Source: Nitrosopumilus sp. (GTDB taxonomy: Archaea > Thermoproteota > Nitrososphaeria > Nitrososphaerales > Nitrosopumilaceae). Taken from it: a stretch of 64,000 nt of DNA. Shown here piece by piece: positions 1 to 64,000 of this stretch. The position numbers were made by a program, and so were the translations under genes. Under the pieces are notes generated by a model, which ran no database searches, was not told the DNA's origin, and worked only from the letters and a program-made list of their open reading frames with translations. Position 1 is the stretch's first letter; the number at the start of each line of letters is the position of its first letter. The stretch is from positions 1,568,001 through 1,632,000 of the forward strand of contig OZ244732.1 in NCBI GenBank assembly GCA_965219345.1, in the 5' to 3' direction.

Positions 1-2
1 CT

Positions 3-1265
3 TATTCTGAGTGTAGTTTTGGATTATACGGCTTTGCATTTGGCCAATCGCCATTTCCAGTGCCATTATTAATGCAAGAAGCATTAATGAAAAACGCAAA
101 CCAAGGGATATATGCTCCAGTTCCGGGAATTCCTGAATTACGTATTGCTATCTCAAAATACAACAAACACTATTTTGGAATGGATGTATCTCCTGAACGA
201 ATCTATGTTGGTCCTGGAACTAAAGAGCTGATTTTCAATCTTTTAGAGATTTTACATGGAACTGTAATTTTACCTACACCAGCTTGGTTGGGGTATCTTC
301 CACAAATTAGATTCTTGAAGAAAAATTTTCATATGTTACCATCTAAACCAAATAAGAAATTTTCTCCTGGTGATCTAAAGAAATTGGCACTTAGATTACA
401 GGATAGACAAAAGATTTTGATTTTAAACAATCCTCACAATCCAACTGGATTATTGTACGATAAATTTGAACTAGAAGAAATTGCATATGTTTGTAGAGAG
501 CAAAATATTACTGTAATTTCTGATGAAATTTATGCTCAGACAACTTATGATTTTTCAAAATTTGTTAGCATGGGAAAAATTTATCCTGAAGGTACATTTG
601 TTACAAATGGTTTATCAAAATCCCACGCTGCCGGTGGTTATAGACTAGGCTATGTAATTTTCCCTCAACATGCAGTTGATTTAAAGAGACAATTTAAAAA
701 AATTCTTGCAACAGAGTATACAGCAGTATCTACCCCAATTCAATATGCTGCAGTTGCAGGATTTGAAATCAGTAAAGAGATGAATATCTATTTTGATGCA
801 ACTCGAAAAATTCATCAGATTATGGGAGAATATACTTACAATACATTATCTGCTATTAAAGGAATTAAACTAACAAAACCTGATGCCACATTTTATCTTC
901 TAGCTGATTTTAATGCATTTTCAGCAGAGTTACGGAAAGCCAAAATTACTACATCTCAGAAATTATCCGAATCTTTAATCATTCATCCATATCATACTGC
1001 AATTGTAGGTGGTGATAATCTTGTTTTGGAGAGAACTGACTTTAGTGCGAGAATTGCCTATGTTGACTATAACGGAACTAAAGTTCTTCAAAATTATCTT
1101 AATGACAAACCAAAAACCAGTTCTGAAAGGGTAGAATTCGTAAAAAATAATGCCCCAAAGATGGTTGCAGGAATTGATATGATTGGTAAATTCTTTGAGG
1201 ATCTTAAAAAAGACTCATCACATGATTTACAAACTGAAAAAAGTTTGATAATTCCTCAAAATTAG
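3..1265 (+). CDS. PLP-dependent aminotransferase class I/II (aspartate aminotransferase-like), 5'-partial
   Basis: Frame is open from the window start; motifs NNPHNPTG, SDEIY and SKSHAAGGYRLG (PLP lysine). Confidence 0.9.
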   Translation, partial: YSECSFGLYGFAFGQSPFPVPLLMQEALMKNANQGIYAPVPGIPELRIAISKYNKHYFGMDVSPERIYVGPGTKELIFNLLEILHGTVILPTPAWLGYLPQIRFLKKNFHMLPSKPNKKFSPGDLKKLALRLQDRQKILILNNPHNPTGLLYDKFELEEIAYVCREQNITVISDEIYAQTTYDFSKFVSMGKIYPEGTFVTNGLSKSHAAGGYRLGYVIFPQHAVDLKRQFKKILATEYTAVSTPIQYAAVAGFEISKEMNIYFDATRKIHQIMGEYTYNTLSAIKGIKLTKPDATFYLLADFNAFSAELRKAKITTSQKLSESLIIHPYHTAIVGGDNLVLERTDFSARIAYVDYNGTKVLQNYLNDKPKTSSERVEFVKNNAPKMVAGIDMIGKFFEDLKKDSSHDLQTEKSLIIPQN

Positions 1266-2491
1266 CGTAATTTCTTTTTTCTAATTTGTTGTACAATCAT
1301 TGGTAAAAATGCACCCACATCTGATACAATTCCTAATGCTTGCCATGTTCCTCTGTCCATAAGTTTTGTAACTGTTGGTTGATTGATATCGATAACAATC
1401 ACTTTGACATTGGCTGGAAGCATATTTCCAGTTGCAATAGAATGAAGCATAGTTGAAATCATGATTACCATACTTGCGTCTTTTAGAACTTTTTTGTATT
1501 CGCGTTGTGCTTCAGTAACGTCTGTGATAACATCTGGTAGTGGTCCATCATCTCGAATTGAGCTTGCCAACACAAATGGTACTTTGTTTTTTACACATTC
1601 ATACATAATTCCCTTTGTCAATTTCTTAGTCTTTACCATATTTGCAATAGAACCTGCTTTGAAAACAGCATTAATTGCATCCATATGATTTCTATGTCCA
1701 TGATATGCCAAAGTTGCGTCATGAACATTCATTCCTAGTGATGTTCCAAGTGTAGCATATTCAATATCATGAACCGCAAGAGCATTTCCTGCCAATACTG
1801 CATCAATATATCCTGATTTGATTAGTTCGGAAACTGCATCATCTGCACCAGTATGTACTATCGCAGGACCTCCAACAATGACTATTTTTCCACCCTTCTT
1901 TTTGGTATTGTAGATATCATCTGCAACTTTCTTTGCAATGTGTTGAGTTGGCCTTTCGCTAGAACTTGAACTTCCCATAAACTCAAAAACATTGACTCCT
2001 TCTCTTGGACGCTCAGGTGGAGTTATTTTGATTCCTTTTTCTCCGACAATTATTTGATCTCCTTTTTTGACATCTCTCACTGGTACACAAAATGCCTTGT
2101 TTCCCTTTACGACAATACATTTGTCCATCATCATATTTTCAACTTGAATCCATTTTCCTTTACGAAAAACTTGGGTATGATTGTTTGTTGTACTGTAAAA
2201 ATTATCAGGCATTACATAGTCTTTTGGAGATTTCTTTAATGCAATTTCTCTTTGTATTTTTGATACTGCCCCTTCTCGATAAATTGTTTCTAAAATTGTA
2301 TCAAGATGTTTTTGATTTTTACCCTTAACAAGTAATCGTGCGTACGATTGATCTTTTTTTCTCTTACCAATGTCAATTTCTTGTACTTGGAATTCTCCTT
2401 TGAGGTCCATTATCTTATCAAAGATCTTAGTTAAAATCAAAGAATCAATTAGGTGACCACTAACTTCAATCTCTTGAGAGAATTTACTCAT
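1262..2491 (-). CDS. TIGR00300 family protein (LOR/SDH-like, ornithine cyclodeaminase-related)
   Basis: GHLIDS N-terminus, FYSTTN, GPAIVHTG, SIRDDGPLPD, DRGTWQA. Confidence 0.85.
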   Translation of the reverse strand: MSKFSQEIEVSGHLIDSLILTKIFDKIMDLKGEFQVQEIDIGKRKKDQSYARLLVKGKNQKHLDTILETIYREGAVSKIQREIALKKSPKDYVMPDNFYSTTNNHTQVFRKGKWIQVENMMMDKCIVVKGNKAFCVPVRDVKKGDQIIVGEKGIKITPPERPREGVNVFEFMGSSSSSERPTQHIAKKVADDIYNTKKKGGKIVIVGGPAIVHTGADDAVSELIKSGYIDAVLAGNALAVHDIEYATLGTSLGMNVHDATLAYHGHRNHMDAINAVFKAGSIANMVKTKKLTKGIMYECVKNKVPFVLASSIRDDGPLPDVITDVTEAQREYKKVLKDASMVIMISTMLHSIATGNMLPANVKVIVIDINQPTVTKLMDRGTWQALGIVSDVGAFLPMIVQQIRKKKLR

Positions 2492-2535
2492 TTTACTATT
2501 ATCTATATCATGATAACTAAAGGTTTACTTTTTGT

Positions 2536-2585
2536 GGGACGGAAGTTAACGGGAGCTGATCCTTCTTGGGAAAGGCCGGGAGCTG
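2536..2585 (+). repeat. Left terminal inverted repeat
   Basis: GGGACGGAAGTTAACGGGAGCTGATCCTTCTTGGGAAAGGCCGGGAGCTG is the reverse complement of 7580-7631 apart from a 2 bp indel. Confidence 0.95.
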
Positions 2586-2643
2586 CCTACCTGGGCATGA
2601 AATGTGGTCAAGGGAGGAATCACAAAAGTTCTTTGAAATTGTT

Positions 2644-3216
2644 CTATCGGCGGCGGTGTCTCTTAGTTAGATTCCACTTGGCCGCCCTATATGCCAATAT
2701 TAGAAGAATGAATACTATAACGACCAAATCGTAAGCAGACACCCAAACATCCAACGTGATAATCTCGAATAGGCCAACATAATACAGAATCGTGACACTG
2801 AACACTACTCCAAACAGTTTCTTGGTGGTTTTTCCTCTGCGCTTGATCCACACTCGATCTCCTGCTGAATGCTCACGATACTTTACAGCATCCCACAGCA
2901 TGTATGTCAGAAATATTACGACTACTGCTATGGGAAAGTCACTGGCATGTTCAGTTTGGGAGATGCGAAGCAGGTAAAAGTACTCGAAGAGTATTACCAA
3001 GTCAATAACGAATCTTATGGCACCCGGATTGGTATCCTTGTGTGGCTTGATTGACACAGACCTAGAGTACCCTACCCATCCAGAAACGATTAGTATGTAT
3101 GCAAATGTCAATGTCATGACAGTCGTGTGGTTGTCCGGCTCAAACATGGACTGGATTGGAATCATAATACCCGAGGCCAGCATGAAACTCTGACCCAGTA
3201 CTATCGCGAACAGCAC
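2644..3216 (-). CDS. Multi-pass membrane protein of unknown function
   Basis: 190 aa with 5-6 hydrophobic segments. Confidence 0.65.
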   Translation of the reverse strand: MLFAIVLGQSFMLASGIMIPIQSMFEPDNHTTVMTLTFAYILIVSGWVGYSRSVSIKPHKDTNPGAIRFVIDLVILFEYFYLLRISQTEHASDFPIAVVVIFLTYMLWDAVKYREHSAGDRVWIKRRGKTTKKLFGVVFSVTILYYVGLFEIITLDVWVSAYDLVVIVFILLILAYRAAKWNLTKRHRRR

Positions 3217-3358
3217 GTGGATGGCTTGGGCATAACTGCGTGCGCTCAGGAGCCCCCATCTTGGGAGTTGTCATCTATTCATCCTCTGGTACTAAACTGT
3301 CTTTGGGCATCGAATCCAAATCTGTCACAAAATAATAGTTTGTATCATTCGGATCTAT

Positions 3359-3478
3359 CTATACTATGACTAGCGAATGGCACTTTGTACACTCGGCCTC
3401 AATCCAAGGATCATCTTCTTCGTAGAGTTTCTTCAAATCAGCCTCTTCGAGTATGTGTCCTCTGATTTTGCAGTATCT
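3359..3478 (-). pseudogene. 3' remnant of a small Cys-containing protein cut by IS481
   Basis: RYCKIRGHILEE...ECTKCHSLVIV abuts the IS481 left end. Confidence 0.4.
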
Positions 3479-4675
3479 TGTACAGAAAGTAGTATACCCC
3501 AGAGCAGAAAACAATCCGGGGGGACAGGCATGAGGATACTGGACAGAGTCGAAATGAAGGTGCGCGGGTGGCTCGGGCGCCGTGCTTCCAGATGGAGGCG
3601 TACCAGGGGTCGCCGCATCAGGGTCATGAGAAAACTTGACGAGTCGAAGGTAAAATGGATAGTCCGCCAGAAGCGGAGGACGGATGCGGGCAGGCCCACC
3701 ACCGCCCAAATTGCAGAAACGATGGGCATCTCCGCAGTATGGGTCAAGAAGCTGTGGGCCAGGTACAGGCATGCCGGACCGGACGGCATGGCATACCCTG
3801 CCAGGATGGGCAGGCCCGCAACGGCATGCACGGACGCAGGGAACATTCTGCTGTAATCGGTGCCCGCAATGCAACAAACGGCGGGCAGGCACCGTCAGGG
3901 CGGCCATGCGGCAGGAGGGAATCAATATACCGCACAGGACAGTACACAGCATATTGAGGGAGGACGGCAGCGCAGACAGGCATCCGAGGAAGAGCAGGAG
4001 GCGGAGATGGGTGCGCTACGAGCGCACGTACTCGAACTCCATGTGGCATACCGACTGGAAGCAGATACGCGGGGGCATGTACGACGGCAGGTGGTTCCTG
4101 TGCTACGAGGACGACGCATCAAGGTTCGTCACCGGGTATGGCGTGTTTGATAACGCCACCGCAGACAACGCGCTTGCCGTGCTGGAGCGGGCCATAGTGG
4201 ACCACGGCAGGCCGGCCTCGATAATGACTGACCACGGCAGCCAGTTCTATGCCAACAAGAAGGAGACCGCAAAGAGGGGCGAGAGTGATTTTGAGAAGAG
4301 GCTTGTCAGGCTAGGCATACGCCAGATACTTGCAGGAGTGGGGCACCCCCAGACAAACGGCAAGCTCGAGAGGCTTCACGGAGAGATACAGCGAAAACTG
4401 CACCATTTTGAGGGATCCTCGTACGGTACGGCAGTCAAGGCAGATCCCGACTGCCACGTGGGAGGGCCGTTCCACACCGGCGGTGCAAGGGATCCAATGG
4501 AACGATTCATTGACTGGTACAACAACTCGCGTGCCCACATGTCCCTTGACTGGGAAGACCAGGAGACTTCCGCCCAGGCGTTTGTACGCAAGATGGCCCA
4601 AAGGCAAAAGGGTAATAGATACAGAGACCGGTGAGGAGTATGATGTCGGTTAGAGGGTATACTACTTTCTGTACA
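3479..4675 (+). mobile_element. IS481 family element with frameshifted transposase
   Basis: 21 bp TIR TGTACAGAAAGTAGTATACCC / GGGTATACTACTTTCTGTACA (TGT...ACA ends); HTH in one frame, DDE core in another; no TSD. Confidence 0.9.
3627..4634 (+). pseudogene. IS481 transposase (rve DDE), frameshifted
   Basis: MRKLDESKVKWIV HTH part, then WHTDWK, EDDASR, MTDHGSQF, PQTNGKLER in a different frame. Confidence 0.85.
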
Positions 4676-4680
4676 CCACA

Positions 4681-5280
4681 ATGCATGACGCCTTTGGAAT
4701 AAAGGTAAACGTGAGGGGAACCCCAAACTCGTTTGATTCTGCAAAAGATCTGGCAAGGCGCAACAAATTCCAATTCGAGGCGTGGGCAGTCACGCTGATC
4801 CCCAATGTCCTGCCAAACACCAAGCAGGTAGGCGACAAGGGGGTTGATGGCAGAGGATACATCCATCTGGGCAAGAACAAAGACGGGAAGCGAATAGATG
4901 CCAAGATAATCGTGTCCGTGAAAGGAGGGGGCAACTTGACGCCGTCAATGGTGCGGGATTTGGCAGGCACCATGAGCAGTGAAAAGGCAAAGTTGGGCGT
5001 GTTCGTGTGCCTTAAGGAGCCCACGCGAAAGATGAGGGAGTCAGCGGCATCAGAAAAATTCTTCAGCACGCCTTTTGAGGAATCATACCCAAAATTGCAG
5101 ATATACACCACTTGCAGAATTTCTAATAAACTGCTGGTAGTTTTGGAATCATACCCAAAATTGCAGATATACACCATATCGGACTACAACGGGATCAAGC
5201 CAAACCTGCCGTCACTAGCAGACTTTGTCAAGGCTCCCCGGTCAGAGATGGATCCAAAAGGAATGCAAACCACGCTTTAG
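4681..5280 (+). pseudogene. C-terminal Mrr-like PD-(D/E)xK domain of a DNA methyltransferase/endonuclease fusion, 5'-truncated by IS481
   Basis: FQFEAWAV, DKGVDG, IIVSVKGG, MVRDLAGT, YPKLQI match this C-terminal module. Confidence 0.7.
5079..5176 (+). repeat. Perfect 32 bp direct repeat flanking a 34 bp insert
   Basis: GGAATCATACCCAAAATTGCAGATATACACCA at 5079-5110 and 5145-5176. Confidence 0.95.
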
Positions 5281-5368
5281 GGAGACAATCTGAGAAGATT
5301 TACCACCCGAAGATTACCCAGAACCTGTTAACGGTACCTTTATTTACACTCTCAATTCAGGCGACACA

Positions 5369-6154
5369 ATGACAACAAAAACTACCTCAAAAATGGTAAT
5401 CCTGTTAGGGATAACGGCACTGTTAATCGCCATGCCGTTCTCTAGTACAGCGTTGGCCCAAGCAAGCGGTTTGCAACACATGTACACCCCTGACATCATA
5501 AGTCATAGTAGCAATCAAGCCAATATATGGAATGCGCCGGAGCACGTGTACTCCCCTGACATCATAAGTCATATAGACGGACTGCTCGATGGCACCATCC
5601 CAACTGCCAAAGAGTTCATGATTGGGAATATGACGGTGTTGCTGACCACGAGTGTGGATACAATTCAACCCAATTCATACGTCATCAAGACTATCGTGAC
5701 GCATGACGGTGTCGAACAGCCGGATCTGACCCTCAAATACAAGGTAAAGATCTATGATAACGGTACGTACCATGTGGTCAACGCCGACTTTAACATGCTG
5801 GTGACAGACACCTACATTAGGGATGTAACCAAGTCAATACCCAAAGTCGTGTGGCTGCCTGGATGCGGTGCGACCGTGGTGTTGATCGGATATGGTTCTG
5901 GAAGCAACGTGGGTTGTTATGGTGCCGTCGATGTGGATGCCTCGGTATCGGCATCATCTGCATCCATAACATGGGACGCAGACAGCGTAGTCAACTGGCT
6001 GATATGGACATTCACATACGAACGTGGTTATGCCAACATAGTAGGTCAGGAATACGAGTTCAACATCAACAGCGGCTCGATAACCACAAGTGGGGACTAT
6101 TCGTCAACCGCTCAACATGCCATAGGCGGAGTCTTCTTCTACATCGTGGAGTAA
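5369..6154 (+). CDS. Secreted protein of unknown function
   Basis: Signal peptide ending ALA-Q; internal repeat HMYTPDIISH/HVYSPDIISH; beta-rich C-terminus. Confidence 0.7.
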   Translation: MTTKTTSKMVILLGITALLIAMPFSSTALAQASGLQHMYTPDIISHSSNQANIWNAPEHVYSPDIISHIDGLLDGTIPTAKEFMIGNMTVLLTTSVDTIQPNSYVIKTIVTHDGVEQPDLTLKYKVKIYDNGTYHVVNADFNMLVTDTYIRDVTKSIPKVVWLPGCGATVVLIGYGSGSNVGCYGAVDVDASVSASSASITWDADSVVNWLIWTFTYERGYANIVGQEYEFNINSGSITTSGDYSSTAQHAIGGVFFYIVE

Positions 6155-6155
6155 C

Positions 6156-6592
6156 ATGTCTCCCATCCCCTCTTTTTTATTTAAAATAAAATCATGCACG
6201 TGGTTTGCAATATCGGGTTTGGGAATAATCGGGGCGGCACACCAACTTGCCAACATGGTAATGCTGTTCGATTTTCTCGGTACCGTATGGTGTATTGGAC
6301 TGGCCGCAGTCGCCATGTTCGTTGTAATGGCAACGATCGGAGCGCTCAAGATACGCCACACTTTGGGGTGGTTCATGTGGGTGTATGTGCCATCCCTAAT
6401 GGCAGTCGGCGCCTTTCTCACAGGATGGCAGTGGAGTTTCATAGGGCCAGTCTGTTTCGGGGGATTCGGGAGTATGCAGGCTGGATTATTTTGATCTCTA
6501 GAAACTTTACAGATGATTGTCTTGGCGTGGCGCTCATAATAGGGGGCATATTTGTCCTCAAGCGGACGGGTCCGCGCGCAAAGGGAATCTAA
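6156..6592 (+). pseudogene. Small multi-TM membrane protein, probably frameshifted near 6470
   Basis: Hydrophobic ORF 6156-6494; a hydrophobic tail (WIILISRNFTDDCLGVALIIGGIFVLKR) continues in another frame to 6592. Confidence 0.5.
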
Positions 6593-6728
6593 AAGCAAAA
6601 CTGGGAATTGGCAAATAATACCCAAATTCAAGGGATCAGACATCAACACAATGGTTCAAGCCAAACAACCAAGAAAAGTATCCACACAAGATCCGATAAC
6701 AAAGCACTGGTTCGTGTGGGAATACTAA

Positions 6729-6926
6729 TTATCGTAGCTCTTCATCATCCACGTCTGGGACAACCATCCCGGTATCCCGTCGTTTTTTCAAATACTCGCA
6801 TGCAAACATCTGCATGTTTCCGCATTTGTGGCAAAGCTTCAATTCTGCCGGAAACGGAATCTCGGTCGTAAATTTGGTTTTGGGATCCGTGAGCATGTCG
6901 CTTAACGGATATTTGCAGATTGGCAC
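6729..6926 (-). CDS. Small Zn-ribbon-like protein
   Basis: (C)PIC ... CHKCG Cys pairs. Confidence 0.45.
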   Translation of the reverse strand: MPICKYPLSDMLTDPKTKFTTEIPFPAELKLCHKCGNMQMFACEYLKKRRDTGMVVPDVDDEELR

Positions 6927-7300
6927 AAATATTAGGACACGTCATCTGTCGCAGCGTCACATTTGCTCATTGTGATGTGACTATGCCATGTCTTATTAAA
7001 CCGATCCCCGCCTCGAATCGCCTAAGTCCACATAACTAAAGTATATAATCCCCCGGCGATCAATCTGGAGAAGATCCGCCCAGCTCCCGATATTCCCAGG
7101 AAGAACCTTCTTGTCGGCAGGTGAGAACGACAAGTGGAAGACGATAATCCAGAACGTCGGCCTGCACGAGAACTAGGCATAACCCAAAGATCAAAATACC
7201 CCTTATTCCATACCAAGGCATGGTTTGTAAAGACTGCAAGGACTGGAAAGAGACCTTGGAGTGGCTAAACAGCAACATTCCCAAAGAATCTGAGTAGCTA

Positions 7301-7528
7301 CTACGTCATCTTGTCCAGTTTGTCATTGTCTACATAGTCTGGATCTCCCGGCTTGTTGAAGGCGTTTAGGTATGATTGAACCATGACCATGAGGTGTTCT
7401 GTCATGGTTTCAAGTGTTTTTGCCTTGTACCTCTTTTCTAATGCCCTGACGAAATCTTTCGAGAATATCTCGCTTGACACTAGAAACTCACGGATCATCT
7501 TGTCGCGCGGCGTGTATGCGGCTGACAC
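7301..7528 (-). CDS. Hypothetical protein next to the right TIR
   Basis: 75 aa ORF with protein-like composition. Confidence 0.45.
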   Translation of the reverse strand: MSAAYTPRDKMIREFLVSSEIFSKDFVRALEKRYKAKTLETMTEHLMVMVQSYLNAFNKPGDPDYVDNDKLDKMT

Positions 7529-7579
7529 GGGATCAATCCTAATGGAGATCTCTATAAACCGATCCTTGGCCGACCGCCC

Positions 7580-7631
7580 CAGCTCCCGGCCTTTCCCAAG
7601 AAGGATCAGCTCCCGTTAACTTCCCAGTCCC
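7580..7631 (-). repeat. Right terminal inverted repeat
   Basis: CAGCTCCCGGCCTTTCCCAAGAAGGATCAGCTCCCGTTAACTTCCCAGTCCC. Confidence 0.95.
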
Positions 7632-7653
7632 CTTTTTGTTTTAAGGCTAAATA

Positions 7654-8010
7654 TTAAACTGGAAGGATAACCTTGCCTTCAAATTTTGGGATATTATCAA
7701 TCTCAAATGCTTTTTCCAAATTTTCTTTTTGTAGTTTCGTTACACCTTGAACTATTGTTTTTGAGGACCCAGTTTTGTCAACAAGTGCAAGAATAAAACC
7801 ACTATTATCGGTCAAAACAAAACCTGCTGATTCATCAACAAACGCATAGAGATTTTCTTCCCCTACAGGATTCCATACATTAGATTTGGTGTCAACCAAG
7901 GCAAGTGCTGGCATTGCTCGTCCATCGGTTAGTTTATTGAGATACTCTCTAGCTTCTGCAACTCTTTTTTGACCTAGTTTTAATGCCTGAAAATATTGCA
8001 TGTTTCTCAA
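7654..8010 (-). CDS. Hypothetical protein
   Basis: 118 aa ORF with host-like composition. Confidence 0.7.
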   Translation of the reverse strand: MRNMQYFQALKLGQKRVAEAREYLNKLTDGRAMPALALVDTKSNVWNPVGEENLYAFVDESAGFVLTDNSGFILALVDKTGSSKTIVQGVTKLQKENLEKAFEIDNIPKFEGKVILPV

Positions 8011-8078
8011 ATATTGGGATATTATAAAAACAATATCTCTTCAAAAGATTGTTATAGAATCTCAGATTTTCTAAATTT

Positions 8079-8378
8079 ATGCCTCTTACAAATAAGGTAA
8101 TAATCAAACTCAATGAAATAACTACCTTAGTTGAGGACAAGTCAAAATTATCTGAATCCGAAGTTGATGAAATAAAATCTATCTTCAAAACCATTGTAGA
8201 AAGTGGTGAGAGATACAACATTGACGAAATTGAATTCTGGTTTGAAAATGAAGGAAGTTGGGTAACTAAAGAACCTCGAATCAGAATTACAAATCTTTCA
8301 AATTACATTCAAGACAAATACCAACAAACAGCCCATCTAAGAATAATTTCTGATGATGATTGTAATTGTGATAACTAA
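8079..8378 (+). CDS. Hypothetical protein
   Basis: 99 aa ORF. Confidence 0.7.
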   Translation: MPLTNKVIIKLNEITTLVEDKSKLSESEVDEIKSIFKTIVESGERYNIDEIEFWFENEGSWVTKEPRIRITNLSNYIQDKYQQTAHLRIISDDDCNCDN

Positions 8379-8608
8379 GTTTCCAGTTTTTCTAGTAATC
8401 GCCCAACAATTTTTGCATTTTCTGTTCTTTTATTAAGAATTTCTTTTAGACGAGTTTCATTTTTGCTATCTTTTTCAATTATTTGAAAATATTCTTCATC
8501 CAGATCATTATTAGCTTGAAGTCTTTTGATTACCTCAAACAATATTCCTATTACTTGTTTTTGCGCATCAATTAGTTCATCTTTACTTTTCTCAGACATT
8601 TTTACCAT
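8375..8608 (-). CDS. Small hypothetical coiled-coil protein
   Basis: Overlaps the end of the HD-domain gene. Confidence 0.7.
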   Translation of the reverse strand: MVKMSEKSKDELIDAQKQVIGILFEVIKRLQANNDLDEEYFQIIEKDSKNETRLKEILNKRTENAKIVGRLLEKLET

Positions 8609-9137
8609 CCATCTCTGACAATGCTCTAAATAATTCTTTTAATTTAGGATCAGTAATCTCTGTTTCTGCAGATTTGAAAAATGACTTTAGTTTTTCTTGA
8701 GAATGCCCATCTTTTTTATAGATATTAGCTTGAAGCATCATCTCCAGTCTGTCAATTTGATGTACCAGTTTTGATTCAAGCGAAGTATTTTTTTGGTATT
8801 CTTGCCAAATTTGTAAATACTGTGATTTGATCAAATCTGGTAAATTTCTAATTATCTCATTGAATGCATTATTTTCTATTTCATTCTTTTTTTCTTTATT
8901 TAGTTGTTTAGGAGTATAATCTCCAATTTTTGATTCAGCTAAATCATGTAATAAAACCATTTTAATAATTTTTTCAGAATTATAATTTTCCAAATCAGAA
9001 ATTACCATACTTATCATTGCCATAGAATATGAATGGTCTGCAACTGATTCAGGAGCATCCAGTGATAGCCTATCAATCCATCCTTGTCTAGGGACTTTTT
9101 TGAGATTTGCAGCGGTTTTGAAAAAATCTAAGATCAT
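8592..9137 (-). CDS. HD domain phosphohydrolase (YfbR/HDDC2-like)
   Basis: RQGW, ESVADHS, LHDLAE, DRLE. Confidence 0.9.
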   Translation of the reverse strand: MILDFFKTAANLKKVPRQGWIDRLSLDAPESVADHSYSMAMISMVISDLENYNSEKIIKMVLLHDLAESKIGDYTPKQLNKEKKNEIENNAFNEIIRNLPDLIKSQYLQIWQEYQKNTSLESKLVHQIDRLEMMLQANIYKKDGHSQEKLKSFFKSAETEITDPKLKELFRALSEMDGKNV

Positions 9138-9226
9138 TTTATTACAATATGTATAATATTTTCTCCTAATGAATTTTCATATTGTTTGATTTCGAATAAC
9201 ATAATAGTTAATTTTGCTATGATAAG

Positions 9227-9766
9227 TTGATGAAGATTTACACCAAAACAGGAGATGGAGGGAATACTGGTTTACAAGGAAATTTCAGAATATCAAAATC
9301 TCATCCAAGAATAATATCATATGGTACTATAGATGAAGCAAATGCGGCACTTGGACTAGTCCTAGTTAATTCATTAGATGAAAATATTACAAAAATTTTA
9401 ACAAATATACAAAATGAACTATTTTTAGTCGGGGCAGATCTTTCAAACCTTAATCTTGATGATACAAAAAATAGGGTCACATTGGCTATGATAGAAAGAC
9501 TTGAACACAATATTGACGAATTTGAATCAGAACTTTCTCCTCTGACAAATTTTATTTTACCAGGTGGAGACAAAGCTGCAGCACAATTACATTATGTTAG
9601 AACTATTGTGAGAAGAGCAGAAACCCAAGTAGTTCAATTAAGTGAAAAAGAAGAAATTAATTCAAACTGCATTAAATATCTCAATAGATTGTCTGATTTG
9701 TTTTTTGTAATGGGTCGTTTAATCAATAAACGAAAAGACAGAGATGATCTTCTCTGGAAGATCTGA
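9227..9766 (+). CDS. pduO: ATP:cob(I)alamin adenosyltransferase (PduO type)
   Basis: KIYTKTGDGG, FILPGG, RTIVRRAE, YLNRLSD. Confidence 0.92.
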   Translation: MMKIYTKTGDGGNTGLQGNFRISKSHPRIISYGTIDEANAALGLVLVNSLDENITKILTNIQNELFLVGADLSNLNLDDTKNRVTLAMIERLEHNIDEFESELSPLTNFILPGGDKAAAQLHYVRTIVRRAETQVVQLSEKEEINSNCIKYLNRLSDLFFVMGRLINKRKDRDDLLWKI

Positions 9767-9809
9767 AAAGACAAACTTTAATTCCTCATTTGAGTGCCTT
9801 TTTTTCAGT

Positions 9810-9883
9810 GCCGGGGTAGCTCAGCCTGGGAGAGCACTCGGCTGAAGACCGGGCTGTCGCGCGTTCAAATCTCGCCTCCGGCA
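9810..9883 (+). tRNA. tRNA-Phe(GAA)
   Basis: Acceptor stem GCCGGGG/CTCCGGC, anticodon loop CT-GAA-GA, T-loop TTCAAAT. Confidence 0.93.
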
Positions 9884-10164
9884 CTTAACACACTGTTTTC
9901 ACAATTTGTGAAAAAATACTAAAACAAAAATTGAATACATTTACCAATATCAAAATTATTTATTTTTTAAATTATAACTTTATTTTTTCTAAGTTGATTT
10001 ACTAATGTTTAATTATTGAATGCGTTGAACTGTGTAATCAATTATATGTAATTATGAAAATAATATTCTAATTGATCGCTAGAGAATCTTTATTATGAAA
10101 TTCGCACAAAAAATTATCTAACATAATCTTTAAAAACCCTAGGAACTCTTGATTTTCGATATTC

Positions 10165-10419
10165 ATGGTTGAAAAAAAGACTACAAAAAAACAAAAAAAT
10201 AGAATTACGACTAAAACAAAAACTAGAAAAGTTAAAGCTACTAAGACTAAATCAACAGCTAAATCTACTACATCAAGGAAGAAAAAAGCAAAGGAACAAT
10301 CATTTGATGATATGAGTATTGTTATAGTTGATGATGATATAGAGATTGATCAGGAAAAAATTAATGAAGAAAGAAGAGCATATCTTGAAGAAGCAAGGTC
10401 CCAAGAGGCATCTGACTAG
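10165..10419 (+). CDS. Lys/Thr-rich small hypothetical protein
   Basis: Basic N-terminus, acidic C-terminus. Confidence 0.7.
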   Translation: MVEKKTTKKQKNRITTKTKTRKVKATKTKSTAKSTTSRKKKAKEQSFDDMSIVIVDDDIEIDQEKINEERRAYLEEARSQEASD

Positions 10420-10453
10420 AAATCTTTATCCAATCTAATGAAATGAGATAATT

Positions 10454-10693
10454 ATGCGTGCGTTATGTTTGATTACAGTGAAACCTGGCAAGGTTGATGT
10501 GGTTGTTTCTATATTAAAGAAAAAACGTAAAATTCTAAAACAGATTATGGTTGTTGCCGGAAGAGCAGACATTAGTGTACTTTTACAAGGAAATATTGAT
10601 GAAATCAACAGTATGGTAATTGATTTTAAAAAAATCAAAGATATTGTTACAACTGAAACATTAATTGAGGTAGAGGTAAATTTAGGTTGGTAA
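10454..10693 (+). CDS. Lrp/AsnC ligand-binding domain protein
   Basis: 79 aa, VAGRADI ... TETLI pattern. Confidence 0.8.
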   Translation: MRALCLITVKPGKVDVVVSILKKKRKILKQIMVVAGRADISVLLQGNIDEINSMVIDFKKIKDIVTTETLIEVEVNLGW

Positions 10694-10905
10694 GAGCAAT
10701 AATTTTGGTGAAATCACCGAAGAAACTCATAGCTGCAAGATTGCGAAAAGTTACCTCAATCACAGATTCTTTTCCAACAAGTGGACAATTTGATGCTGTT
10801 GCAATAATTGATGTTGAACAACTAGTTCAGATTAAAGAAGTGGCTAATCAGATTCAAAAAATAAACGGTGTGGAAAGGACTGAAACTATGGTTGAAGTTC
10901 AATGA
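10687..10905 (+). CDS. Lrp/AsnC ligand-binding domain protein
   Basis: TSGQFDAVA ... GVERTETM. Confidence 0.8.
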   Translation: MVRAIILVKSPKKLIAARLRKVTSITDSFPTSGQFDAVAIIDVEQLVQIKEVANQIQKINGVERTETMVEVQ

Positions 10906-10941
10906 CACAATGAATTTAAAGAACTTCTGGGTAGATGGCTT

Positions 10942-11355
10942 GTGAACATCAAAAAAGTTGGAAATGTAATTTTGGCTGTAAATGACCTAGACAAATCCTT
11001 AGAATTTTATCATGAAATCATAGGACTACCAATCAAAAAACAGAGAAGATCTTGGATTGATTTGGGTACATCTGGAGCTTTATTGAGTTTACATCCAGCA
11101 TCAATGTCTGAACAACATATTGGTGGGTCTATTGAAAATGGTATTACGATAGGATTTCTTGTCGGTGATGTAAAATCTGCAGTAAATGAATTAAGAGAGA
11201 AAGGTGTTAAGATTCATCGTGAGATTGTAGAAAAAGATGCAGGCAAAAATGCAGTAATTATAGATCCTGACGAGTATCTGATTTCTTTATTTGAGCCAAT
11301 CTTTAACGATAGTGCTCAACAAACAGGCGGATATCAAGGATTTACACCAGCTTAG
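10942..11355 (+). CDS. VOC/glyoxalase family protein
   Basis: AVNDLDKSLEFYHEIIGL, DPD motif. Confidence 0.85.
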   Translation: MNIKKVGNVILAVNDLDKSLEFYHEIIGLPIKKQRRSWIDLGTSGALLSLHPASMSEQHIGGSIENGITIGFLVGDVKSAVNELREKGVKIHREIVEKDAGKNAVIIDPDEYLISLFEPIFNDSAQQTGGYQGFTPA

Positions 11356-11744
11356 ACTATCTTTTTTATTAAAGAGATAATTTTCTCTATTTCTTTTTCT
11401 TTCCTATTTATTGAAATATAATAAGTAACATTACTTTTCTGCAAAACTATAATTGTTATTTTTTGATGTTGTAAAATTACATGTTCTAATGCTCCAACCG
11501 TACTTGCAGTATTTTTTCTTAATGATATCAAAGTAGAAATAATGAAAAACTCATTTTTTACTTGTTCTGATTTTAAGAGAGGTTTTAAATTTGGTCTAAC
11601 TATTCCAGTTAATGTCCTACCATATTTGTTTATGACTCCTGCATATCTAATGCTATTTGATATTTTTAGAATATTTTGACATTGTTTTCGGTGTTTTATT
11701 ACAACATCTTTCCATTTTTCCGCCGGAGTTTTTACCATGACCAA
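11352..11744 (-). CDS. Thaumarchaeal roadblock-like hypothetical protein (DUF6659-like)
   Basis: IRYAGVINKYGR motif. Confidence 0.7.
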   Translation of the reverse strand: MVMVKTPAEKWKDVVIKHRKQCQNILKISNSIRYAGVINKYGRTLTGIVRPNLKPLLKSEQVKNEFFIISTLISLRKNTASTVGALEHVILQHQKITIIVLQKSNVTYYISINRKEKEIEKIISLIKKIV

Positions 11745-11807
11745 AATTATTTAGGGAATTAATAAGGATTTTCACTAATTGTAAATTTTAGAATTTAAAA
11801 ATTATTT

Positions 11808-12185
11808 CTAATGGGATTTAGGTGTTGTTTCTTTTTCCACTTTTTTCTTTAACTCTAAGTTTTCTTTTAATAGTTTATCATTAGCAACTTGAAGTGCTTC
11901 AACCGAATTTTGTCTATTGTATAATGGATGCCCAGGAGGAATAATTGCAGAATTCATTGACACTAGTCCAGCTGCATATTGCTGATACATATGTTGGAAT
12001 CCTTGAAGTTTTTGACTAATATTAGAAACTTCTTCTGAAAACGGTTCTTTCATTGGATTTTCATAAATTTTGAACATTGGATGGGTTAATCCGGGAGGTA
12101 ATCTAGGAAATTGTAATGCAAGATGAGGAATATTGGGGCTCAATCCATAGAGGTCCTGTAAATGCTTCATGACTGAATTATCCAC
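11808..12185 (-). CDS. Hypothetical protein
   Basis: 125 aa, Pro-rich, coiled-coil end. Confidence 0.65.
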   Translation of the reverse strand: MDNSVMKHLQDLYGLSPNIPHLALQFPRLPPGLTHPMFKIYENPMKEPFSEEVSNISQKLQGFQHMYQQYAAGLVSMNSAIIPPGHPLYNRQNSVEALQVANDKLLKENLELKKKVEKETTPKSH

Positions 12186-12322
12186 AAAATTGGTTCATAT
12201 TTACTATATTTCTGCCTTGCTTTAGGCATTTGATATACTGTTTAGTGAAATCTTAGTCATTTCAACTCAGTTTGAGCTGATCGCTGATCCTTATAGATTC
12301 CAAGTTTAGATCGCTGATACGC

Positions 12323-12469
12323 ATGATCAGTTCAAAAAAGATATGTCTCAAATGTAAAAAAGACATTAAAGAAAAAGAACTTCATAAGATTGTAATCTAT
12401 GTTGTTCAAGAAAAATTCACTGAGCATCACTATGAGCATGTTGAATGTCCAGACAGATTTTCTGTTTAG
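12323..12469 (+). CDS. Small Cys/His protein (48 aa), not in ORF track
   Basis: MISSKKICLKCKK...HYEHVECPDRFSV. Confidence 0.6.
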   Translation: MISSKKICLKCKKDIKEKELHKIVIYVVQEKFTEHHYEHVECPDRFSV

Positions 12470-12489
12470 TTAATTAATTACTGAAAAAA

Positions 12490-13248
12490 TTATTCTTTGT
12501 GTTCATATACTTGGTAAATTTTCCCAGTTAATCTCGATCGATATCTCCATTCAACATCTTTCCAAATGATTTGAGTAAATTCTTTTTGCAAATTTGGATT
12601 AAGTTTTTGAAATACATCACTACCAATCAAGATTTGGCTAGGTTTTGCCATGTATTGGATTTTTGAAGCAATATTCATTGCAGGACCCATTAAATCTACA
12701 TGAGAATGTTTTACATCTGCACCATATCTAACTACAATATTTTGTCCAAAGTCAACTCCAATCTTTACCATCAAATCTGGATAGTCATATTGATTTAGAA
12801 TTGGATTGATCCCTTTTTGAATTACTGAGATCATTGATTTTGCACAATTAACTGCATCATCTGCTGCTACTGTTCCGCAAATATCATCTTCATCTGAAAC
12901 AAAATATCCAATTACCGCATCACCTACAAACTTTAGTACATATCCATGATGTTGTCTAATTACTGCAGCCATTTCTTGTGAAAACGAGCTTACAATTATT
13001 GCAATTTTTTCAGCAGGCATTTCTAATGTCATTGTAGTTGAGCCGACTAAATCTACATAGAGTACTACCATATCCAATTTTAAAAATACATTTTTTCTTA
13101 GAAATTGATCTGATTCGTCAACTATTCCTGAATACTCATAACCTTTTTTGAGAGCCCCCCAAACTCTTTTTTGAGTTTCCAAGATCAGGGACTCTGAATC
13201 TAATGATTGATCTTTATTTTTATCTTCATTCATTTCCAATCCTCTCAT
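12490..13248 (-). CDS. Class III adenylate/guanylate cyclase domain protein
   Basis: YVDLVGST, KFVGDAV, DLMGPAMNIASKI. Confidence 0.9.
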   Translation of the reverse strand: MRGLEMNEDKNKDQSLDSESLILETQKRVWGALKKGYEYSGIVDESDQFLRKNVFLKLDMVVLYVDLVGSTTMTLEMPAEKIAIIVSSFSQEMAAVIRQHHGYVLKFVGDAVIGYFVSDEDDICGTVAADDAVNCAKSMISVIQKGINPILNQYDYPDLMVKIGVDFGQNIVVRYGADVKHSHVDLMGPAMNIASKIQYMAKPSQILIGSDVFQKLNPNLQKEFTQIIWKDVEWRYRSRLTGKIYQVYEHKE

Positions 13249-13367
13249 TCTAAGGGAAAATTAATCTTACAATGAGGGCATTTTCCTCTAATTCCATTAT
13301 AGCCTTCATCATAATACTCTATAATTTCTCCGTTACAATGTTCACATGTAATTTTCGATTTTTCCAT
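13245..13367 (-). CDS. Small Zn-ribbon protein (40 aa), not in ORF track
   Basis: MEKSKITCEHCNG...GKCPHCKINFPLE. Confidence 0.6.
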   Translation of the reverse strand: MEKSKITCEHCNGEIIEYYDEGYNGIRGKCPHCKINFPLE

Positions 13368-13426
13368 GCCTGGGATTGTGATTTTGTCTATTTAGATGTA
13401 GATGAAGGTTTAAGGATAACAGTAAT

Positions 13427-14278
13427 TTGCTATTTCATGTGCGCTTAGATACAAGATCCACCAATGATTTCATTCAACAATTAAATCAAAAAAATGAAGA
13501 GATTCAAAAGTTGTTTTTATCAAAGATGAATGTTCTGACAAAAATGATTGATGTAAAAGTAATGATGGGGGATTCTACTATAACGGAACAGAAAACATTT
13601 GATCCAAAACTAGTAACAGATTATTTTCAAAAAATTAACAGTAATCTAAAAGATTGGTCTTTGCAAGATGTATCCATTACTAATAATGAAGACCTCAGGA
13701 GAATTTTTACAAAGTTTGAGATAATGGAGGGGAATTATTTAATATCTGGACATCTATCAATCCAATTTCATGTGTTGTTGTATTACAAACCAGATCAACG
13801 AGTTCTAGACTGTCAAAAAGAATTGTCTAATATTGTTGATTTGACAAAAAATAACGAACAGCAGGTTTCTGATAATAGTGATCAATTTGTTTTAAATAAA
13901 CTAAAAGAGATGGGATACAAAGACCTTGATCATCAAAAATTGTTTGAAATATTTTATGAAAATGATGAATTTAGAGAAAAAGTTTATGCCGAGATAGAAA
14001 AAGACGCAGGAGTAGACTTTCAAGAATTATCAGAAAAAAAGACAAAACTGTTTAATGAGCTTGATTCTTTTTTAATTGAAACTTATCAGATAGATTCTGT
14101 GTTGATTGATGATAATAGATTAATTACTGGTGAAGAGGGTTGTTTATGTACAATAGATTTAGAATTTGTTAAAAATAAAAATAGAGAAGGATTGTTTGAT
14201 CCAAGAAAAATATCTGATTCTGTAAGGGAAATTATTTTAAATCGCTTAGATAGTCTCAATAAAATACTAGGTTTTTAG
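13427..14278 (+). CDS. Hypothetical protein
   Basis: 283 aa ORF with host-like composition. Confidence 0.75.
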   Translation: MLFHVRLDTRSTNDFIQQLNQKNEEIQKLFLSKMNVLTKMIDVKVMMGDSTITEQKTFDPKLVTDYFQKINSNLKDWSLQDVSITNNEDLRRIFTKFEIMEGNYLISGHLSIQFHVLLYYKPDQRVLDCQKELSNIVDLTKNNEQQVSDNSDQFVLNKLKEMGYKDLDHQKLFEIFYENDEFREKVYAEIEKDAGVDFQELSEKKTKLFNELDSFLIETYQIDSVLIDDNRLITGEEGCLCTIDLEFVKNKNREGLFDPRKISDSVREIILNRLDSLNKILGF

Positions 14279-14309
14279 CGCCTAATATAGCAATAGTCCA
14301 AAATCCCAT

Positions 14310-14430
14310 ATGGAAACAGACGTAGAAGGTGACATGGCTGGTGAGGCGTATTCTAACTTTATTGAATCCATAAAGAGTCCCGTAACAAAGAGAAATTATC
14401 TTGTCTGCATACGCCAGTTCTTGGAAAAGA
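14310..14430 (+). pseudogene. N-terminal fragment of a tyrosine integrase-like gene
   Basis: METDVEGDMAGEAYSNFIESIKSPVTKRNY resembles N-termini of thaumarchaeal integrases; it lies at the island border. Confidence 0.4.
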
Positions 14431-14603
14431 TTCCAGAAATTGAAAGCAAGATAAAATTTTCAAAGCTAAAAAAATTATTTTAGATTCTGTTTTGTCGGAT
14501 TTTTTAGTTTTCACAGAAATTTCAACATACATTTTCTTTGGAATTCCAAGTACCATTATTAATTGCACTAATGCTACATAACTTCACATAACCCTTGATC
14601 GAC

Positions 14604-17141
14604 ATGGTTATTACCCCCCCCCCCGTACGTCCTTTAGTGACACTAAAAGAGAGAGACGGCATTGCAGCAATCCTAGTGATTGCAACGATAACAGCAATGA
14701 CTGCAAGCAGCGTGACAGACAATGAATCAAACAAGGCAGCATACCAGACATTTGCCTATGCAACCGGCAGTGCAACGCTGACCGTGTCCTCCATTGGTAC
14801 TGCCGGCACATCAGAAATCCATGTCGTGCTGTCCGAAGACGTCACAGTAAACAATGCGGCACCCGGGGACTTTGTGCTGTCTGGTAACATATCCACAGAC
14901 CCGACCGTGACTGGAATCGAGGCCGTTGCAGACACGCTTGTCCTTACCCTCAGCGATACGCTTGGTCATGATGATGACATCAGACTGGCATACACCAAAA
15001 CCACAGGCAGCATAGATGACATTCCTGCTCCTCCGTCCTTTGTCGGCTCCTTCCCGGTAGGCTCACAAGACACATTCCCGACAGGCCTGGCCTTCTCTGC
15101 TGACGGAACAAGGATGTTTGTCGTAGGTCTCTCTGGCGCTGACGTAAACGAGTACGCGCTGACTGCCCCATTTGACGTATCGACTTCTGCCTTTGTCGGC
15201 TCCTTCTCAGTAAATTCAGAAGAGACAACACCGCGAGGTCTGGCCTTCTCTGCTGACGGAACAAGGATGTTTGTCGTAGGTAATTTTAACGATGCCGTAA
15301 ACGAGTACGCGCTGACTGCCGCCTTTGACGTATCCAATGTCACCCTTGCCAGATCTTTCTCAGTGGCTTCACAGGCATCCCAACCACAGGGTCTGGCCTT
15401 CTCTGCTGACGGAACAAAGATGTTTGTCGTAAGTGGTGGTAATGACGATGACGTAGACGAGTACGCGCTAGCTGCCCCATTTGACATATCCAATGTCACC
15501 TTTGTCGACTCTTTCCCAGTGGCATCAGGAGAGACAACACCGCGAGGTCTGGCCTTCTCTGCTGACGGAACAAGGATGTTTGTCACAGGTAATACTGGCG
15601 ATGCTGTATACGAGTACGCGCTGACTGCCGCCTTTGACGTATCCACTGCCGCCTTTGTCGGCTCTTTCTCAGTGGCTTCAGAAGATACAAGTCTATTTGG
15701 CCTGACCTTCTCCAGCGACGGAACAAGGATGTTTGTTTCAGGTACCACTAACGATGTCGTATACCAGTACGCGCTATCAGAGCCATTTACTTTGCTTCCG
15801 CAGCCAAACTCGCTTGCCAGCTTTGCGGCAACCCAGGTCACAAACAACATCATGACACCGCCAGATGACGAGTCTACGGGGGGGTCAGATGCGTCTGGCC
15901 AGTCAGAGGATGCTATGGTGAATGTTCTTCCGACGCTGAGATACGATGTCGGATATGGTACGATTGCCAATGATCTGTCCCTGTTAACAACAGATCATAT
16001 TCATCCCACATATCACAATGCCATCAACCTTAGACAACCCGGCAGTGACAATCCCTGGATTGCCGTGTTTCCAGACTCTTTGACTACCACAGAGGGCGGC
16101 AGCCTTGTGGCATCCGGAGATCCCATAAGACCGTACGACTATCATAATCTTACTAATCAGGTACCTGCCATAACCTGTGCTACGGATAATTTTGGCCACG
16201 ACCCCACAATGCTTGCCGAATTTGACTACATCCCCGGTGCCACATATACCGGTACCGACACGTTTGACATTGTCATAAAAGAGTTCATCTATACTGGAGA
16301 TGCCGAATCCGCTGCATGTCTTGTCACCGGGGCAACCGAGACCATACCCGTAGAGATTACGGTAGGTGAAAAACCATCCGTAACGTTTAGGGATGACTTT
16401 ACAAAGTTCTCCAACAGTTCCGGCGTAGTGGTGCTTGAGCATATTGATGACCTGTTTGGTTTGCAACCTCCTAGTTTCTCCTTTCCGTTTCCCTCCTTTG
16501 ATCCCTTTGTAAGTGATGCAGTAACCGGACTTGACCTTCCCGAGGCGACATCTGGCGGATCACCTATAACTCCCGTAACTTTCGAAAACGGTACCAAAAA
16601 CTATGTCATCAGGGGCGTGTTTAGTAATGACTCCTTTTCATACAATATGACTGCCAGCCTGGCATACGGTACCGTTGCTGCAGACGGCACCATCACAGAG
16701 TACCTAAACGAGATTGCATCAAAGACAATTGACGTCATGCTGGATGCCACCAACGCCGATGCCCCCGTATGCTCGGCCAGTGTAACCGGTGATCTGGACT
16801 TTGGCAGCCTGGCATACGGCGACACCTCGGATCCAAAGCAACTTCTAATTAATAATACTGGCACCGGTCTTGTTGATGTGGACATATCTGCAACTCACTG
16901 GCTGTACAGTCATGACGAGCCAATCATGGATGTGGGGCAGACAAGGTACAGTCTTAGTAATTCGAACGATGCATATGCGGACAGAACCCCAATGTCTGAA
17001 GCTGACGCTACTCTTGTAAGCGGTTTGCTACTTGACCTTCCTTATTACCAATATCTGCAGGTTCAAATTGGTGACATCAGTTCGAACTTTGCAGGTCAGC
17101 TGACACAGACCATAACCACGACTGCAACCTGCAGCAGCTAG
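14604..17141 (+). CDS. Large secreted/surface protein with SwmB/Ig-like domain, five beta-propeller repeats and Ig-like C-terminus
   Basis: Hydrophobic N-terminus; five ~51 aa repeats GLAFSADGTRMFVVG...EYALTAPFDVS; GC-rich. Confidence 0.8.
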   Translation: MVITPPPVRPLVTLKERDGIAAILVIATITAMTASSVTDNESNKAAYQTFAYATGSATLTVSSIGTAGTSEIHVVLSEDVTVNNAAPGDFVLSGNISTDPTVTGIEAVADTLVLTLSDTLGHDDDIRLAYTKTTGSIDDIPAPPSFVGSFPVGSQDTFPTGLAFSADGTRMFVVGLSGADVNEYALTAPFDVSTSAFVGSFSVNSEETTPRGLAFSADGTRMFVVGNFNDAVNEYALTAAFDVSNVTLARSFSVASQASQPQGLAFSADGTKMFVVSGGNDDDVDEYALAAPFDISNVTFVDSFPVASGETTPRGLAFSADGTRMFVTGNTGDAVYEYALTAAFDVSTAAFVGSFSVASEDTSLFGLTFSSDGTRMFVSGTTNDVVYQYALSEPFTLLPQPNSLASFAATQVTNNIMTPPDDESTGGSDASGQSEDAMVNVLPTLRYDVGYGTIANDLSLLTTDHIHPTYHNAINLRQPGSDNPWIAVFPDSLTTTEGGSLVASGDPIRPYDYHNLTNQVPAITCATDNFGHDPTMLAEFDYIPGATYTGTDTFDIVIKEFIYTGDAESAACLVTGATETIPVEITVGEKPSVTFRDDFTKFSNSSGVVVLEHIDDLFGLQPPSFSFPFPSFDPFVSDAVTGLDLPEATSGGSPITPVTFENGTKNYVIRGVFSNDSFSYNMTASLAYGTVAADGTITEYLNEIASKTIDVMLDATNADAPVCSASVTGDLDFGSLAYGDTSDPKQLLINNTGTGLVDVDISATHWLYSHDEPIMDVGQTRYSLSNSNDAYADRTPMSEADATLVSGLLLDLPYYQYLQVQIGDISSNFAGQLTQTITTTATCSS
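15039..15790 (+). repeat. Five tandem ~153 bp coding repeats (propeller blades)
   Basis: CTGGCCTTCTCTGCTGACGGAACAAGGATGTTTGTC recurs, identical or nearly so. Confidence 0.9.
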
Positions 17142-17175
17142 CCCTTTCTTATTTATTTTGTAAGAATTCGCCATT

Positions 17176-18010
17176 ATGAATCAAAAGGGATGCCAGCTGC
17201 ATAGCCATTGTCTCTGGCATCATTATGCACTGGCCTTCGCTGCTGTTGCTGCTGCTGCTGCTGCCACCACTACACAGTACAGTGATGATATCTCCATCGG
17301 ATGAAAGACCACAGCGGGGATTCCTGGCATCAAAGACCGTTGGCTTGGACTTGCGTGGGATTTTGCAAGTGGAGAAAAGAACTGTCATAACAAGATCCTA
17401 AAGTGGATAGACGGTGTCTCGTCAAAAGTATTACATGGGCATTCTATTGCAACAGAAATCGAAAAAGCTGTTGATAAAACCATAAAAGACTCTGAAAAAG
17501 TAGGGCAGGGGATCAGATGGTATCAAAACATACCTTGGTGAGATACTTTGATAATTACCAAAGCTTTTGAATCTCGAGAATGTTGATATTTTTACTGCTA
17601 AAGACTCGCAGGATCTGACAACTTTGTGTGATCTGCTCAGGATTCAAAAATTAGGATCTTGTGTCAGTTTTAGTCTTCTCTTTTTGTATTTCCCAATCTC
17701 ACTTTGAATTCTTTTCTTTGAATGCCCCCAGATTTTTGAGAGCCAGAACAACCATATAGACAGGATTAGAATCTCCTTTGGCTTCTCTTTTGATAATTTC
17801 AGAGAATATGAGATTATGGCCTAGTGGGACAGAACTGCCAAAGTTATTCATGCAGCAGCATGTAAGGAGTAATAGTAAAAAAAAGATGCCAATTCCCACA
17901 ATTGATGCCTTCGTACCCAAATAACCCCAGGCGGAACTTGCTCAATTATGTCCAAAACTGTTGCAGATTACGTACAAACAGCCCATCATAGTCCAAATTG
18001 TCAAACATAG
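17176..18010. pseudogene. Decayed ORF fragments (signal-peptide-like with GCT run; membrane protein fragment)
   Basis: Short broken frames; (GCT)n tract near 17259-17283. Confidence 0.35.
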
Positions 18011-18181
18011 TTCTATATCTTTAATAAAATTATTAAATTATAAATTAAAATCAAGAAACCGGAAATTGAGAAATTATCTCAAAGGGAAGTTCCGATCCCT
18101 TGATATATTTTCAACGTTATGAATGAACTATTTAGGCATTTCTGATAATCTATGCGTAAAATTTGACTAAAGATACAATTT

Positions 18182-19435
18182 TTGCATAGAAGAAGTCAAA
18201 TACACCATTTAGCAGCAACATTTCCAATGAACCCGTCATATGATGAAATACAAAAGGCAAATTCAATGCGAGGAAATGAGATAAAGAAGACACCATTAAT
18301 TCACTCCCCTACATTCAGTGAACTTACAGGCTCTGAGGTTTATTTGAAAGCAGAATTTCGACAAAGAACTGGTTCATTTAAAATTCGTGGGGCTTATTAC
18401 AAAATCAAATCATTATCAGATGAAGAGAAAAAACATGGCGTTGTTGCAGCATCTGCAGGAAATCATGCTCAAGGAATGGCATTTGCATCATCACTTGAAA
18501 AAATTCCTTGTACAATCATAATGCCAAAAAATGCATCTCCTGCAAAAGTGGCAGCAACTAGAGGATACGGTGCCAATGTAATCTTAGAAGGAGTAAATTA
18601 TGATGAGTCGTTTGCTAAAGCAAAAGAAATTTCTAAAGAAACAGGCGCCACTATCATACATGCTTTTGATGATCCACAAATTATAGCAGCTCAAGGAGTA
18701 ATAGGACTGGAAATATTGGATGATCTACCAGATGTGGATGAAATTTACCTTCCAGTAGGTGGAGGGGGATTAGCTGCTGGAACTTTGATTGCAATTAAAG
18801 AAAAAAATCCAGATATCAAAGTTATTGGCGTTCAATCAAGTTCATTCCCATCAATGTATGAATCACTCAAAAAAGGCTCTTTAACTGCAAGTGGTGATGC
18901 ACGAACAATTGCAGATGGTATTTCTGTAAAAATTCCTGGACAGCTTACATTTGATATAATTAGTGAACTCATAGACGAAATTGTTCTTGTTAATGATACA
19001 GAAATCACAAAAGCAATGTTTCTCTTAATGGAAAGAATGAAGTTTGTTGTAGAACCTGCAGGCGCTGCAAGTTTAGCATATTTGATTTCAAAGAAACCTG
19101 CACCAGGAAAGAAAGTGGTAGCAGTTCTAGCGGGAGGAAACGTGGATATGTACCTCTTAGGTCAGATTGTAGACAAAGGTCTTGCTGCAATGGGGCGTTT
19201 ACTAAAACTATCAATATTACTTCCTGATAGGCCTGGAGCATTTAAAGAAATTGTTGATGAAATAACTCTAGCAAATGCAAATATTGTCGAAGTAGTTCAT
19301 GATAGACTAAGTTCCAATATCAATGCCGGTTCAGCTGGAGTAACTTTGAGTCTTGAAACTCAGGGAAAAGAACAAGCAAGTCTATTAATTGAAGCATTGA
19401 AAAAGAAAAATATTCAATTCACTTTACTGACTTAG
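18182..19435 (+). CDS. ilvA: Threonine ammonia-lyase with ACT domain
   Basis: GSFKIRGA, SAGNHAQG, PVGGGGL, LPDRPG. Confidence 0.93.
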   Translation: MHRRSQIHHLAATFPMNPSYDEIQKANSMRGNEIKKTPLIHSPTFSELTGSEVYLKAEFRQRTGSFKIRGAYYKIKSLSDEEKKHGVVAASAGNHAQGMAFASSLEKIPCTIIMPKNASPAKVAATRGYGANVILEGVNYDESFAKAKEISKETGATIIHAFDDPQIIAAQGVIGLEILDDLPDVDEIYLPVGGGGLAAGTLIAIKEKNPDIKVIGVQSSSFPSMYESLKKGSLTASGDARTIADGISVKIPGQLTFDIISELIDEIVLVNDTEITKAMFLLMERMKFVVEPAGAASLAYLISKKPAPGKKVVAVLAGGNVDMYLLGQIVDKGLAAMGRLLKLSILLPDRPGAFKEIVDEITLANANIVEVVHDRLSSNINAGSAGVTLSLETQGKEQASLLIEALKKKNIQFTLLT

Positions 19436-20011
19436 ATTACTTGAATTTTTTTTAGTGAATTTTGAAAGACCTTCTTTCTTTAATTGATTTGATTCTTTCA
19501 TAACAGAATCATGTTGATCAGATTTGTGCTGTTTTAGCTTCTTTTTTAAATCTGAAAATTCATTTGCAAGAATTTTCATTGCATAAATTCCGGCATTACC
19601 AGCTTTGTTAATTCCAACAGATACAACTGGGGATCCTGATGGCATTTCTGTAATAGATAGTAATGAATCTAATCCTCCAAACGCCGAAAATTTTGCAGCA
19701 TCTGTTTTTTTTGGATGTTTGTCATTATAGACTAGTATCGGTACCCCAATAACTGGAATAATTGTGTGTGATGCAATCATACCAGGTAGATGTGCTGCGC
19801 CACCAGCTCCTGCTATGATTACTTTGAATCCCATCTTTTCAGCATGTTGTGCATATTCTGTCAATCTAGCTGGAGTTCTGTGTGCCGAGACAATTTGATC
19901 TTCATGTTTGATTTTGAATTTATCTAAAATCTCAGCTGCACCATGCATAATTCTGCTATCTGAACTAGAACCCATGATAATTCCAACTAATGGCTTTTTT
20001 GAATACGTCAC
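19424..20011 (-). CDS. purE: N5-CAIR mutase
   Basis: IMGSSSD, SAHRTP, AGAGGAAHLPGM. Confidence 0.95.
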   Translation of the reverse strand: MTYSKKPLVGIIMGSSSDSRIMHGAAEILDKFKIKHEDQIVSAHRTPARLTEYAQHAEKMGFKVIIAGAGGAAHLPGMIASHTIIPVIGVPILVYNDKHPKKTDAAKFSAFGGLDSLLSITEMPSGSPVVSVGINKAGNAGIYAMKILANEFSDLKKKLKQHKSDQHDSVMKESNQLKKEGLSKFTKKNSSNLSQ

Positions 20012-20101
20012 TATATTAGAAAAAACTAGATGGTAATTATCTATAACTATTACAAAAAATCAAACAAAATTGTTCAAATTAACATTAGCTATTTTTAGTC
20101 G

Positions 20102-21262
20102 ATGAATGTGACTGATGTAATGGCAAAAATTCTTGGAATCATTGGAGGAGGACAACTTGGGATGATGATTACTGAGGCAGCAAAAAAAATGCCAGAACAT
20201 ATATCAAAAATTATTGTACTTGATCCAACTGAGAATTGTCCCGCAGCACAAGTAGGAGCTGAACAAATTGTTGCTGATTTTAAAGATAAAAATGCAATTA
20301 TTAATTTATCAAGCAAATCTGACATCATTACCTATGAGATAGAGTCAGGAGACAGTGATGTCTTAAAATCTGTTGAAAAAAATGCAGAAATTAATCCATC
20401 ACCTGAAACATTACAAATTATTCAAGACAAGTTTTTACAAAAATCATTCCTATTTGAAAATGACATTCCGGTTTCAGAATTTATCATAATTGAAAAAATT
20501 GAGGATGTAAAAGAAGGTTTGAAAAAATTTGGCCTTCCAGTGTTATTGAAAGCAAGGAGAGACGCATATGATGGTAGAGGTAATTTTAAAATCAATTTTG
20601 AAGATGATGTCCAAAAAGCATTTGATTATTTTAAAGGACAAAATATGTTACTAGAAAAATTTGTTCCATTTAAGATGGAAGTATCTGTTATTGCATCTAG
20701 AAATACAAAAGGCCAGATCAAAACATATCCTCTAGTTGAAAATATCCATGAAGACAATATTTTGCGTGAAACAATTGCTCCTGCTAGAGTTTCAGAAGAA
20801 GTTACAAAAAAAGCAGAACAAATTGCAGAAAAAACAATGGCTGTTCTAAAAGGAGCAGGGGTTTTTGGTATAGAGATGTTTGTGACACAAGATAATGATA
20901 TAGTAATTAATGAAATAGCACCCAGAGTTCATAATTCTGGACACCATACATTACAATCAAGTGAAACATCTCAGTTTGAACAACATCTAAGAGCAATTTT
21001 AGGATTGGAACTTGGAAAAACTAGACTAATTTACAATACGGTCATGTATAATATTTTAGGAAGTAAAGAATTTGAAGGAGAGTATGTCCCTCTTAATATT
21101 TCTCAAAATAATTTATTTTTGAAAATGTATGGAAAAAAGATTTCAAAACCGTTGCGAAAATTAGGTCATTTTAATCTAGTTGGAACACAAGGTGAATCTA
21201 TTGATCAATTATTACAAGATTTAGCTGGGCTTAAAGAAAAAACTTCTGTCAAATCTATCTAA
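20102..21262 (+). CDS. purK: N5-CAIR synthetase
   Basis: GGGQLG, YDGRG, NEIAPRVHNSGH, RKLGH. Confidence 0.95.
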   Translation: MNVTDVMAKILGIIGGGQLGMMITEAAKKMPEHISKIIVLDPTENCPAAQVGAEQIVADFKDKNAIINLSSKSDIITYEIESGDSDVLKSVEKNAEINPSPETLQIIQDKFLQKSFLFENDIPVSEFIIIEKIEDVKEGLKKFGLPVLLKARRDAYDGRGNFKINFEDDVQKAFDYFKGQNMLLEKFVPFKMEVSVIASRNTKGQIKTYPLVENIHEDNILRETIAPARVSEEVTKKAEQIAEKTMAVLKGAGVFGIEMFVTQDNDIVINEIAPRVHNSGHHTLQSSETSQFEQHLRAILGLELGKTRLIYNTVMYNILGSKEFEGEYVPLNISQNNLFLKMYGKKISKPLRKLGHFNLVGTQGESIDQLLQDLAGLKEKTSVKSI

Positions 21263-21296
21263 TTAGATTTATTAATTGAGATGAATAAAATTTAGC

Positions 21297-21689
21297 GTGG
21301 CATTAACTGCAGCAGTAATAATTACTGGTATTGCAATTGGATTGCTTGTAATTTATGGTGCAGATGTTGCAGCAGGATATGGTAGTGATAGTGGAGAAGG
21401 TTTCATCCCATTTGATCATAAAACAAGAGGGATGGGATTGGGCCTTCCAGCATTGATATTACCAATTATTGCGTATTTTATTTCAAGAAACGAATCATCA
21501 AAAGGTCTTGGAGGCATGATAATTATTGCAGGCATTTTGATTATTATTGGAGGAGCTGTGGTTATAGGAAATGCAGATCCTGTTGAAGCAGAAGAGTCTG
21601 GAAGAAACATACTTTCTGAAACAATTCCATTAATCATTGCAGGATTAATTCAAATTGGATTAGGCATACTTAAAATCAAAAAATCCTGA
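21297..21689 (+). CDS. Four-TM membrane protein
   Basis: Four hydrophobic segments. Confidence 0.75.
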   Translation: MALTAAVIITGIAIGLLVIYGADVAAGYGSDSGEGFIPFDHKTRGMGLGLPALILPIIAYFISRNESSKGLGGMIIIAGILIIIGGAVVIGNADPVEAEESGRNILSETIPLIIAGLIQIGLGILKIKKS

Positions 21690-21699
21690 ATGAGTGACA

Positions 21700-21825
21700 T
21701 TGCCCACCTGTGCTAAATGCAATAATGATGTAAAGAAAGTCTATGATTGTGATCATACGAATTTTGAAGAATACTGTGTTGAGTGTTATACCAAATTACA
21801 TTACTATTTGACAGAGAAAAATTGA
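21700..21825 (+). CDS. Small Zn-finger protein (41 aa), not in ORF track
   Basis: TTG start; MPTCAKC...CDH...YCVECY. Confidence 0.55.
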   Translation: MPTCAKCNNDVKKVYDCDHTNFEEYCVECYTKLHYYLTEKN

Positions 21826-21869
21826 TTTTGTAAAATAATTCCTAAAATATTGGAATACAAAAGAAAGTT

Positions 21870-22316
21870 TGTGAGATATGCAATAATTGCTGCAATAGTT
21901 AGTTGTTTTGACGTTTATTCCATTAACTTCATTCTCGGAAGTTCATTTCAATAATCTCAGTTGTAATTGTGTTGCTTTTAGAATAGACGATATTCAAGAT
22001 CATTGGCTAAATAATGTTCAAATAGAAATAGTTTCACTTTTTGAGGAAAAATCAGTTCCTTTAACAATGGGGATAATTGGATACCATTTTGGTGAAGATA
22101 AAAAAATACTTGGTATGATTAAAAAAATTACATCTGAAACAGACAATTTTGAAATTGCTAATCATGGATGGAAGCATGAAGATTTTTCAAAGCTGGCACA
22201 AAATCAACAAAGTAATCTTATGAAACAGACAAACAACAAAATATCAAATATTTTGGGAATAAATCCCACTGTATTTGTTCCACCTTTCAATGAATTTACT
22301 AATGATACTTTAACTG
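21870..22316 (+). pseudogene. Polysaccharide deacetylase (NodB-like), truncated by IS5
   Basis: FRIDD, EIANHGWKH, FVPPFN, then an abrupt GC shift. Confidence 0.8.
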
Positions 22317-23115
22317 TAGTCTGTTGCACAACCACGCCTAAAACCTGACTGATGCCAACAATTTTTGCCATTGGGACAAACATTGGTGTGCCAAAAGACA
22401 CTTGGATCAAGTAACCTGCCAACCATACACAGTGGCATCCACAGACAACGCAAAGTACGTGGAGCGTGGTAGGATGCTTGCCATGCACTAGGATCCGGGG
22501 TGGGAACAGGAGCTGAAATCTGCAAACTGCCGCAAGAACAGGGCGCCGTTCCTGTACGCAGAGTCCCTGTTTGTATCAATTGCCATCATAAGATCCATGG
22601 CGCAGATACCCTACAGGCAACTGCGGGGCATGGTATCAGAGATGATGCCCGGCGTTCCAATACCGGATCACGCCACCATGTTCAGGAGAATTCGTGATCT
22701 CAGCGTCCAGGCCATGGGCAGCATGGTTGCCGTTACTGCAAGGGACGGCACTAGGCATGTGTTCTATGCAGTCGATACAACAGGCATCAAGGTGGCCAAC
22801 AGGAGGAAGTGGATAAATAAAAAGTGGAAGGTCAGGCGCGGGTTTATCAAGATGCACGCGCTAGCAGACACCGACACGGGGCTGATCCTCGCGCTGAAGA
22901 TCACAGACGGCTCTGTGGGGGATTCCAAGACGTTTGTCCCCCTGCTGAACCAGGCGCTTGGTACGGCAGGATCAGGACAACAGGATGCAGCCAAAGGTGC
23001 AGATGTCGAGGCGGCCGCCGTCTCCGAAGGCATCTCGATCCTGGGGGACGGTGCGTATGCATCACGAAATATCCACAAGGAGTGCAAGAACCGCGGCATC
23101 ACGCCACTCATTTCA
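22316..23115 (+). mobile_element. IS5 family (IS903-like) remnant, 3'-truncated, with internal stop
   Basis: PYRQLRG, PDHAT, AVDTTGIK, FIKMH, GDGAY; end-like GTCTGTTGCACAAC; boundaries approximate. Confidence 0.8.
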
Positions 23116-23224
23116 ATTATATGAAAACTCTCGTTAACTTACCAGTGTACTCAAATGTATAGAATTTGGAACAGCGTAAAGTATAGTTACTTTTTTTAAC
23201 TTAGAACAATAGAATGTATCATAA

Positions 23225-24334
23225 ATGAACAAAATATTGCTTTTGATACCTTTGCTTTTTATTGTATCATCTTCTATGGCATTTTCTTCATCCATTGATA
23301 GTCCTAAACATCAATTAGAATCTGGAATTGCCCCTGAAAATATAATCTGTAAAGAAAATCTGGTTTTAACCATTCGTACAAATGGACAACCTGCATGTGT
23401 TACTGAAAGAACCGCAGACAAATTAAATTGGAAGGTAATGTCAAATAACATACCTAAAGAATTTACCAAATCCATAACAAGTGAATCAGATACAACTACA
23501 GAACTTACAATACCCATAACAAATAAGATGAATGTATCAACAGAAATATCTAAAGAACGTATTCTAACAAAATTTGAACGATCTGCTAAACTTTCTTCAA
23601 TTGGAAATATCTGTTATAATTGGCCAGTTTTCTCAATTGATACACCAAGTCAAGTAACAATTGGTACAGAATTTGATGTAATACTTGATTATACATTTGT
23701 TATTCCTGATGTTGATGCGGGATATGAAGATCCCGATGCAATATTGGAACAAGAACTTTTTACAGTTTGTAATATGGGTAGCATTTACCTTATTTATCCA
23801 GAACATGCTGAGATTGTTGATGCTGGATATGTACACTATATCACACGTACAGACGACAACTGGGATCCTCCTTTAGTTATAAATTCTGGAAAAATTGCTT
23901 ATTCCTTTGATAATACAGCTCCTCAAAGCAAAACTATAACCATGAAAATAAATGAACCATCACCGTTTGATGATAGAAGCTTTTTTGATATTAGTATGGA
24001 TGTGAATAATGTTCGAAGATACATCAGTATCAACGGCGATGTTGTAACATTAAGTGAAAATGTTCCTCCACAACCATTAAGCACCACTGATATCTCTGCT
24101 GACAATAATACTACCGTAAGAACTTGGGTCGGCGATTATGCAAACAAAACCGGAACTGTTAAATTAGTTAATCGAAACCAACTTCCACAAAATGAGCCGC
24201 CAGTAGAATTATTTGCTGATTTTCTAAAAGAATATTATCCTGATAAAAATTATGAAGAATTTATACTTTCTTTCAATTTTACTGAATCTTATGTAGAGAT
24301 TTTTTTTGAAGCTAATCCCGACATGAGAAATTAA
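23225..24334 (+). CDS. Secreted protein with thaumarchaeal SPKHQ/ICK/PACV N-terminal domain, possibly prematurely stopped
   Basis: Signal peptide followed by DSPKHQLESGI..ICKENL..PACV. Confidence 0.75.
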   Translation: MNKILLLIPLLFIVSSSMAFSSSIDSPKHQLESGIAPENIICKENLVLTIRTNGQPACVTERTADKLNWKVMSNNIPKEFTKSITSESDTTTELTIPITNKMNVSTEISKERILTKFERSAKLSSIGNICYNWPVFSIDTPSQVTIGTEFDVILDYTFVIPDVDAGYEDPDAILEQELFTVCNMGSIYLIYPEHAEIVDAGYVHYITRTDDNWDPPLVINSGKIAYSFDNTAPQSKTITMKINEPSPFDDRSFFDISMDVNNVRRYISINGDVVTLSENVPPQPLSTTDISADNNTTVRTWVGDYANKTGTVKLVNRNQLPQNEPPVELFADFLKEYYPDKNYEEFILSFNFTESYVEIFFEANPDMRN

Positions 24335-24584
24335 TACTCTTTCAAATTAATTGAGCCTGCATTCTCAATAAATTGCTTAGAATTTGGTGGAACATATGCT
24401 GAATCATCTTTTGGTGCCAAATCCTGAACTGTCAGGAGATATGTCTTTTTTTTTTTGATTGCTCTGTGAGGGATTGATTTACTTTTCTAAGATGAGACAT
24501 TGAAATTCTCTTTAGGCCATACACCCACAATGATCACAGTGCTTTAATATTCTATAGTAAAAATTATCACGTTGATAAAATAAA

Positions 24585-24760
24585 TGCTAGAATTAGATAA
24601 ACAAATTATTTTGAGCGTATTCTTATCTTTAATTTTGGTTATAGGAAGTACTTCATTATCATTTGCAGAATTCTCTACTAATTCAATTATTTTACAAAAT
24701 ACTGATACCATAAATCATGAGCACGCATTTTCTGAAAAATTTACAGACAAAAGAATTAGG
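24585..24760 (+). pseudogene. N-terminus of a secreted protein cut by IS1595
   Basis: MLELDKQIILSVFLSLILVIGSTSLSFAE signal peptide runs into the IS. Confidence 0.5.
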
Positions 24761-25540
24761 TGATTATCAATCATTCACCACCAGTACATAATCAGGCAAT
24801 AATGAGAAAGTATCCTCATCTCTGTTGTTGCATCTCCATTCCCTCTCCTTGATATGCAACAGAAACCTTTCAGAGCCAACACCGTGATGCTTTGCCGTTC
24901 TCTCTTTTGCAAAACTCCAAAAACCCTCAGTTCCGTTGATGCAAACATCGCCTTTTCCAAACATCTTGCTGTGATCAGCTGACAGATGATGATAACCATG
25001 AAACATCAACGAGTCATGACCTTTCCACCTGTCCGTATACGCAATGCTTCCTTTCTTTACTTTCTTGACGGTTCCGGCAAGAAGTGTCCTGACTTTCACA
25101 TCCGTGAGTCTCAACGTGAACCCTTCCCTTTCTCTCCAAAATTCCAAATACAACTGTCTTGTTTTTGGCACCGCGTCCGCGATTTCCCTTTCCTTTGCCT
25201 CCAAAATACGCGCCTCATCAGCCCCAATTTTTCCCCTTGGTTTTTGTCTGACTTCAAGATGGCATGATATGGAATGGCACATACAATCAGATGCATTTAG
25301 TGCGGCAGGATGACTGGCATCTGCCTCTCTTGCCGCACATCCTGCACCAATCCTAGGATCAAAGAGCTGGTTGGAATCAACCATTTTGTAAAACCAACAT
25401 TGACTGTATCCGACCATGTTCCGCCAAACGGCCTGTAACCTATTTTACAGTCTTTGCACCTTAACTTTCCCCCTAATGTGATGCAATACTTTTTGGAACC
25501 ACATCCATATTTCATGTTTTGATACACAGATCACTAGAAT
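24758..25540 (-). mobile_element. IS1595 family (ISXO2-like) element, frameshifted
   Basis: Zn ribbon CGS..RCKDC, EADAS, YTDRWKG, INGTEGFWSFAK, KEREWR; boundaries approximate. Confidence 0.8.
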
Positions 25541-25804
25541 GCATCAGAACCATTAATTCTACCAATCAAGCTTTAGATCAGTAATATTTTTGGCATTTAA
25601 TGAAACGCTACAACACAACTTTTGTAATGAAAAATTAGAAAATCTGAAAATTAATAGTCACTTTTAGGGGTTATTAATTAAATCTATTGGTCTAATCCTA
25701 TTATTGAAATTACGAAAAAAGTAACTTTCTAGTTTACGATATTTTTTAGATTAAAATTATTTAGCTATTATATACTCTAAAAATAATGATTTGACAGAGA
25801 AGAA

Positions 25805-26473
25805 TTGAAAGCAATAATTTTAGCTGGCGGGCATGGTAAAAGATTAAAACCCATTACGGATTATGTTCCAAAATCTCTTGTACCTATAAAGAATATACCA
25901 CTTATTGAATGGCAAATCAAATATCTGAAAAAATATGGAATAACAGAAGTAATCATTTGTACAGGATACAAAACAAAAATGATTGAAAATTATTTAACAA
26001 TGAAAAACTTGGGAATTAAAATTAAATTTTCTGTTGAAAAATCTCCTTTAGGTACAGGAGGCGCAATAAAAAAAGCAGGTAAAAGTATCAAAGATAAATC
26101 ATTTTTTGTAATTAATGGTGATATAATTACTAACATTAATTTAAAAAAACTTGCAAAAAAACCAAATTCTATTGCTTCTATTGGATTACAAACTAAATTT
26201 GGAACTTTAGAAACAAGTGGAAATAAAATATTACAGTTTAAAGAAAAAAAAGAAATTTCAGATTTGTGGATGAACGCAGGAATTTATTATCTCCAAAAAG
26301 ATGTACTAAAAGATTTACCAAATAAAGGTGATATTGAAAAAACGCTTTTTCCAGATTATGCAAAAAAAGGTAAACTCAATACAGTCAAATTTAAAAAAGT
26401 AAAATGGCATTCAGTAGATTCCTTTAAGGATTTAGAAGAAAGTTCACTAAAAGTAGAAAAAATAATAAAATGA
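25805..26473 (+). CDS. Sugar-phosphate nucleotidyltransferase
   Basis: AIILAGGHGKRLKP, PLGTGGA, NGD. Confidence 0.9.
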   Translation: MKAIILAGGHGKRLKPITDYVPKSLVPIKNIPLIEWQIKYLKKYGITEVIICTGYKTKMIENYLTMKNLGIKIKFSVEKSPLGTGGAIKKAGKSIKDKSFFVINGDIITNINLKKLAKKPNSIASIGLQTKFGTLETSGNKILQFKEKKEISDLWMNAGIYYLQKDVLKDLPNKGDIEKTLFPDYAKKGKLNTVKFKKVKWHSVDSFKDLEESSLKVEKIIK

Positions 26474-26731
26474 AATTTTGAGTCTTATGCACCAGTTCTG
26501 TGCAATGTAACCATCATGTATGCTACTTCTTCTACAAAGGGTTCATCTTTGCTAACAAGGGTATATTTTGTAGCATCATCCCAAAAGGGTGCTTTTTGAT
26601 GTAGGTTTTCAGATAGAGTTTGTTCACTCAATATTTGTTATTATGATCTAATCTGATAATACTCGGCCTCAATCAAAATTAACCCATTACTAAAACAGAT
26701 ACGCTAAATATCCAATATACATACAATTTTC

Positions 26732-27694
26732 ATGCGTATTGCATGTAGTTTAGGCTCTTTACTATCTGTAAATGAAGTCCTAAGGTGCACCGAAATCCTC
26801 TCTAAAACTAACGTAGATACAATTTGGATACCTGAAACATGGGGCATGGAGAATTTTTCTATGCTAAGCGCAATTTCTAATAGGACTAGTCAAAAAATAG
26901 GCTCATCAATTATCAACATCTATTCTCGAAGTCCATCTCTAATTGCAATGGGAGCGGCTACTATAGATACAATTTCTGATGGACGATTAATTCTAGGTCT
27001 CGGAACAAGTAGTTTGCCAATTATTGATACTTTTCATGGTTACAAATTTGAAAAACCAGTTCAAAGAATGAAAGAATGTATAGAAATAATTAAATTGGTG
27101 TTATCTGAAAAACCAGTAAACTATTCAGGTGAGATTTTTAATTTAAAGAATTTTTCATTATTAATAAAACCAAAAAGAGAATCAATTCCAATTTATCTTG
27201 CAGCTGTTAATCAAAAAATGGTAGAGTTATCATGGGATATTGGAGATGGAGTGATTTTTTATCTTCGACCATTAAATGAAATGAAAGAGACAATCACAAA
27301 AATGCAATCAAAGAAAAAAATTGATGTGACTTGTCAGATAATTACTTGTGTTGCAGAAGATTCTGATACTGCAATTAGACGTGCCAAAAAAACACTAGCA
27401 TTTTATGTATCTGTTGGTAAAGTTTATCGAGAATTTTTAGCAAAACATGGATTCAAAAATGAAACAACTAACATATTTGATGAATTTAAAAAATCAGGGT
27501 TTAAGTCAAATCATGATCTAATCCCAGATTCAATGTTAAAATCACTTTGCATAGCAGGCACCCCTAACGAATGTATAAAACAATTGGAAAAATTCTCTGA
27601 GACAGGAATTAACTTACCAATAATCCAATTTAATCCAGTTGGAGATACTTTTGATTCTTTTGAGTTGGTAAAAAAAACATTTTTGGATAATTGA
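26732..27694 (+). CDS. LLM class (probably F420-dependent) oxidoreductase
   Basis: WIPE, GRLILGLGTS, IPIYLAA. Confidence 0.88.
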   Translation: MRIACSLGSLLSVNEVLRCTEILSKTNVDTIWIPETWGMENFSMLSAISNRTSQKIGSSIINIYSRSPSLIAMGAATIDTISDGRLILGLGTSSLPIIDTFHGYKFEKPVQRMKECIEIIKLVLSEKPVNYSGEIFNLKNFSLLIKPKRESIPIYLAAVNQKMVELSWDIGDGVIFYLRPLNEMKETITKMQSKKKIDVTCQIITCVAEDSDTAIRRAKKTLAFYVSVGKVYREFLAKHGFKNETTNIFDEFKKSGFKSNHDLIPDSMLKSLCIAGTPNECIKQLEKFSETGINLPIIQFNPVGDTFDSFELVKKTFLDN

Positions 27695-27695
27695 C

Positions 27696-28805
27696 ATGAA
27701 TAAAGTTGGAATTTCTGCATATGGAATTACCCCATTTACAAAAGATGATCAAAAGATTGATGGAGTTTTACTTCAATCTGCAAAAAATCTCTTTGAGACT
27801 AACCCTAAAATCAATAAAAAAGACATTGATGCTGTTTTAGTTTCCACAAATGATAACTCAAAATATCTATCTCCAATTTTATCTGAAATGGTTGGGATCC
27901 AGCCAAAAATTGCACATTCTATCGAAAGTCTATGTAATTCAGGCACAAATTCTATAGTTTCAGCATATTCCTATATTGCATCAGGGCTTGTAGATACGGT
28001 TCTAGTTAGTGGTGCTGAAAGATATGATAGTCCTGGTCAAGTATTAGAATGGGATAATTCCAGAGGGGAATTTAAACACCCAATCTTTTGGGCTTCAATT
28101 TTTACAAAATCCTACAAACGTGAATTTTCAATTTCAGATGAACAATTGGCTTTAGTTTCAGTGAAGAATCACAAACAAGCCAAAGAAAATCCCAATGCAT
28201 TATCCCAAAAAACTTTCACAGTTGAGGATGTAATGAATTCTAAACCATTAACTGAAGATCTTAGATTGTTAGATTGTTCAAGACCCTGTACTGGAAGTGC
28301 ATCAATAGTATTAACCTCTGAAGAAATGACTAAAAAAATTACAGAAATGCCAATATGGATTACAGGTATTGGTCAAAAAACAACTTCTGCTGGATTTACA
28401 AAAAATACATCATTTAGCACTATGAAATCTACTAAATTAGCAGTGAATACTGCGTTAAAAATGGCAAATCACGATATAAAAGATATTGATGTTGCAGAAG
28501 TACATGATGCATTTTCCGTTTGTGAACCTATGGCGTTAGAATCTTTAGGTTTTTCTAAATCAGGTACTGGAACTAGTATGATTAAGGAACTTTATGAAAC
28601 AAATGATTTTAAAATTAATCCTAGAGGAGGGTTAATCGGGTCAGGACACCCACTTGGCGCAACTGGTATAGCACAAACTATAGAAATTACACAACAACTT
28701 CAATCAAGTGCAAATACTAGACAAGTTAACAATGCAAAAGTAGGATTAGTTCACAATATGTCTGCAGCGGCTACATCATCAACGGTATTGGTTTTAGAAA
28801 AATGA
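27696..28805 (+). CDS. Thiolase family protein
   Basis: EVHDAF, NPRGGL, GHPLGATG. Confidence 0.92.
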   Translation: MNKVGISAYGITPFTKDDQKIDGVLLQSAKNLFETNPKINKKDIDAVLVSTNDNSKYLSPILSEMVGIQPKIAHSIESLCNSGTNSIVSAYSYIASGLVDTVLVSGAERYDSPGQVLEWDNSRGEFKHPIFWASIFTKSYKREFSISDEQLALVSVKNHKQAKENPNALSQKTFTVEDVMNSKPLTEDLRLLDCSRPCTGSASIVLTSEEMTKKITEMPIWITGIGQKTTSAGFTKNTSFSTMKSTKLAVNTALKMANHDIKDIDVAEVHDAFSVCEPMALESLGFSKSGTGTSMIKELYETNDFKINPRGGLIGSGHPLGATGIAQTIEITQQLQSSANTRQVNNAKVGLVHNMSAAATSSTVLVLEK

Positions 28806-29110
28806 GTTTTGAGTCTGAGTTATTACAAGGAAAATTCTGCATTCCGGAATGTACCGTTTGCAAGAAAATTGTTTGGCCTCCTGCAGAATTTTGCAATCAT
28901 TGTTTTGGCAAAGTAACTCTAAAAAAAGGAGATTTTGAAGGTAAAATTATCGAATTTTCAAGACAAAATGAGGAATATTTTTGCTTAGTGGAATTTGAAA
29001 AGACTATTAAATTAATGGCAAAAATTTTACAAATTCCTGAAATAGGACAAATAGTTAAAATTTCAAAATGTGGAATTTCTAATGGAAGTTATTTTTTTAA
29101 TGTTAATTGA
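28802..29110 (+). CDS. Zn-ribbon/OB-fold (DUF35-like) thiolase partner
   Basis: CTVC..WPP..CNHC, directly downstream of the thiolase. Confidence 0.8.
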   Translation: MSFESELLQGKFCIPECTVCKKIVWPPAEFCNHCFGKVTLKKGDFEGKIIEFSRQNEEYFCLVEFEKTIKLMAKILQIPEIGQIVKISKCGISNGSYFFNVN

Positions 29111-29930
29111 ATTTTGTGTAAATGTATGGAGTTTCAATTGTTTGATCAAAAGTCCAAACAGTAGGCAACAAAACTGTATCAATTATGTCCATGTTGTGTT
29201 TTTTAATTAAAGAATCCCACCCACCATTAATCAAATCACCTGATAATTGTTTTTTTGAATAAGTTCCAACTAGTACTAATCCACTGGTATGTGTCAAATT
29301 AGAGATAGCATTTATTTTATCAATAATATTAGTTGCCAAAATATCACCTCCCATTTGAGCAAGGCCTCCGATAAAAAATACTGGATGTGTTAATTGAAGC
29401 TGAGAATAATCAAACTCTAACGCATCTTCACATTTTGGATCAAAGTTTTGATTTGTAGACTTGGTAATTGTTTTTTGTAATTCTACTAATACATTATCAA
29501 TCTCAATACTGTGTGAAATTAACCCTAAAATTTTTCCACAAAAAGCAATTCTTCCATCCCCAGAACCAATATCTACTAATTCCTTGTATCCTAATTTTTT
29601 TGCAATTAATGCCATTACATAAGCAGACATTATCCATGTTGGGTAAAATGGTTGACAGCTAGAACCATGTTTTAAACTATTTAACCAATATTCGTTAATA
29701 TCGCCTTCATAAACAATGCATGAAATTCCTGCAATTTTTTGTTCAAATGAATTAAAGTATATGGGATTTTTTTGAGCAAAATCATGAAGCATTTCTAAAT
29801 TATGTGTATCCACAGGAAATTTTTTAGATGAATACAGAGGAATTACTTCTTGAATATGTGCACTTCCAGTATAATTTTTTGCAAAATCTCGTTTTACAAG
29901 AACTAGATTTTTGACAAGTTCGTCAAGCAT
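29103..29930 (-). CDS. SAM-dependent methyltransferase-like protein
   Basis: VDIGSGDGR motif. Confidence 0.7.
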   Translation of the reverse strand: MLDELVKNLVLVKRDFAKNYTGSAHIQEVIPLYSSKKFPVDTHNLEMLHDFAQKNPIYFNSFEQKIAGISCIVYEGDINEYWLNSLKHGSSCQPFYPTWIMSAYVMALIAKKLGYKELVDIGSGDGRIAFCGKILGLISHSIEIDNVLVELQKTITKSTNQNFDPKCEDALEFDYSQLQLTHPVFFIGGLAQMGGDILATNIIDKINAISNLTHTSGLVLVGTYSKKQLSGDLINGGWDSLIKKHNMDIIDTVLLPTVWTFDQTIETPYIYTKFN

Positions 29931-29935
29931 TAATT

Positions 29936-30175
29936 CTACAAAATCAATGGGCTTGATAAACTCACTGTAACTTGAAGCAATTTTTTAGATGATAGTGATA
30001 CAAGTTCTTGTTCAACTTTTTTTAATTGTTTAATTGTGTTTGTTTGCATTATTTCAATATCTGAAAACTCTTTTTTAGAAGGATCTGTTATTAAAAGAAA
30101 ATTCATCTGTTTTAACATATTAAGATAGAAATCTCGCTGTTCTAGTAACCTCTCAAATAGTATTTCAGACAACAA
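29936..30175 (-). CDS. Hypothetical protein
   Basis: 79 aa ORF. Confidence 0.5.
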   Translation of the reverse strand: MLSEILFERLLEQRDFYLNMLKQMNFLLITDPSKKEFSDIEIMQTNTIKQLKKVEQELVSLSSKKLLQVTVSLSSPLIL

Positions 30176-30310
30176 AAAATCTATGAAACAGAAGTGTTTA
30201 ATGGTTTTTTATAATGTGTTGGTGTAAAAATGACACCCTCATATGACATTTTGTTGAGTTATTATGTAATTACCATCTTTACTATATCTAATATAGAGAA
30301 TAACTTGTCG

Positions 30311-30877
30311 ATGCGAACTAAAACACCAACATTAACAATTAGAAAACAAGAGATTGTTAAAAAAAGTACAAAAAATCACAAAAAAGCTGCTAGAATACGT
30401 CGGCAAAGAGGGTATCAGTGGGAAGACACATTAGTAAAACGATTTAACGCAACCAAAAAATGGAAGGCATTTAGGCTTGGATCTCCAAGCATTGCATTAC
30501 CTGATGTATTGGCAGTAAATACAGAAGAGAACCACATATTCACTATAGAAGCAAAATCTGGAACTAGTACCTCATTACTAGTACCTGCAGATCAAATTGA
30601 ACGATGTCTAGAATGGATAAAGACGTTTGATATTTATAAAAAAAGAAATGTGCTTTTGGCATTCAAATTTCTCTCAAAGAAAAGAATAGGTTTGAGGAAA
30701 TATGAAAGCCGTGAATTAAGAGAGTTCTACAAAATTTGGGACGAATCTCTGGAAATTACCGATTGTGTCTGTACTTATGAGGGAAATTTATTTGCAAAAA
30801 TAGATGGTACGCGTAAAGAACTGTTTCTTAAAGAATGTTTGATGCCATTTAAGACAAAACAAAGAAAAAATATCTAA
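30311..30877 (+). CDS. Hjc-like Holliday junction resolvase family nuclease
   Basis: RGYQWE, LPDVLA, IEAKS; start chosen at the internal ATG. Confidence 0.8.
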   Translation: MRTKTPTLTIRKQEIVKKSTKNHKKAARIRRQRGYQWEDTLVKRFNATKKWKAFRLGSPSIALPDVLAVNTEENHIFTIEAKSGTSTSLLVPADQIERCLEWIKTFDIYKKRNVLLAFKFLSKKRIGLRKYESRELREFYKIWDESLEITDCVCTYEGNLFAKIDGTRKELFLKECLMPFKTKQRKNI

Positions 30878-30927
30878 TCAGTGGAATTTTCCAATCGTTT
30901 TTTAAGGATTATACATGAATAAAGATA

Positions 30928-31377
30928 TTGTCTGATGATAGCACAGATATGGAATCAGCCGAAAAAAACCCTGAATCCTTATTAAAAACAATTTCTGACG
31001 CGGAAGTCAGCTCAGGAATTAGTTTTGAAGAATTTACTGATGAGAGAACCTTGATCAGTCATGATGCTTTTGGAAAAAAACAGATGAAGATCAAAGTATT
31101 GGAAGTATCTGATGAGCAACCTCCATCAAAATGGAAGCTTGGAGATCGTGTTAAAGTAATTAAAATTCTTGTTACAATTAGGCATCTTACAACACAACAA
31201 GTGGAAGAAGCTGAGTTTGATATTGAAGCTATTGAAAGAGAATTAGCTGAAAAGAGACATTATACTTCAACAAACAGATGGATTCCAGTAGACTATATTA
31301 AAAATGGATATGTGGTACGTTCACACCACACCCGATTAATCAGTGATGCATCTGCACTAGACTACATTGTATTTTAA
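30928..31377 (+). CDS. Hypothetical protein
   Basis: 149 aa ORF. Confidence 0.7.
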   Translation: MSDDSTDMESAEKNPESLLKTISDAEVSSGISFEEFTDERTLISHDAFGKKQMKIKVLEVSDEQPPSKWKLGDRVKVIKILVTIRHLTTQQVEEAEFDIEAIERELAEKRHYTSTNRWIPVDYIKNGYVVRSHHTRLISDASALDYIVF

Positions 31378-31449
31378 TTAGAGTTCACATTTAACATTCA
31401 TAATTTATCTCTAAAAAACATTATAAGCAAAAGAATTTGAAAATGATAT

Positions 31450-31767
31450 ATGAGTTCAAAAGAATTTGAAGTAAATGGAACTGATTACAAAGTTGTACTA
31501 ACAGACCAAGTAATAGGACATGTAAACAATCTCAAAGAACTCTATAATGCCGCATATGAAGATCCTGAAAGCTTTGAGGATGTTAGTTCAGAAATTTCAA
31601 ATACAATTAATGAAATTGCTGGTAATGTAGAACCTCCAGCAGATGATAGTGATCTTGACGGACTTATTCAAGAGATTATCGAAGCAGTTGATACCAAGGC
31701 AGCACAAATTGAAAAAGAACTAGAACAAAAAGAACCACCTAAAAGAAAATCAAAATCTAAAAAATAA
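31450..31767 (+). CDS. Acidic hypothetical protein
   Basis: 105 aa ORF. Confidence 0.7.
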   Translation: MSSKEFEVNGTDYKVVLTDQVIGHVNNLKELYNAAYEDPESFEDVSSEISNTINEIAGNVEPPADDSDLDGLIQEIIEAVDTKAAQIEKELEQKEPPKRKSKSKK

Positions 31768-31835
31768 TCCCATTTGACCTTAAACTCATAAAAAATCGAG
31801 ACATACATTATATTATTAATAACATAACCAATTTT

Positions 31836-31952
31836 ATGTCTAGAAGCTGTGAATGTGGAATTTGTGGTCATCATAGTGAATCTGAATGTCTGGAAAAAGA
31901 ATGTAAATGCTGTTTGAATTTCCATGAAAGATCAGGACCTAGAAGAAAATAA
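31836..31952 (+). CDS. Cys/His-rich mini-protein (38 aa), metallothionein-like
   Basis: MSRSCECGICGHHSESECLEKECKCCLNFHERSGPRRK. Confidence 0.6.
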   Translation: MSRSCECGICGHHSESECLEKECKCCLNFHERSGPRRK

Positions 31953-31965
31953 TTATTTCTTTAAA

Positions 31966-32073
31966 TCAATTATATTCATTATAACAACTACATTTTTTTG
32001 AAATATGTTTTGTACATCCAAATAATTTATGATCTTTGCATCCACATAATACACATTTTTTCTCATTTGTCAT
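31966..32073 (-). CDS. Cys-rich mini-protein (35 aa)
   Basis: MTNEKKCVLCGCKDHKLFGCTKHISKKCSCYNEYN; ATGA overlap with the upstream stop. Confidence 0.5.
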   Translation of the reverse strand: MTNEKKCVLCGCKDHKLFGCTKHISKKCSCYNEYN

Positions 32074-32444
32074 ATTTTTTCGATTAATTCTTCAACTTCT
32101 TCCATCATTTTTCTGTTTTCTAACGCCTCTAAAATTTTTAATCTCATATTTTTTACTCTACTAAGATCATTTGAATATAAGGATGCCATCGTTTCAATTT
32201 CTTTTTCAAAGTAATAGTTATCCAGATAATGTTGAAATTTAGATTTTAGTATACTAAAATCAGATGAAGCAATTTTATCAGTTTCAATTTTTTTTGATAC
32301 AACTTTTAAGAACCCATTAATTTTCAACATCTCTTTTTTAATATTATTAAGATCCTCTTCTTTTTCTTCAATTTCTCTGAGTATGTTGTAAGAATCTAAT
32401 ATCTGCTTTAGTATATTTTTTAGATATTCGTTATAAGTAACCAT
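32070..32444 (-). CDS. Hypothetical helical protein
   Basis: 124 aa ORF. Confidence 0.7.
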   Translation of the reverse strand: MVTYNEYLKNILKQILDSYNILREIEEKEEDLNNIKKEMLKINGFLKVVSKKIETDKIASSDFSILKSKFQHYLDNYYFEKEIETMASLYSNDLSRVKNMRLKILEALENRKMMEEVEELIEKI

Positions 32445-32533
32445 AATTATTTTCCAGATTAATCTAATCTAAAGTTTAGGAAAAATAGCTTGACTTGCAT
32501 AAAATTTACACATTTGCTTTAAATTATCATTAA

Positions 32534-33886
32534 TTGTTTGAAATGACGATGCAAGGTGACGTTCATCTCAAATGTATTGATCCACATTGTGGTTTGGAAT
32601 ACTCAACAGAAAGTACAAATGTACAATGTGAAAAAGGCCACTTGTTAGATGTCAAATATAAAAATAATCCCTCGGATAACTTAAAGGAAGTATTTTACAA
32701 AAGGCGAAATTCGCAAGGAAATATTTTCGATGAGAGTGGAGTTTGGAGATTTAGAGAATTACTAAATTTTTGTCAGATAGATACTGAAAATATCGAAGAG
32801 TGTTCAAAATATTTGGTATCACTTGATGGAGCAGAAGGAAGACAGTCAAAACCATATCAGATGTCAAAAGCTGCAAAATTCATAGAAATCTCAAATGAAA
32901 ATTTGTGGTTACAACCTGAAGGATACAATCCAAGTGGCTCTTTCAAAGATAATGGGATGGCTACAGCTGTAACACACGCAAAAATGATTGGTGCAAAAAA
33001 AATTGTTTGTGCATCTACTGGTAATACATCAGCTTCTGCCGGAATGTTTGCTGCTAATGAAGGAATAGACTGTGATGTCTATATTCCAGCAGGGCAAATT
33101 GCACCGGGAAAACTTAGTCAAGCGTATCAATTTGGAGCTCAAATTGTGCAAGTTGATGGGAATTTTGATGATGCATTAAAACAATCATTAGAAGATGTAC
33201 AAAACCATGATGGATATACAGTAAACTCAATTAATCCGTTTAGAATAGAAGGACAAAAAACAATTCCATTTAGAGCATTAGAATATCTTAATTGGGACGC
33301 CCCCGATTGGATTGTTTATCCAGGTGGAGCTTTAGGAAACACCTCAAGTTGTGGTAAAGCATTAATGGAATTGCATGAATGTGGATGGATTAAAAAAATT
33401 CCAAGAATTGCTGTCATAAATTCTGAAGGTGCAAGTACATTATCTGATTTGTATAATGGAAAATTTGAAGGAGAAGAATTAAGATGGAATAAAGGCAATC
33501 CTAACACTGAATTAATATCAAGATATTATGATCATCTAGATAAAGAAGGAATACGCCCTAAAACCAAAGCTACTGCAATCCAAATTGGCAGACCTACAAA
33601 TATTTTGAAAGGTTTGCGTGCACTGGAATTTACAAATGGTGTGGCAACAACAGTGTCAGACTCTGAAATGCTTGATGGGATGTCAGTTGTAGGTCTTAAT
33701 GGTTTTGACTGTGAGATGGCATCAGGGGCAACAGTTGTAGGAATTAAGAAATTAATCAGCGAAGGCATAATCAAAAAAGATGATGTAGTAGTTGGAATTC
33801 TTACAGGACGACAAAAAGATGCAATGCTACCGGTGGATTATCATAACAATTCTGAAAATAAATTTGCAAAACCACCAAAAAATTAG
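32534..33886 (+). CDS. thrC: Threonine synthase
   Basis: NPSGSFKD, CASTGNTSAS, NSINPFRIEGQKT. Confidence 0.92.
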   Translation: MFEMTMQGDVHLKCIDPHCGLEYSTESTNVQCEKGHLLDVKYKNNPSDNLKEVFYKRRNSQGNIFDESGVWRFRELLNFCQIDTENIEECSKYLVSLDGAEGRQSKPYQMSKAAKFIEISNENLWLQPEGYNPSGSFKDNGMATAVTHAKMIGAKKIVCASTGNTSASAGMFAANEGIDCDVYIPAGQIAPGKLSQAYQFGAQIVQVDGNFDDALKQSLEDVQNHDGYTVNSINPFRIEGQKTIPFRALEYLNWDAPDWIVYPGGALGNTSSCGKALMELHECGWIKKIPRIAVINSEGASTLSDLYNGKFEGEELRWNKGNPNTELISRYYDHLDKEGIRPKTKATAIQIGRPTNILKGLRALEFTNGVATTVSDSEMLDGMSVVGLNGFDCEMASGATVVGIKKLISEGIIKKDDVVVGILTGRQKDAMLPVDYHNNSENKFAKPPKN

Positions 33887-34038
33887 GCTCATCTTTTAGG
33901 CTCAATTAATTTAGAATTGTTTTGATATCTCAAGAGTTAAATCTCAGTTTTGTAAAACCATTGTAACCAAAAGATGGTGCTAAAAAACTAAATGAGAAAT
34001 TTGTGTGTTTGTTCTAAGAAATTTTTTCGGGGAATATT

Positions 34039-35313
34039 ATGGTAGATTTATGGGTTGAAATTGCAGCCTTATGGGTTGAAATTGTAGCCTTAGCTGTACT
34101 CATTGGACTAGCTGGATTTTTTAGCGGTTTAGAAGTTGCATTGATAGGCATTAGAAAATCAAAAGTTATTCAACTTTTTCAGGAAGGAAAGAAAGGCTCA
34201 AAAGCATTACACAAATTAAAAACAAATCCAAGTTGGATGATGTCAAGTGTAAATCTTGGCAATAACCTTGTAAATGTAGGAGCTTCTGCCCTTGCAACAA
34301 GCTTAGCAATAAGACTATTTGGAAATGATGGATTAGGAATTGCAGTCGGCGTAATGACATTTTTGATTCTTGTATTTGGTGAAATTACTCCAAAGACATA
34401 CTGTAATGCAAATTCTACTAAAATTGCACTAAGATTTGCTCCTGTATTACTAGCATTTAGTTATGTGTTCTATCCAGTTGTGAAATTTTTTGAGATCATT
34501 ACAAGAGGAGTGGTAAAGTTAACCGGAAGCAGTTATGCACCTCCGCCAATTACTGAAGAAGACATCAAAGGAGTTATTGAACAAGGATTAGAAGAAAAAG
34601 CAATCGAGAAAGAAGAATTGGAGTTAGTTCATGGTGCTTTAGAATTTGATGATACAGTAATTCGTTCTGTAATGACTCCTAGGACAAAGATGTTTACACT
34701 TAATTCAAAAATGTTGCTTTTTGAGGCATTACCGGAAATTAATAAAAGCGGACATTCAAGAATTCCAATTTATGGTGACACAAAAGACGATATTGTTGGA
34801 TTTATTCATGCTAGAGATATTCTTAAAGAATTAGAGAAGGATAACAAGATGACAAGCCTAGAACAGATTGCAAGAAAACCTGTTTTTGCATCTCAAGAAA
34901 AGATGGTTAGTTCTCTGTTAAAAGAAATGCAGGGAAGAAGAACTCACATAGCAATTGTTGTTGATGAACATGGTGGTGTTGAAGGACTTGTCACTCTAGA
35001 AGACTTGGTAGAAGAGATTGTAGGTGAAATTGAAGATGAGACAGACCTACCTAAACCAATAGGATATGAAAGAATTGATCAAGATACAATAGTTACCAAT
35101 GAGGATATTGAGATTGATACTATTAACAAAATTTTCAAGACAAATATTCCAGATGGAAACGATTATGCATCACTTAATGGGTTACTTCATGAAAGACTCA
35201 AAGATATTCCACAAGAAGGAGACAAGATAGAACTAGAAGAACTTAGAATTATTGTTGAAAAAGTTTCAAAAAATATTCCTCAAAAAATTCGAATCGAAAG
35301 AATCAGAAACTAG
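34039..35313 (+). CDS. Hemolysin/CorC (CNNM-CBS) family transporter
   Basis: FFSGLE, FGEITPK, VMTPR, VDEHG, TLEDLVEEIVGEI. Confidence 0.92.
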   Translation: MVDLWVEIAALWVEIVALAVLIGLAGFFSGLEVALIGIRKSKVIQLFQEGKKGSKALHKLKTNPSWMMSSVNLGNNLVNVGASALATSLAIRLFGNDGLGIAVGVMTFLILVFGEITPKTYCNANSTKIALRFAPVLLAFSYVFYPVVKFFEIITRGVVKLTGSSYAPPPITEEDIKGVIEQGLEEKAIEKEELELVHGALEFDDTVIRSVMTPRTKMFTLNSKMLLFEALPEINKSGHSRIPIYGDTKDDIVGFIHARDILKELEKDNKMTSLEQIARKPVFASQEKMVSSLLKEMQGRRTHIAIVVDEHGGVEGLVTLEDLVEEIVGEIEDETDLPKPIGYERIDQDTIVTNEDIEIDTINKIFKTNIPDGNDYASLNGLLHERLKDIPQEGDKIELEELRIIVEKVSKNIPQKIRIERIRN

Positions 35314-36361
35314 TTTTTTTAGCAAAATGTTCTTGTAATTTTTGCTTTTTCTCTGTCATATGAAAAATTGATTCTGTATGTTTTAATGCTTCTTCATATG
35401 ATTTTTTAAATAGCATTGCTTGCATCAACATATGGTTTTCAGGAATTACAATTCCTGTTTGATCATCAGAATACATCATTTGAACTGTATCGCCTATCGA
35501 AGTTGTCATATTAGCATGAATGTGAACCATATTTGTGTCTGTAAAATTAAAGCCCATGTTTTGAGCATAATCTCTAACATCTTTGGTTCCATTTGCAGTC
35601 CATAAAGTAGCAACACCGGGTTCATTTGTAAAAATTTCATGAATTTCAGAAGACTTTGGTGCCAAATCTTTGAACCTAATATCCATTATATGTAAATGCA
35701 TTTGTCTTGTTGGAACTTTGATTGCTCTAACAAAAAGAGGGGCATCCTTTCCAAAATACATCTTAACATCATCACCATGATGGGGTTTTTCTGTCATCTC
35801 TATAGTGTCTGAAAGTTCCTTGTCAGTTTGTTCAATATCTGCCCATCTTCTAACAAGAGTCACATCAAAGCGAACTAATCTGTCGCCAAACTTATTACGT
35901 AACGGCTCTAGAATTCGTCCCATTCCAGTTACATTACAACTACCTTGCATTACATGACTTTTTCCTAATGCTTTGTCATAGTTTGCTCTAGAGTTAAACA
36001 GTAAATTAGAAACGGCTTCAGATCCCATAGCTGATTCTCCTCCTTGATAAATGGCTGGAATGTTTTTTGGTTCATATAGATTCTTTTTATTTTTGTATCC
36101 ATATCCTTCTGGAGCAGCATCAATTACCAAATCACAATCATCAAGTGCAGATTCTACACTTCCTGCAATTTTATAATCTGAAAAATCACCCAGTTTTTTT
36201 TCTGGTACATAGACATTCAGGCCTTTAGAATTAGCAAGTTCTACTTTATCATCAGGGGAATATTTGCCAACTCCAATAATTGTTATTTCAGGATCATCTT
36301 TAAGAAAAGAGGTGATTCTACTTCCAATTGAACCATATCCATTAACAAAAATCTTCTTCAT
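35303..36361 (-). CDS. gap: Type II (archaeal) glyceraldehyde-3-phosphate dehydrogenase
   Basis: NGYGSIG, YQGGE, SCNVTG, IVIPEN. Confidence 0.9.
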   Translation of the reverse strand: MKKIFVNGYGSIGSRITSFLKDDPEITIIGVGKYSPDDKVELANSKGLNVYVPEKKLGDFSDYKIAGSVESALDDCDLVIDAAPEGYGYKNKKNLYEPKNIPAIYQGGESAMGSEAVSNLLFNSRANYDKALGKSHVMQGSCNVTGMGRILEPLRNKFGDRLVRFDVTLVRRWADIEQTDKELSDTIEMTEKPHHGDDVKMYFGKDAPLFVRAIKVPTRQMHLHIMDIRFKDLAPKSSEIHEIFTNEPGVATLWTANGTKDVRDYAQNMGFNFTDTNMVHIHANMTTSIGDTVQMMYSDDQTGIVIPENHMLMQAMLFKKSYEEALKHTESIFHMTEKKQKLQEHFAKKTSF

Positions 36362-36452
36362 GAATAATCTATGACTGGCCCATTTATTTAGATTGAGCTG
36401 AGCATACTGGTATTATCAAGATCTTTTTTAAAAAACGTCTCATAGTAATATT

Positions 36453-36752
36453 ATGAGGTTTTTATCCAATTTTAGAAAAGACTTGCAAACTGAAAAAAGA
36501 AAAAAAGCTGCTCAGATTAACGGCAAGAATCTCAAAGGATTATTAAAAAAATTCAAAGAAGAAAGAGACAGGATAGAAAAAGAGACTGGAAACAGGCCTG
36601 AAATCGATAATACTACACAGATGTTTATGCAAAAAATCCTAAACGTATGGATTTCCGAAGGAAAAGAAATTGATGAAGAGAAGTTCTGGGCAGAAGTTGA
36701 TTATAATAGGCAGTTTACCCATCCAGTTGAATTTTATGAGATAAAACGCTAG
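36453..36752 (+). CDS. Hypothetical protein
   Basis: 99 aa ORF. Confidence 0.65.
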   Translation: MRFLSNFRKDLQTEKRKKAAQINGKNLKGLLKKFKEERDRIEKETGNRPEIDNTTQMFMQKILNVWISEGKEIDEEKFWAEVDYNRQFTHPVEFYEIKR

Positions 36753-36767
36753 CTTAATCCTAATTTA

Positions 36768-36986
36768 TTATGACAAATTTGCAACAAATTGATAAATTAC
36801 TACAGTACCTATTATTATCCCAATCACACTTCCAATAATCACCACATATTTTTTGAGCGCTTCACTTTTTTCAAATTTAATATTGGCTATCCGTTTTGCC
36901 TCTGAGTGATGTCTTTCGCAACGAAGTTTACCTTCATATTCCCGAATTCCCTTTTCATCACATTCATCACATTTTCGATCATCCAT
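36768..36986 (-). CDS. Small Zn-finger-like membrane-anchored protein
   Basis: CDEC...CERH plus a C-terminal TM segment. Confidence 0.55.
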   Translation of the reverse strand: MDDRKCDECDEKGIREYEGKLRCERHHSEAKRIANIKFEKSEALKKYVVIIGSVIGIIIGTVVIYQFVANLS

Positions 36987-37214
36987 AATGATATTTTGAA
37001 TTTCACCAATGTTTAAAATTTCTGATTAACTTACGATCAACTCTAAATAATGTCCAAAAATAGACTAATTAGATTAGTTTGGAATAATTTTACTCAAAAA
37101 AATAGACTGGAAGGAAAGTTTTGATGACTGATTTACATATAATAACAAAATAGGCATTAATTATAACAAAAATTGGACGAAAATTTACTTAGTATCAAAT
37201 TAGAAGAAGTAATG

Positions 37215-37882
37215 AACAACTCATCTCAAAACCCTACAATACATCAAAAATGATGCAATGTTGACAAATGCCAGATAGTTTTCTGCGATTCTTTCATATC
37301 GAATTCTTGTTCTGTGAAAGCCATTCTTCAGCCAGTCAAAGAACCGCTCCACTACAAACCTGGTCTTGTTGTAATTGCCTTGCAGATTATTTTTCAGTGC
37401 CAGTTTAGAATTATTCCTGTAGGGGATACAGCAACCAATTCCATGACATCTGAGATAATTTCTAATGTATGCGGCATCGTAACCCTTGTCAGCATAGCAT
37501 GTTACAACTTGCTGAATCATGGAATCATCACCTGCAAAATCTGAGATTGATTCTATCACGTCAATGAATTTTGTGGAATCATGCTCGTTTGCGGAACTGA
37601 TTACAATGGATATCGGCAAGCCGTTTTGTTCTACCGCAACATGCAGTTTTGTGCCTAGAATCTTCTTAAATCCGTCATATCCTAGTTTGTTGCCACTTCT
37701 TCTTTACCGTGAATGGATGAAGAGTCAACTGATATCTTTTGCAGATTGATCTTATCTTGCCTGTGTGCTGATTGAATCGCACATCTGAAAACCTTCTTCC
37801 AAATCCCTTTTTGTTGCCAGGAGTTTAATCTTCTGCTTGCGGTAGAATCATCGCCGTATTGTCTTGGCATCTCACCCCATCA
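37215..37882 (-). mobile_element. IS5 family remnant, 5'-truncated, split over two frames
   Basis: WGEMPRQYG, SVDSSSI, GYDGFKKILGTKLHVAV, ADKGYD, RFVVERFF, RYER. Confidence 0.85.
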
Positions 37883-38015
37883 GCATCCTTTCTGCAAACT
37901 CACGGGCGCCGTCTTCGGTGTTGGGGTACTGCCCCCTCTCGAGAACTCTTCCCCTGCCGTCCACTATGCAGTAGTCGCACTTTCTCTTTGCAATGTCTAT
38001 TCCTATGCTGTTCAT
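37872..38015 (-). pseudogene. IS110 family recombinase N-terminal fragment (47 aa)
   Basis: MNSIGIDIAKRKCDYCIVDGRGRVLERGQYPNT carries the first DEDD motif (GID.AK); RBS AGGAGGTGA upstream. Confidence 0.8.
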
Positions 38016-38192
38016 CCTATCCTATCACCTCCTTTCGGATGTGTTGACGGATCGGAAGCTGCAAGCACCCATCATGGCGCGAAGCCCAATTACACAGCAG
38101 CTCGGATTGCCCCATTCATAACTGAGGGCGCGAAGCCCAAACGAAATAAGGGGTCGATCCATCACAGCTACTGCGCAGGGGTGGTTATCATG

Positions 38193-38284
38193 GTATGAGG
38201 TCACGTCCCCCTTGCAGATAGGCACGGAAACGCTTTGAACCGTTCGAATTTACGCCTATCATGAAGGTACAGGTGACCTCATAC
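38193..38284. mobile_element. 92 bp MITE
   Basis: 12 bp TIR GTATGAGGTCAC/GTGACCTCATAC; 8 bp TSD TTATCATG at 38185-38192 and 38285-38292; empty site present in copy B. Confidence 0.92.
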
Positions 38285-38442
38285 TTATCATGTGTTCATA
38301 ACTGAATAAAGAGATAATCCAATATACTTGCAGGCGTCGCGCATTACAATGCATTCTGGCATGTCAGATTCAGGCGTTAGAAGATCCTCATCTACCTAGC
38401 TTACCAAAGTTTATACCGTCATTGATGCCAAGTTAGCTACTC

Positions 38443-39357
38443 TTGGGTTATGATGATCTTTATCCACTTGATTTATCAAAATGCTTCAAGGACTGGCTTT
38501 ATCGGCATTCCCGCCTACGCGCGTTTTACGTGGATATAGTGTACAGGCAGACCGCGTTTCGGAGGATCACCGCGCCACTGAGGGCGATGCCGGATTTTGT
38601 CATCATAGGCGCGCAAAAGTCTGGGACGACTTCGCTGTATGATTATATCACAAGTCACCCCTCAGTGGCGCGCGCGCGCTATAAGGAGGTGCATTATTTT
38701 TCCCTGCGGCACAAGTATGGCAAGCTGTGGTACCGTTCCAACTTCCAGACCAACTTCTCGCGGCGCCGCTTTTACGAGAAGACAGGGCAAAAGCTCCTCA
38801 GCGGGGAGGCCAGCCCGTACTATCTCTTCCACCCTGCAGTCCCGGACAGGATGAAGGCTGTCCTGCCAGATGTGAAGCTCATCGTGATCTTGCGCAACCC
38901 CGTTGACCGCGCATACTCCCACTACCACCACACATCAAGGAAGAACCAAGAACCGTTGTCGTTTGAGGAGGCCATCAGGGCAGAGGAGGCGCGGTGCACG
39001 GGGGAGAGGGAGCGACTGCTCAGGGATCCGGACTTTGTCCCCCTACACTACCGCAACCACTCGTACCTTTCCAGAGGCGTCTACGCCGACCAGCTGGAAA
39101 ACTGGTTCAAGTACTATGGCAGGGAACAGTTCTTGATCCTGGCCACTGAAGACCTCCGCAAGGATCCGCAGCGTACACTGGACCGCGTCTTTGACTTTCT
39201 GGGGGCAACTCCATTACGTGTCGGCGGCTTGAGGGATCGCAATGTTGGAGACTATAAGGAGATGGGCAAGGAGACGCGCAAATTCCTGATCGAGTACTTT
39301 AGGCCATACAACCAGAGGCTGTACAAGATGCTGCATCGCAGCTTTGATTGGAACTAG
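38443..39357 (+). CDS. PAPS-dependent sulfotransferase (heparan sulfate 3-O-ST-like)
   Basis: PDFVIIGAQKSGTTSL (5'-PSB), EASPYY, LRNPVDRAYS (3'-PB). Confidence 0.92.
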   Translation: MGYDDLYPLDLSKCFKDWLYRHSRLRAFYVDIVYRQTAFRRITAPLRAMPDFVIIGAQKSGTTSLYDYITSHPSVARARYKEVHYFSLRHKYGKLWYRSNFQTNFSRRRFYEKTGQKLLSGEASPYYLFHPAVPDRMKAVLPDVKLIVILRNPVDRAYSHYHHTSRKNQEPLSFEEAIRAEEARCTGERERLLRDPDFVPLHYRNHSYLSRGVYADQLENWFKYYGREQFLILATEDLRKDPQRTLDRVFDFLGATPLRVGGLRDRNVGDYKEMGKETRKFLIEYFRPYNQRLYKMLHRSFDWN

Positions 39358-39638
39358 CGTGGTGGCGTAGTTTCCGTGGCTCATAATTAATCACAAAAAC
39401 GCCAACAATTACCAACCAAACGATCTAGATCACAGCAGGACTCACATACACACACACACTGCATGAGAATCGAATATTCAGCGATACCGGCAGGGGACAA
39501 GTTCCTGCCGGGCACGAGCAGGGCGTACCTACGCAGGTCATCTTCCGTTCTGGCGGTGCCAGAACCGGCAGACTCATCCATCTCATCTTCTGGATTCTTG
39601 GATCCTTGCACATATGATTACTAATCTCTTATACACGC

Positions 39639-40502
39639 TCAAGATATTATCGCTGATTCCACATAGATGGCAGTGTCCGTGTTCCTTAGTAGCGAGCGTT
39701 TCATGCCTAGTCGGCCAAGAACTTTCTCTTTCTGATACCTTTTGTTCCACGAGGCCACTTGGTCGTCCTTGCATTCAACTCCGGAGGACAGATATCCTTT
39801 GATGTAGTGCAAATTCCATCTTCTGATTGTTACAAGTATTACGAACCATAGTGAGAACCCCCTTTGTTTGAACAATTTGCCACGCCGTTCTATCGTCTGC
39901 CTGTTGTAGTTGGTGCCAATATTTCGTTTGAACTGCATAGGTATGTCGGTGTATACTGCAGATCGAAACCCTGTGAGGGAGGCATGTGTGATAAGGGATG
40001 CGCCGTTCAGGTGGGAGGTTCTAGAGGGGTGTTGGAATTTTTTCAACCATTTGACGTCAACTATCGCGCCGGATTCGCCCACAAGTATGAGCTTGTCTTG
40101 TAGGTCTTGGCCGCACGCTATGACCACCCCGTCACGGCGCATCCTTTTTGTGATTTCGCCAATATACGAATTGGAAAGGACTGTGTCTCCATCTACGCAT
40201 ATTACGTAGTCAGTCCCCCCCCCCACGATTGCCTCGTTGAAGAGACTTTGCCGTAGTTCGAAAAAACGTCCAGACAGATAATCGTGTGGATAAGGGTCGT
40301 GGTGGGTGATTTCGATTCCACTTATAGAATCAAGTATTTCCTTTGTGCCGTCGGTGGATCCGTCATTGGCTACCAATATACGTGAGGCGGGAGGATCCTG
40401 CGCTTTTATGGCATCAATTACGCTCCGTATGTGGTTCTCTTCGTTTCGGATCACAAGAAATGCATTCCACGTGTAACTACCTGACTGCATTTTACTACAC
40501 AT
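39639..40502 (-). CDS. Glycosyltransferase family 2
   Basis: RNEE, NDGSTDGT, VDGD; G10 tract in the coding strand. Confidence 0.85.
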   Translation of the reverse strand: MCSKMQSGSYTWNAFLVIRNEENHIRSVIDAIKAQDPPASRILVANDGSTDGTKEILDSISGIEITHHDPYPHDYLSGRFFELRQSLFNEAIVGGGTDYVICVDGDTVLSNSYIGEITKRMRRDGVVIACGQDLQDKLILVGESGAIVDVKWLKKFQHPSRTSHLNGASLITHASLTGFRSAVYTDIPMQFKRNIGTNYNRQTIERRGKLFKQRGFSLWFVILVTIRRWNLHYIKGYLSSGVECKDDQVASWNKRYQKEKVLGRLGMKRSLLRNTDTAIYVESAIIS

Positions 40503-40841
40503 AAGATGCTGTCAACAGTTAAATATTTTATGCAAAGACTGAGGTTGGTGCGTAATTCTAGTCTATCCCGTTCACACACATCTCCCGCCATGTCTTCACC
40601 GACGGATTTTCCGGGTGTGTCAGGCCTTCAGCTGCCTTGTACACATCGTTTCCCAGTAGATGGACCCGTCTAGGCGCATGCCGCGCGTGCTAGGTCGCCA
40701 TAGGTCGGTATCGGTATCCGGAGCTCAATCCAGTCGAGATCCAGTGGCGCGGGGAGTTTACATCCTTTCACTGTATACCAACCGTTAACGCGCAAGAATC
40801 GATCATCATGATCAGTGATAAGCATAGGACTTATCGGATGT

Positions 40842-41765
40842 TTATCTATCCCAATCAAAACTGCATCGTAGCAGTTTGGATAGTCTCTTGTTGTGAGGTT
40901 TAAAGTACTCGATTAGGAATTTGCGCGTCTCTTCGCTCATCTTCTCATAGTTTCCAATGTTAAGGGATTTCGTTTTTTCTACTTGAAAAGAAGGCACTCC
41001 CAAGAAATCAAAGACTTTATCTAGCGTCTGCTGTCGATTTTCACGAAGATCTTCTGCAGTCAAAATCAAAAACTTTTCTCTGCCATAGTACTTGAACCAG
41101 TTTTCCAGCTGATCGACGTAAATGCCATTGGCAAGGCACAAATTAGTAGAATCTCTGTTGTGAATATAATCTGGATCTGTTATCATACGTTTCCTTTCTC
41201 TGACGCGCTGTTCTTCTTCCAACTTGATGACTTTCTCAAATGAGATTGATTCTCTATTCAATCTCAATAACATATGATAGTGAGAGTACGCCCGATCAAC
41301 TGGATTGCGCAAAATCACGATCAGTTTTACGTCAGGCAAGAGCGCTTTCATCCTGCTTGGGGCGGCCTGCCAAAAAAGGTAGTTTGGACTAGCTTCTCCA
41401 CTGAGGAGTTTTTTCTTTGTTTTTTTGTAGAAATAGTACCTTTGTATCTTGGTTGGAAAATTAGAACGGTACCACAGTTTGCCAAATCTATATCCAGTAG
41501 AAAAATATTTTAGCTCTTTTGCAGGTGTGGGAACAATATCTGGATGTTTAACAATAAAATCATACAACGATGTGGTTCCGGATTTCTGAGCGCCGATAAT
41601 AACAAAATCAGGCAATTCCCTTAAGGGCGAGGTAATTATTTGAAACCTACCCGAGTTGCGCGCTTTCGGGTCCGTACCTATCCTTGGGTTATAGAATACG
41701 TGCAAAAGAGGGTGCCGATGCAACCACTTACTTGCATTCTCCCTGAGATATCCCAATATTGACAC
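40842..41765 (-). CDS. PAPS-dependent sulfotransferase, paralog of 38443-39357
   Basis: PDFVIIGAQKSGTTSL, EASPNY, LRNPVDRAYS. Confidence 0.92.
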   Translation of the reverse strand: MSILGYLRENASKWLHRHPLLHVFYNPRIGTDPKARNSGRFQIITSPLRELPDFVIIGAQKSGTTSLYDFIVKHPDIVPTPAKELKYFSTGYRFGKLWYRSNFPTKIQRYYFYKKTKKKLLSGEASPNYLFWQAAPSRMKALLPDVKLIVILRNPVDRAYSHYHMLLRLNRESISFEKVIKLEEEQRVRERKRMITDPDYIHNRDSTNLCLANGIYVDQLENWFKYYGREKFLILTAEDLRENRQQTLDKVFDFLGVPSFQVEKTKSLNIGNYEKMSEETRKFLIEYFKPHNKRLSKLLRCSFDWDR

Positions 41766-41800
41766 TAATCAATCGATGTTATTTGTATGTCGCGCGTACG

Positions 41801-42010
41801 TCAGTTATGAACACATGATAACCACCCCCTGCGCAGTAGTTGTGATGGATCGACCCCTTATTTCGTCTGGGCTTCGCGCCCTCAGTTATGAATGGGGCAA
41901 TCCGAGCTGCTGTGTAATTGAGCTTCGCGCCATGATGGGTGCTTGCAGCTTCCGATCCGTCAACACATCCAAAAGGAGGTGATAGGATAGGATGAACAGC
42001 ATAGGAATAG
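41801..42010 (+). mobile_element. IS110 left end, copy B, cut after MNSIGI by IS6
   Basis: About 210 bp inverted copy of the 37997-38305 region; ATG at 41992. Confidence 0.85.
41838..41970 (+). ncRNA. Putative IS110 bridge-RNA-like non-coding RNA
   Basis: Outer stem GATGGATCG/CGATCCGTC encloses two stem/internal-loop/hairpin modules; lies upstream of the IS110 ORF; folded by eye. Confidence 0.65.
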
Positions 42011-42512
42011 GGTTCTGTTGGGTTATGGGGATATAGAATGAAATATGAATTTTCTCCTAATTAAAAAATCATACCTACACAGAATCCTTGCTTAAACTTG
42101 CATTCTGAATTATTGTCTTCCATTTGTTTAATCCATCAACCTCAATCATAGAGGCCTGTGCTGGAGTTTGACCCTTCAATGCTCCGTGCTTTTTTGTAAA
42201 ATTATAGTAGACTCTCATGCTATCCGAAATACCAGTATCCATCTTTTTGAGACCTCTGAATACCTTTTCCCTGTCCCTGATTTCACCGTTTAATCTTTCC
42301 ATCTTGTTGTTGTTCATGTCACCTTGCAGATGAATATGCCTAATGTGGTTGGTATCACTGCCAAAGATTTTCCTGCTTGACTTCATGTAAGCTTGCAAAC
42401 CATCTGTTATGAAATTGCGTGGATTCTTGCCAGCTTGTAATTTTGTTAATCTCAATAGGCTGTCTGCATTATGATGAAATTTGTTATCTGCAATCTCTTT
42501 TTTATCTCCCAA
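42011..42512 (-). mobile_element. IS6 family remnant (3' part and TIR)
   Basis: GGTTCTGTTG end; ITDGLQAY, NNKMERLN, YYNF, TPAQ. Confidence 0.8.
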
Positions 42513-42529
42513 TTCAACTATTTTTTTTC

Positions 42530-43103
42530 GCCTACTAATTTTTGAAGATGAGATGTGATCACATCATCAGTAAATCCAAGAATGTCTGTAATTTTACTTA
42601 AACTAATCTGATTTCCAGCTTTCAAAATAAAATTAATACGGTCTATTACTTTTTCTGCTGCTTTTGATTCAGCTTCTTTCAGCATCTTAACTTGTTCTGA
42701 TTCTTTTGAAAAGAAAGTTGCTCTTTTTCAATTGTATCAATAATACTTTTTAGATCATCAAATCGTATTGACTTGTCAAGATAGCGGCATACTCCGTACG
42801 AATAAGTTCTTTTATTCCTGCATCTTCCTTCTCGGTAGCAGTTTCCAAAATTACTCGCACATCTGGTTGAATTTCAATCATCTGTGTCAAAACTGAACGT
42901 GCATCCATGTCGGGTAATATAAAATCAAGTAATACAAATGGTTGTTTATTGTTAGTAATTAGTTCATTGAATGTATGAACCGCACCAGAACCTGTCTCAC
43001 AAATATGATTATCAGTATATCCTAATTTTTCCAAATAATTTTTTAAAAGAATACCAACAGCAGGGTTATCCTCTACAATCAGAACACTCTCTTTTGAGCT
43101 CAT
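42530..43103 (-). pseudogene. Response regulator receiver protein, frameshifted near 42795
   Basis: LIVEDN, LLDFILPD; expected tail YLDKSIRFDDLK is in another frame. Confidence 0.7.
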
Positions 43104-43642
43104 TTTTGACTTTCCAGCATAATGTTGAGTGAAAATTATTTATGAAATAAAGAGTGTTTTGTTTAGCTTATGACATGAATTTTTACACCATTTTGATAGA
43201 ATAGTACATCATCCCAAGTCTGGAAATTTTTTGATGAATATACCTGAATTTCAGGATAATTATTGAAAGATTCTTTGTATAATATATTAAGAAATTATGA
43301 CAATAAAGGTATAACATATGATAAGATTCTAATTAATTATTAATTTATCATTTAAAAAAACCAGATGCAGAAAAAATAATTACGTAATTGAAAAGAATAC
43401 TCTAAAAAACTTGTAGAAGTAAAAATTTAAACTCGACAAGCATCAGAAAAAGGTAAATAATTTTTAAATCAAGCTTTTAGTTTCTAAAAATTCTAAATAA
43501 GAAATGTTAATCGTTAAAATAAACATAGGGACCAAATCCAATGTCACCAAAAATTTTACAAATACATGAATACGTTGAATAGAAAATTCTAGTAATCAAT
43601 ACAGCACAAAGGACTAAATGTGTCAAAAAAATTCAATATTTA

Positions 43643-44347
43643 TTGATACATGGTCCCTCTCTTGCAATAGGTGCTGCAGTTGCATCAGCAGTATTAGTTA
43701 TAGTGTTTTTTGGGTTTGGTACAATTTCAAATGAATCTGAACTTGTTTTAGAACCAACCACTTCAATTCAAGAATTAGGACCACCAAAGATTTCTATGAC
43801 AACATTTTTGGCAAATGCTTCACCAATGCTTGGAAATCCTAATGCTCCCGTTCTACTTGTTGAATTTGGTGATTACCAATGTCATTTTTGCAATGTTTTC
43901 TTTCATTCAACTGAAGATGATATTTTGAAAAATTATGTGGAGACAGGAAAAGTTAGAATGATCTTTAAAGATTACAATATAATTGGTCCTGATTCTATTA
44001 CCGCATCACATGGAGCACATTGTGCAAATGATCAAGAATTGTTTTGGGAATATCACGATATTTTGTATTCAAACTGGACAGGGGAAAATAATGGATGGGC
44101 ATCACCTGAAAATCTTGCAAAGTTTGCCCAAGAAATTGGCTTGGATATGGATGAATGGTCTGAATGCATGGCAGATATGCCGCACTCTCAAATGATTCTG
44201 GGAAGCAACAGAGATGCAAGAACGCTTGAATTGACAGGCACTCCAGCATTTTTTGTCATTGGGCCTGATGAAGACATTACACCAATTTTTGGGGCACAGC
44301 CATATCTGGTGTTTGAGAATATTTTTGAAACAGAACTAAAAAAATAA
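43643..44347 (+). CDS. DsbA family thioredoxin-like protein
   Basis: EFGDYQCHFC, GTPAFF, N-terminal TM. Confidence 0.9.
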   Translation: MIHGPSLAIGAAVASAVLVIVFFGFGTISNESELVLEPTTSIQELGPPKISMTTFLANASPMLGNPNAPVLLVEFGDYQCHFCNVFFHSTEDDILKNYVETGKVRMIFKDYNIIGPDSITASHGAHCANDQELFWEYHDILYSNWTGENNGWASPENLAKFAQEIGLDMDEWSECMADMPHSQMILGSNRDARTLELTGTPAFFVIGPDEDITPIFGAQPYLVFENIFETELKK

Positions 44348-44454
44348 TTAGCGATCAAATAGCAAGTTAAGAACAAAAAAGATACCAAAACTTCCTTCCT
44401 AGCTAGTTAGAATTTACTGGATATCCTTATTAATGAACCATCGAACCGAAGCTT

Positions 44455-45849
44455 ATGACAGCTGGAATTGACGATATTGCAATATACATCCCTAGATTGT
44501 ATATTGATGCAGCTGATTTTGCAGAAGCTAGAGGTTTAGACCCGGTAAAATTACAAAAAGGTCTAGGAGTTTCTCAAATGGCAATTGTTGATGCCAATCA
44601 AGACCCAGCATGTCTTGCAGCAAATGCATGTTTAAAAATTATGCAAAGAAACAAACTTTCCCCAGAAGATATTGGAAGATTATACGTTTCAACCGAATCA
44701 GCATTTGATGAATCAAAGGCAATGAACTCTTATGTTATTGGAATGCTAGAACAGGTTTATGGTCAAGGCGCATTTGAGCACTGTGGTGGCATTGAGACAA
44801 AATTTGCTTGTGTTAGTGGTTCGTATGCCCTTTATGACAATACAAACTGGATTAGAGCTGGAGAAGCAGAAGAAAAAGCTGCACTTGTAGTAGTATCTGA
44901 CATTGCAAAATACGATATGGGCTCTAGTGGTGAGATGACACAAGGAGCAGGAGCAGTGGTAATGCTTCTAAATGACAAACCAAGATTATTGGAATTTGAT
45001 CCTAAAGTTACGTCCACCTCAATTAAAGATGAATATGACTTTTACAGACCTTTTGGAAAAGAGACACCCATTGTCCATGGTCAATATTCTAATTTACTTT
45101 ACATGATTCAGGTAAGAAAAGCACTAGATGCTTACAAGAAAAAAGTGATTTCAACTGGATTAATCAACATAGAGCCTGGCGAAACAATTTTAGATCATAT
45201 GGATTACATCAATATGCATTTGCCATATAGTAACATGGGAAAGAAGGCCTTAGCATATATGGTCAGACATGAATGGCGTCAACTTTCACGATGGAAGAGA
45301 ATTTTACAGGAAATAGGAATGGATGAACCAGTACCAAAAGATCCACGTGGAACAATTGAATCGGTATTGGGAGATGCTGAATTTATGGCAAAAGACCATG
45401 AATTTACCAAACTATTTTCAAAAACTCCAGAATTTCAGGAAGTATACGAATCGAAACTTGCAAGCTCACTTATTGCATCCAGTATGATTGGGAATCTGTA
45501 CACTGCATCACTGTACTTGGGATTTAGAAGTAGTTTAGAATTTGAATATCAAAAAGGAATTAATTTGGAAGGAAAAAGAGTTGGGTTTGGATCATATGGT
45601 AGTGGAGCTAGTGCAATGGTATTCAGTGGAATCATTCAACCAGAATATGAACAAGTTGTAAAGAACATGAACTTGGAAGCAGAAATCGGTGAAAGAAAAA
45701 GACTAACGTGGGATGAATACGAAAAACTACACGAAAATAAACTATCTGTTGATGAATCAATGGTTCATACAAAGAAAGAATTTGTCTTAGTGGATGTGAA
45801 GACTGAAACTGCATCTAGAGGCGAAAGACGTTACGTCTTTAACGAATAA
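44455..45849 (+). CDS. Hydroxymethylglutaryl-CoA synthase
   Basis: KFACVSG, SDIAKY, TQGAGA, DFYRP, GNLYTAS, SYGSG. Confidence 0.92.
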   Translation: MTAGIDDIAIYIPRLYIDAADFAEARGLDPVKLQKGLGVSQMAIVDANQDPACLAANACLKIMQRNKLSPEDIGRLYVSTESAFDESKAMNSYVIGMLEQVYGQGAFEHCGGIETKFACVSGSYALYDNTNWIRAGEAEEKAALVVVSDIAKYDMGSSGEMTQGAGAVVMLLNDKPRLLEFDPKVTSTSIKDEYDFYRPFGKETPIVHGQYSNLLYMIQVRKALDAYKKKVISTGLINIEPGETILDHMDYINMHLPYSNMGKKALAYMVRHEWRQLSRWKRILQEIGMDEPVPKDPRGTIESVLGDAEFMAKDHEFTKLFSKTPEFQEVYESKLASSLIASSMIGNLYTASLYLGFRSSLEFEYQKGINLEGKRVGFGSYGSGASAMVFSGIIQPEYEQVVKNMNLEAEIGERKRLTWDEYEKLHENKLSVDESMVHTKKEFVLVDVKTETASRGERRYVFNE

Positions 45850-46087
45850 ACTAGTAAAATAGAAACAGTCCCAGAGTCATCAAAAACAATCCAGTTATTG
45901 CTAACACCCTAATTAACACAGAATTCATTTTTCTTCAGGATCATTTGCCTTGTCTCGAACCTTTTTGAGAATACAAAATTTACTTAGACTTTTGAGAAAT
46001 CCCATATACTTTATTCAGCATTCTATTATTTTAGGAATTTCCTGCATTAAATTTGAATATAGGTAGAACTTCTAACATGGTAGAATA

Positions 46088-46639
46088 ATGCAGGAAGAGC
46101 CTAATCCAATCAAGGATTATCTGTTTGATTACCTATCAAAATCAGACGAGAAAATTCAAAAATTAATCTCAGATGAGAAATTTTCAGAAATAATTGATGG
46201 TGTAATTACAAATTGTTATGATAAAATCATTACACTTGGAAAAAGAGACGAAAGTCTAGGGGTTTTAGCAACAGGACTACTCCATTTTCTTCTTACCAAT
46301 GCGTTATTGAATAGTCAAAGGAAGATAATGTATAATGGAACAGAAATAGACATTGTTATTCCAGATTTGAAAACATTAGAAAAAGATCCTAAACAAACTT
46401 TGTTGATATGTATTCCAAAAACAGGTAACAAAAAAGAAATTGAGCAGAAATTAACAGAATTATATAAAATACAACCAGAAAAACAGAATGTCTGGCTAGT
46501 TTTATCACAAAAACTTGATTTTGAAAACAGATCATATATCATAAATAAAGAAGATCAAACGTTTTCAAAGATTATCTTTGATATTGGACAATTTGTCAAT
46601 ATACAAGGAAAAAATAAATTCAAAATTTTACGAATATAA
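46088..46639 (+). CDS. Hypothetical protein
   Basis: 183 aa ORF. Confidence 0.7.
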   Translation: MQEEPNPIKDYLFDYLSKSDEKIQKLISDEKFSEIIDGVITNCYDKIITLGKRDESLGVLATGLLHFLLTNALLNSQRKIMYNGTEIDIVIPDLKTLEKDPKQTLLICIPKTGNKKEIEQKLTELYKIQPEKQNVWLVLSQKLDFENRSYIINKEDQTFSKIIFDIGQFVNIQGKNKFKILRI

Positions 46640-46663
46640 GAAAGGTATCATTCAAGTATTATT

Positions 46664-46891
46664 GTGAGACCCATCGGAATAATTATTGTAGCTGTAAGTC
46701 TTGGAGCTATAGTTGCAATCTTAGGTGGAAATTATTCTGATCAAAATGAAACAAAACCTTGGGTTGGGTTGAATTGTGACAAAATGTTAGACTTTAGCGC
46801 TTCAGATCAGCATCAAGATCTGACTATGGATCAACACATGAAATTTCATGAGTATTATGTTAACCATTGCTCAGACACTGAAATACCTTGA
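46664..46891 (+). CDS. Small membrane-anchored/secreted protein
   Basis: N-terminal TM, two Cys. Confidence 0.6.
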   Translation: MRPIGIIIVAVSLGAIVAILGGNYSDQNETKPWVGLNCDKMLDFSASDQHQDLTMDQHMKFHEYYVNHCSDTEIP

Positions 46892-46893
46892 TT

Positions 46894-47135
46894 CTAAGAT
46901 TCACAAACCACTTCACTAGTGTTTCCGCCATCATAGTCCTATCATGGCATCAACATCACATTCAGATGCATATGGGAAATTTGTTTCAATTATAGGATAC
47001 ATTAAATCTTCAGGATCAGAGGAGTGTGCTAAGCCTAAAGCATGGCCTAATTCATGCCTTACAACTGTCTCAAGTGCAGCCAAAGATATGTTATTTACAT
47101 CAAATATAGTAACTCTGGACTTGAGAATTCTTCCC
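46894..47135 (-). pseudogene. Matrixin (M10) metalloprotease C-terminal remnant
   Basis: Minus-strand RHELGHALGLAHSSDPEDLMYP; no N-terminal part. Confidence 0.75.
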
Positions 47136-47258
47136 TTTTAGTTTCTAATTCTTTTTCTGCAGCTTTAAGATTTTAAGATTGTTCTTTTAGTTTTTTCTCA
47201 ATTTCTTTAAGTTCTTTTTCAGATTTGGTCATTATCCAATTTGAGGTATGGGTTCTAT

Positions 47259-47447
47259 CTAAGAGCTTTCAGTCAACTGATATAATCTAGGATTGTCTGG
47301 AGTTTGTCGGATTAATCCCTGGGCTACGGCATTATTGAACTCATCAGTTCCAACCTTGTTAAACCAACTAGCTACTTCGCCAATAATCTCATCCCTTCTC
47401 AATTTTTTGTATTTTTCCAAGAGAAGAACTACTGCGTTAGTCGCCAT
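47259..47447 (-). CDS. Small hypothetical protein (MATNAVVLLLEKYKKL...)
   Basis: Starts inside the 52 bp repeat. Confidence 0.45.
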   Translation of the reverse strand: MATNAVVLLLEKYKKLRRDEIIGEVASWFNKVGTDEFNNAVAQGLIRQTPDNPRLYQLTESS

Positions 47448-47697
47448 TATTATCGTCATTATTACCGTAATAGCTGTCGCCATTATTATCGTTAGAGTGA
47501 TCCAACCAGAAATCCAGATCCTCTACAATGATTCCCACATCATCAGGCATGATCTCTGGTAATTTTATCCTAAAATCACTGAGTTCCATCTGCATAATCA
47601 GGTTATACTTGTAATCAGCAACCTCAACGGTTTCTGCATTACTGCGTTGCCGTGTGATGCGTCTGTTACGGTCCATATATCGTAATATGAATGTCAT
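47437..47697 (-). CDS. Hypothetical protein with Asn/Asp-rich tail
   Basis: 86 aa ORF. Confidence 0.45.
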   Translation of the reverse strand: MTFILRYMDRNRRITRQRSNAETVEVADYKYNLIMQMELSDFRIKLPEIMPDDVGIIVEDLDFWLDHSNDNNGDSYYGNNDDNNGD

Positions 47698-47841
47698 GAT
47701 GTAGTACCGAATACCTCCCTGTACAGCGTGACATATTTCTTTATGTTGAAGCTCATTGTATCCCTGGTTAACTTTGCTTCTTTGTCATTAATCTCATTCT
47801 TTGTCAATTTTTTGTATTTTTCCAAGAGAAGAACTACTGCG

Positions 47842-48402
47842 TTAGTCGTCATTATCTAGAAAATCCTCCGATGCGTTTGGAAATGACAGTTCTCCCAATG
47901 ATTTGTATTTTTCCTGCATTTCATCTCTGGTTCTAAAGCTCATATAATCCTTAAAAGTGATTCTCATTTTTCCTACAGGAATCTTAGTATTTGACACAAT
48001 TCTTACCTCTGTCTCAGTGGCAAAAGCAGAGTTTTTTGTACTGTGTATATTCTCTTTGACTTCATGATTTTGGGTCCTGGGAAACTGCGTATAGTTTGCA
48101 GTCTTTGAACCTTCCCTTATCTCATCAGCAGGATAAGCTATTTGGACTCCCCCTCCTTGGCCAAAGAATTTGCTTTGATCTTCTACTGTCATGCATTTGT
48201 AATCGGCATCCTTTCCTACTCCAAATTTTGATACTCCAAATGTTGCATTAGGTTTTAGATAACTGTCAAGCTTTTCAGTATCAGTAAATCTATAGAACTC
48301 CTTGGCCTTGTCAGCTTTCTTTTGGAGTGATTGATTAAATGCATGGACCTCTTCTTCTCTCTCCTTCAACTGAAATATTTTCTCCTTTTTTGAGAATTTC
48401 AA
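47842..48402 (-). CDS. ADP-ribosyltransferase-like domain protein, probably 5'-degraded
   Basis: FYR ... CMT ... ETEVRI spacing resembles the R-S-ExE signature. Confidence 0.4.
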   Translation of the reverse strand: MKFSKKEKIFQLKEREEEVHAFNQSLQKKADKAKEFYRFTDTEKLDSYLKPNATFGVSKFGVGKDADYKCMTVEDQSKFFGQGGGVQIAYPADEIREGSKTANYTQFPRTQNHEVKENIHSTKNSAFATETEVRIVSNTKIPVGKMRITFKDYMSFRTRDEMQEKYKSLGELSFPNASEDFLDNDD

Positions 48403-48699
48403 CTGCCTCTATTGCATCATGTAATTTTTGCTCAATCTCTGAAAGAGAACATGCTTTATCATTAGAATCATCGTGGCTCATGAATTAATCTCCAGTTTAT
48501 TCATAATATCACATTATTATTTAAAGTAAAAAACCCATAAAGACCGTGGAATTTTCTAGGCTCAATAGGTTCCTAAATGGAATAAACTATCAAAAACCAT
48601 TCATTTTATTTTCAATTAAAATTTGATACAGCCTCGTTTTTTAAAATCAATTTTGGTAGGCATGAAAAATATTAGATGGGATGTACTTTGCTTGATCGT

Positions 48700-49066
48700 A
48701 TGAAAGTCTGCATTATTGATGATAATACAAGCATTACAGGCATGTTCTCAAAATTGCTAAAAATGGAAGGTCATGAGGTGGTAATTTCAAACGGCGGAAG
48801 AGCAGGCCTTGCATTATTGGATAATGATGTATTTGATGCAACAATTTCAGATATTTTCATGCCAGAATTTTCTGGAATCGATATGGTTGATGCATTAAAT
48901 GAAAGTGGAAGAATGAAAGAACAAAAAATTGTAATTTTTTCTGCATCAACCATCGATGAGAAAACAATCAATGAGTTTAAAGAAAAAGGAGTGGTAGATT
49001 TTCTAAAAAACCAATGGGCCTTTCTGAATTGATTGTAAAATTAGAAGAAATAGTCGAGTCTGATTA
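48700..49066 (+). pseudogene. Response regulator receiver protein, frameshifted in an A6 run
   Basis: IIDDN, SDIFMP; one extra A at 49005-49010 would give FLKKPMGLSELIVKLEEIVESD. Confidence 0.7.
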
Positions 49067-49167
49067 ACATTTTTGTGCCAATCTAGTACCAATACAGTTC
49101 CAAAAATATTCTAATCTTATAGGAATTGAACCTAGAATTTAATTTAATTAGAATATTTTTACTAAGA

Positions 49168-49854
49168 TTATTTTAACAGAGTTGCCAAATCTATATTCTT
49201 TTTGAAGATACGATATAGAGAAGCATCACTCATGTTTTTAATGAATGGAATTGAGCCTAAAACCTTGATTCCTGTAAGGTTTTGCAAGTCACGCTTTAGT
49301 TCTTTAACAGGATAACCCTTTTCAAAATTATTAATTATGATTCCTTTAACTGGAATTTTGTATTTTTCACACATCTTTACAGTCATTATAGTATGATTAA
49401 CTGTTCCAACTTTACTTCTTGTTACAATTACCGCAGGGATTTTCATTGCCTTGATCAAATTTGTAATGTAATAGTCTTTCAAAATTGGAGTCATGATTCC
49501 ACCCATTCCCTCAACAAGAATCATGTCATGAAGTTTTGTGAGTTTTTTGAAACTAGATAGTATAGTAGAAACTTTTGGTTTTGTCTTCAAAGTTTTCCAT
49601 GCAGTATATGGAGATGCAGGAATTCTAAAAAATTGAGGATTTACTAATTTTTCAGGATCACATGCCATTGCAGCACGGGACAAAATTACAATATCCTCAG
49701 ATTTGTAGCCTTTTTTCTGAGCTCTTCCAGCTGCAAATGGTTTCATTACACCAACATCAATTCCCATCTTACGAAATGCTATTCCCAGACCTGCAGCGAT
49801 GTAGGTTTTTCCAACATCAGTATCGGTTCCAGCAATGAATAGTGATTTCAACAA
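49168..49854 (-). CDS. bioD: Dethiobiotin synthase
   Basis: GTDTDVGKT, VEGMGG, GTVNHT. Confidence 0.95.
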   Translation of the reverse strand: MLKSLFIAGTDTDVGKTYIAAGLGIAFRKMGIDVGVMKPFAAGRAQKKGYKSEDIVILSRAAMACDPEKLVNPQFFRIPASPYTAWKTLKTKPKVSTILSSFKKLTKLHDMILVEGMGGIMTPILKDYYITNLIKAMKIPAVIVTRSKVGTVNHTIMTVKMCEKYKIPVKGIIINNFEKGYPVKELKRDLQNLTGIKVLGSIPFIKNMSDASLYRIFKKNIDLATLLK

Positions 49855-49924
49855 ATTAGATTCAGAATTTTTACTTGATTAACTCATCGGTTAATTATTA
49901 AGATCTCAGATCTTACAAAATCAG

Positions 49925-51241
49925 TTGAAAAGCTCTGTTTGGCACCCAAACACACAGATGAAAGAATGGAATTCTTTTGATAAGATCACCAAAGGCAAAG
50001 GAATGTGGCTGATTGACTCCAAAGGCAACAAGATGCTTGATGGGGTAGCATCAATGTGGTGTAACGTATGGGGACATTCTAACCCAGAATTAGTTAGAGC
50101 CATTACAGATCAGAGCAAAAAATTGCAGCATTCCTCCATGTTTAATCTCACAAATGAGCCTGCTGAAAGACTTGCAGAAAGTCTAGTAAAATTATCACCA
50201 AAAATGCACAAGGTCTTTTTTTCAGATAATGGATCTACAGCAATGGAGATATCCATCAAACTAGCTTTACAGTACTGGAAAAATATTGGGGAAAAAAAGA
50301 AGACCAAGATTGCTACAGTAGAAAATGGATACCACGGTGATACGTTTGGAGCAATGTCTGTAGGATATGTACCAGAATTTTTTGGTAGATTCAAAGAACA
50401 GTTATTTTCAACAATACAATTTCCAGTTCCAAACAAATACAGAGTCCCAAAAGGATTCACTTTTTCAGATTATCAAAACTATTGCATAGATAACATTGAA
50501 AAGAGGTTTTCCAAAAATAATAACATTGCAGCATTTATCATGGAGAGTGGTGCACAGGTAGCAGGGGGAGTTTTAATTTATCCAAAAGGATTTCAAAATA
50601 AAATTAGTAAATTATGCAAAAAATATGATGTCTTATTTGTTTTAGATGAGATTGCTACAGGTTTTGGAAGACTTGGTTCCATGACACAGTATGAAGAACA
50701 GAAAAGCATTCCAGACATTGTAGCATATGGAAAGATGTTAACTGGCGGATATCTAACAATGGCTGCAACCTTAACAAGCAAGAAAATTTATGATTCGTAT
50801 TTAGGAGAATTCAATGATTGGAAGCATCTATTTCATGGACATACTTACACTGGCAATCCAATTGCAGCAGCTGTTGCAAATGAAAATCTCAAAATGTACA
50901 AAAAGAATAATCTGATCAAAAAGATTCAAAAAACATCAAAGATATTTGAGAAATTCTATCAAGAAATATTAGAGATGGATATTGTAGGGGATATAAGACA
51001 CAAAGGAATGCTGATGGGAATTGAGTTAGTCACTAATAGAAAGAAAAAAACCCCAATTCATCCCAAAAAATCAATAAACAAAATATTCTTCGAAGAAGGT
51101 AAAAAACAAGGGATCTATCTTAGAACTCTTGGAAACACAGTCATGCTTGTTCCACCTTTAGCAATCTCAGAAAAAGAGCTAAATTTACTCCTAAAAAAGA
51201 CAATAAAGACGATAAAGGCTGCAAGATCAAAGGTAATTTGA
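49925..51241 (+). CDS. bioA: Adenosylmethionine-8-amino-7-oxononanoate aminotransferase
   Basis: WHPNTQM, YHGDT, DEIATGFGR, HGHTYTGNP. Confidence 0.95.
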   Translation: MKSSVWHPNTQMKEWNSFDKITKGKGMWLIDSKGNKMLDGVASMWCNVWGHSNPELVRAITDQSKKLQHSSMFNLTNEPAERLAESLVKLSPKMHKVFFSDNGSTAMEISIKLALQYWKNIGEKKKTKIATVENGYHGDTFGAMSVGYVPEFFGRFKEQLFSTIQFPVPNKYRVPKGFTFSDYQNYCIDNIEKRFSKNNNIAAFIMESGAQVAGGVLIYPKGFQNKISKLCKKYDVLFVLDEIATGFGRLGSMTQYEEQKSIPDIVAYGKMLTGGYLTMAATLTSKKIYDSYLGEFNDWKHLFHGHTYTGNPIAAAVANENLKMYKKNNLIKKIQKTSKIFEKFYQEILEMDIVGDIRHKGMLMGIELVTNRKKKTPIHPKKSINKIFFEEGKKQGIYLRTLGNTVMLVPPLAISEKELNLLLKKTIKTIKAARSKVI

Positions 51242-51313
51242 CTGTTAACCCCTATAATCTTCAAGGTTAACATTTCCACTAGTATTATTAATGAAACGCT
51301 ATTTGAAATTAAT

Positions 51314-52291
51314 ATGAGCACCTTAGAATTTATCAGAGGGTGTCAAGAAAAAGTATTTTCCGGGATTGGGATTTCATCCGAAGATGCTGAGAAACTATTT
51401 GACACTCCAGATGAGAATCTAAAAGATTTAGCAAAGCATGCAAATGAGATTACTAGAGATTTTAATGGAAGTAAGGTTGATGTAGAGCAGTTAAACAATA
51501 TCAAAAAAAATGCATGTAGTGAAGACTGTACCTTCTGTGGACAATCCGCTTTTTTTGATACAGGGATTGAAACATACCAGTTGCCAACTCCTGAAGAGAT
51601 AGTTATAAAAGCTCAAAAAGCAAAAGATGAGGGAGCTGAATCGTATTGTCTCGTTGCTGCATGGAGAGAACCATCACCAAATGATTTTAAAAAAGTTTGT
51701 AAAATTATTGTCGAGATAAATAACAAGGTTGGAATAACTATAGAATGTAGTTTAGGTTTTCTCACTAGAGAACAGGCAAAAAAGCTGAAAGAACTCAAAG
51801 TAAAAAGATACAACCATAATTTAGAAACAGCAAAATCAAAATTTTCAGAAATTTGCACAACTCACACATACGAAGACAGATTAAATACATTAGAGATTGC
51901 AAGGAATGCAGGATTGGAGTTATGCACTGGTGGAATTATTGGACTAGGTGAAACAAGAGAACAGAGACTAGAATTGGTATTAGAATTAGCTAGATTATTC
52001 CCTGAAGAAGTAACAATTAACATGCTAGTTCCAATTCCAGGAACCCCACTTGAATTACAAACAGAACTGTCCAACTCAGAGATTCTCAGAATGTTTTCTG
52101 TGATCAGATTCCTCTTACCAGAATCAGTCATCAAAATTTCTGGTGGAAGAGAAACAAAGCTAGATGATTCTGGTGAAGAGTTACTTCAGAGTGGTGCAAA
52201 TGGAATAATTACTGCAGGTTACTTAACGATGACCGGAAATGAGGCTAAAAAAGACCTAAAAATGATAGAAAAGATTGGCCTTGAAGCATAA
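51314..52291 (+). CDS. bioB: Biotin synthase
   Basis: CSEDCTFC, YNHNLET, GYLT. Confidence 0.95.
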   Translation: MSTLEFIRGCQEKVFSGIGISSEDAEKLFDTPDENLKDLAKHANEITRDFNGSKVDVEQLNNIKKNACSEDCTFCGQSAFFDTGIETYQLPTPEEIVIKAQKAKDEGAESYCLVAAWREPSPNDFKKVCKIIVEINNKVGITIECSLGFLTREQAKKLKELKVKRYNHNLETAKSKFSEICTTHTYEDRLNTLEIARNAGLELCTGGIIGLGETREQRLELVLELARLFPEEVTINMLVPIPGTPLELQTELSNSEILRMFSVIRFLLPESVIKISGGRETKLDDSGEELLQSGANGIITAGYLTMTGNEAKKDLKMIEKIGLEA

Positions 52292-53405
52292 GCTGAGATT
52301 TATTGATTCAGAATTAGAGAGAATCAAGCGAAATAACCTCTACAGAAAATTGCGATATGGGAAAACAAGTGGGGCTCATATCACAATTGATGGCAAAAAA
52401 CTATTGAATTTATGTTCAAATGATTACCTAGGAATTCCATCAGTAAAGATTCAGTTCAGACATCTTCAGTCAAGCTCAAGACTTGTTTCAGGAAATGATG
52501 AATCATATAAAAAATTAGAAAACGCCCTTGCAAAACATAAATCAAAACAAAACAGTTTGATTTATCCAACTGGATATATGGCAAATCTTGGAGTAATTTC
52601 TTCAATTGCAAGAAAAGGAGACTTGATTCTCAGTGATGAGTTAAATCATGCAAGCATAATAGAATCGTGCAAGTTAACTGATGCTAAAGTTTCAATTTAC
52701 AAACATAACAATATGCAAGATTTACAAAAAAAACTCAAACAGAAAGGAAAAAACAAGTTTGTAATCACTGAAGGAATATTCAGTATGGATGGAGATTTTT
52801 CATCTTTAAAACAACTTACCGAAATCTCAGAAAGAGCAAAAGCGATTACAATTGTAGACGATGCACATGGAGATTTTGCTATTGGAAGAGATGGAAAAGG
52901 AACACCAAATTATTTCAATGTAACAAAGAAAATTGATTTGTATATTAGCAGTCTAAGTAAAGGACTTGGATCATTTGGAGGATATGTTGCATCACAAAAT
53001 AATGTAATTGATTTGTGTATCAATAAATCAAAATCATTTATCTACACATCTGCACTTCCTTCATTTTTGGTTAACCATTCCATGAAGAGGTTTGAATCAA
53101 ATAGAGAAAAGCAAAAGAAGAAACTAGAAAAAAATACCAAACAACTCTCAAAAGGACTGACACAGATTGGATATGAGATAAGTTCCTCAACACACATCAT
53201 ACCAATAATAATTGGAAGTGAAAAATCAGCAATGAACTTTGGAAAATTCTTGTTTGATAACGGAGTATTTGCACAGCCGGTCAGATATCCTACAGTACCA
53301 AAGAATCAAGCAAGATTGAGAATTTCAGTTACTGCATGGCTCTCAACAGCAAATATTGAAAAAGCACTAGAAATTTTTGAAAAGGCCTATTCAAGAATTG
53401 GATGA
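52275..53405 (+). CDS. bioF: 8-amino-7-oxononanoate synthase
   Basis: SNDYLG, NHASII, FSMDGD, DDAHG, SKGLG. Confidence 0.93.
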   Translation: MALKHKLRFIDSELERIKRNNLYRKLRYGKTSGAHITIDGKKLLNLCSNDYLGIPSVKIQFRHLQSSSRLVSGNDESYKKLENALAKHKSKQNSLIYPTGYMANLGVISSIARKGDLILSDELNHASIIESCKLTDAKVSIYKHNNMQDLQKKLKQKGKNKFVITEGIFSMDGDFSSLKQLTEISERAKAITIVDDAHGDFAIGRDGKGTPNYFNVTKKIDLYISSLSKGLGSFGGYVASQNNVIDLCINKSKSFIYTSALPSFLVNHSMKRFESNREKQKKKLEKNTKQLSKGLTQIGYEISSSTHIIPIIIGSEKSAMNFGKFLFDNGVFAQPVRYPTVPKNQARLRISVTAWLSTANIEKALEIFEKAYSRIG

Positions 53406-53513
53406 TTACCGATAAGAATCAAAGCCAATAGGGCCAGCAGGTGACCCAACAATTACTGCAATCGTGATTATAGTCCCTAATGCTATACCTACAAGTACTA
53501 ACCGCTTATTCAT
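53406..53513 (-). CDS. Small membrane peptide
   Basis: MNKRLVLVGIALGTIITIAVIVGSP. Confidence 0.45.
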   Translation of the reverse strand: MNKRLVLVGIALGTIITIAVIVGSPAGPIGFDSYR

Positions 53514-53608
53514 ATCAAAATTATGATTTTCCCAGTTAAAAATGGATTGTATAAGATTAGGAAGTGATTTGGAAGAACATTTTAAAGGAAAAATCACAAT
53601 TTTGATTC

Positions 53609-54340
53609 ATGGCAGATCCTACAATATTTGTAGCATTACTTGCTGGCCTAGGTTCATTTATTGCCCCCTGCATTCTACCAATGATTCCAGCTTTTCTTGC
53701 ATACATTTCTGGTACCACTGTTACAGAACTTGGTTCCAAAAGTGGATCTGTCCTTTCCATTAATCGAGTAAACATTGTACTGAATACTGTATTTTTTGTC
53801 TTGGGATTTTCAGTAGTATTTTCTATTCTAGGAGTTTTGATTAACAGTGTTTTTTCAAGTGCAGTTGGTGAATTTACAGAGAGTCTTAATTTTGTAGGCG
53901 GAACAATCATTGTTGCATTTGGAATTTTCATGTTGTTATCTACAAAAATTCGTTCATTAAATATAGAGAAAAAATTCTTCCCAAAAAGTTCAAAGTCAAG
54001 CTATCCAATGTCATTTGTGTTTGGTTTAGCATTTGCAGTAGGATGGACACCATGTGTTGGCCCAATACTAGGAACAATACTTACTTTGGCAGCTACCACT
54101 CCGTCTCTTTCATTTAGCTTATTACTTGCATATTCACTAGGTCTAGGAATTCCTTTCGTATTAATGGGTGTATTTTTCTCAAGGGCTACAAGGCTTATTC
54201 GTTCAATGACCAAACATCTCAAATACTATAATGTAATCTTGGGTGCATTCATTATCATTTTAGGAATTCTAGTATTTACAAATCAATTGGCATATATTGC
54301 AAATTTCCCACTTCTCAACGATTTGGTGTTACTAGGGTAA
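53609..54340 (+). CDS. ccdA: Cytochrome c biogenesis CcdA/DsbD-type protein
   Basis: APCILPMIP, WTPCVGP. Confidence 0.88.
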   Translation: MADPTIFVALLAGLGSFIAPCILPMIPAFLAYISGTTVTELGSKSGSVLSINRVNIVLNTVFFVLGFSVVFSILGVLINSVFSSAVGEFTESLNFVGGTIIVAFGIFMLLSTKIRSLNIEKKFFPKSSKSSYPMSFVFGLAFAVGWTPCVGPILGTILTLAATTPSLSFSLLLAYSLGLGIPFVLMGVFFSRATRLIRSMTKHLKYYNVILGAFIIILGILVFTNQLAYIANFPLLNDLVLLG

Positions 54341-54344
54341 TCAA

Positions 54345-55454
54345 ATGAAATCAGAAATAAAAACAGCATTAATCTTAGGAATCATAATTGCTACAGGGTT
54401 GGGCATAGTGAGTATGGTTTTTTCGTCATTTGATGAAAAATTTGAGCCGGCAAACATAATTTCTGAAGTAAATTCAACCACCAAAATTGATAAATCTGGA
54501 TTCAAAACGGCTCCAGATTTAGTCGGAATTGCCCATTACTTGAATACCACACCTGAGAAACTAAGTGAAGTGGTCAAGGACAAAGTGATACTTTATGATA
54601 TTTGGACATACAGTTGCATTAATTGTATCAGAACACTACCATACATCACCGCATGGGATGACAAATATGCAGACCAAGGGTTATTGATCATCGGAGTTCA
54701 TTCACCAGAATTTGAATTTGAAAAAGATCCTGAGAATGTAAAGATGGCAATTGAAAAATACGGTATTACTTATCCTGTTGTTTTGGATAACGATATGGAA
54801 ACATGGAAAGCATTTGAAAATAGATACTGGCCAAGAAAATACATTGCAGACCATGAAGGATACATCAGATATGATCACATTGGAGAAGGAGGATATCAAG
54901 AAACTGAAAAAATCATTCAACAACTTTTGCATGAAAGAAACACATCACTTGGGATTCAGATGGCATCAGCTGCACCACTTGTAGATATTGACGAATTTGA
55001 GCACTCAATGTTTAGAACTCCTGAATTATACTTTGGATACAAGTTTGCACAAAATAGAAACCAACTAGGAAGTGAAGAGGGATTCAAACCAGGACAAACA
55101 GTCACATATTCAGAATCGAGTAAGGCGGACTTGCACAAATTCTATCTAACAGGAGATTGGAAGAACTATCAGGACAGTATGGAATTAGTATCAGATACTG
55201 GAACCATTAAATTACAATACAATGCAAAACAAGTTAACATAGTAACTGACAATGTTGCAGAATTAGAAATATTTCTTGATGGAGAGCCAATTCCTGCAAA
55301 GTATTCAGGAGATGACATTACATCAGGAAATATGCTGATAGTCTCAGAACCAGATCTCTATAACATCATTAGCAGTGAAAATAGTTCGTCACACCTATTG
55401 GAAATACAGATCAAGGATAAAGGATTCCAGATATTCACATTTACCTTTGGATAG
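54345..55454 (+). CDS. Redoxin (DipZ-like thioredoxin) protein
   Basis: WTYSCINC, GVHSPEF, YWP, TPELY. Confidence 0.88.
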   Translation: MKSEIKTALILGIIIATGLGIVSMVFSSFDEKFEPANIISEVNSTTKIDKSGFKTAPDLVGIAHYLNTTPEKLSEVVKDKVILYDIWTYSCINCIRTLPYITAWDDKYADQGLLIIGVHSPEFEFEKDPENVKMAIEKYGITYPVVLDNDMETWKAFENRYWPRKYIADHEGYIRYDHIGEGGYQETEKIIQQLLHERNTSLGIQMASAAPLVDIDEFEHSMFRTPELYFGYKFAQNRNQLGSEEGFKPGQTVTYSESSKADLHKFYLTGDWKNYQDSMELVSDTGTIKLQYNAKQVNIVTDNVAELEIFLDGEPIPAKYSGDDITSGNMLIVSEPDLYNIISSENSSSHLLEIQIKDKGFQIFTFTFG

Positions 55455-55548
55455 TGTAACCGTTCCCTCTTGTCACTGGAGTTACAACAGTTGCAGTGAC
55501 AAATCTGTTTAAAACAAAAATTTGCAGTCATAACAGGGAAATTAAGGA

Positions 55549-56199
55549 ATGATAAGCAGTTCTTGGAACAAAGTAGTCGGACAGAACATATCTCAAAATG
55601 TAATTAAGAAAATAAAGCCTGATGCTCCAATCAAAAATAAGATTGATTTTGCACAAAAAAAAATAGAATTTCAGATTTCAAAATTAGAAGGAATTAATGA
55701 AAAATTAAAGAAAAAACATGATATAATTTTTGAGAGGATTGTAAATGCTCAAAAAAATAACAAAGATGGTTATGCGAAAGCATATGCAGGAGAGTTGAAC
55801 CAAATTAGAAAAATGAAGAATATGGTGGGTGGTGCAAAATTATCCATGGAACAAATCAGTCTTAGATTAAGCACAGTATCCGAACTAGGAGATGTAGTAG
55901 TGACACTTAGTCCATGTATGGCAATCATTAAAGGATTAACTCCGTCACTTAGAGGAATTATGCCAGACGCAAATGCTTCAATGCAAGAACTATCACAATC
56001 ACTTGGAGATGTAATGTCAGGCTCATCATTAAACATGAGTGACAGTATCAATGTAAGTTCTGAGACAAATGCAGATACCTTGGCAATTCTAGAAGAAGCA
56101 CATAATGTAATTGCGGGTCAGACTAAATCAACAATTCCAGAGGTTCCCAATAGTCTCAAACATCAAATAGTTGAGAGAAAATCAGACGTACTCATCTAA
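55549..56199 (+). CDS. ESCRT-III/Snf7 (CdvB-like) paralog
   Basis: AYAGELNQIRK, LRLSTVSELGD, ILEEA. Confidence 0.8.
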   Translation: MISSSWNKVVGQNISQNVIKKIKPDAPIKNKIDFAQKKIEFQISKLEGINEKLKKKHDIIFERIVNAQKNNKDGYAKAYAGELNQIRKMKNMVGGAKLSMEQISLRLSTVSELGDVVVTLSPCMAIIKGLTPSLRGIMPDANASMQELSQSLGDVMSGSSLNMSDSINVSSETNADTLAILEEAHNVIAGQTKSTIPEVPNSLKHQIVERKSDVLI

Positions 56200-56215
56200 A
56201 ATTTTTAGTCAATCT

Positions 56216-56557
56216 TTATTTTGATCTCTTTTTACTTTTCTGAACTAGAATTTTCTTTATTCTAGAAATTGTAGGATAACTATATCCATGTCGACGATAA
56301 TTTGATATCATCATCTTCCAATTCTTTAACCTCCATTGAGCTTGCTCAGTGGTGACAGAATGAACCTCTTTTTGAATAATGCTTTTTCTTCCCACTTTTA
56401 GAGTTCCAGCGTCTTTTGCAGACCACCTATTCTTGGCAAATTTTAGTCCTGATAGGATCTCCTCTACAGGCATTTCTTTGAAATATTCTTTAAGTTTTTT
56501 TAGTTCCATGTCTGAAGGTTTTTTAGAAATCGGTAGCTCAATGGTAGGTTTTACCAT
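56216..56557 (-). CDS. Basic hypothetical protein
   Basis: 113 aa ORF. Confidence 0.7.
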   Translation of the reverse strand: MVKPTIELPISKKPSDMELKKLKEYFKEMPVEEILSGLKFAKNRWSAKDAGTLKVGRKSIIQKEVHSVTTEQAQWRLKNWKMMISNYRRHGYSYPTISRIKKILVQKSKKRSK

Positions 56558-56801
56558 GAAATTTCTAATGGGTTATGCTTTAAGAGAATCTTGCTAAACC
56601 AGATTTAACTAAAACAGGAAATAATTGGAAAAGATTTGATAAGCTCTAACAACTGAAAGGAATGTTTGCATTTTTGCATATTGTGTTGTACATTCCAAAT
56701 GCAAGGATCAAAGTTGCAAAAGCTGCCAAAGGAATTAAGATGAAAATGTTTGTTTTTCGACCCATAATCAAAATTAGATGTATGCCTATAAAATTGTCAC
56801 A

Positions 56802-57218
56802 TTAGTCAACCGTGATAGTAAAGGTACCTTTTGTTTTTGGATCTTGCAATAATGAAACCATCTCTCTTGGTAACAGATCAGATGCCTTGTCACATTTAAC
56901 AGCCAGAGTTCTTGGACATATGAAGTCACTTTTTCTTATGACTATATCTTCAGAATGAGTAAGGATCAAATCAGAGTGACCTTTTCCTTCTATTACAAAC
57001 TCATACTCTCCAACACAAATTGAGAAAGTTACTTTAGCACCAGATGCTTTTAGTTTGTCTTTTAATTCTTGAGGCAAGTCAGCGCAGCCTGAAGTTGCAC
57101 TAACACCAACTATACAATCTCCTTGAGGTGTTAAGTGAGACTCTTTTGTAATCTCGATAGTTTTTTGGTGATTTGATCTAATACTTTTATTTCCAGAAAA
57201 TTGAATTTCAAATCTCAC
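56802..57218 (-). CDS. DUF371 family protein
   Basis: HQKTIEITKE, LTPQGDCIVGV, IRKSDF. Confidence 0.85.
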   Translation of the reverse strand: MRFEIQFSGNKSIRSNHQKTIEITKESHLTPQGDCIVGVSATSGCADLPQELKDKLKASGAKVTFSICVGEYEFVIEGKGHSDLILTHSEDIVIRKSDFICPRTLAVKCDKASDLLPREMVSLLQDPKTKGTFTITVD

Positions 57219-57270
57219 GCCAAATCTAATAGGCTAGACTTAAATTAAACTTTCAAAGCATTGGAATCAA

Positions 57271-58008
57271 ATGCTTCCCCAGCAACAAGGTTATGATAGA
57301 GCAATTACAGTATTTTCACCAGACGGTAGACTTTACCAGGTAGAATATGCCATTGAGACTGTTAAAAGGGGAACAATAGCAGTTGGTGTAAAATGTAAAG
57401 ACGGCATAGTAATCGCAGTCGAAGAAAAACCTAGGAAATTACAGATATCTGAAACGGCGCAAAAGATTTTCCAAGTTGATGATCATGTTGGAGTTGCAGC
57501 AGCAGGATATATCCCAGATGCAAGAAGTCAGGTTGACAATGCAAGATTCTTTTCACAAAGTAACAAAATGATTTATGATGAACCAGTTGAGGTTGAAACG
57601 ATTGCAAAACATTTAGCTGATCAGTGTCAACAATATACACAATATGCAGGTGTAAGACCTTTTGGTGTTGCGCTTATTTTAGGGGGAGTGGTGAATAAAA
57701 TACCACAAATGTATCTAACTGACCCTAGTGGTACATACATCTCTTATGACGCAATTGCAATTGGTGCAACTTCTGAAGAGGTAAATGACTTTTTAGAAAA
57801 AAGTTACAAAAATTCTCTTTCGCTAGATGACGCTTCTGTATTAGCTGCAGCAGGAATTTATCTAGCAAGTGAAGATAAAGAAGGAGCAGATCACATCAGA
57901 ATGGCACATGTCAAAACAGAAACAGGGTTATATGAAATACTTTCTAACGGGCAGATTACGAGTTTTGCAAATACTGCTAAAGAAAAATATCCACATAACC
58001 AAAAATAA
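57271..58008 (+). CDS. psmA: Proteasome alpha subunit
   Basis: YDRAITVFSPDGRLYQVEYA, RPFGV. Confidence 0.96.
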   Translation: MLPQQQGYDRAITVFSPDGRLYQVEYAIETVKRGTIAVGVKCKDGIVIAVEEKPRKLQISETAQKIFQVDDHVGVAAAGYIPDARSQVDNARFFSQSNKMIYDEPVEVETIAKHLADQCQQYTQYAGVRPFGVALILGGVVNKIPQMYLTDPSGTYISYDAIAIGATSEEVNDFLEKSYKNSLSLDDASVLAAAGIYLASEDKEGADHIRMAHVKTETGLYEILSNGQITSFANTAKEKYPHNQK

Positions 58009-58040
58009 TTACTTTTAACTGCTTGTGAGATTAAATTACG

Positions 58041-58853
58041 TTGAAATTATCAGTCGCCATTCCCGAATCAGCACTATCTGATGATTCACTCAAGATTGAC
58101 AAAACTAGAAAAATATCAGTTCTAGCAAGGGCTTGTTCTATTTTTAAAATAGATACAATCTATGTCTACCAAGACGGAGACAACAAACAGGATGGAAGTC
58201 TGCTAGTAATGATTTTAAAATATTTAGAAACACCACAATTTTTGAGAAGAAGGTTATTTCCTAAAATAAATGATCTAAAGTTTGCAGGCGTACTTCAACC
58301 ACTAAAAATTCCCAGCCACATAACACCAGCAAATCCAAAAAAGATCAATAGAGGAGATGTAAGAGAAGGAATTGTGGTCAGCATAAAAGGGAAAAGATTT
58401 GTGGACGTTGGAATAAACCAATTAGTACAATTTTTTGGCAAGACTTCAATAGGAAAAAGAGTTACAGTTCAATTCAAAGAAGGTTATCCCAAATTTTCAG
58501 TAAAGGAGATCAACAAAAATGAAGTTCTTACTTATTGGGGATACTCAGTCAAAGAGAGGGCAAACTTGTTTTCTCTATTAAATGAGTGGAAGGGAAACAT
58601 AATAATCACATCTAGAAAAGGAAAAACTGCAACAAAAGAACAGATTTCTAAATATACAAAATCAGAACAACCAACACTAATAGTATTTGGCTCTCCTGAA
58701 AGAGGAGTTCATGAAATATTGGGAGGGAGAATGAAAAATGTACAAAATGCAAAGACTCTAAATTTTTTCCCAGATCAAGCCACTCAAACCGTACGTCTAG
58801 AAGAAGCATTACTTGGAACATTAGCAATAATTAATGCTCAAAGAACATCGTAA
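58041..58853 (+). CDS. SPOUT RNA methyltransferase (DUF171)
   Basis: YLETPQFLRR, VFGSP, TVRLEEA. Confidence 0.88.
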   Translation: MKLSVAIPESALSDDSLKIDKTRKISVLARACSIFKIDTIYVYQDGDNKQDGSLLVMILKYLETPQFLRRRLFPKINDLKFAGVLQPLKIPSHITPANPKKINRGDVREGIVVSIKGKRFVDVGINQLVQFFGKTSIGKRVTVQFKEGYPKFSVKEINKNEVLTYWGYSVKERANLFSLLNEWKGNIIITSRKGKTATKEQISKYTKSEQPTLIVFGSPERGVHEILGGRMKNVQNAKTLNFFPDQATQTVRLEEALLGTLAIINAQRTS

Positions 58854-58854
58854 C

Positions 58855-58965
58855 ATGCCAGAAAAAAAGAATTTTTTATTATTGGCAATTATGATGGGAG
58901 CAGCAGGAATTATAATTGGAGGATTTACTATCTGGAACATGGCATTAGATTTATTCAAGCCATAA
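58855..58965 (+). CDS. Small single-TM peptide (36 aa), not in ORF track
   Basis: MPEKKNFLLLAIMMGAAGIIIGGFTIWNMALDLFKP. Confidence 0.5.
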   Translation: MPEKKNFLLLAIMMGAAGIIIGGFTIWNMALDLFKP

Positions 58966-59058
58966 TGATTTCAGGCATAGTTGGTTAACCAGTATTTTTA
59001 ATATGGTTAACGATATCTCATATGGTTTAATAGAGGGCAATCGAGATGCGACATAACC

Positions 59059-60051
59059 ATGGGAGCTCGAAAACGCCATTCACCACGTAGGGGAAGCCTT
59101 GCATACTCACCTAGAGGACGTGCTAAAAGTATGGAAGCAAGGATTAGAGCATGGCCAAAATTAGATTCGGAAGAACCAAAAATTTTAGCTCATTGTGGTT
59201 TCAAAGCAGGATGTGTCCAAATTGTAAGTATTGACGATCGTGAAAAGACACCAAACGCAGGAAAACAACTTGTTAGTCTTGGAACAGTCCTTGTAACACC
59301 ACCAGTACTAATTTTAGGCATTAGAGGATATTCAAAAGATCATGACGGATTACATGCAGAATTTGATGTGTATGCAGATGATATTCCAAAATACATTACA
59401 AAAGAAATTACATTAAAAAATAAGGAAGGAGCACTAGAAAATGCAGAAAAAAGATTAAGGAGGATTAAAGAAATCTTTGCAATAGTTGCAGTTTCACCAC
59501 GCGCAGCTGGATTAGAACAAAAGAAACCATATGTGTTTGAAGCTTCAGTTAGTGGCGGAGACATTCAAAAACAATTTACTCATGTTAAAGAATTACTTGG
59601 AAAAGAAATTAAGATTGATCAAATTTTTGAACTTGGTTCAAGTGTTGATGTTGCTGCAATTACTAAAGGCAAGGGATGGCAAGGTGTCATTCAAAGATGG
59701 GGTGTAAAAAAGAAACAACACAAATCAAGGAAAACAGTTAGAGAAGTAGGTTCACTTGGCCCAATCTCTCCACAAAGTGTCATGTATACAGTTCCAAGGG
59801 CCGGGCAGATGGGATTCCATCAAAGAATAGAGTATGATAAACGAATTATGATTATAGGAAACACAGATGATGATCAAATTAAAATTAACCCAGAGGGCGG
59901 ATACAAACACTTTGGATTAGTTAAAGGAGATTTTATTGTTGTAAAAGGTTCAGTTCCTGGAACATATAGAAGATTAATCAAACTAAGAAGTCAGATTAGA
60001 AATGCTCCGGTCAAAGCTCTCAAACCAAACATTTTGGAGGTAGTAGTGTAA
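59059..60051 (+). CDS. rpl3: 50S ribosomal protein L3
   Basis: PRRGSL, TKGKGWQG, RAGQMGFH. Confidence 0.97.
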   Translation: MGARKRHSPRRGSLAYSPRGRAKSMEARIRAWPKLDSEEPKILAHCGFKAGCVQIVSIDDREKTPNAGKQLVSLGTVLVTPPVLILGIRGYSKDHDGLHAEFDVYADDIPKYITKEITLKNKEGALENAEKRLRRIKEIFAIVAVSPRAAGLEQKKPYVFEASVSGGDIQKQFTHVKELLGKEIKIDQIFELGSSVDVAAITKGKGWQGVIQRWGVKKKQHKSRKTVREVGSLGPISPQSVMYTVPRAGQMGFHQRIEYDKRIMIIGNTDDDQIKINPEGGYKHFGLVKGDFIVVKGSVPGTYRRLIKLRSQIRNAPVKALKPNILEVVV

Positions 60052-60863
60052 TGAAGGCAACGGCATACACAACTACAGGTACAAAAGATGGAGAAGTAGA
60101 ACTTCCACTTGTGTTCTCAACTCCATTTAGAAGAGAGTTAATTCACAAGGCTTTCACCAATCTGACTTCACACAAATTCCAACCACAGGGTAGACACCCA
60201 ACTGCGGGTCAAGATGTTGTGGCAGACTCAAATGATCCTCCTACAGGTCAAGGCGTATCTCGTGTTGCCAGAGCACAAGGTGGAGGAGGCGGAAGACAAG
60301 GTCAAGGTGCAGAAGTTGCATCCACTAGAGGAGGAAGACAAGCACACCCACCTATTGTTGGGAAGATAATTTACAAGAAACTAAACAAAAAAGAAAACAA
60401 ACTAGCATTGTGTTCTGCAATTGCAGCAACTGCATCAAAAGATCTCGTAGAATCACGCGGTCATAAAGTTGAAGGTATTGAATCATTCCCAATAATAGTA
60501 TCAGACGATATTGAATCAATTTCTAAGACTAGTGAAATCTCCAGAGTATTAGATTCACTAAACCTATCACAGGACATTAAGAGATTAGAATCAAGAAAAA
60601 TCCGTTCTGGACAATCAAGACTCAGAGGGAGAACCAAGAAAGTCGGGAAGAGTATTTTGTTTGTAACAGTAGATTCCTCAAACATAAGAAAAGCAATAGG
60701 TGCGCTGCCGGGGGTAGAAGCAATAAATGTCAAGGACTTGAGCGTCTTAGATTTGGCACCAGGTTCTGATCCAATTAGACTAACAGTGTATACCAAATCA
60801 GCAATAAAAGAGATTGGAAAGATTAAATCAACACATCTGGAGTTAATGGTGAAAACACAATGA
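60051..60863 (+). CDS. rpl4: 50S ribosomal protein L4
   Basis: GQGVSRVAR, TRGGRQAHPP, LAPG. Confidence 0.96.
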   Translation: MKATAYTTTGTKDGEVELPLVFSTPFRRELIHKAFTNLTSHKFQPQGRHPTAGQDVVADSNDPPTGQGVSRVARAQGGGGGRQGQGAEVASTRGGRQAHPPIVGKIIYKKLNKKENKLALCSAIAATASKDLVESRGHKVEGIESFPIIVSDDIESISKTSEISRVLDSLNLSQDIKRLESRKIRSGQSRLRGRTKKVGKSILFVTVDSSNIRKAIGALPGVEAINVKDLSVLDLAPGSDPIRLTVYTKSAIKEIGKIKSTHLELMVKTQ

Positions 60864-61126
60864 ATGTAGATCAAGCAAGTAGAGTTATTGTCAAGCCATA
60901 CATTACAGAAAAAACATTCGCGATGGTAGAAAATGAAAGTAAAGTTTGTTTCATTGTGGAAATTTCAGCAACTAAACCACAAATCGCTGAGGCAGTGAAA
61001 ATACTTTACAAAGAAGACGTTACCAACGTTAACACTGCAAGAACAATTTATGGTAAAAAGGCATTTGTTCAGTTTGAGACTACAGCAAAAGCCAGGGATT
61101 TGGCAACAAAGATAGGAATGCTATAA
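60860..61126 (+). CDS. rpl23: 50S ribosomal protein L23
   Basis: PYITEK, KKAFV. Confidence 0.95.
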   Translation: MNVDQASRVIVKPYITEKTFAMVENESKVCFIVEISATKPQIAEAVKILYKEDVTNVNTARTIYGKKAFVQFETTAKARDLATKIGML

Positions 61127-61170
61127 TATGGACCGTAAAACTCGAAGTACATTAACAGAGGAGAAGAAGG

Positions 61171-61566
61171 ATGGTTAAACAATTTTCATACAGAGGAATT
61201 CCAAAAGAGGAGTTAGAAGACACATCTTTAGAGAAATTATTCAAATTATTCAATTCCAGACAAAGAAGATCTCTCACTAGGGGCATTACTGACGGAAAGA
61301 GAAAGCTGATCGATGAGATTAAAGCATCAAAAGCAGGTAAATTAAAGAATCCTATCAAAACTCACCTAAGAGATTTGATTATTCTGCCATACATGGTGGA
61401 TGTCACAGTAAATGTTTTTTCAGGAAAAGAATTTGTTCCAGTCGTAATCAAAACAGAAATGATTGGACATTATCTGGGAGAATATGTCATAACAAACAAG
61501 AAAGTTTCACATGGAGCGCCAGGTGTGGGAGCATCAAGATCCAGCCTCTATGTACCATTAAAGTGA
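61171..61566 (+). CDS. rps19: 30S ribosomal protein S19
   Basis: KTHLRD, MIGHYLGE. Confidence 0.96.
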   Translation: MVKQFSYRGIPKEELEDTSLEKLFKLFNSRQRRSLTRGITDGKRKLIDEIKASKAGKLKNPIKTHLRDLIILPYMVDVTVNVFSGKEFVPVVIKTEMIGHYLGEYVITNKKVSHGAPGVGASRSSLYVPLK

Positions 61567-61571
61567 TTATT

Positions 61572-62030
61572 ATGGGCAGATTCGGTTACGCTTTCCAAAA
61601 TTACGATTCAACAAGACATGTACGTTCTTCATTGAGAGAAAAAGACATTTCACATAAACATGCACGTGAAGTAGCAGTTGCAGTCAAGGGATTGTCAATT
61701 GAAAAAGCAAGAGATTACTTGCATGCAGTAATTCACAAAGACAGAGCTGTTGCATTTAGACGATTCAAAAACCAAGTAGGGCATAGAGCAGATCCTGGAA
61801 TGATGTCAGGACGTTATCCACAAAAAACAGCAAAAGAATTCATCAAAGTTTTAGATAATTTAGAATCAAATGCAGAATACAGAGGAATGGATTTAGATAG
61901 ATTGAAAATTATAAACGCAACTGTTCACAAAGGAGTAACGATAAAAAGATTCATTCCAAGAGCAATGGGAAGAGCGACTCCTAAAAACGATGTATTAACT
62001 CATGTAGAATTGGTAGCCCAGGAGATTTAG
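61572..62030 (+). CDS. rpl22: 50S ribosomal protein L22
   Basis: GRYPQK, PRAMGRA. Confidence 0.96.
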
Positions 62031-62032
62031 AA

Positions 62033-62812
62033 ATGTCAGCAGTCAAAAACGTAATCAAAGACAACTACAACATGATGCTCCTCAAAGATTATCTAAGAGA
62101 GGCAATCAAAGATGCAGGTTTTTCACATGCAGAAATATCAAAAACTCCAACGGGAACTAGAGTTGCATTACATGTGACAAGACCTGGAATCGTTATAGGA
62201 AGAAAAGGTACGGGAATCAGGGCACTTACCGAAAAACTTGCAACAGACTTTGGATTAAAGAACCCACAAATTTCAGTAGTAGAGATTGAGAAACCAGAGC
62301 TAGTTCCAGGTGTTATGTGTAACAGAATGGCAGCTCACATTGAGCGCGGAACTGCCTTCAGAAGAGCGACAATGTGGACACTAAAACAAATCATGGAAAA
62401 TGGGGCAATGGGAGTTCAGATTACAATTTCGGGGAAACTCAGAGGTGACCGTTCAGCGTTTGAAAAACATACGGCAGGAATCCTGCCAAGAGCAGGACAT
62501 CATGCAGAAATTATTGTTGAGCAAGACATTGCACATGTACAAACTGCAATGGGATTAATTGGGATTAGGATTAGAATTGCAAGAAAAGAAAAGCTTATTC
62601 CAGAATTTGAACTAAAGAAGGGCAAAGAGCAAAAAGAAAAGCCAAAAGAGGTCAAAATGGAAGAAGTTGAGGTTGAAGATGTCAAAGTTGAAGTTATCAA
62701 AGTTGATGGAAATGAAGACAAAGCTAAATCAGAGTCTGAAGTAATTGAATTAGAAGAAAAGAAGATGGAAACGGTAGAAACACTTGAAGAAGAAGAGGAG
62801 AAGTTAAAGTAA
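62033..62812 (+). CDS. rps3: 30S ribosomal protein S3
   Basis: [17 protein letters not shown]; long acidic tail. Confidence 0.96.
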
Positions 62813-63033
62813 TGACAAGAATTAGTATGAAAACCATTAGACAGTTAAACGAAAAAGATCTTAAAAGTAAGATTCAAGAAGCAAGAAGCGAACTTACTAA
62901 ACTTAGAGTTGATGGGGCTAAGGGAACACTGAGAAAAGAAAGTGGTAAACTAAAACCACTTCGTCATGACATTGCAAGAATGCTAACTAGAGTAAACGAG
63001 ATGGGGAGAGAGAGAAATGATTACAGCAGATAA
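62812..63033 (+). CDS. rpl29: 50S ribosomal protein L29
   Basis: LRHDIARMLT. Confidence 0.93.
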   Translation: MTRISMKTIRQLNEKDLKSKIQEARSELTKLRVDGAKGTLRKESGKLKPLRHDIARMLTRVNEMGRERNDYSR

Positions 63034-63283
63034 TATTACATCACATGAGTTCATTGGATTACATACTAAAATTACTCAGTCATCAAATCCACAAATTATA
63101 GGATTAAATGGGAGAATTGTTGATGAAACAAAATCAATGTTTAGAATTAACACAAAGAATGGAATGAAATCAATTGCCAAAGCAGAAAATAGTTGGAAGT
63201 TTTCAATTGAAGATCAGGACATAGTAGTTGAGGGTTCCAAAATTGCAAAAAGACCATTTGACAGGATAGGGGGCAAAACATGA
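63017..63283 (+). CDS. rnp1: Ribonuclease P protein subunit Rpp29/POP4
   Basis: HEFIGL, GRIVDETK. Confidence 0.9.
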   Translation: MITADNITSHEFIGLHTKITQSSNPQIIGLNGRIVDETKSMFRINTKNGMKSIAKAENSWKFSIEDQDIVVEGSKIAKRPFDRIGGKT

Positions 63284-63603
63284 CACCAAACATTGGATTA
63301 AAAGTAAAAGAACCCAAAAGAAAGTGTACAGACAGAAATTGTCCATTCCACGGAAATTTATCAGTAAGAGGAAAACTCTTTGATGGAAAGGTGACAGGCA
63401 GTAAAGCAAAGCAGACAATTACATTACAAAAAGAAGCACCAATTTACTTTAGTAAATTTAAGAGATATGCAAGAGGTAAAAGTACGATTCATGCACATGT
63501 ACCAAATTGTATTGACGTTGAATCAGGAGATTTTGTATTAACTGCAGAATGCAGACCAATTTCAAAATCAGTATCATATGTAGTAGTGGAGGTTAGATCA
63601 TAA
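63280..63603 (+). CDS. rps17: 30S ribosomal protein S17
   Basis: CPFHGNLSVRG, ECRPISK. Confidence 0.96.
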   Translation: MTPNIGLKVKEPKRKCTDRNCPFHGNLSVRGKLFDGKVTGSKAKQTITLQKEAPIYFSKFKRYARGKSTIHAHVPNCIDVESGDFVLTAECRPISKSVSYVVVEVRS

Positions 63604-64000
63604 TGGCAAAACAGGCAGGTAAAGGAGTGGAAGAATTCCGTCCATATGTTACAAGAGTAATTCCAGTTGGAGCACAAATTGTGTGTGCTGATAATTCAGG
63701 TGCTAAAATTTTAGAAATAATCAATGTTCCAAGACACAAAACAAGAGCGTCAAGACTTCCTTCAGCAGCAGTAGGGGATTTTTGTAATGTTGTAGTAAAG
63801 AAAGGACCAGCAGAATTAAGAAAGCAAGTACATGGTGCAGTAATTGTTAGACAAAAATATGCAGTTCGTAGATTAAACGGTGTTAGAGTTTGTTTTGAGG
63901 ACAATGCAGGAGTTCTAATTACTCCGGAAGGAGAAACAAGAGGAACAGACATCAAAGGACCAGTTGCAGCAGAAGCTTCAGAAAAATGGCCAAGAGTAGC
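63603..64000 (+). CDS. rpl14: 50S ribosomal protein L14, 3'-partial
   Basis: CADNSGAK, FEDNAGV. Confidence 0.95.
   Translation, partial: MAKQAGKGVEEFRPYVTRVIPVGAQIVCADNSGAKILEIINVPRHKTRASRLPSAAVGDFCNVVVKKGPAELRKQVHGAVIVRQKYAVRRLNGVRVCFEDNAGVLITPEGETRGTDIKGPVAAEASEKWPRV

What the first reader, a model, noticed from the sequence alone, without database searches (positions are those of the whole stretch)
2528..7639. Orphan 5.1 kb TIR element with 8 bp TSD and no matching transposase
Seen: ~50 bp inverted repeats starting GGGAC, an exact CTTTTTGT duplication on both sides, and GC-rich cargo (membrane protein, Mrr-like domain, secreted protein, Zn-finger ORFs) placed between two host genes. The only transposase inside belongs to a nested IS481 with different ends. 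Each TIR holds GGGAGCTG twice at 27 bp spacing, like iterated binding sites. Known: casposons occur in Nitrosopumilus and have TIRs, TSDs and similar cargo. Inference: this is a non-autonomous or deleted casposon-like element, or an undescribed cargo transposon mobilised in trans. No cas1 or polB is visible.
Basis: partly seen in the sequence, partly recalled or inferred. Interest (0 to 1): 0.75.

Follow-up and report, generated by a model that had tools for sequence, protein, structure and literature searches.

The report
Decayed IS6-type cargo transposon, transposase lost
The 5.1 kb insertion is real, but it is not an orphan or a casposon: it is a worn-down member of an IS6-like family of gene-carrying transposons found in marine ammonia-oxidising archaea, and it has lost all but the last 22 codons of its own transposase gene.

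Summary
Window 2536-7631 is a 5,096 bp GC-rich insertion. It has a perfect 45-nt inverted repeat (50/52-nt TIRs) and an exact 8-bp duplication, and the site is empty in five relatives.

The interpretation needs changing. The ends are IS6-family-type ends. A matrix built only from resident IS6-like ends ranks the right end 23rd of 3.83 million genome positions. The same roughly 52-nt TIR, with two GGGAGCTG motifs, occurs in 11 of 400 other Nitrosopumilaceae genomes.

Two relatives are complete and autonomous: G322 (3,694 bp) and G371 (10,157 bp). Each has its own 8-bp duplication and a 379-382 aa zinc-finger DDE_Tnp_IS240 (IS6-like) transposase next to one TIR, plus cargo.

Window 7108-7176 still encodes the last 22 residues and stop of such a transposase. 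It starts directly at an internal IS6-type end, so the element's own transposase gene was destroyed.

The interior is a mosaic:
- a nested IS481-like IS without a duplication
- an Mrr-like gene with its own IS6 end
- genes for membrane and secreted proteins

The casposon reading is rejected. The genome's only full Cas1 is a Cas4-Cas1 fusion beside a 164-repeat CRISPR array.

In passing: CRISPR-unit-like repeat-insert-repeat scars occur in the element and across the genome. The scan has seen such scars on other DNA.

The parts
2528..2535 (.). Left copy of the 8-bp target-site duplication (CTTTTTGT)
   Evidence: A single copy is present at the empty site of G359.
2536..2585 (+). Left TIR (50 nt), 'type A' IS6-like end. 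It has two GGGAGCTG motifs at 2551-2558 and 2578-2585, and a 2-nt deletion near the tip.
   Evidence: Family alignment of 24 ends.
2644..3216 (-). 190-aa multi-pass membrane protein of unknown family
   Evidence: No Pfam, NCBIfam or PADLOC hit. It has 12 homologues at 40-87% identity in metagenomes. A 42% homologue sits next to a type-A end in G080 as well.
3469..4685 (+). Nested IS481-like insertion sequence, 58% GC. The rve transposase ORF is at 3684-4634, with the HTH part upstream in another frame. It has 31-nt IRs and no target duplication.
   Evidence: Resident relatives are only about 68% identical in DNA and 54-59% in protein.
4681..5280 (+). Mrr_cat / NA-iREase1 restriction-endonuclease-like ORF (199 aa). 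It is 80% identical in protein to the passenger of an IS6 transposon in G359. It contains a 66-bp repeat-insert-repeat unit at 5079-5176.
5281..5325 (-). Internal IS6-type transposon end ('end B'), terminus at 5325, 45 nt after the Mrr stop codon
   Evidence: Matrix score 17.7 bits. Sequence read. In run X5 a contig matches up to 5325 and then runs on into unlike DNA (table 7).
5369..6154 (+). 261-aa secreted, all-beta protein of unknown family. It contains a second 66-bp repeat-insert-repeat unit at 5477-5573.
   Evidence: Four homologues at 59-77% identity. The 22-aa insert is absent from all 4. The AlphaFold2 model has mean pLDDT 43.8.
6156..6494 (+). 112-aa predicted membrane protein, no family
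6729..6926 (-). 65-aa Cys-rich (zinc-ribbon-like) ORF. The only family hit is weak.
   Evidence: PF08421, E 0.0069, below the cut-off.
7059..7107 (-). Internal IS6-type end ('end C'), terminus at 7107. It starts with the GGTTCT tip, holds one copy of the TGGGAA-N-CGGGAGCTG motif, and has the inner GGATCTTCTCCAGATTGA block of resident IS6 ends.
7108..7176 (+). 3' remnant of an IS6-like transposase gene: the last 22 codons and the stop, containing KWKTIIQN
   Evidence: tblastn E 0.002 with the G359 transposase, and the stop lies at the homologous position. Searches give the same small hit with other IS6-like transposases.
7301..7528 (-). 75-aa ORF of unknown function between the transposase remnant and the right TIR
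   Evidence: no significant family.
7580..7631 (-). Right TIR (52 nt), type-A IS6-like end
   Evidence: Matrix score 22.3 bits, rank 23 of 3,825,518 positions.
7632..7639 (.). Right copy of the 8-bp target-site duplication

Best explanation
Window 2536-7631 is a degraded, now non-autonomous member of a subfamily of IS6-like (DDE_Tnp_IS240) cargo transposons of Nitrosopumilaceae. I call their ends 'type A': about 52-nt TIRs that begin GG and hold two GGGAGCTG-type motifs about 27 nt apart.

Shown:
- It inserted 44 bp upstream of the start codon of an ArgZ-like gene and duplicated 8 bp of target, the hallmark of IS6-type DDE transposition.
- Complete relatives encode a 379-382 aa zinc-finger IS6-like transposase beside one TIR.
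- This copy keeps only the last 22 codons of that gene, and these begin exactly at the tip of another IS6-type end.

Inferred:
- The transposase gene was destroyed by insertions and deletions of other IS6-type transposons.
- A second rearrangement, beside the nested IS481-like IS (which has no duplication), removed the methylase partner of the Mrr-like gene.
- The two motifs in each TIR are binding sites of the cognate transposase.
- Movement follows the IS6 route: replicative cointegrate, then resolution by homologous recombination.

When did the decay happen? The nested pieces are not copies of this genome's own elements, and the whole unit is 47% GC in a 36% GC genome. So I think it more likely (about 55:45) that the mosaic was assembled in an earlier host and arrived here without a working transposase, moved in trans like a mobile insertion cassette. 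The alternative is that it decayed in place.

Today it can move only if an IS6-like transposase that recognises type-A ends is supplied. None was found in this genome.
For: 1. Real insertion with an 8-bp duplication and an empty site.
2. Resident IS6-like transposons have 49-53-nt TIRs starting GGTTCTG and 7-8-bp duplications. A 26-nt matrix built from five resident IR pairs, without this element, scores the right end at 22.3 bits. That is rank 23 of 3,825,518 positions, and all higher hits are IS6-type ends.
3. The same TIR type was found in 11 of 400 other family genomes at E <= 0.01. G080 has 10 ends, G371 6, G353 3, G322 2 and G097 2.
4. Complete elements exist:
   - G322, L100 542-4235: 3,694 bp, duplication CCTAAAAC.
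   - G371, L084 1626-11782: 10,157 bp, duplication TCACGCAA.
   Each has a transposase next to a TIR. Those transposases score 56.9 and 52 bits on Pfam PF13610 (cut-off 27), and IS6 is their best NCBIfam family.
5. A transposase 3' remnant lies at 7108-7176, abutting internal end C.
6. The Mrr-like ORF is 80% identical to the passenger of a G359 IS6 transposon and is followed by its own IS6 end B. In run X5 a contig diverges exactly at 5325.
7. A homologue of the 190-aa membrane protein lies next to a type-A end in G080, a different genus.
8. In the alignment of 24 ends, both motif copies change together. Both read GGTAGA in G371, and both read GGGTGC in some G080 and G371 ends.
Against: - The NCBIfam IS6 model is the best hit but stays below its curated cut-off: 100.9-116.5 bits against 125.
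- The N-terminal zinc module also matches IS1/IS1595-type models.
- The TIRs (about 52 nt) and element sizes (3.7-10 kb) are well outside the usual IS6 range of about 800 bp with short IRs (PMC7986276, passages read).
- There is only one copy in this genome, so mobility of the decayed form is not shown.
- No type-A transposase exists in this genome. The closest is 55% identical and sits in an element with GGTTCTG-type ends.
- The left TIR has a 2-nt deletion at the tip, which may cripple it.
- The transposase remnant is short (22 codons, E 0.002).
- The strict 41-nt TIR core was found in 0 of 400 family genomes.
- A degenerate pattern gave only chance hits in the species-representative genome collection and in JGI metagenomes.
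Confidence: 0.85

Rival explanations
1. The family is the same, but the history differs. An intact, autonomous type-A transposon inserted here by its own transposase. All the decay then happened in place: the end B and end C events, the IS481-like insertion and the deletions. No trans-mobilisation ever occurred.
For: - The element is single-copy.
- A transposase remnant is present.
- The genome is rich in IS6-like and IS481-like elements that could have hit it.
- The 2-nt deletion in the left tip fits post-insertion decay.
Against: - The nested IS is only about 68% identical in DNA to the six resident copies.
- The Mrr module and ends B and C have no identical source in this genome.
- The 45-nt TIR cores and the duplication are still perfect, while the interior would have had to suffer at least three large events.
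- The two 66-bp repeat-insert-repeat units inside differ in geometry from the 70-76-bp class that dominates the rest of the genome.
Confidence: 0.38
2. The element belongs to a separate, unnamed DDE family related to both IS6 and IS1/IS1595, rather than to IS6 proper. Its 8-bp duplication and GG tips would be shared ancestral traits.
For: - NCBIfam IS6 scores are under the cut-off.
- There are secondary hits to the IS1 transposase model (E 2e-10 to 1.9e-14) and to the IS1/IS1595 zinc domain.
- The TIRs are long and bipartite, and cargo is carried routinely, which is unlike classical IS6.
Against: - Pfam DDE_Tnp_IS240 is clearly above its cut-off.
- IS6 is the best NCBIfam family by 60 bits or more.
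- Zinc-finger IS6 transposases are already accepted in the family as clade h (PMC7986276).
- The end sequences resemble the GGTTCTG... ends of known IS6 members. That resemblance is my recollection of IS257-type ends and was not tested.
Confidence: 0.1
3. The element is a deleted casposon, or a casposon-like element mobilised by a Cas1-type integrase.
For: TIRs plus a duplication, in a genus known to host casposons. The genome does encode Cas1.
Against: - The duplication is 8 bp, not 13 bp.
- There is no Cas1 or PolB remnant in the element.
- The Cas1 is a Cas4-Cas1 fusion beside a 164-repeat CRISPR array, and the second hit is a 72-residue fragment.
- 0 of 163 spacers match the element.
- The TIRs belong to elements that encode DDE transposases.
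Confidence: 0.01

Closest known systems
IS6 (IS6/IS26) family insertion sequences, including zinc-finger clade h, the single passenger-carrying member ISDsp3, and the two known IS6 MITEs (Varani et al. 2021, PMC7986276; passages read)
   Same: - 8-bp target duplication.
- Ends that start GG.
- A DDE_Tnp_IS240-type transposase in the autonomous relatives, with an N-terminal zinc-finger extension as in clade h.
- Deletion derivatives without a transposase exist.
   Different: - TIRs are about 52 nt with two iterated motifs, not about 14-40 nt.
- Elements are 3.7-10 kb and routinely carry cargo (methylases, nucleases, surface proteins), not about 0.8 kb.
- The hosts are Nitrosopumilaceae; the review's archaeal clades are Euryarchaeota and Crenarchaeota.
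- The NCBIfam IS6 score is below the cut-off.
- This copy has no transposase.
Mobile insertion cassettes (MIC231 of Bacillus cereus, moved in trans by the IS231A transposase), as defined in PMC3913671 (passages read)
   Same: A cassette bracketed by IS-type inverted repeats, without its own transposase, carrying passenger genes and flanked by a target duplication.
   Different: - The ends are IS6-like, not IS4-family ends.
- The host is an archaeon.
- The cassette is a decayed mosaic with a transposase remnant, not a clean cassette.
- Trans-mobilisation is inferred, not shown.
IS26-type pseudo-compound transposons and translocatable units (PMC7986276)
   Same: Several IS6-type ends lie in the same orientation (termini at 5325, 7107 and 7631) with cargo segments between them. 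This resembles arrays built by repeated IS6 events.
   Different: Only 45-52-nt ends remain, not whole directly repeated IS copies. The mobile unit is bounded by inverted ends and has one 8-bp duplication.
Family 1 casposons of Nitrosopumilus (PMC8464041, passages read; PMC6563490, passages read)
   Same: A TIR-bounded, duplication-flanked insertion in the same genus.
   Different: - There is no casposase and no PolB.
- The duplication is 8 bp, not 13 bp.
- The insertion site is not a casposon target motif.
- Relatives encode a DDE transposase.

Membership tests
IS6 family | 8-bp direct target duplication | tested here: met
   CTTTTTGT lies on both sides, with a single copy at the empty site. 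Relatives have CCTAAAAC (G322) and TCACGCAA (G371).
IS6 family | Terminal inverted repeats of the family type (GG tip, conserved core) | tested here: met
   A matrix from five resident IS6-like IR pairs ranks the right end 23rd of 3,825,518 positions. The G259 variant also carries the inner GGATCTTCTC block of resident ends.
IS6 family | DDE transposase of the IS6/IS240 type encoded between the ends | tested here: not met
   This copy holds only a 22-codon 3' remnant at 7108-7176. The autonomous relatives do meet it: PF13610 at 56.9 and 52 bits against 27.
IS6 family | Transposase reaches NCBI's curated IS6 equivalog score (NF033587, 125 bits) | tested here: not met
   The scores are 111.7 (G322), 100.9 (G371), 116.5 (G359) and 97.1 (G000 resident). 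IS6 is the best family in each case but stays below the cut-off.
IS6 family | Compact size (about 0.7-0.9 kb, up to 1.8 kb) and short IRs | tested here: not met
   The TIRs are 50-52 nt and the elements measure 3.7, 5.1 and 10.2 kb, against the ranges quoted in PMC7986276.
IS6 family | Transposition through a cointegrate | not testable with these tools
   This needs a mating-out or in vitro assay.
Mobile insertion cassette (MIC) | Bracketed by IS-type IRs, no transposase gene, target duplication present | tested here: met
   The only intact-looking transposase belongs to the unrelated nested IS481-like IS.
Mobile insertion cassette (MIC) | Mobilised in trans by the cognate IS transposase | not testable with these tools
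   No second copy exists in the genome, and no type-A transposase is present in the genome.
Casposon | Encodes a Cas1-type casposase (usually with PolB) | tested here: not met
   No Cas1 or PolB domain occurs in any element ORF. The genome's Cas1 is CRISPR-linked. The PF03175 search of the genome found nothing, but its control also rang nowhere, so that search is uninformative.
Casposon | Long target duplication (13 bp in the Nitrosopumilus family 1 element) | tested here: not met
   The duplication is 8 bp, against 13 bp in PMC8464041.
IS481 family (nested IS only) | rve-type DDE transposase with an HTH, terminal IRs and a target duplication | tested here: inconclusive
   NF033577 is the best family at 140.6 bits, below its cut-off of 224. 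The IRs are 31 nt at 87%. No duplication flanks it.

The most novel reading that the evidence does not exclude
Type-A elements may be an undescribed subfamily of archaeal IS6-like 'transporter' transposons. Their roughly 52-nt TIRs hold two co-varying transposase-binding motifs. They ferry restriction-modification or defence genes and surface or membrane protein genes between genera of marine ammonia-oxidising archaea. This copy would then be a natural archaeal mobile insertion cassette that was moved in trans after losing its transposase. A 2019 survey stated that passenger-carrying transposons had not been detected in archaea, thaumarchaea included (PMC6563490, passage read).
Probability: 0.45. 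Interest if true: 0.5.

Novelty: new variant of a known kind. Interest (0 to 1): 0.38.

Why it matters
It turns an apparent orphan element into a member of a traceable family. Autonomous copies, deletion derivatives and solo ends of that family occur in at least six genomes of two genera.

The family shows that small, streamlined marine Nitrosopumilaceae genomes exchange methylase and nuclease modules and membrane or secreted protein genes on IS6-like transposons. This route of gene flow was not described for these archaea in the papers I could search.

The conserved TIR, with its two co-varying motifs, gives a directly testable model of how these transposases recognise their ends.

Tried and rejected
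**TIR searches that found nothing useful**
- The strict 41-nt TIR core with up to 3 mismatches gave 0 of 400 family genomes.
- A degenerate TIR pattern gave 3 hits in genome contigs and 6 in metagenome contigs. None resembled the TIR outside the pattern, so they are chance hits.
- A 17-nt core gave 0 hits in viral contigs.
- The relaxed BLAST search and the motif search then succeeded. In one search, single motif hits are near the level of the reversed control (7 control hits). Only the tandem pair in G259 was taken as real.

**Context of the cargo homologues**
- The secreted protein has only distant relatives (24-30% identity): in 3 of 150 genus genomes and 4 of 400 class genomes. None was found in viral contigs.

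**Function of the cargo**
- The AlphaFold2 model of the secreted protein has mean pLDDT 43.8, so I ran no fold search.
- The Atlas search for the membrane protein gave only unnamed clusters, at low recognition.
- PADLOC gave one weak hit, for the Mrr-like ORF only.

**Leads that proved empty**
- A 13-nt match of the left TIR near C1:1718464 turned out to lie inside the right end of an ordinary IS6-like copy, in the wrong orientation.
- The apparent joint from 7078 back to 5298 in run X5 is best read as cross-alignment between the similar inner blocks of ends B and C. I do not read it as a circle.
- In G259 the type-A end is solo, with no partner in the genome.
- CRISPR spacers: 0 of 163 match the element.
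- The 34-nt and 35-nt inserts of the two 66-bp units have no exact match in viral contigs or elsewhere in the genome.
- I tried to find empty sites for two genome-wide repeat-insert-repeat units, but the surrounding DNA is not conserved in the five relatives searched.

**Other limits**
- Sequencing runs: no RNA holder is listed.
- The PolB (PF03175) search is uninformative because its control rang in no genome.
- Supplementary tables of PMC6563490, which list the ISs of each genome, were not opened. They may already list IS6-like elements in Nitrosopumilus.

Full report
**1.

The window carries a perfect 45-nt inverted repeat, 2541-2585 against 7580-7624. With the GGGAC tips it becomes a 50-nt left TIR and a 52-nt right TIR. 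The left tip lacks two bases.

CTTTTTGT flanks both ends. The segment is 49.9% GC, or 47.3% without the nested IS, in a 36.0% GC genome.

It is a true insertion. With the region as query, the two flanks abut or overlap in 5 of 12 same-genus genomes (G359, G365, G254, G183, G361). The G359 sequence shows one copy of the 8-mer, with one substitution, between the same flanks.

The insertion lies 44 bp upstream of the start codon of a 409-aa ArgZ-like/LOR-SDH gene and 22 bp downstream of a 118-aa gene. Contigs from public runs of at least three studies carry the same insertion at 100% identity.

**2. The ends are IS6-type ends**

This genome has many genes for 376-380 aa transposases with a zinc-binding N-terminus and a DDE_Tnp_IS240 domain. 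Eight loci give a single tblastn match over 340 or more residues. Pfam scores are 43.8-50.7 bits against a cut-off of 27. NCBIfam IS6 is the best family, at 97-116 bits against a cut-off of 125.

Their elements have these features:
- 49-53-nt TIRs that start GGTTCTG
- 7-8-bp duplications
- sizes of 2.4-4.0 kb
- DNA methylase plus nuclease passengers
- one 636-bp derivative without a transposase

I built a 26-nt weight matrix from five such IR pairs, without this element. It scores the right end at 22.3 bits, rank 23 of 3,825,518 positions, and every higher hit is an IS6-type end. The left end fails this ungapped test only because of its 2-nt deletion.

**3. The same TIR type has complete, autonomous relatives**

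The strict TIR core was absent from 400 family genomes, and degenerate patterns found only chance hits in two large collections. A relaxed BLAST search found related ends in 11 of 400 family genomes. G080, from another genus, has 10 of them. G371 has 6, G353 has 3, G322 has 2 and G097 has 2. G259 has a solo end, and this genome has one more solo end at C1:1006780.

Two elements are complete:

| Genome | Locus | Length | Duplication | Transposase | Cargo |
|---|---|---|---|---|---|
| G322 | L100 542-4235 | 3,694 bp | CCTAAAAC | 379 aa | EcoRI-methylase fragment; GmrSD_N/HNH protein |
| G371 | L084 1626-11782 | 10,157 bp | TCACGCAA | 382 aa | N6_N4 methylase; large GC-rich surface proteins |

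The two transposases are 78% identical to each other. They score 56.9 and 52 bits on PF13610, and IS6 is their best NCBIfam family.

G080 also holds a roughly 1.0-kb derivative with a truncated transposase.

In an alignment of 24 ends from 6 genomes, the roughly 52-nt TIR and both GGGAGCTG-type motifs are conserved. The two motif copies change together within a lineage. That is what one expects of two binding sites for one co-evolving protein.

**4. The inside of the element is a wreck of IS6-type transposons**

Two more IS6-type ends lie inside, in the same orientation as the right TIR.
- **End B**, terminus at 5325, lies 45 nt after the stop of the Mrr-like ORF. Its matrix score is 17.7 bits.
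- **End C**, terminus at 7107, has the GGTTCT tip, one copy of the type-A motif, and the inner block of resident ends.

Both are shown.

The Mrr-like ORF is 80% identical to the passenger of a G359 IS6 transposon, where a methylase gene precedes it. Here the homology begins exactly at the right IR of the nested IS481-like IS, and that IS has no target duplication. An adjacent deletion is therefore likely. In run X5 a contig follows the Mrr module up to 5325 and then diverges, which marks 5325 as a real element boundary elsewhere.

Directly after end C, the + strand reads the last 22 residues and the stop of an IS6-like transposase, including KWKTIIQN (the same spot was hit). So the element once had its own transposase gene near the right TIR, as its relatives do, and lost nearly all of it.

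The 190-aa membrane protein next to the left TIR has a 42% homologue next to a type-A end in G080. It may be an old companion of this TIR type.

The other genes have no assignable function:
- a 261-aa secreted beta-rich protein
- a 112-aa membrane protein
- a 65-aa Cys-rich ORF
- a 75-aa ORF

**5. Mechanism**

*Shown:* insertion with an 8-bp duplication; IS6-type ends; loss of the transposase.

*Inferred:* movement by an IS6-like DDE transposase that binds the two motifs in each TIR, through a cointegrate and its resolution. That is the accepted route for IS6 members (PMC7986276, passages read).

Whether the decayed unit moved in trans or decayed after arrival is open. I lean towards decay before arrival, about 55:45, for four reasons:
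- The nested IS is only about 68% identical to the six resident copies.
- No source of ends B and C or of the Mrr module exists in this genome.
- The whole unit has a foreign composition.
- The TIR cores and the duplication are still perfect.

No type-A transposase is present in this genome. The closest is 55% identical and sits in an element with GGTTCTG-type ends.

**6. The casposon reading is rejected**

- No element ORF has a Cas1 or PolB domain.
- The duplication is 8 bp. The Nitrosopumilus family 1 casposon makes 13 bp (PMC8464041, passages read).
- The genome's Cas1 is a 556-aa Cas4-Cas1 fusion at C1:1639587-1641257, next to an array of 164 repeats of 36 nt. The only other hit is a 72-residue fragment.
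- None of the 163 spacers matches the element.

**7. Comparison with what is known**

The element works like a mobile insertion cassette: IS ends, no transposase, passenger genes and a duplication (definition in PMC3913671, passages read). It belongs to, or sits next to, the IS6 family.

It departs from the family description in three ways (PMC7986276):
- TIR length and structure
- element size
- routine cargo, where the review lists only one passenger-carrying IS6 member and two MITEs

The NCBIfam score below the cut-off leaves room for a sister family. A 2019 survey of thaumarchaeal mobile elements states that passenger-carrying transposons had not been detected in archaea (PMC6563490, passages read). 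My three literature searches and the passages read in a 2026 archaeal IS survey (PMC13343696) turned up no description of these elements. I could not query ISfinder or see supplementary tables.

**8. Verdict**

This is a real but ordinary kind of thing: a decayed, non-autonomous IS6-like cargo transposon. It belongs to a subfamily that looks undescribed and is of moderate interest.

**In passing**

The element holds two 66-bp repeat-insert-repeat units, one of 32+34+32 nt and one of 31+35+31 nt. Homologues lack both.

The genome holds about 28 isolated units with a 33-38-nt repeat and a 70-76-nt period. That is the geometry of its own CRISPR array. At least eight of the inserts are exact copies of other places in the genome.

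The scan has reported such scars on other DNA. One of those reports was later checked and its bold reading was priced at 35 in 100.

Noticed in passing
window 5079-5176 and 5477-5573: Two in-frame 66-bp repeat-insert-repeat units lie inside the element: 32+34+32 nt in the Mrr-like ORF, and 31+35+31 nt (repeats 94% alike) in the secreted-protein ORF. The G359 Mrr homologue lacks the first. All 4 of 4 homologues of the secreted protein lack the second. The inserts have no match elsewhere in the genome or in viral contigs. Their geometry differs from this genome's CRISPR unit (36-nt repeat, 35-40-nt spacer).
   Followed up: partly
genome G000 contig C1, outside the window (e.g. C1:243305, 321414, 404166, 650323, 915773, 919312, 1135073, 1510756, 1519410): About 28 isolated repeat-insert-repeat units have a 33-38-nt exact duplication (mode 36) and a 70-76-nt period. 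Only 9 units have periods of 57-68 and only 3 have periods of 77-95. This matches the genome's own CRISPR array geometry. At least 8 inserts are perfect 32-39-nt copies of other loci in the same genome. It looks like ectopic spacer integration. Earlier scan reports on other genomes describe the same thing, and one was later priced at modest odds. I could not find empty sites for two units in relatives.
   Followed up: partly
G000 C1:1639587-1653821 (about 7.6 kb beyond the window's end): A Cas4-Cas1 fusion gene (556 aa) is followed by a CRISPR array of 164 repeats of 36 nt, with spacers mostly 36-40 nt. None of the 163 spacers matches the element.
   Followed up: partly
L022 1873-3397 (G291 C1:2144872-2146396): Relative G291 carries a different insertion of about 1.5 kb at the same intergenic spot. 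It holds a 145-aa TIR-domain (Toll/interleukin-receptor type) protein and a transposase remnant, and is flanked by an imperfect direct repeat of about 16 bp of the target. G229 also has about 1.6 kb between the flanks, which I did not examine.
   Followed up: partly
L006 8781-14314 (G000 C1:1006780-1012313): A solo type-A end sits at the edge of an island. In that island, a 2.8-kb IS6-like transposon (transposase, N6_N4 methylase, HNH protein; perfect 49-nt TIRs; 8-bp duplication) sits inside the transposase gene of an IS4-like element. A truncated IS6-like transposase follows.
   Followed up: partly
G000 C1:905045-905680: A 636-bp transposase-less derivative of an IS6-like transposon, with both TIRs and a remnant of an Mrr-like C-terminus.
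   Followed up: no
window 42011 and 42087-42497 (G000 C1:1610011; 1610087-1610497): Another IS6-type end (matrix score 27.5 bits) and a 140-residue fragment of an IS6-like transposase lie later in the window.
   Followed up: no
L020 and L021 (G359 C1:1864000-1876000 and 1809000-1821000): G359 holds an inverted duplication of at least 11.5 kb at 99.97% identity. It includes an IS6-methylase-Mrr transposon and a tandem-repeat region.
   Followed up: no

Follow-up and report, generated by a model that had tools for sequence, protein, structure and literature searches.

Do two near-identical IS110 left ends, standing in inverted orientation around a few sulfotransferase and glycosyltransferase genes in a Nitrosopumilus chromosome, mark a unit that an RNA-guided recombinase can move or flip, or are they what is left of separate insertions? 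The first-pass annotation of the window (the whole analysed stretch of 64,000 nucleotides) had proposed the former: an archaeal IS110-linked cargo unit or invertible segment. The archaeal attribution is borne out by the presence of an archaeal AmoA; the locus itself looks like ordinary mobile-element wreckage and not like a working movable or flippable cassette.

The inverted repeat has 185-nt arms of 98% identity (window 37997-38181, arm A, and 41826-42010, arm B), which a gapped alignment stretches to 37997-38192 and 41814-42010 (197 columns, 97.5%). Past an insertion in arm A (38193-38292, a 92-bp MITE plus an 8-bp target duplication) the likeness returns for 13 nt (38293-38305, equal to 41813-41801), so that overall the arms differ in 5 of 210 aligned columns (97.6% alike). 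The two inverted segments of ~210 bp that had been described therefore exist, although the one in arm A is interrupted by the MITE, and they do enclose, as was said, a rightward sulfotransferase gene followed by a leftward GT2 gene and a leftward sulfotransferase gene. Outward, each leads into the start of an IS110 recombinase (MNSIGIDIAK...), for 47 codons in arm A and 6 codons in arm B. The arm sequence is present in the 1.91-Mb genome as arms A and B only; the inverted repeat is thus not due to chance.

On the arm A side the recombinase stub of IS110-A (37872-38015, minus strand) reads from 38015 to 37875, begins MNSIGIDIAK and stops after its 47 codons. It matches PF01548 (DEDD_Tnp_IS110; E 1.6e-7, 31.7 bits, cut-off 29) and resembles IS110 proteins up to about codon 44 (near 37884); the nearest full-length recombinase, the 360-aa protein P0121, is 88% identical to it over 40 residues, and full-length relatives carry PF01548 and PF02371. 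The adjoining IS5-type remnant (37191-37883, minus strand), delimited by Pfam and by reference to a more complete copy (C1:930.9-931.7 kb), consists of a DDE_Tnp_1 open reading frame (37221-37619) and a DUF4096 fragment (37682-37870), both on the minus strand. Its left end and ~45 residues of the N terminus are missing; three further IS5 copies elsewhere in the genome match it at 66-71% at the nucleotide level. The junction had been correctly noticed; it is not an IS5 insertion but the fusion of two truncated elements. Inward of the stub, the non-coding left end (38016-38192, minus strand) runs up to the MITE (38193-38284, no strand assigned), which has 12-bp terminal inverted repeats, sits ~13 nt inside the IS110-A end and is flanked by the 8-bp duplication TTATCATG at 38185-38192 and 38285-38292. 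Arm B provides the empty site, and a second member of the MITE family with its own 8-bp duplication lies in genome G157 (L054:4077-4169). Beyond the MITE come, all on the minus strand, the outermost tip of IS110-A (38293-38296) and the presumed core TG (38297-38298), both placed by comparison with related elements, and the 7-nt target half-site TCAGTTA (38299-38305), identical in sequence to the bridge-RNA guide strand.

Arm B is arranged correspondingly on the plus strand: the half-site TCAGTTA with its presumed core TG (41801-41809, from the guide/flank comparison), the non-coding left end of IS110-B (41810-41991) and the recombinase start, an ATG and 5 codons (41992-42010), of which the coding remnant 41992-42009 runs into GGTTCTGTTGGG at 42011. 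That position is the terminal inverted repeat of an IS6-type remnant (42011-42498, minus strand; PF13610 and comparison with a copy at C1:330.7-331.7 kb), which retains the C-terminal 145 aa of its transposase (DDE_Tnp_IS240) and has lost its 5' half; the cut of IS110-B by IS6, also noted previously, is seen here. More than 20 related IS6-type copies are present in the genome. The inner tips of both arms had been counted as IS110; about 7 nt plus the 2-nt core in each is target DNA, while the remainder is IS110 left end.

What these left ends encode can be read from their comparison with 24 related elements. The RNAalifold consensus of the 25 elements comprises 26 pairs, forming a closing stem and a pair of stem-loops that contain internal loops; 96% of its cells are paired, versus 37-50% with the partners slid, and 14 of the pairs show compensatory changes (observed score reached by none of 500 shuffles). 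The identification of the two ends as IS110 left ends stands, and fold, covariation and covariance model alike assign bridge-RNA genes to this IS110 clade. A covariance model (R1), trained on an alignment that left out arm A, locates the bridge-RNA core at 38043-38166 in IS110-A (minus strand, 132.2 bits, E 9.2e-38) and at 41841-41964 in IS110-B (plus strand, 128 bits); completeness aside, matches listed in other genomes score 41-140 bits. The left ends are thus predicted to be complete bridge-RNA genes; in arm B the apical stem of loop 2 has lost two of its three pairs. A search of the Rfam families yielded no match to the bridge-RNA sequence.

The predicted guide function is reflected in the flanks. 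When the 7 nt on the left of each element are set against the 3' strand of loop 1, 4.52 of 7 positions agree on average, versus 1.71 when elements are mispaired; none of 20,000 permutations reached the observed sum. Most elements match at ~5 positions and arm B at all 7; arm A has the identical seven letters. The remaining guide strands conform to expectation in some elements. In G140, and in G074 once G:U pairs are allowed, the right flank can pair with the 5' strand of loop 1; the boundaries of these two elements suggest the core presumed to be TG, and in both the right end is matched by the 3' strand of loop 2. Covariation links the 5' strand of loop 2 to the initial bases of the left end in G407a, G076, G131 and G411a. 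The G393/G422 subclade is an exception: its right end does not conform to the guide geometry, which counts against the explanation preferred below.

The three genes between the arms make the glycan sulfation module that had been suggested plausible: sulfotransferase A (ST-A, 38443-39357, plus strand, 304 aa, Sulfotransfer_1, E 1.3e-24, GC 0.546, GC3 0.71), a family-2 glycosyltransferase (39639-40502, minus strand, 287 aa, Glycos_transf_2, E 1.3e-13, GC 0.472) and sulfotransferase B (ST-B, 40842-41765, minus strand, 307 aa, Sulfotransfer_1, E 1.3e-22, GC 0.404, GC3 0.44). The three genes are intact and may, by prediction, be expressed; the host has an APS kinase gene. ST-A and ST-B, 58% identical in protein and 66% in DNA, are old paralogues. 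Since the arms are 97.6% alike and the two genes so divergent in protein and GC3, the arms must be younger than the gene pair. The best outside homologues of ST-A are 66-70% identical, and the GT2 shares 62% of its amino acids with a GT2 of G423 that itself adjoins a sulfotransferase. Abutting the ST-A start codon lies a short stretch (36-37 nt; 38410-38446, minus strand) that repeats the 3' end of a gene for a ribosomal protein, by our reading uL14. It matches the host's own C1:1631990-1632025 (~window 63990-64025) at 94%, in inverted orientation, and is matched at 88-100% in 27 of 36 same-genus genomes. With this host-gene fragment inside it and the GC of ST-B lower than the rest, the block is a mosaic and not one clean import.

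If the arms were to act, a recombinase would have to be supplied from elsewhere. Five PF01548 matches were found in the genome: arm A, three pieces of broken copies and one intact 358-aa gene. The intact copies that had been called for thus come down to this one gene, which is not cognate: it is 28-30% identical to the recombinases of the clade and 34% to the stub, and its upstream region is unrelated. The covariance model, run over the genome, finds no third bridge-RNA copy beside arms A and B, and with PF01548 and covariance-model searches together no cognate recombinase was found in this genome, which is 99.5% complete.

Nor does the block recur. Neither the cassette with these ends, which the annotation had suggested seeking at other loci, nor this guide variant was found anywhere else in the genome or in the relatives searched. 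No relative showed the cassette at this locus without IS110 ends; there the locus is compact or carries other cargo: compact in G002 and G006, with the flanking genes ~650 bp apart in G017, and in G007 occupied by different cargo including IS5 and a 354-aa open reading frame that reads, by eye, as integrase-like. The locus is a variable hot spot. IS-rich sulfotransferase/GT2 clusters lie elsewhere in G002, G017 and G066, and the G423 cluster has the same kinds of genes. Twelve neighbouring pairs in 24 related genomes comprise 3 ends-inward, 4 ends-outward and 5 direct; 3 of 12 is what random orientation gives, with no enrichment.

These features are probably best explained by two dead IS110 stubs, the products of separate guided insertions flanking an imported glycan module and no longer active as a unit, whether mobile or RNA-guided. 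In this view an IS110-group element would have landed twice, in separate events, on either side of ST-A, GT2 and ST-B, each copy guided by the element's bridge RNA to a TCAGTTA-TG site; as these sites lie on opposite strands, the copies would be inverted, with their left ends toward the genes. The likeness of arms A and B ends exactly where the guide-matched flank (TCAGTTA plus TG) ends, and the inner sequence continues as CTTTAT in arm A and CGTACG in arm B; this fits two separate guided insertions and not a duplicated unit. The module and IS110 pieces have a GC content of 0.40-0.55, versus 0.33-0.37 for the host. From this GC-rich block and the lack of an intact copy of this IS110 we infer that a GC-richer relative was the scene of the insertions, and that horizontal transfer then brought the block into this variable hot spot of the chromosome. 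The outward parts of both copies would later have been lost to resident IS5- and IS6-type elements, so that what remains is a pair of orphan bridge-RNA genes, one of them carrying a MITE close to its tip. This order of events, the transfer and its donor are inferred; the nearest sulfotransferase has 66-70% identity, and the nearest full-length recombinase 88% over 40 residues. The right ends and right flanks are absent from both copies, so that a complete insertion and a fitting right half-site are assumed for either. Across the two strands of the host genome the 9-mer TCAGTTATG is present 24 times; the chance of a second site in the required orientation within 4 kb, estimated at a few percent, counts against two insertions, which would then presuppose either local hopping or a donor with another sequence context.

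A single insertion would suffice if inverted segmental duplication or gene conversion had copied one IS110 left end and a few bases across the cassette; in a variant, the inverted duplication also made the ST-A/ST-B pair and the arms were homogenised later. It is true that ST-A and ST-B are paralogues in inverted orientation, that likeness within the inverted repeats I2-I6 is 72-83%, and that on both sides a sulfotransferase gene has its 5' end toward the IS110 left end; yet the arms far exceed the genes in likeness, the GC3 values of the latter being very different, and the inner flanks are unlike beyond the guide-matched bases, with start codons 138 nt and 36 nt from the arms. The two extra matches in a flank whose seven letters recur in arm A (7/7 versus ~5) could be the trace of a short duplicated flank, but gene conversion would need to have ended, on either side, precisely at the IS boundary. 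In G066, too, an IS110 relative adjoins the 5' end of a sulfotransferase, there a pseudogene. We regard such a duplication as unlikely. Misjoined contigs, conceivable in a genome with more than 20 IS6-type and several IS5-type copies and in a region that is a patchwork of GC, are scarcely credible: contigs from four public runs of three studies (X1, X4, X5 and X6, the source sample possibly among them) span the junctions with 0-1 mismatches, and five private differences and a MITE distinguish the arms as two loci. X1 and X4 contain all three junctions (IS5 to IS110-A, left end A plus MITE to the cassette, ST-B to left end B), covering 37445-38026, 38110-38430 and 41314-41897 (41310-41897 in X4); X5 has the same junctions in shorter contigs, and X6 only that of ST-B with left end B (41713-41981).

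The original proposal, in which the left-end/target junctions are paired sites for RNA-guided recombination, at which an IS110 recombinase acting in trans flips or moves the cassette, must be judged very improbable. It can appeal to the high-scoring bridge-RNA genes, to the ability of IS110 recombinases to invert and excise DNA given matching sites, to the 'invertase homologues of IS110s' mentioned in PMC11208160 and to the three further ends-inward pairs in relatives. However, both inner ends are left ends and the right ends are gone, leaving no left/right pair; the recombinase genes are cut to 47 and 6 codons, and the genome holds no cognate enzyme. As either junction joins a target half to a donor half, the pairing scheme of PMC11208160 would leave both RNA loops incompletely matched, and loop 2 of arm B is damaged. 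The arrangement is symmetric, and a flip changes no obvious relation of promoter to gene. The ends-inward pairs are no more frequent than random; between those examined lie an IS66 transposase gene (in G393) or prephenate dehydratase and other housekeeping genes (in G101), the third pair being that of G140.

Among known systems, the closest to the individual ends are the IS110-group elements of the IS621 type, which encode the bridge RNA in the left end (Durrant et al. 2024, PMC11208160). Here as there, the recombinase, of which the stub is a piece, is of the DEDD family; the non-coding end upstream of its gene folds into a pair of stem-loops containing internal loops; the flanking target is matched by one loop and the element's own ends by the other, core included; and no long terminal inverted repeats are seen. 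The present elements differ in their archaeal host, in the presumed core (TG versus CT), in the lack of an Rfam match and in being remnants without the right end and most of the recombinase gene. Composite transposons similarly hold passenger genes between two copies of one IS, but here the inner ends are both left ends, the outer ends are missing, the transposase is absent and the unit was found at no second place; an IS110 element needs a left and a right end to form the circle as which it moves. Piv of Moraxella is an IS110-like invertase that drives a site-specific invertible segment. That segment too has inverted repeats (IS110-derived here) around a few kilobases of surface-structure genes, but the present locus has no recombinase gene beside or inside it and no evident orientation-dependent arrangement. 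The IS-rich, flexible surface-glycan islands of ammonia-oxidising archaea and other microbes share with it a sulfotransferase and GT2, a strain-variable hot spot and IS remnants, and the related clusters in G002, G017 and G066 likewise carry IS elements; there being no essential difference, we would file the whole locus with these islands.

Two inverted arms enclose the cassette, in which a sulfotransferase gene (ST-A) converges on a family-2 glycosyltransferase gene (GT2) and a second sulfotransferase gene (ST-B). A repeat search places the arms at 37997-38181 (arm A, left) and 41826-42010 (arm B, right), 185 nt at 98% identity, and gapped BLAST lengthens them to 37997-38192 and 41814-42010. 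A 92-bp insertion interrupts arm A; its terminal inverted repeats measure 12 bp, the target duplication at its sides 8 bp (38185-38292), and beyond it 13 nt of likeness to arm B pick up again. With the insertion taken out, the arms differ at five of 210 columns (one indel and four substitutions), and the near-identical inverted segments of the first-pass annotation stand with small corrections. So does its observation that both arms lead outward into the start of an IS110 recombinase. The reading frame of arm A stops after 47 codons, and this stub matches PF01548 (N-terminal DEDD, RuvC-like; E 1.6e-7, 31.7 bits, cut-off 29) over profile positions 1-40 only. Arm B retains 6 codons, identical to those of arm A and too short for PF01548 scoring, and the terminal repeat of an IS6 element starts directly after them, at 42011. 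Both copies lack the C-terminal Transposase_20 domain (PF02371), a complete reading frame and a right end, in whose place stand remnants of an IS5 (arm A) and an IS6 element (arm B); full-length relatives in two genomes of the family, G074 and G393, carry both PF01548 and PF02371. The left IS5 piece is itself without its first ~45 codons and its left end, and the right IS6 piece is a 3' half only. Thus all four insertion sequences at the locus are remnants. No third sequence resembling the arms was found in the host genome (1.91 Mb, 99.5% complete) with BLAST or with a bridge-RNA model. The 92-bp MITE of arm A is one of a real family: in G157 (L054:4077-4169) a 93-bp member with nearly the same terminal repeats is flanked by an 8-bp duplication of its own, and one such terminal repeat stands in the left flank of a G074 IS110 copy (L041:3612-3623), a variant whose insertion site was apparently within a MITE.

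Public sequencing data bear on the reality of this arrangement. A word search lists 11 runs from 6 studies, no RNA run among them; four runs of one study contain 84-94% of the words. Four of the 11 runs (X1, X4, X5 and X6, from three studies), which may include the source sample, were compared with 36500-43500. Contigs of X1, X4 and X5 cover all three junctions, X6 covers the one from ST-B to left end B alone, and the junction contigs of the four runs carry 0-1 mismatches; because the junctions are reproduced, the structure of the locus is not an assembly error. These contigs are short assemblies that end inside the 197-bp repeat, and orientation is unphased in them. Contig joints in X1 connect the IS6 end at 42011 with 40009, within GT2 (depth 15.9, short side 30 nt), and 37483 with 38394 (depth 12.7, short side 37 nt). 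Both are weak hints. Elements of the IS6/IS26 type generate adjacent deletions, and a deletion of this kind, made by IS6 in a minor variant, would fit the 40009/42011 joint. Summed contig depth in X1 and X4 is 557-2500 at 40540-40725 and 37202-37435 vs ~25-215 elsewhere, X6 repeats the pattern at low depth, and the runs agree in their changes at 40576-40695; the samples contain a far more abundant organism that shares 186 bp of the spacer between GT2 and ST-B, together with part of the IS5 element. The ten-G run of the GT2 coding strand (40215-40224) is unchanged in length in X1 and X4; one low-depth X6 contig has a 3-nt in-frame deletion there.

The host genome encodes an archaeal AmoA, which makes the host an ammonia-oxidising archaeon. 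In five near-complete genomes of the same genus the cassette is absent from this locus and the flanking genes are found there. A 99-aa ORF and a thioredoxin-like gene lie ~650 bp apart in G017, the locus is compact in G002 and G006, and G007, the closest genome (86-87% nucleotide identity), has other cargo at the locus, including a 17-kb stretch that contains a 354-aa ORF (integrase-like as read by eye) and an IS5. With flanks kept and content differing among relatives, 36750-43600 is a variable patch. Its base composition is uneven: GC is 0.33-0.37 in flanking host DNA, 0.51-0.54 in the arms, 0.55 in ST-A, 0.47 in GT2 and 0.40 in ST-B, and GC3 is 0.71 in ST-A and 0.44 in ST-B, compared with 0.20 in the host GAPDH gene. 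An inverted 36-37-nt copy of the end of a ribosomal protein gene (last codons and stop; the protein taken to be uL14 by the order of the genes that follow) occupies 38410-38446, directly before the ST-A start codon, and marks the block as a mosaic. This copy has 94% identity to the end of that gene in the host itself (~63990-64025) and 88-100% to the corresponding spot in 27 of 36 same-genus genomes.

The three genes themselves are in good order. ST-A (38443-39357, plus strand) and ST-B (40842-41765, minus strand) score 87.5 and 80.8 bits with Pfam Sulfotransfer_1/3 (cut-off 22), GT2 (39639-40502, minus strand) scores 51.7 bits with PF00535 (cut-off 23.3), and alignments to homologues of 293-300 aa span 95% of ST-A. 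ST-A and ST-B are full-length predicted PAPS-dependent sulfotransferases, and GT2 is likewise full length. The host also has an APS kinase and three other sulfotransferase-like loci; with full-length sulfotransferases and GT2 and an APS kinase in the same genome, a sulfated glycan is a plausible product, and some of these archaea may, as the module hints, bear sulfated glycans on their surface. Elsewhere the cassette genes have distant relatives only: among 5.8 billion proteins the best match to ST-A reaches 66-70% identity, and DNA-level relatives at 64-76% occur in G017, G002, G066, G423 and G420, where the sulfotransferase/GT2 clusters of G002, G017 and G066 are rich in insertion sequences. 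The G423 cluster (L038, C1:304000-323000) comprises 4 sulfotransferase and 2 GT2 genes, and its same-strand order, sulfotransferase then GT2, is that of ST-B and GT2 in the window (GT2 62% identical). In G066 (L037, C1:436000-452000, ~7340-8100) an IS110 of the clade found in the window, truncated to residues 5-197, sits between two divergent sulfotransferase genes, one a pseudogene whose 5' end is faced by the left end of the element.

The left ends of the IS110 remnants have relatives of 69-84% identity in ~20 genomes (BLAST, 400 genomes of the family), and copy pairs within G074 and G140 set the ends of the element and its length of 1424-1463 bp. Two alignments of left ends, one of 31 related copies and both window arms, the other of arm B and 24 non-redundant relatives (25 sequences, used for the fold), both show variable strands between conserved blocks. 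The RNAalifold consensus of the 25 sequences is a closing stem enclosing two stem-loops with an internal loop in each. Cells of this fold pair in 96% of cases, vs 37-50% after the partners are shifted by 1-3 columns; compensatory changes occur at 14 of 26 pairs, and the observed score is reached by 0 of 500 shuffles. In the IS621 bridge RNA one loop binds the target and the other the donor, with the core lying within each pairing, and the layout of that RNA is the fold of the archaeal left ends (PMC11208160). These comparative data support a predicted bridge-RNA fold in the window arms. A covariance model (R1) built from the 124-nt core, with arm A outside the training set, finds exactly two matches in the host genome, at arm A (132.2 bits) and arm B (128 bits), and elsewhere in the family 170 matches in 24 other genomes. 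Matches per genome range from 1 to 24 (G140, 24; G076, 19; G407, 16), and by such matches part of the family is rich in this IS110 clade. Rfam yields no match in 36500-43500 at E up to 1; no curated family covers the RNA of these arms. Decay of the two window RNAs is slight: in arm B the apical stem of loop 2, the putative donor-matching loop, has lost pairs, and the arms differ at one core-binding position of loop 1, the target-matching loop.

The guide strands are what distinguish the possible histories of the pair. Across the clade, the 3' strand of loop 1 agrees with the 7 nt to the left of its own element at a mean of 4.52 of 7 positions, vs 1.71 of 7 for mispaired elements, and the observed sum is reached by 0 of 20,000 permutations. 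The remaining guide strands lend partial support. The reverse complement of the 5' strand of loop 1 equals the right flank in G140, and does so in G074 with G:U pairs; in G074 and G140 the right end has the sequence of the 3' strand of loop 2, and in four lineages, G393 and G422b not among them, the 5' strand of loop 2 covaries with the opening bases of the left end. No fit of the guide geometry to the right end of the G393/G422a subclade was found. At the window locus the flank of arm B matches the guide at 7 of 7 positions, plus a presumed TG core, and the same letters stand beside arm A; directly beyond the guide-matched bases the two flanks are unrelated. A segmental duplication would have brought along an arbitrary length of flank. 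Since the likeness ends where the guide ends, the evidence argues for two separate guided insertions. The arms are 97.6% alike vs 58% protein identity between ST-A and ST-B, which also differ in GC3, and the IS110 insertions consequently post-date the gene pair. The history that probably applies is one of two independent insertions: each IS110 copy would have been guided by its own bridge RNA to a site beside an imported, mosaic glycan module, and IS5- and IS6-type elements would afterwards have eroded both copies. The notion that the element aims at a conserved target upstream of sulfotransferase genes is unsupported by flank comparison and target-site search. The predicted 13-mer target has no exact occurrence in the host's own genome and 4 sites with one mismatch there, and near the sulfotransferase genes of relatives nothing better than two mismatches turns up; these near-matches are judged to be at chance level. 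One of the one-mismatch sites lies upstream of the other IS110 lineage in the genome, which is unrelated, and two broken copies of that lineage have sites with two mismatches (C1:1486548-1486560, 483783-483795 and 72219-72231).

The first-pass annotation had read the locus as an IS110-linked cargo unit or an IS110-driven invertible segment. A cargo unit is unsupported by the distribution of its parts: the cassette with the same ends, which might have been expected at other loci, was found neither in the host genome beyond the window nor in 60 relatives nor in 400 genomes of the family, and exact guide-variant patterns have no match in species-representative genomes or JGI metagenome contigs. 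Nor is there a cognate recombinase. The genome has one intact IS110 gene (PF01548), of another lineage: its product is 34% identical to the stub and 28-30% identical to the recombinases of the clade, and the region upstream of it is unlike the bridge RNA of the arms. No functional transposase compatible with the bracketing IS110 was found in the host genome.

Inversion has in its favour the inverted repeats around the segment, which are present. IS110 elements move via a circle that joins the right end to the left end. Both copies at the locus face outward, so that both inner ends are left ends, and the right-end/left-end pair needed for such a circle is absent there; with no compatible enzyme either, an IS110-driven flip lacks support. 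Inversion by plain homologous recombination across the 197 bp would be possible. A further reading, in which the orphan bridge RNAs are still made and a compatible recombinase supplied by co-resident relatives flips, excises or exchanges the cassette, is highly improbable. If true, it would make the cassette a natural RNA-addressed unit for surface-glycan variation in an archaeon, and pairs of IS110 copies with their left ends facing inward in G393, G101 and G140 would be further cases. A special, recurrent ends-inward architecture can be rejected on pair counts: among 150 listed of the 170 model matches, the neighbouring pairs within 10 kb (n=12) comprise 3 ends-inward, 4 ends-outward and 5 direct, as random orientation would give. 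The G393 pair (L059 = G393:C1:681000-687400; 1383-nt arms) consists of two 100%-identical full-length copies around 1638 bp with an IS66-family transposase gene. The G101 pair (1454-nt arms, 99%) encloses 7560 nt encoding a TPR protein, an AAA_14/DUF4143 ATPase and prephenate dehydratase; the third is in G140. The contents of the G393 and G101 pairs are unrelated to each other and show no link to sulfation genes or to cargo. The two G393 copies have 7 nt of left flank in common, as well as 16 nt past the end of their likeness to the G422a element, and may sit in the two terminal repeats of the IS66 element.

The cassette as such matters little: it is a decayed mobile-element patch around imported glycan genes. 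The locus illustrates how the matching of bridge-RNA guides can tell independent insertions apart from duplications. Over 40 residues, P0121, the nearest full-length recombinase, has 88% identity to the arm A stub, and the closest full-length relatives are candidates for archaeal bridge recombinases. Archaeal IS110 recombinases as such are already known, 662 of them having been reported (bioRxiv 2024.06.21.599552), and the clade described here is a new archaeal example. No account of archaeal IS110 bridge RNAs in ammonia oxidisers was found among 15 of the 22 papers of a literature search. The comparative evidence is that an IS110 clade of ammonia-oxidising archaea carries bridge RNAs of the two-loop design of bacterial IS621, with a guide strand that tracks each element's target.

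Follow-up and report, generated by a model that had tools for sequence, protein, structure and literature searches.

Positions 41801-41991 of the window (the whole 64,000-nt stretch of DNA analysed here) lie between a sulfotransferase gene on the minus strand and an IS240/IS6-type remnant. They belong to one of two shortened, mutually inverted left-end copies of an IS110/IS1111-family element, which we call copies A and B (table 1). The two copies share arms of 185 nt that are 98% identical and an arm of 21 nt (pair I6) that is 100% identical. Both run into a Shine-Dalgarno-like sequence, an ATG and the N-terminus of an IS110 recombinase, of which 47 aa remain in copy A and six codons in copy B. 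The initial annotation made its reading depend on the downstream open reading frame being IS110, and this is borne out by copy A: its 47-aa remnant matches PF01548 (31.7 bits, cut-off 29) and shares 61% identity with the start of the protein in an intact relative (363 aa). Between the left junction of copy A and its subterminal repeat sits a short MITE-like insertion of 92 nt, for which copy B preserves the empty site at 41814-41821.

Table 1. Features of the two element copies, with window coordinates (LT, left target half-site; R1, covariance model described in the text).
Feature	Position	Strand	Basis or remark
Copy B LT, TCAGTTA	41801..41807	+	Host/cassette DNA outside the element; equals the variable part of the module-1 3' strand, 41882-41888
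Copy B left-junction core dinucleotide, TG	41808..41809	+	Concordance of junction core and target-loop core in relatives; empty sites
Copy B left-end fragment, cut after recombinase codon 6	41810..42010	+	98% identity to copy A; 70-84% to left ends of relatives
Left subterminal inverted repeat (CATGATAACCACCCCC...)	41814..41834	+	Complementary to the right end in intact relatives
Predicted bridge RNA core, outer stem P1 around both modules	41844..41961	+	Covariation; R1 164.6 bits
Module 1, predicted target-binding loop	41854..41897	+	5' strand 41858-41868; 3' strand 41882-41893; both hypervariable
Module 2, predicted donor-binding loop	41905..41950	+	Loop-end covariation in relatives
Copy B Shine-Dalgarno-like GGAGGTGAT and first 6 recombinase codons (MNSIGI)	41976..42009	+	Conserved AAAGGAGGTGA followed by ATG in relatives
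Copy A LT TCAGTTA (38305-38299) and core TG (38298-38297)	38297..38305	-	TCAGTTATGAA occurrences; pair I6 21-nt arm, 100%
Copy A left-end fragment with predicted bridge RNA and 47-aa recombinase remnant	37872..38296	-	R1 171.2 bits at 38017-38185; remnant 38015-37872 including stop
MITE-like insertion in copy A, 92 nt	38193..38284		12-bp perfect terminal inverted repeats (pair I5); 8-bp duplication CATGATAA

The stretch enclosed by the copies (38306-41800) is a 3.5-kb cassette encoding a sulfotransferase, a GT2 glycosyltransferase and a second sulfotransferase, with a GC content of 0.45-0.585. The two inverted left-end fragments stand on either side of it, each with its left target half-site turned towards the cassette. 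A search of the flanks for terminal inverted repeats of the cassette found none beyond the common 7-nt half-site. On their outer sides, the copies are abutted at their points of truncation by remnants of other insertion sequences: a frameshifted IS4/5-type remnant next to copy A (37224-37870, minus strand; PF01609, 59.8 bits) and the IS240/IS6-type remnant next to copy B (42011-42700, minus strand; PF13610, 30.3 bits). These two elements probably caused the loss of the remaining parts of copies A and B.

As first described, the loop at 41882-41892 is identical to 41801-41811, and these 11 nt are common to both copies. The sequence TCAGTTATGAA occurs four times in the window (41801-41811 and 41882-41892 on the plus strand, 38295-38305 and 38115-38125 on the minus strand), against a chance expectation of 0.10 in 64 kb and in 0/100 shuffles. 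Likewise, GCTTCGCGCC occurs four times against 0.01 expected, and TGGGCTTCGCGCC is present twice in copy A. The additional occurrences of TCAGTTATGAA and GCTTCGCGCC are explained by copy A, which runs on the minus strand from 38305 down to 37872.

In a DNA search of 400 Nitrosopumilaceae genomes, homologues were found in 34, at 70-84% identity over nearly the whole 210 nt (a related-locus search with one protein gave 13 loci; the DNA search gave far more). Pairs of copies within the same genome mark the limits of the elements, which measure 1.42-1.47 kb in Nitrosopumilaceae and in further Nitrososphaeria, and the intact elements encode a DEDD recombinase of 363-371 aa with PF01548 and PF02371 domains. 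The intact 363-aa protein scores 96.6 bits with PF01548, 75.4 bits with PF02371 and 223.8 bits with NF033542 ('IS110 family RNA-guided transposase'). The recombinase is distantly similar to the solved transposases of ISCro4 (E = 1e-15) and IS621 (8wt6, E = 5e-14; phmmer). Its genes are carried between a left end of ~190 nt and a right end of ~130 nt, with subterminal inverted repeats of ~10-19 bp. For example, in one relative (L040), ATGATAACCACCCCTGCGC in one subterminal region matches the reverse complement of GCGCCGGGGTGGTTAACAT in the other at 17/19 positions. These repeats served to locate the right ends of the relatives. Among plasmids searched by tblastn, the best protein relatives are haloarchaeal 'IS110 family transposases' at 31-34% identity, a generic name that does not separate IS110 from IS1111.

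All the stems, loops and repeats listed in the initial annotation are present on a direct read of the window. The outer stem pairs GATGGATCG (41844-41852) with CGATCCGTC (41953-41961) over 9 bp, including one G-U. Inside it, module 1 is formed by CCCC (41854-41857), the loop strand TTATTTCGTCT, GGGC (41869-41872), TTCGC, GCCC (41878-41881), the loop strand TCAGTTATGAAT and GGGG (41894-41897). Module 2 is closed by AGCTGC (41905-41910) and GCAGCT (41945-41950) and has an inner GC/GC stem. Taken alone, the sequence at this site gives a minimum free energy (MFE) no better than that of shuffled sequences (z = -1.77, with 10/200 shuffles equal). Neither strand is significant, and the MFE structure of the single sequence fails to reproduce the proposed one. 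Single-sequence folds were therefore not used as support for a bridge RNA.

The comparative evidence was drawn from an alignment (A1) made with MAFFT, unfitted to the structure, of 40 of the 41 left-end references (L054, whose donor loop is disrupted, was left out). From these 40 sequences RNAalifold predicts the proposed five helices, with compensatory changes in 15/26 pairs. In the proposed structure 93.5% of the cells are paired, compared to 28-49% when partners are slid by 1-3 columns, and 16/27 pairs have changed on both sides; 0/500 shuffles reach any of these measures. By the covariation analysis suggested in the initial annotation the fold is real, on comparison and not on any single-sequence fold. 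G-U pairs occur as U-G in 18 sequences (columns 30/165) and as G-U in 36 (columns 109/157). Since these fit the plus strand only, the RNA is placed on that strand and a minus-strand RNA is ruled out. In every copy the predicted RNA lies upstream of the recombinase gene and stops ~30 nt short of its start codon. The left subterminal repeat contains, ~25 nt ahead of P1, a conserved TA-rich motif that may be an archaeal TATA box.

A covariance model (R1) built from the 40-sequence alignment matches 21/151 sampled genomes of the class, three other families among them. To this model, 92 homologous copies were aligned, leaving out duplicate loci and L093, which comes from an unpublished genome (G077) counted only in the 34/400 and 21/151 tallies. 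Applied to two haloarchaeal loci and one Sphingobium locus, R1 found nothing significant (best E = 0.44). An Rfam scan of 37500-42500 returned no relevant family; the sole match, a snoRNA (E = 0.87) inside a sulfotransferase gene, is attributed to chance. The genome that carries the window has three other IS110-family loci (C1:72030-72205(-), 483809-483984(+) and 1486359-1486534(-)), whose genes are ~30% identical to the clade, with one intact at 358 aa. Weak R1 matches (about 22-27 bits) lie directly upstream of these three genes, in a distantly similar two-module RNA.

In alignments of the relatives, both loop strands of module 1 are hypervariable while module 2 is conserved. The variation in module 1 follows the insertion site. 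Here, 'top strand' is the strand on which the recombinase is sense. On the left, the 7 nt preceding the core in the 3' strand of module 1 agree with an element's own flank at 4.62/7 positions, versus 1.75 for the flanks of other elements (37 unique of 43 rows; 0/10000 permutations). Similarly, an element's own 7-mer (5 nt plus the core) is found exactly within 45 nt upstream in 45/87 cases, versus 38/7346 for the 7-mers of others, and with at most one mismatch in 73/87 versus 567/7346. On the right, the reverse complement of the 5' strand matches at 4.04/8 versus 2.23 positions (24 unique) and, in a larger set, at 3.40/6 versus 1.67 (30 unique), each with 0/10000 permutations; if G-U wobble is allowed, the match is 5.0/8. 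This right-side match is imperfect or absent in several relatives (0-2/6 in 10/30), partly because the right-end finder mislocated some ends. The mislocated ends were retained: L032, L033 and L044 in the right test on 24 unique elements and in the donor-loop test, and L017, L048, L107 and L118 in the right test on 30.

The relatives also provide cases of natural reprogramming. L049 and L050, from one genome, are 96% identical, yet have TAGTT and TAACTT, respectively, each loop matching its own flank. Subfamilies in another genome (G065) contain near-identical copies with different module-1 strands that match their own flanks. Across the relatives, the sequence at the LT position varies with the flank and not with the element. 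Two copies in one genome (G041) depart from the pattern, with a left flank that mismatches their own module-1 3' strand: L125 has a changed loop at the old site, and L127 the common loop at a different site. These may represent guide turnover after insertion or off-target events.

In one genome (G080), joining the left flank, a single TG and the right flank gives the predicted unoccupied site, which occurs 43 times at up to two mismatches, against 0 for the reversed control, and two of its elements (L045 and L046) sit in the predicted site split at the TG, with TG on both sides. A second genome (G014) has 11 unoccupied sites versus 2 in the control, and in 7/11 of them the next 28 nt are identical to those in the right flank of L059, which is occupied. 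Empty sites carry a single TG and occupied sites a TG at each side, which confirms an insertion geometry of LT-TG-(element)-TG-RT. Given the empty sites in these two genomes, the bases matched by module 1 are therefore target DNA. Together with the permutation tests, they establish the loop complementarity at collected insertion sites that had been proposed as a check on the guide function.

Carried over to the window, this geometry assigns 41801-41807 to the target and 41808-41809 to the core, and starts the element at 41810. The module-1 3' strand (41882-41893) corresponds to the left target, the core TG and the handshake bases AA(T), and the 5' strand (41858-41868) to the reverse complement of the core and right target. 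The 11-nt match had been taken for the element boundary. It consists instead of the LT TCAGTTA, the core TG and the first two element bases AA, and the boundary lies at 41808-41810 rather than at 41801. A role of the module-1 3' strand as donor guide, implied by that earlier view, is ruled out by the empty sites; the two copies share the 11 nt because both sit at guide-matching sites.

The targets of two sister elements, in G080 (L142-L161) and G014 (L166-L176), fall on the terminal inverted repeats of other repeated elements, of which they make up the outermost 10-18 nt; these occur as pairs ~63 nt apart and pairs 1.3-1.5 kb apart. With targets at the tips of other elements' terminal repeats, this IS clade preys on the ends of transposons and MITEs. 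In the IS1111 group, IS4321 and IS5075 reportedly insert in the same way, into the tips of the terminal inverted repeats of other transposons.

Module 2 is tied to the ends of the element itself. On its 3' strand, all 7/7 positions agree with the right-end tip and core, and this holds for four different tips (ATAGATG, ATAGGTG, ATGGATG and ATAGGAG), and its 5' strand covaries with the left-end start (3.85 vs 2.87 of 5; 0/10000). In copy B, the left-end start ACACA, read in reverse complement, corresponds to the module-2 5' strand (TGTGT...), and the 3' strand (..ATGGGTG..) is same-sense to the predicted right-end tip and core. That tip, ..CATGGG-TG for the window copies, is itself predicted from the guide. 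Module 2 thus appears to read the joined ends of the element around the shared core, and a circle junction of this form is predicted. The core agrees between the two sides: junction and target-loop 3' strand have the same core dinucleotide in 36/38 unique elements (33 TG and 3 AG). The 2 nt that follow the core in the module-1 3' strand equal the first 2 nt of the element in 30/38, including two cases of GA/GA, as expected for a handshake. In the donor loop, the two nucleotides following the core on the 3' strand of module 2 were compared by eye, uncounted, with the right target, and no systematic match was seen.

Based on this evidence, we read 41801-41991 as the non-coding 5' end of a dead insertion sequence of the IS110/IS1111 family that probably encodes, on the plus strand, a bridge RNA of ~120-170 nt (a probability of about 0.88). 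The archaeal IS110-family bridge RNA variant suggested by the initial annotation is thereby supported by comparative evidence, namely the covariation of the fold, of loop and flank, and of loop and element end, the natural reprogramming of near-identical copies, and the geometry of the empty sites. Judging from intact relatives, the RNA would bind the DEDD recombinase of the element and hold two DNAs. The module-1 3' strand, same-sense to the 4-7 nt left of the core and to the core TG, would pair with the bottom strand, its next two nucleotides forming a handshake that matches the first bases of the element. The 5' strand, complementary to the core and ~6 nt rightward, would pair with the top strand. 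Module 2 would do likewise for the excised element, reading its joined ends with a 3' strand equal to the right-end tip and core and a 5' strand complementary to the core and left-end start. Recombination at the shared TG would then insert the element and leave a TG on both sides. As for expression of the RNA, its binding by the recombinase and the chemistry, we infer them by homology to IS621 and ISEc11.

Published descriptions allow this layout to be placed among known bridge RNA and seekRNA systems. Like in IS621, the archaeal RNA lies in the left end, 5' of the DEDD recombinase gene. It has two stem/internal-loop modules with the target loop first and the donor loop second, and its loop strands pair with different DNA strands around a core common to all four guides (PMC11208160, PMC11208158). 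The 2-nt handshake positions 3' of the 3' strand also have their counterpart in the handshake guides of IS621 (PMC11208158). As in the IS110 group, a long left end goes with a short right end, but the subterminal inverted repeats (~10-19 bp) exceed the 2-3 bp of that group. There are further differences from IS621. [quoted passage not shown] In addition, the core is TG (AG in one subclade) instead of CT, the recombinase is distant, as the phmmer E-value above indicates, and the RNA matches no Rfam family.

The reversed order has a precedent in seekRNAs of the IS1111 type, in which the complement of the top strand precedes, on the 5' side, the match to the bottom strand (PMC11187229). Accordingly, the same-sense match of the 3' strand, which the initial annotation had set apart from IS621, does differ from IS621 but is not a new layout, having been described for the IS1111 types in that study. 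Also like the IS1111 group (ISEc11, ISKpn4 and ISPa11; PMC11187229), the archaeal clade combines long subterminal repeats (7-17 bp in IS1111 types), this guide order and natural reprogramming. [quoted passage not shown] The same source mentions exceptions, ISMtsp17 with an upstream non-coding region and ISHvo10 and ISAcp5 with long regions on both sides, which the clade resembles, by description only, in uniting IS1111-type features with an upstream non-coding region. Unlike many IS1111 orthologues, which are multi-loop (PMC11208160), the archaeal donor guides lie in a simple internal loop, and unlike the dissected IS1111 systems the hosts are Nitrososphaeria. In the literature covered, including a review and a survey of archaeal insertion sequences, we found no bridge RNA from Nitrososphaeria or Nitrosopumilaceae in the accessible text, and the supplements of PMC11187229 and PMC11208160 may place archaeal or upstream-RNA relatives of IS1111.

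Judged by the RNA and the repeats, the layout is a hybrid, in archaea, of the known IS110 and IS1111 layouts. By our own inference, the RNA-DNA complex can be the same as that of IS621 because of the twofold symmetry of DNA, the difference being which way the gene cargo faces with respect to the recombination sites. A bolder proposal would make the Nitrososphaeria elements a distinct class, defined by IS1111-type polarity, long repeats and a simple, 5'-encoded two-loop RNA that is driven by a TATA-like box inside the left subterminal repeat and is made from integrated or orphan copies and not from circles alone. In this proposal, orphan left ends would act as RNA-producing 'addresses' that let a related recombinase invert or move a cassette. 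We regard it as doubtful.

What the window copies themselves do today was considered in the light of the whole genome (1.91 Mb, GC 0.36), in which no further copy, no intact copy, no right-end remnant and no cognate recombinase were found. A search of this genome for an unoccupied target of the window guides gave none that was convincing; of the candidates, the best shows 2 mismatches over 18 nt and is unrepeated. A pattern scan of metagenomes with 20 nt of the module-1 3' strand found no intact copy with these guides, and its single match, inside a valyl-tRNA synthetase gene, is a chance match. Small defects are also apparent. The dinucleotide of the module-1 5' strand expected to pair with the core is TC in copy B and TT in copy A (CA, TA or CG in most relatives). 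A G-to-A change at 41921 introduces an A.C mismatch into the module-2 inner stem of copy B, and both copies have G.A at 41920/41932. Because they are without a recombinase gene and a right end and have these small defects, the copies are most likely inactive relics. We read them as relics of two guide-directed insertions that were afterwards truncated by other insertion sequences.

An alternative is that orphan bridge RNA genes are still expressed, and that a recombinase acting in trans inverts, excises or moves the 3.5-kb sulfotransferase/GT2 cassette. The arrangement invites this idea: the two inverted copies point their left ends at a cassette that is foreign by composition (GC 0.45-0.585 versus 0.36 for the genome), and the genome does hold one intact IS110-family recombinase, of 358 aa. 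That enzyme, however, is only 30% identical to the clade and has a very different upstream RNA of its own (R1 21.6-22.1 bits versus 165-171). Moreover, the genome has no donor site (right end), and the copies have loop and stem defects and, in one of them, a MITE. The same left-ends-inward architecture recurs in another genome (G347), where two identical intact copies with a 371-aa recombinase lie inverted around a 1.6-kb IS66-family element (L058, 1950-6470; PF03050, 80.6 bits). That arrangement lends the idea some support, but is accounted for by insertions close to each end of another IS. We consider the alternative improbable, and trans use of the window copies unlikely.

It is still less probable that the sequence is a cis-acting 5' UTR or DNA element (e.g. 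for translational control or as protein-binding repeats), in which the identity of loop and flank would reflect an internal copy of the terminus. A Shine-Dalgarno-like sequence and an ATG do follow directly downstream, and the repeated 11 nt might, in principle, be a direct repeat that binds protein. Yet the matching flank bases vary together with the loop between copies that are 96-98% identical, and they are present in unoccupied sites without the element. In addition, the other loop strand matches, in reverse complement and with G-U tolerated, the flank on the opposite side, and the compensatory changes and G-U pairs point to a plus-strand RNA. Finally, that a GC-rich palindromic patch in a foreign island simply repeats an 11-mer by chance, as an MFE z-score of just -1.77 might suggest, is hardly credible against four occurrences where 0.10 are expected, 92 homologous copies, and the covariation and permutation tests.

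Bridge (seek) RNAs program a recombinase for target and donor alike and are, to our knowledge, the only natural RNAs to do so. Those dissected so far come from bacteria and show two layouts, thought to be tied to the position of the RNA, which is upstream in IS110 and downstream in IS1111. The archaeal clade separates these traits, in that its predicted RNA is upstream and has two loops like that of IS621, while the polarity and the long subterminal repeats are of the IS1111 type, and this bears on how the RNA gene has moved between element ends in evolution. It also represents a compact system from mesophilic marine archaea (a 363-aa recombinase and a predicted RNA of ~170 nt), and offers many naturally reprogrammed guides and visible empty sites. 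In the genome studied here, that of a marine ammonia-oxidising archaeon, the two copies would be dead ends that mark a horizontally acquired sulfation/glycosylation cassette.
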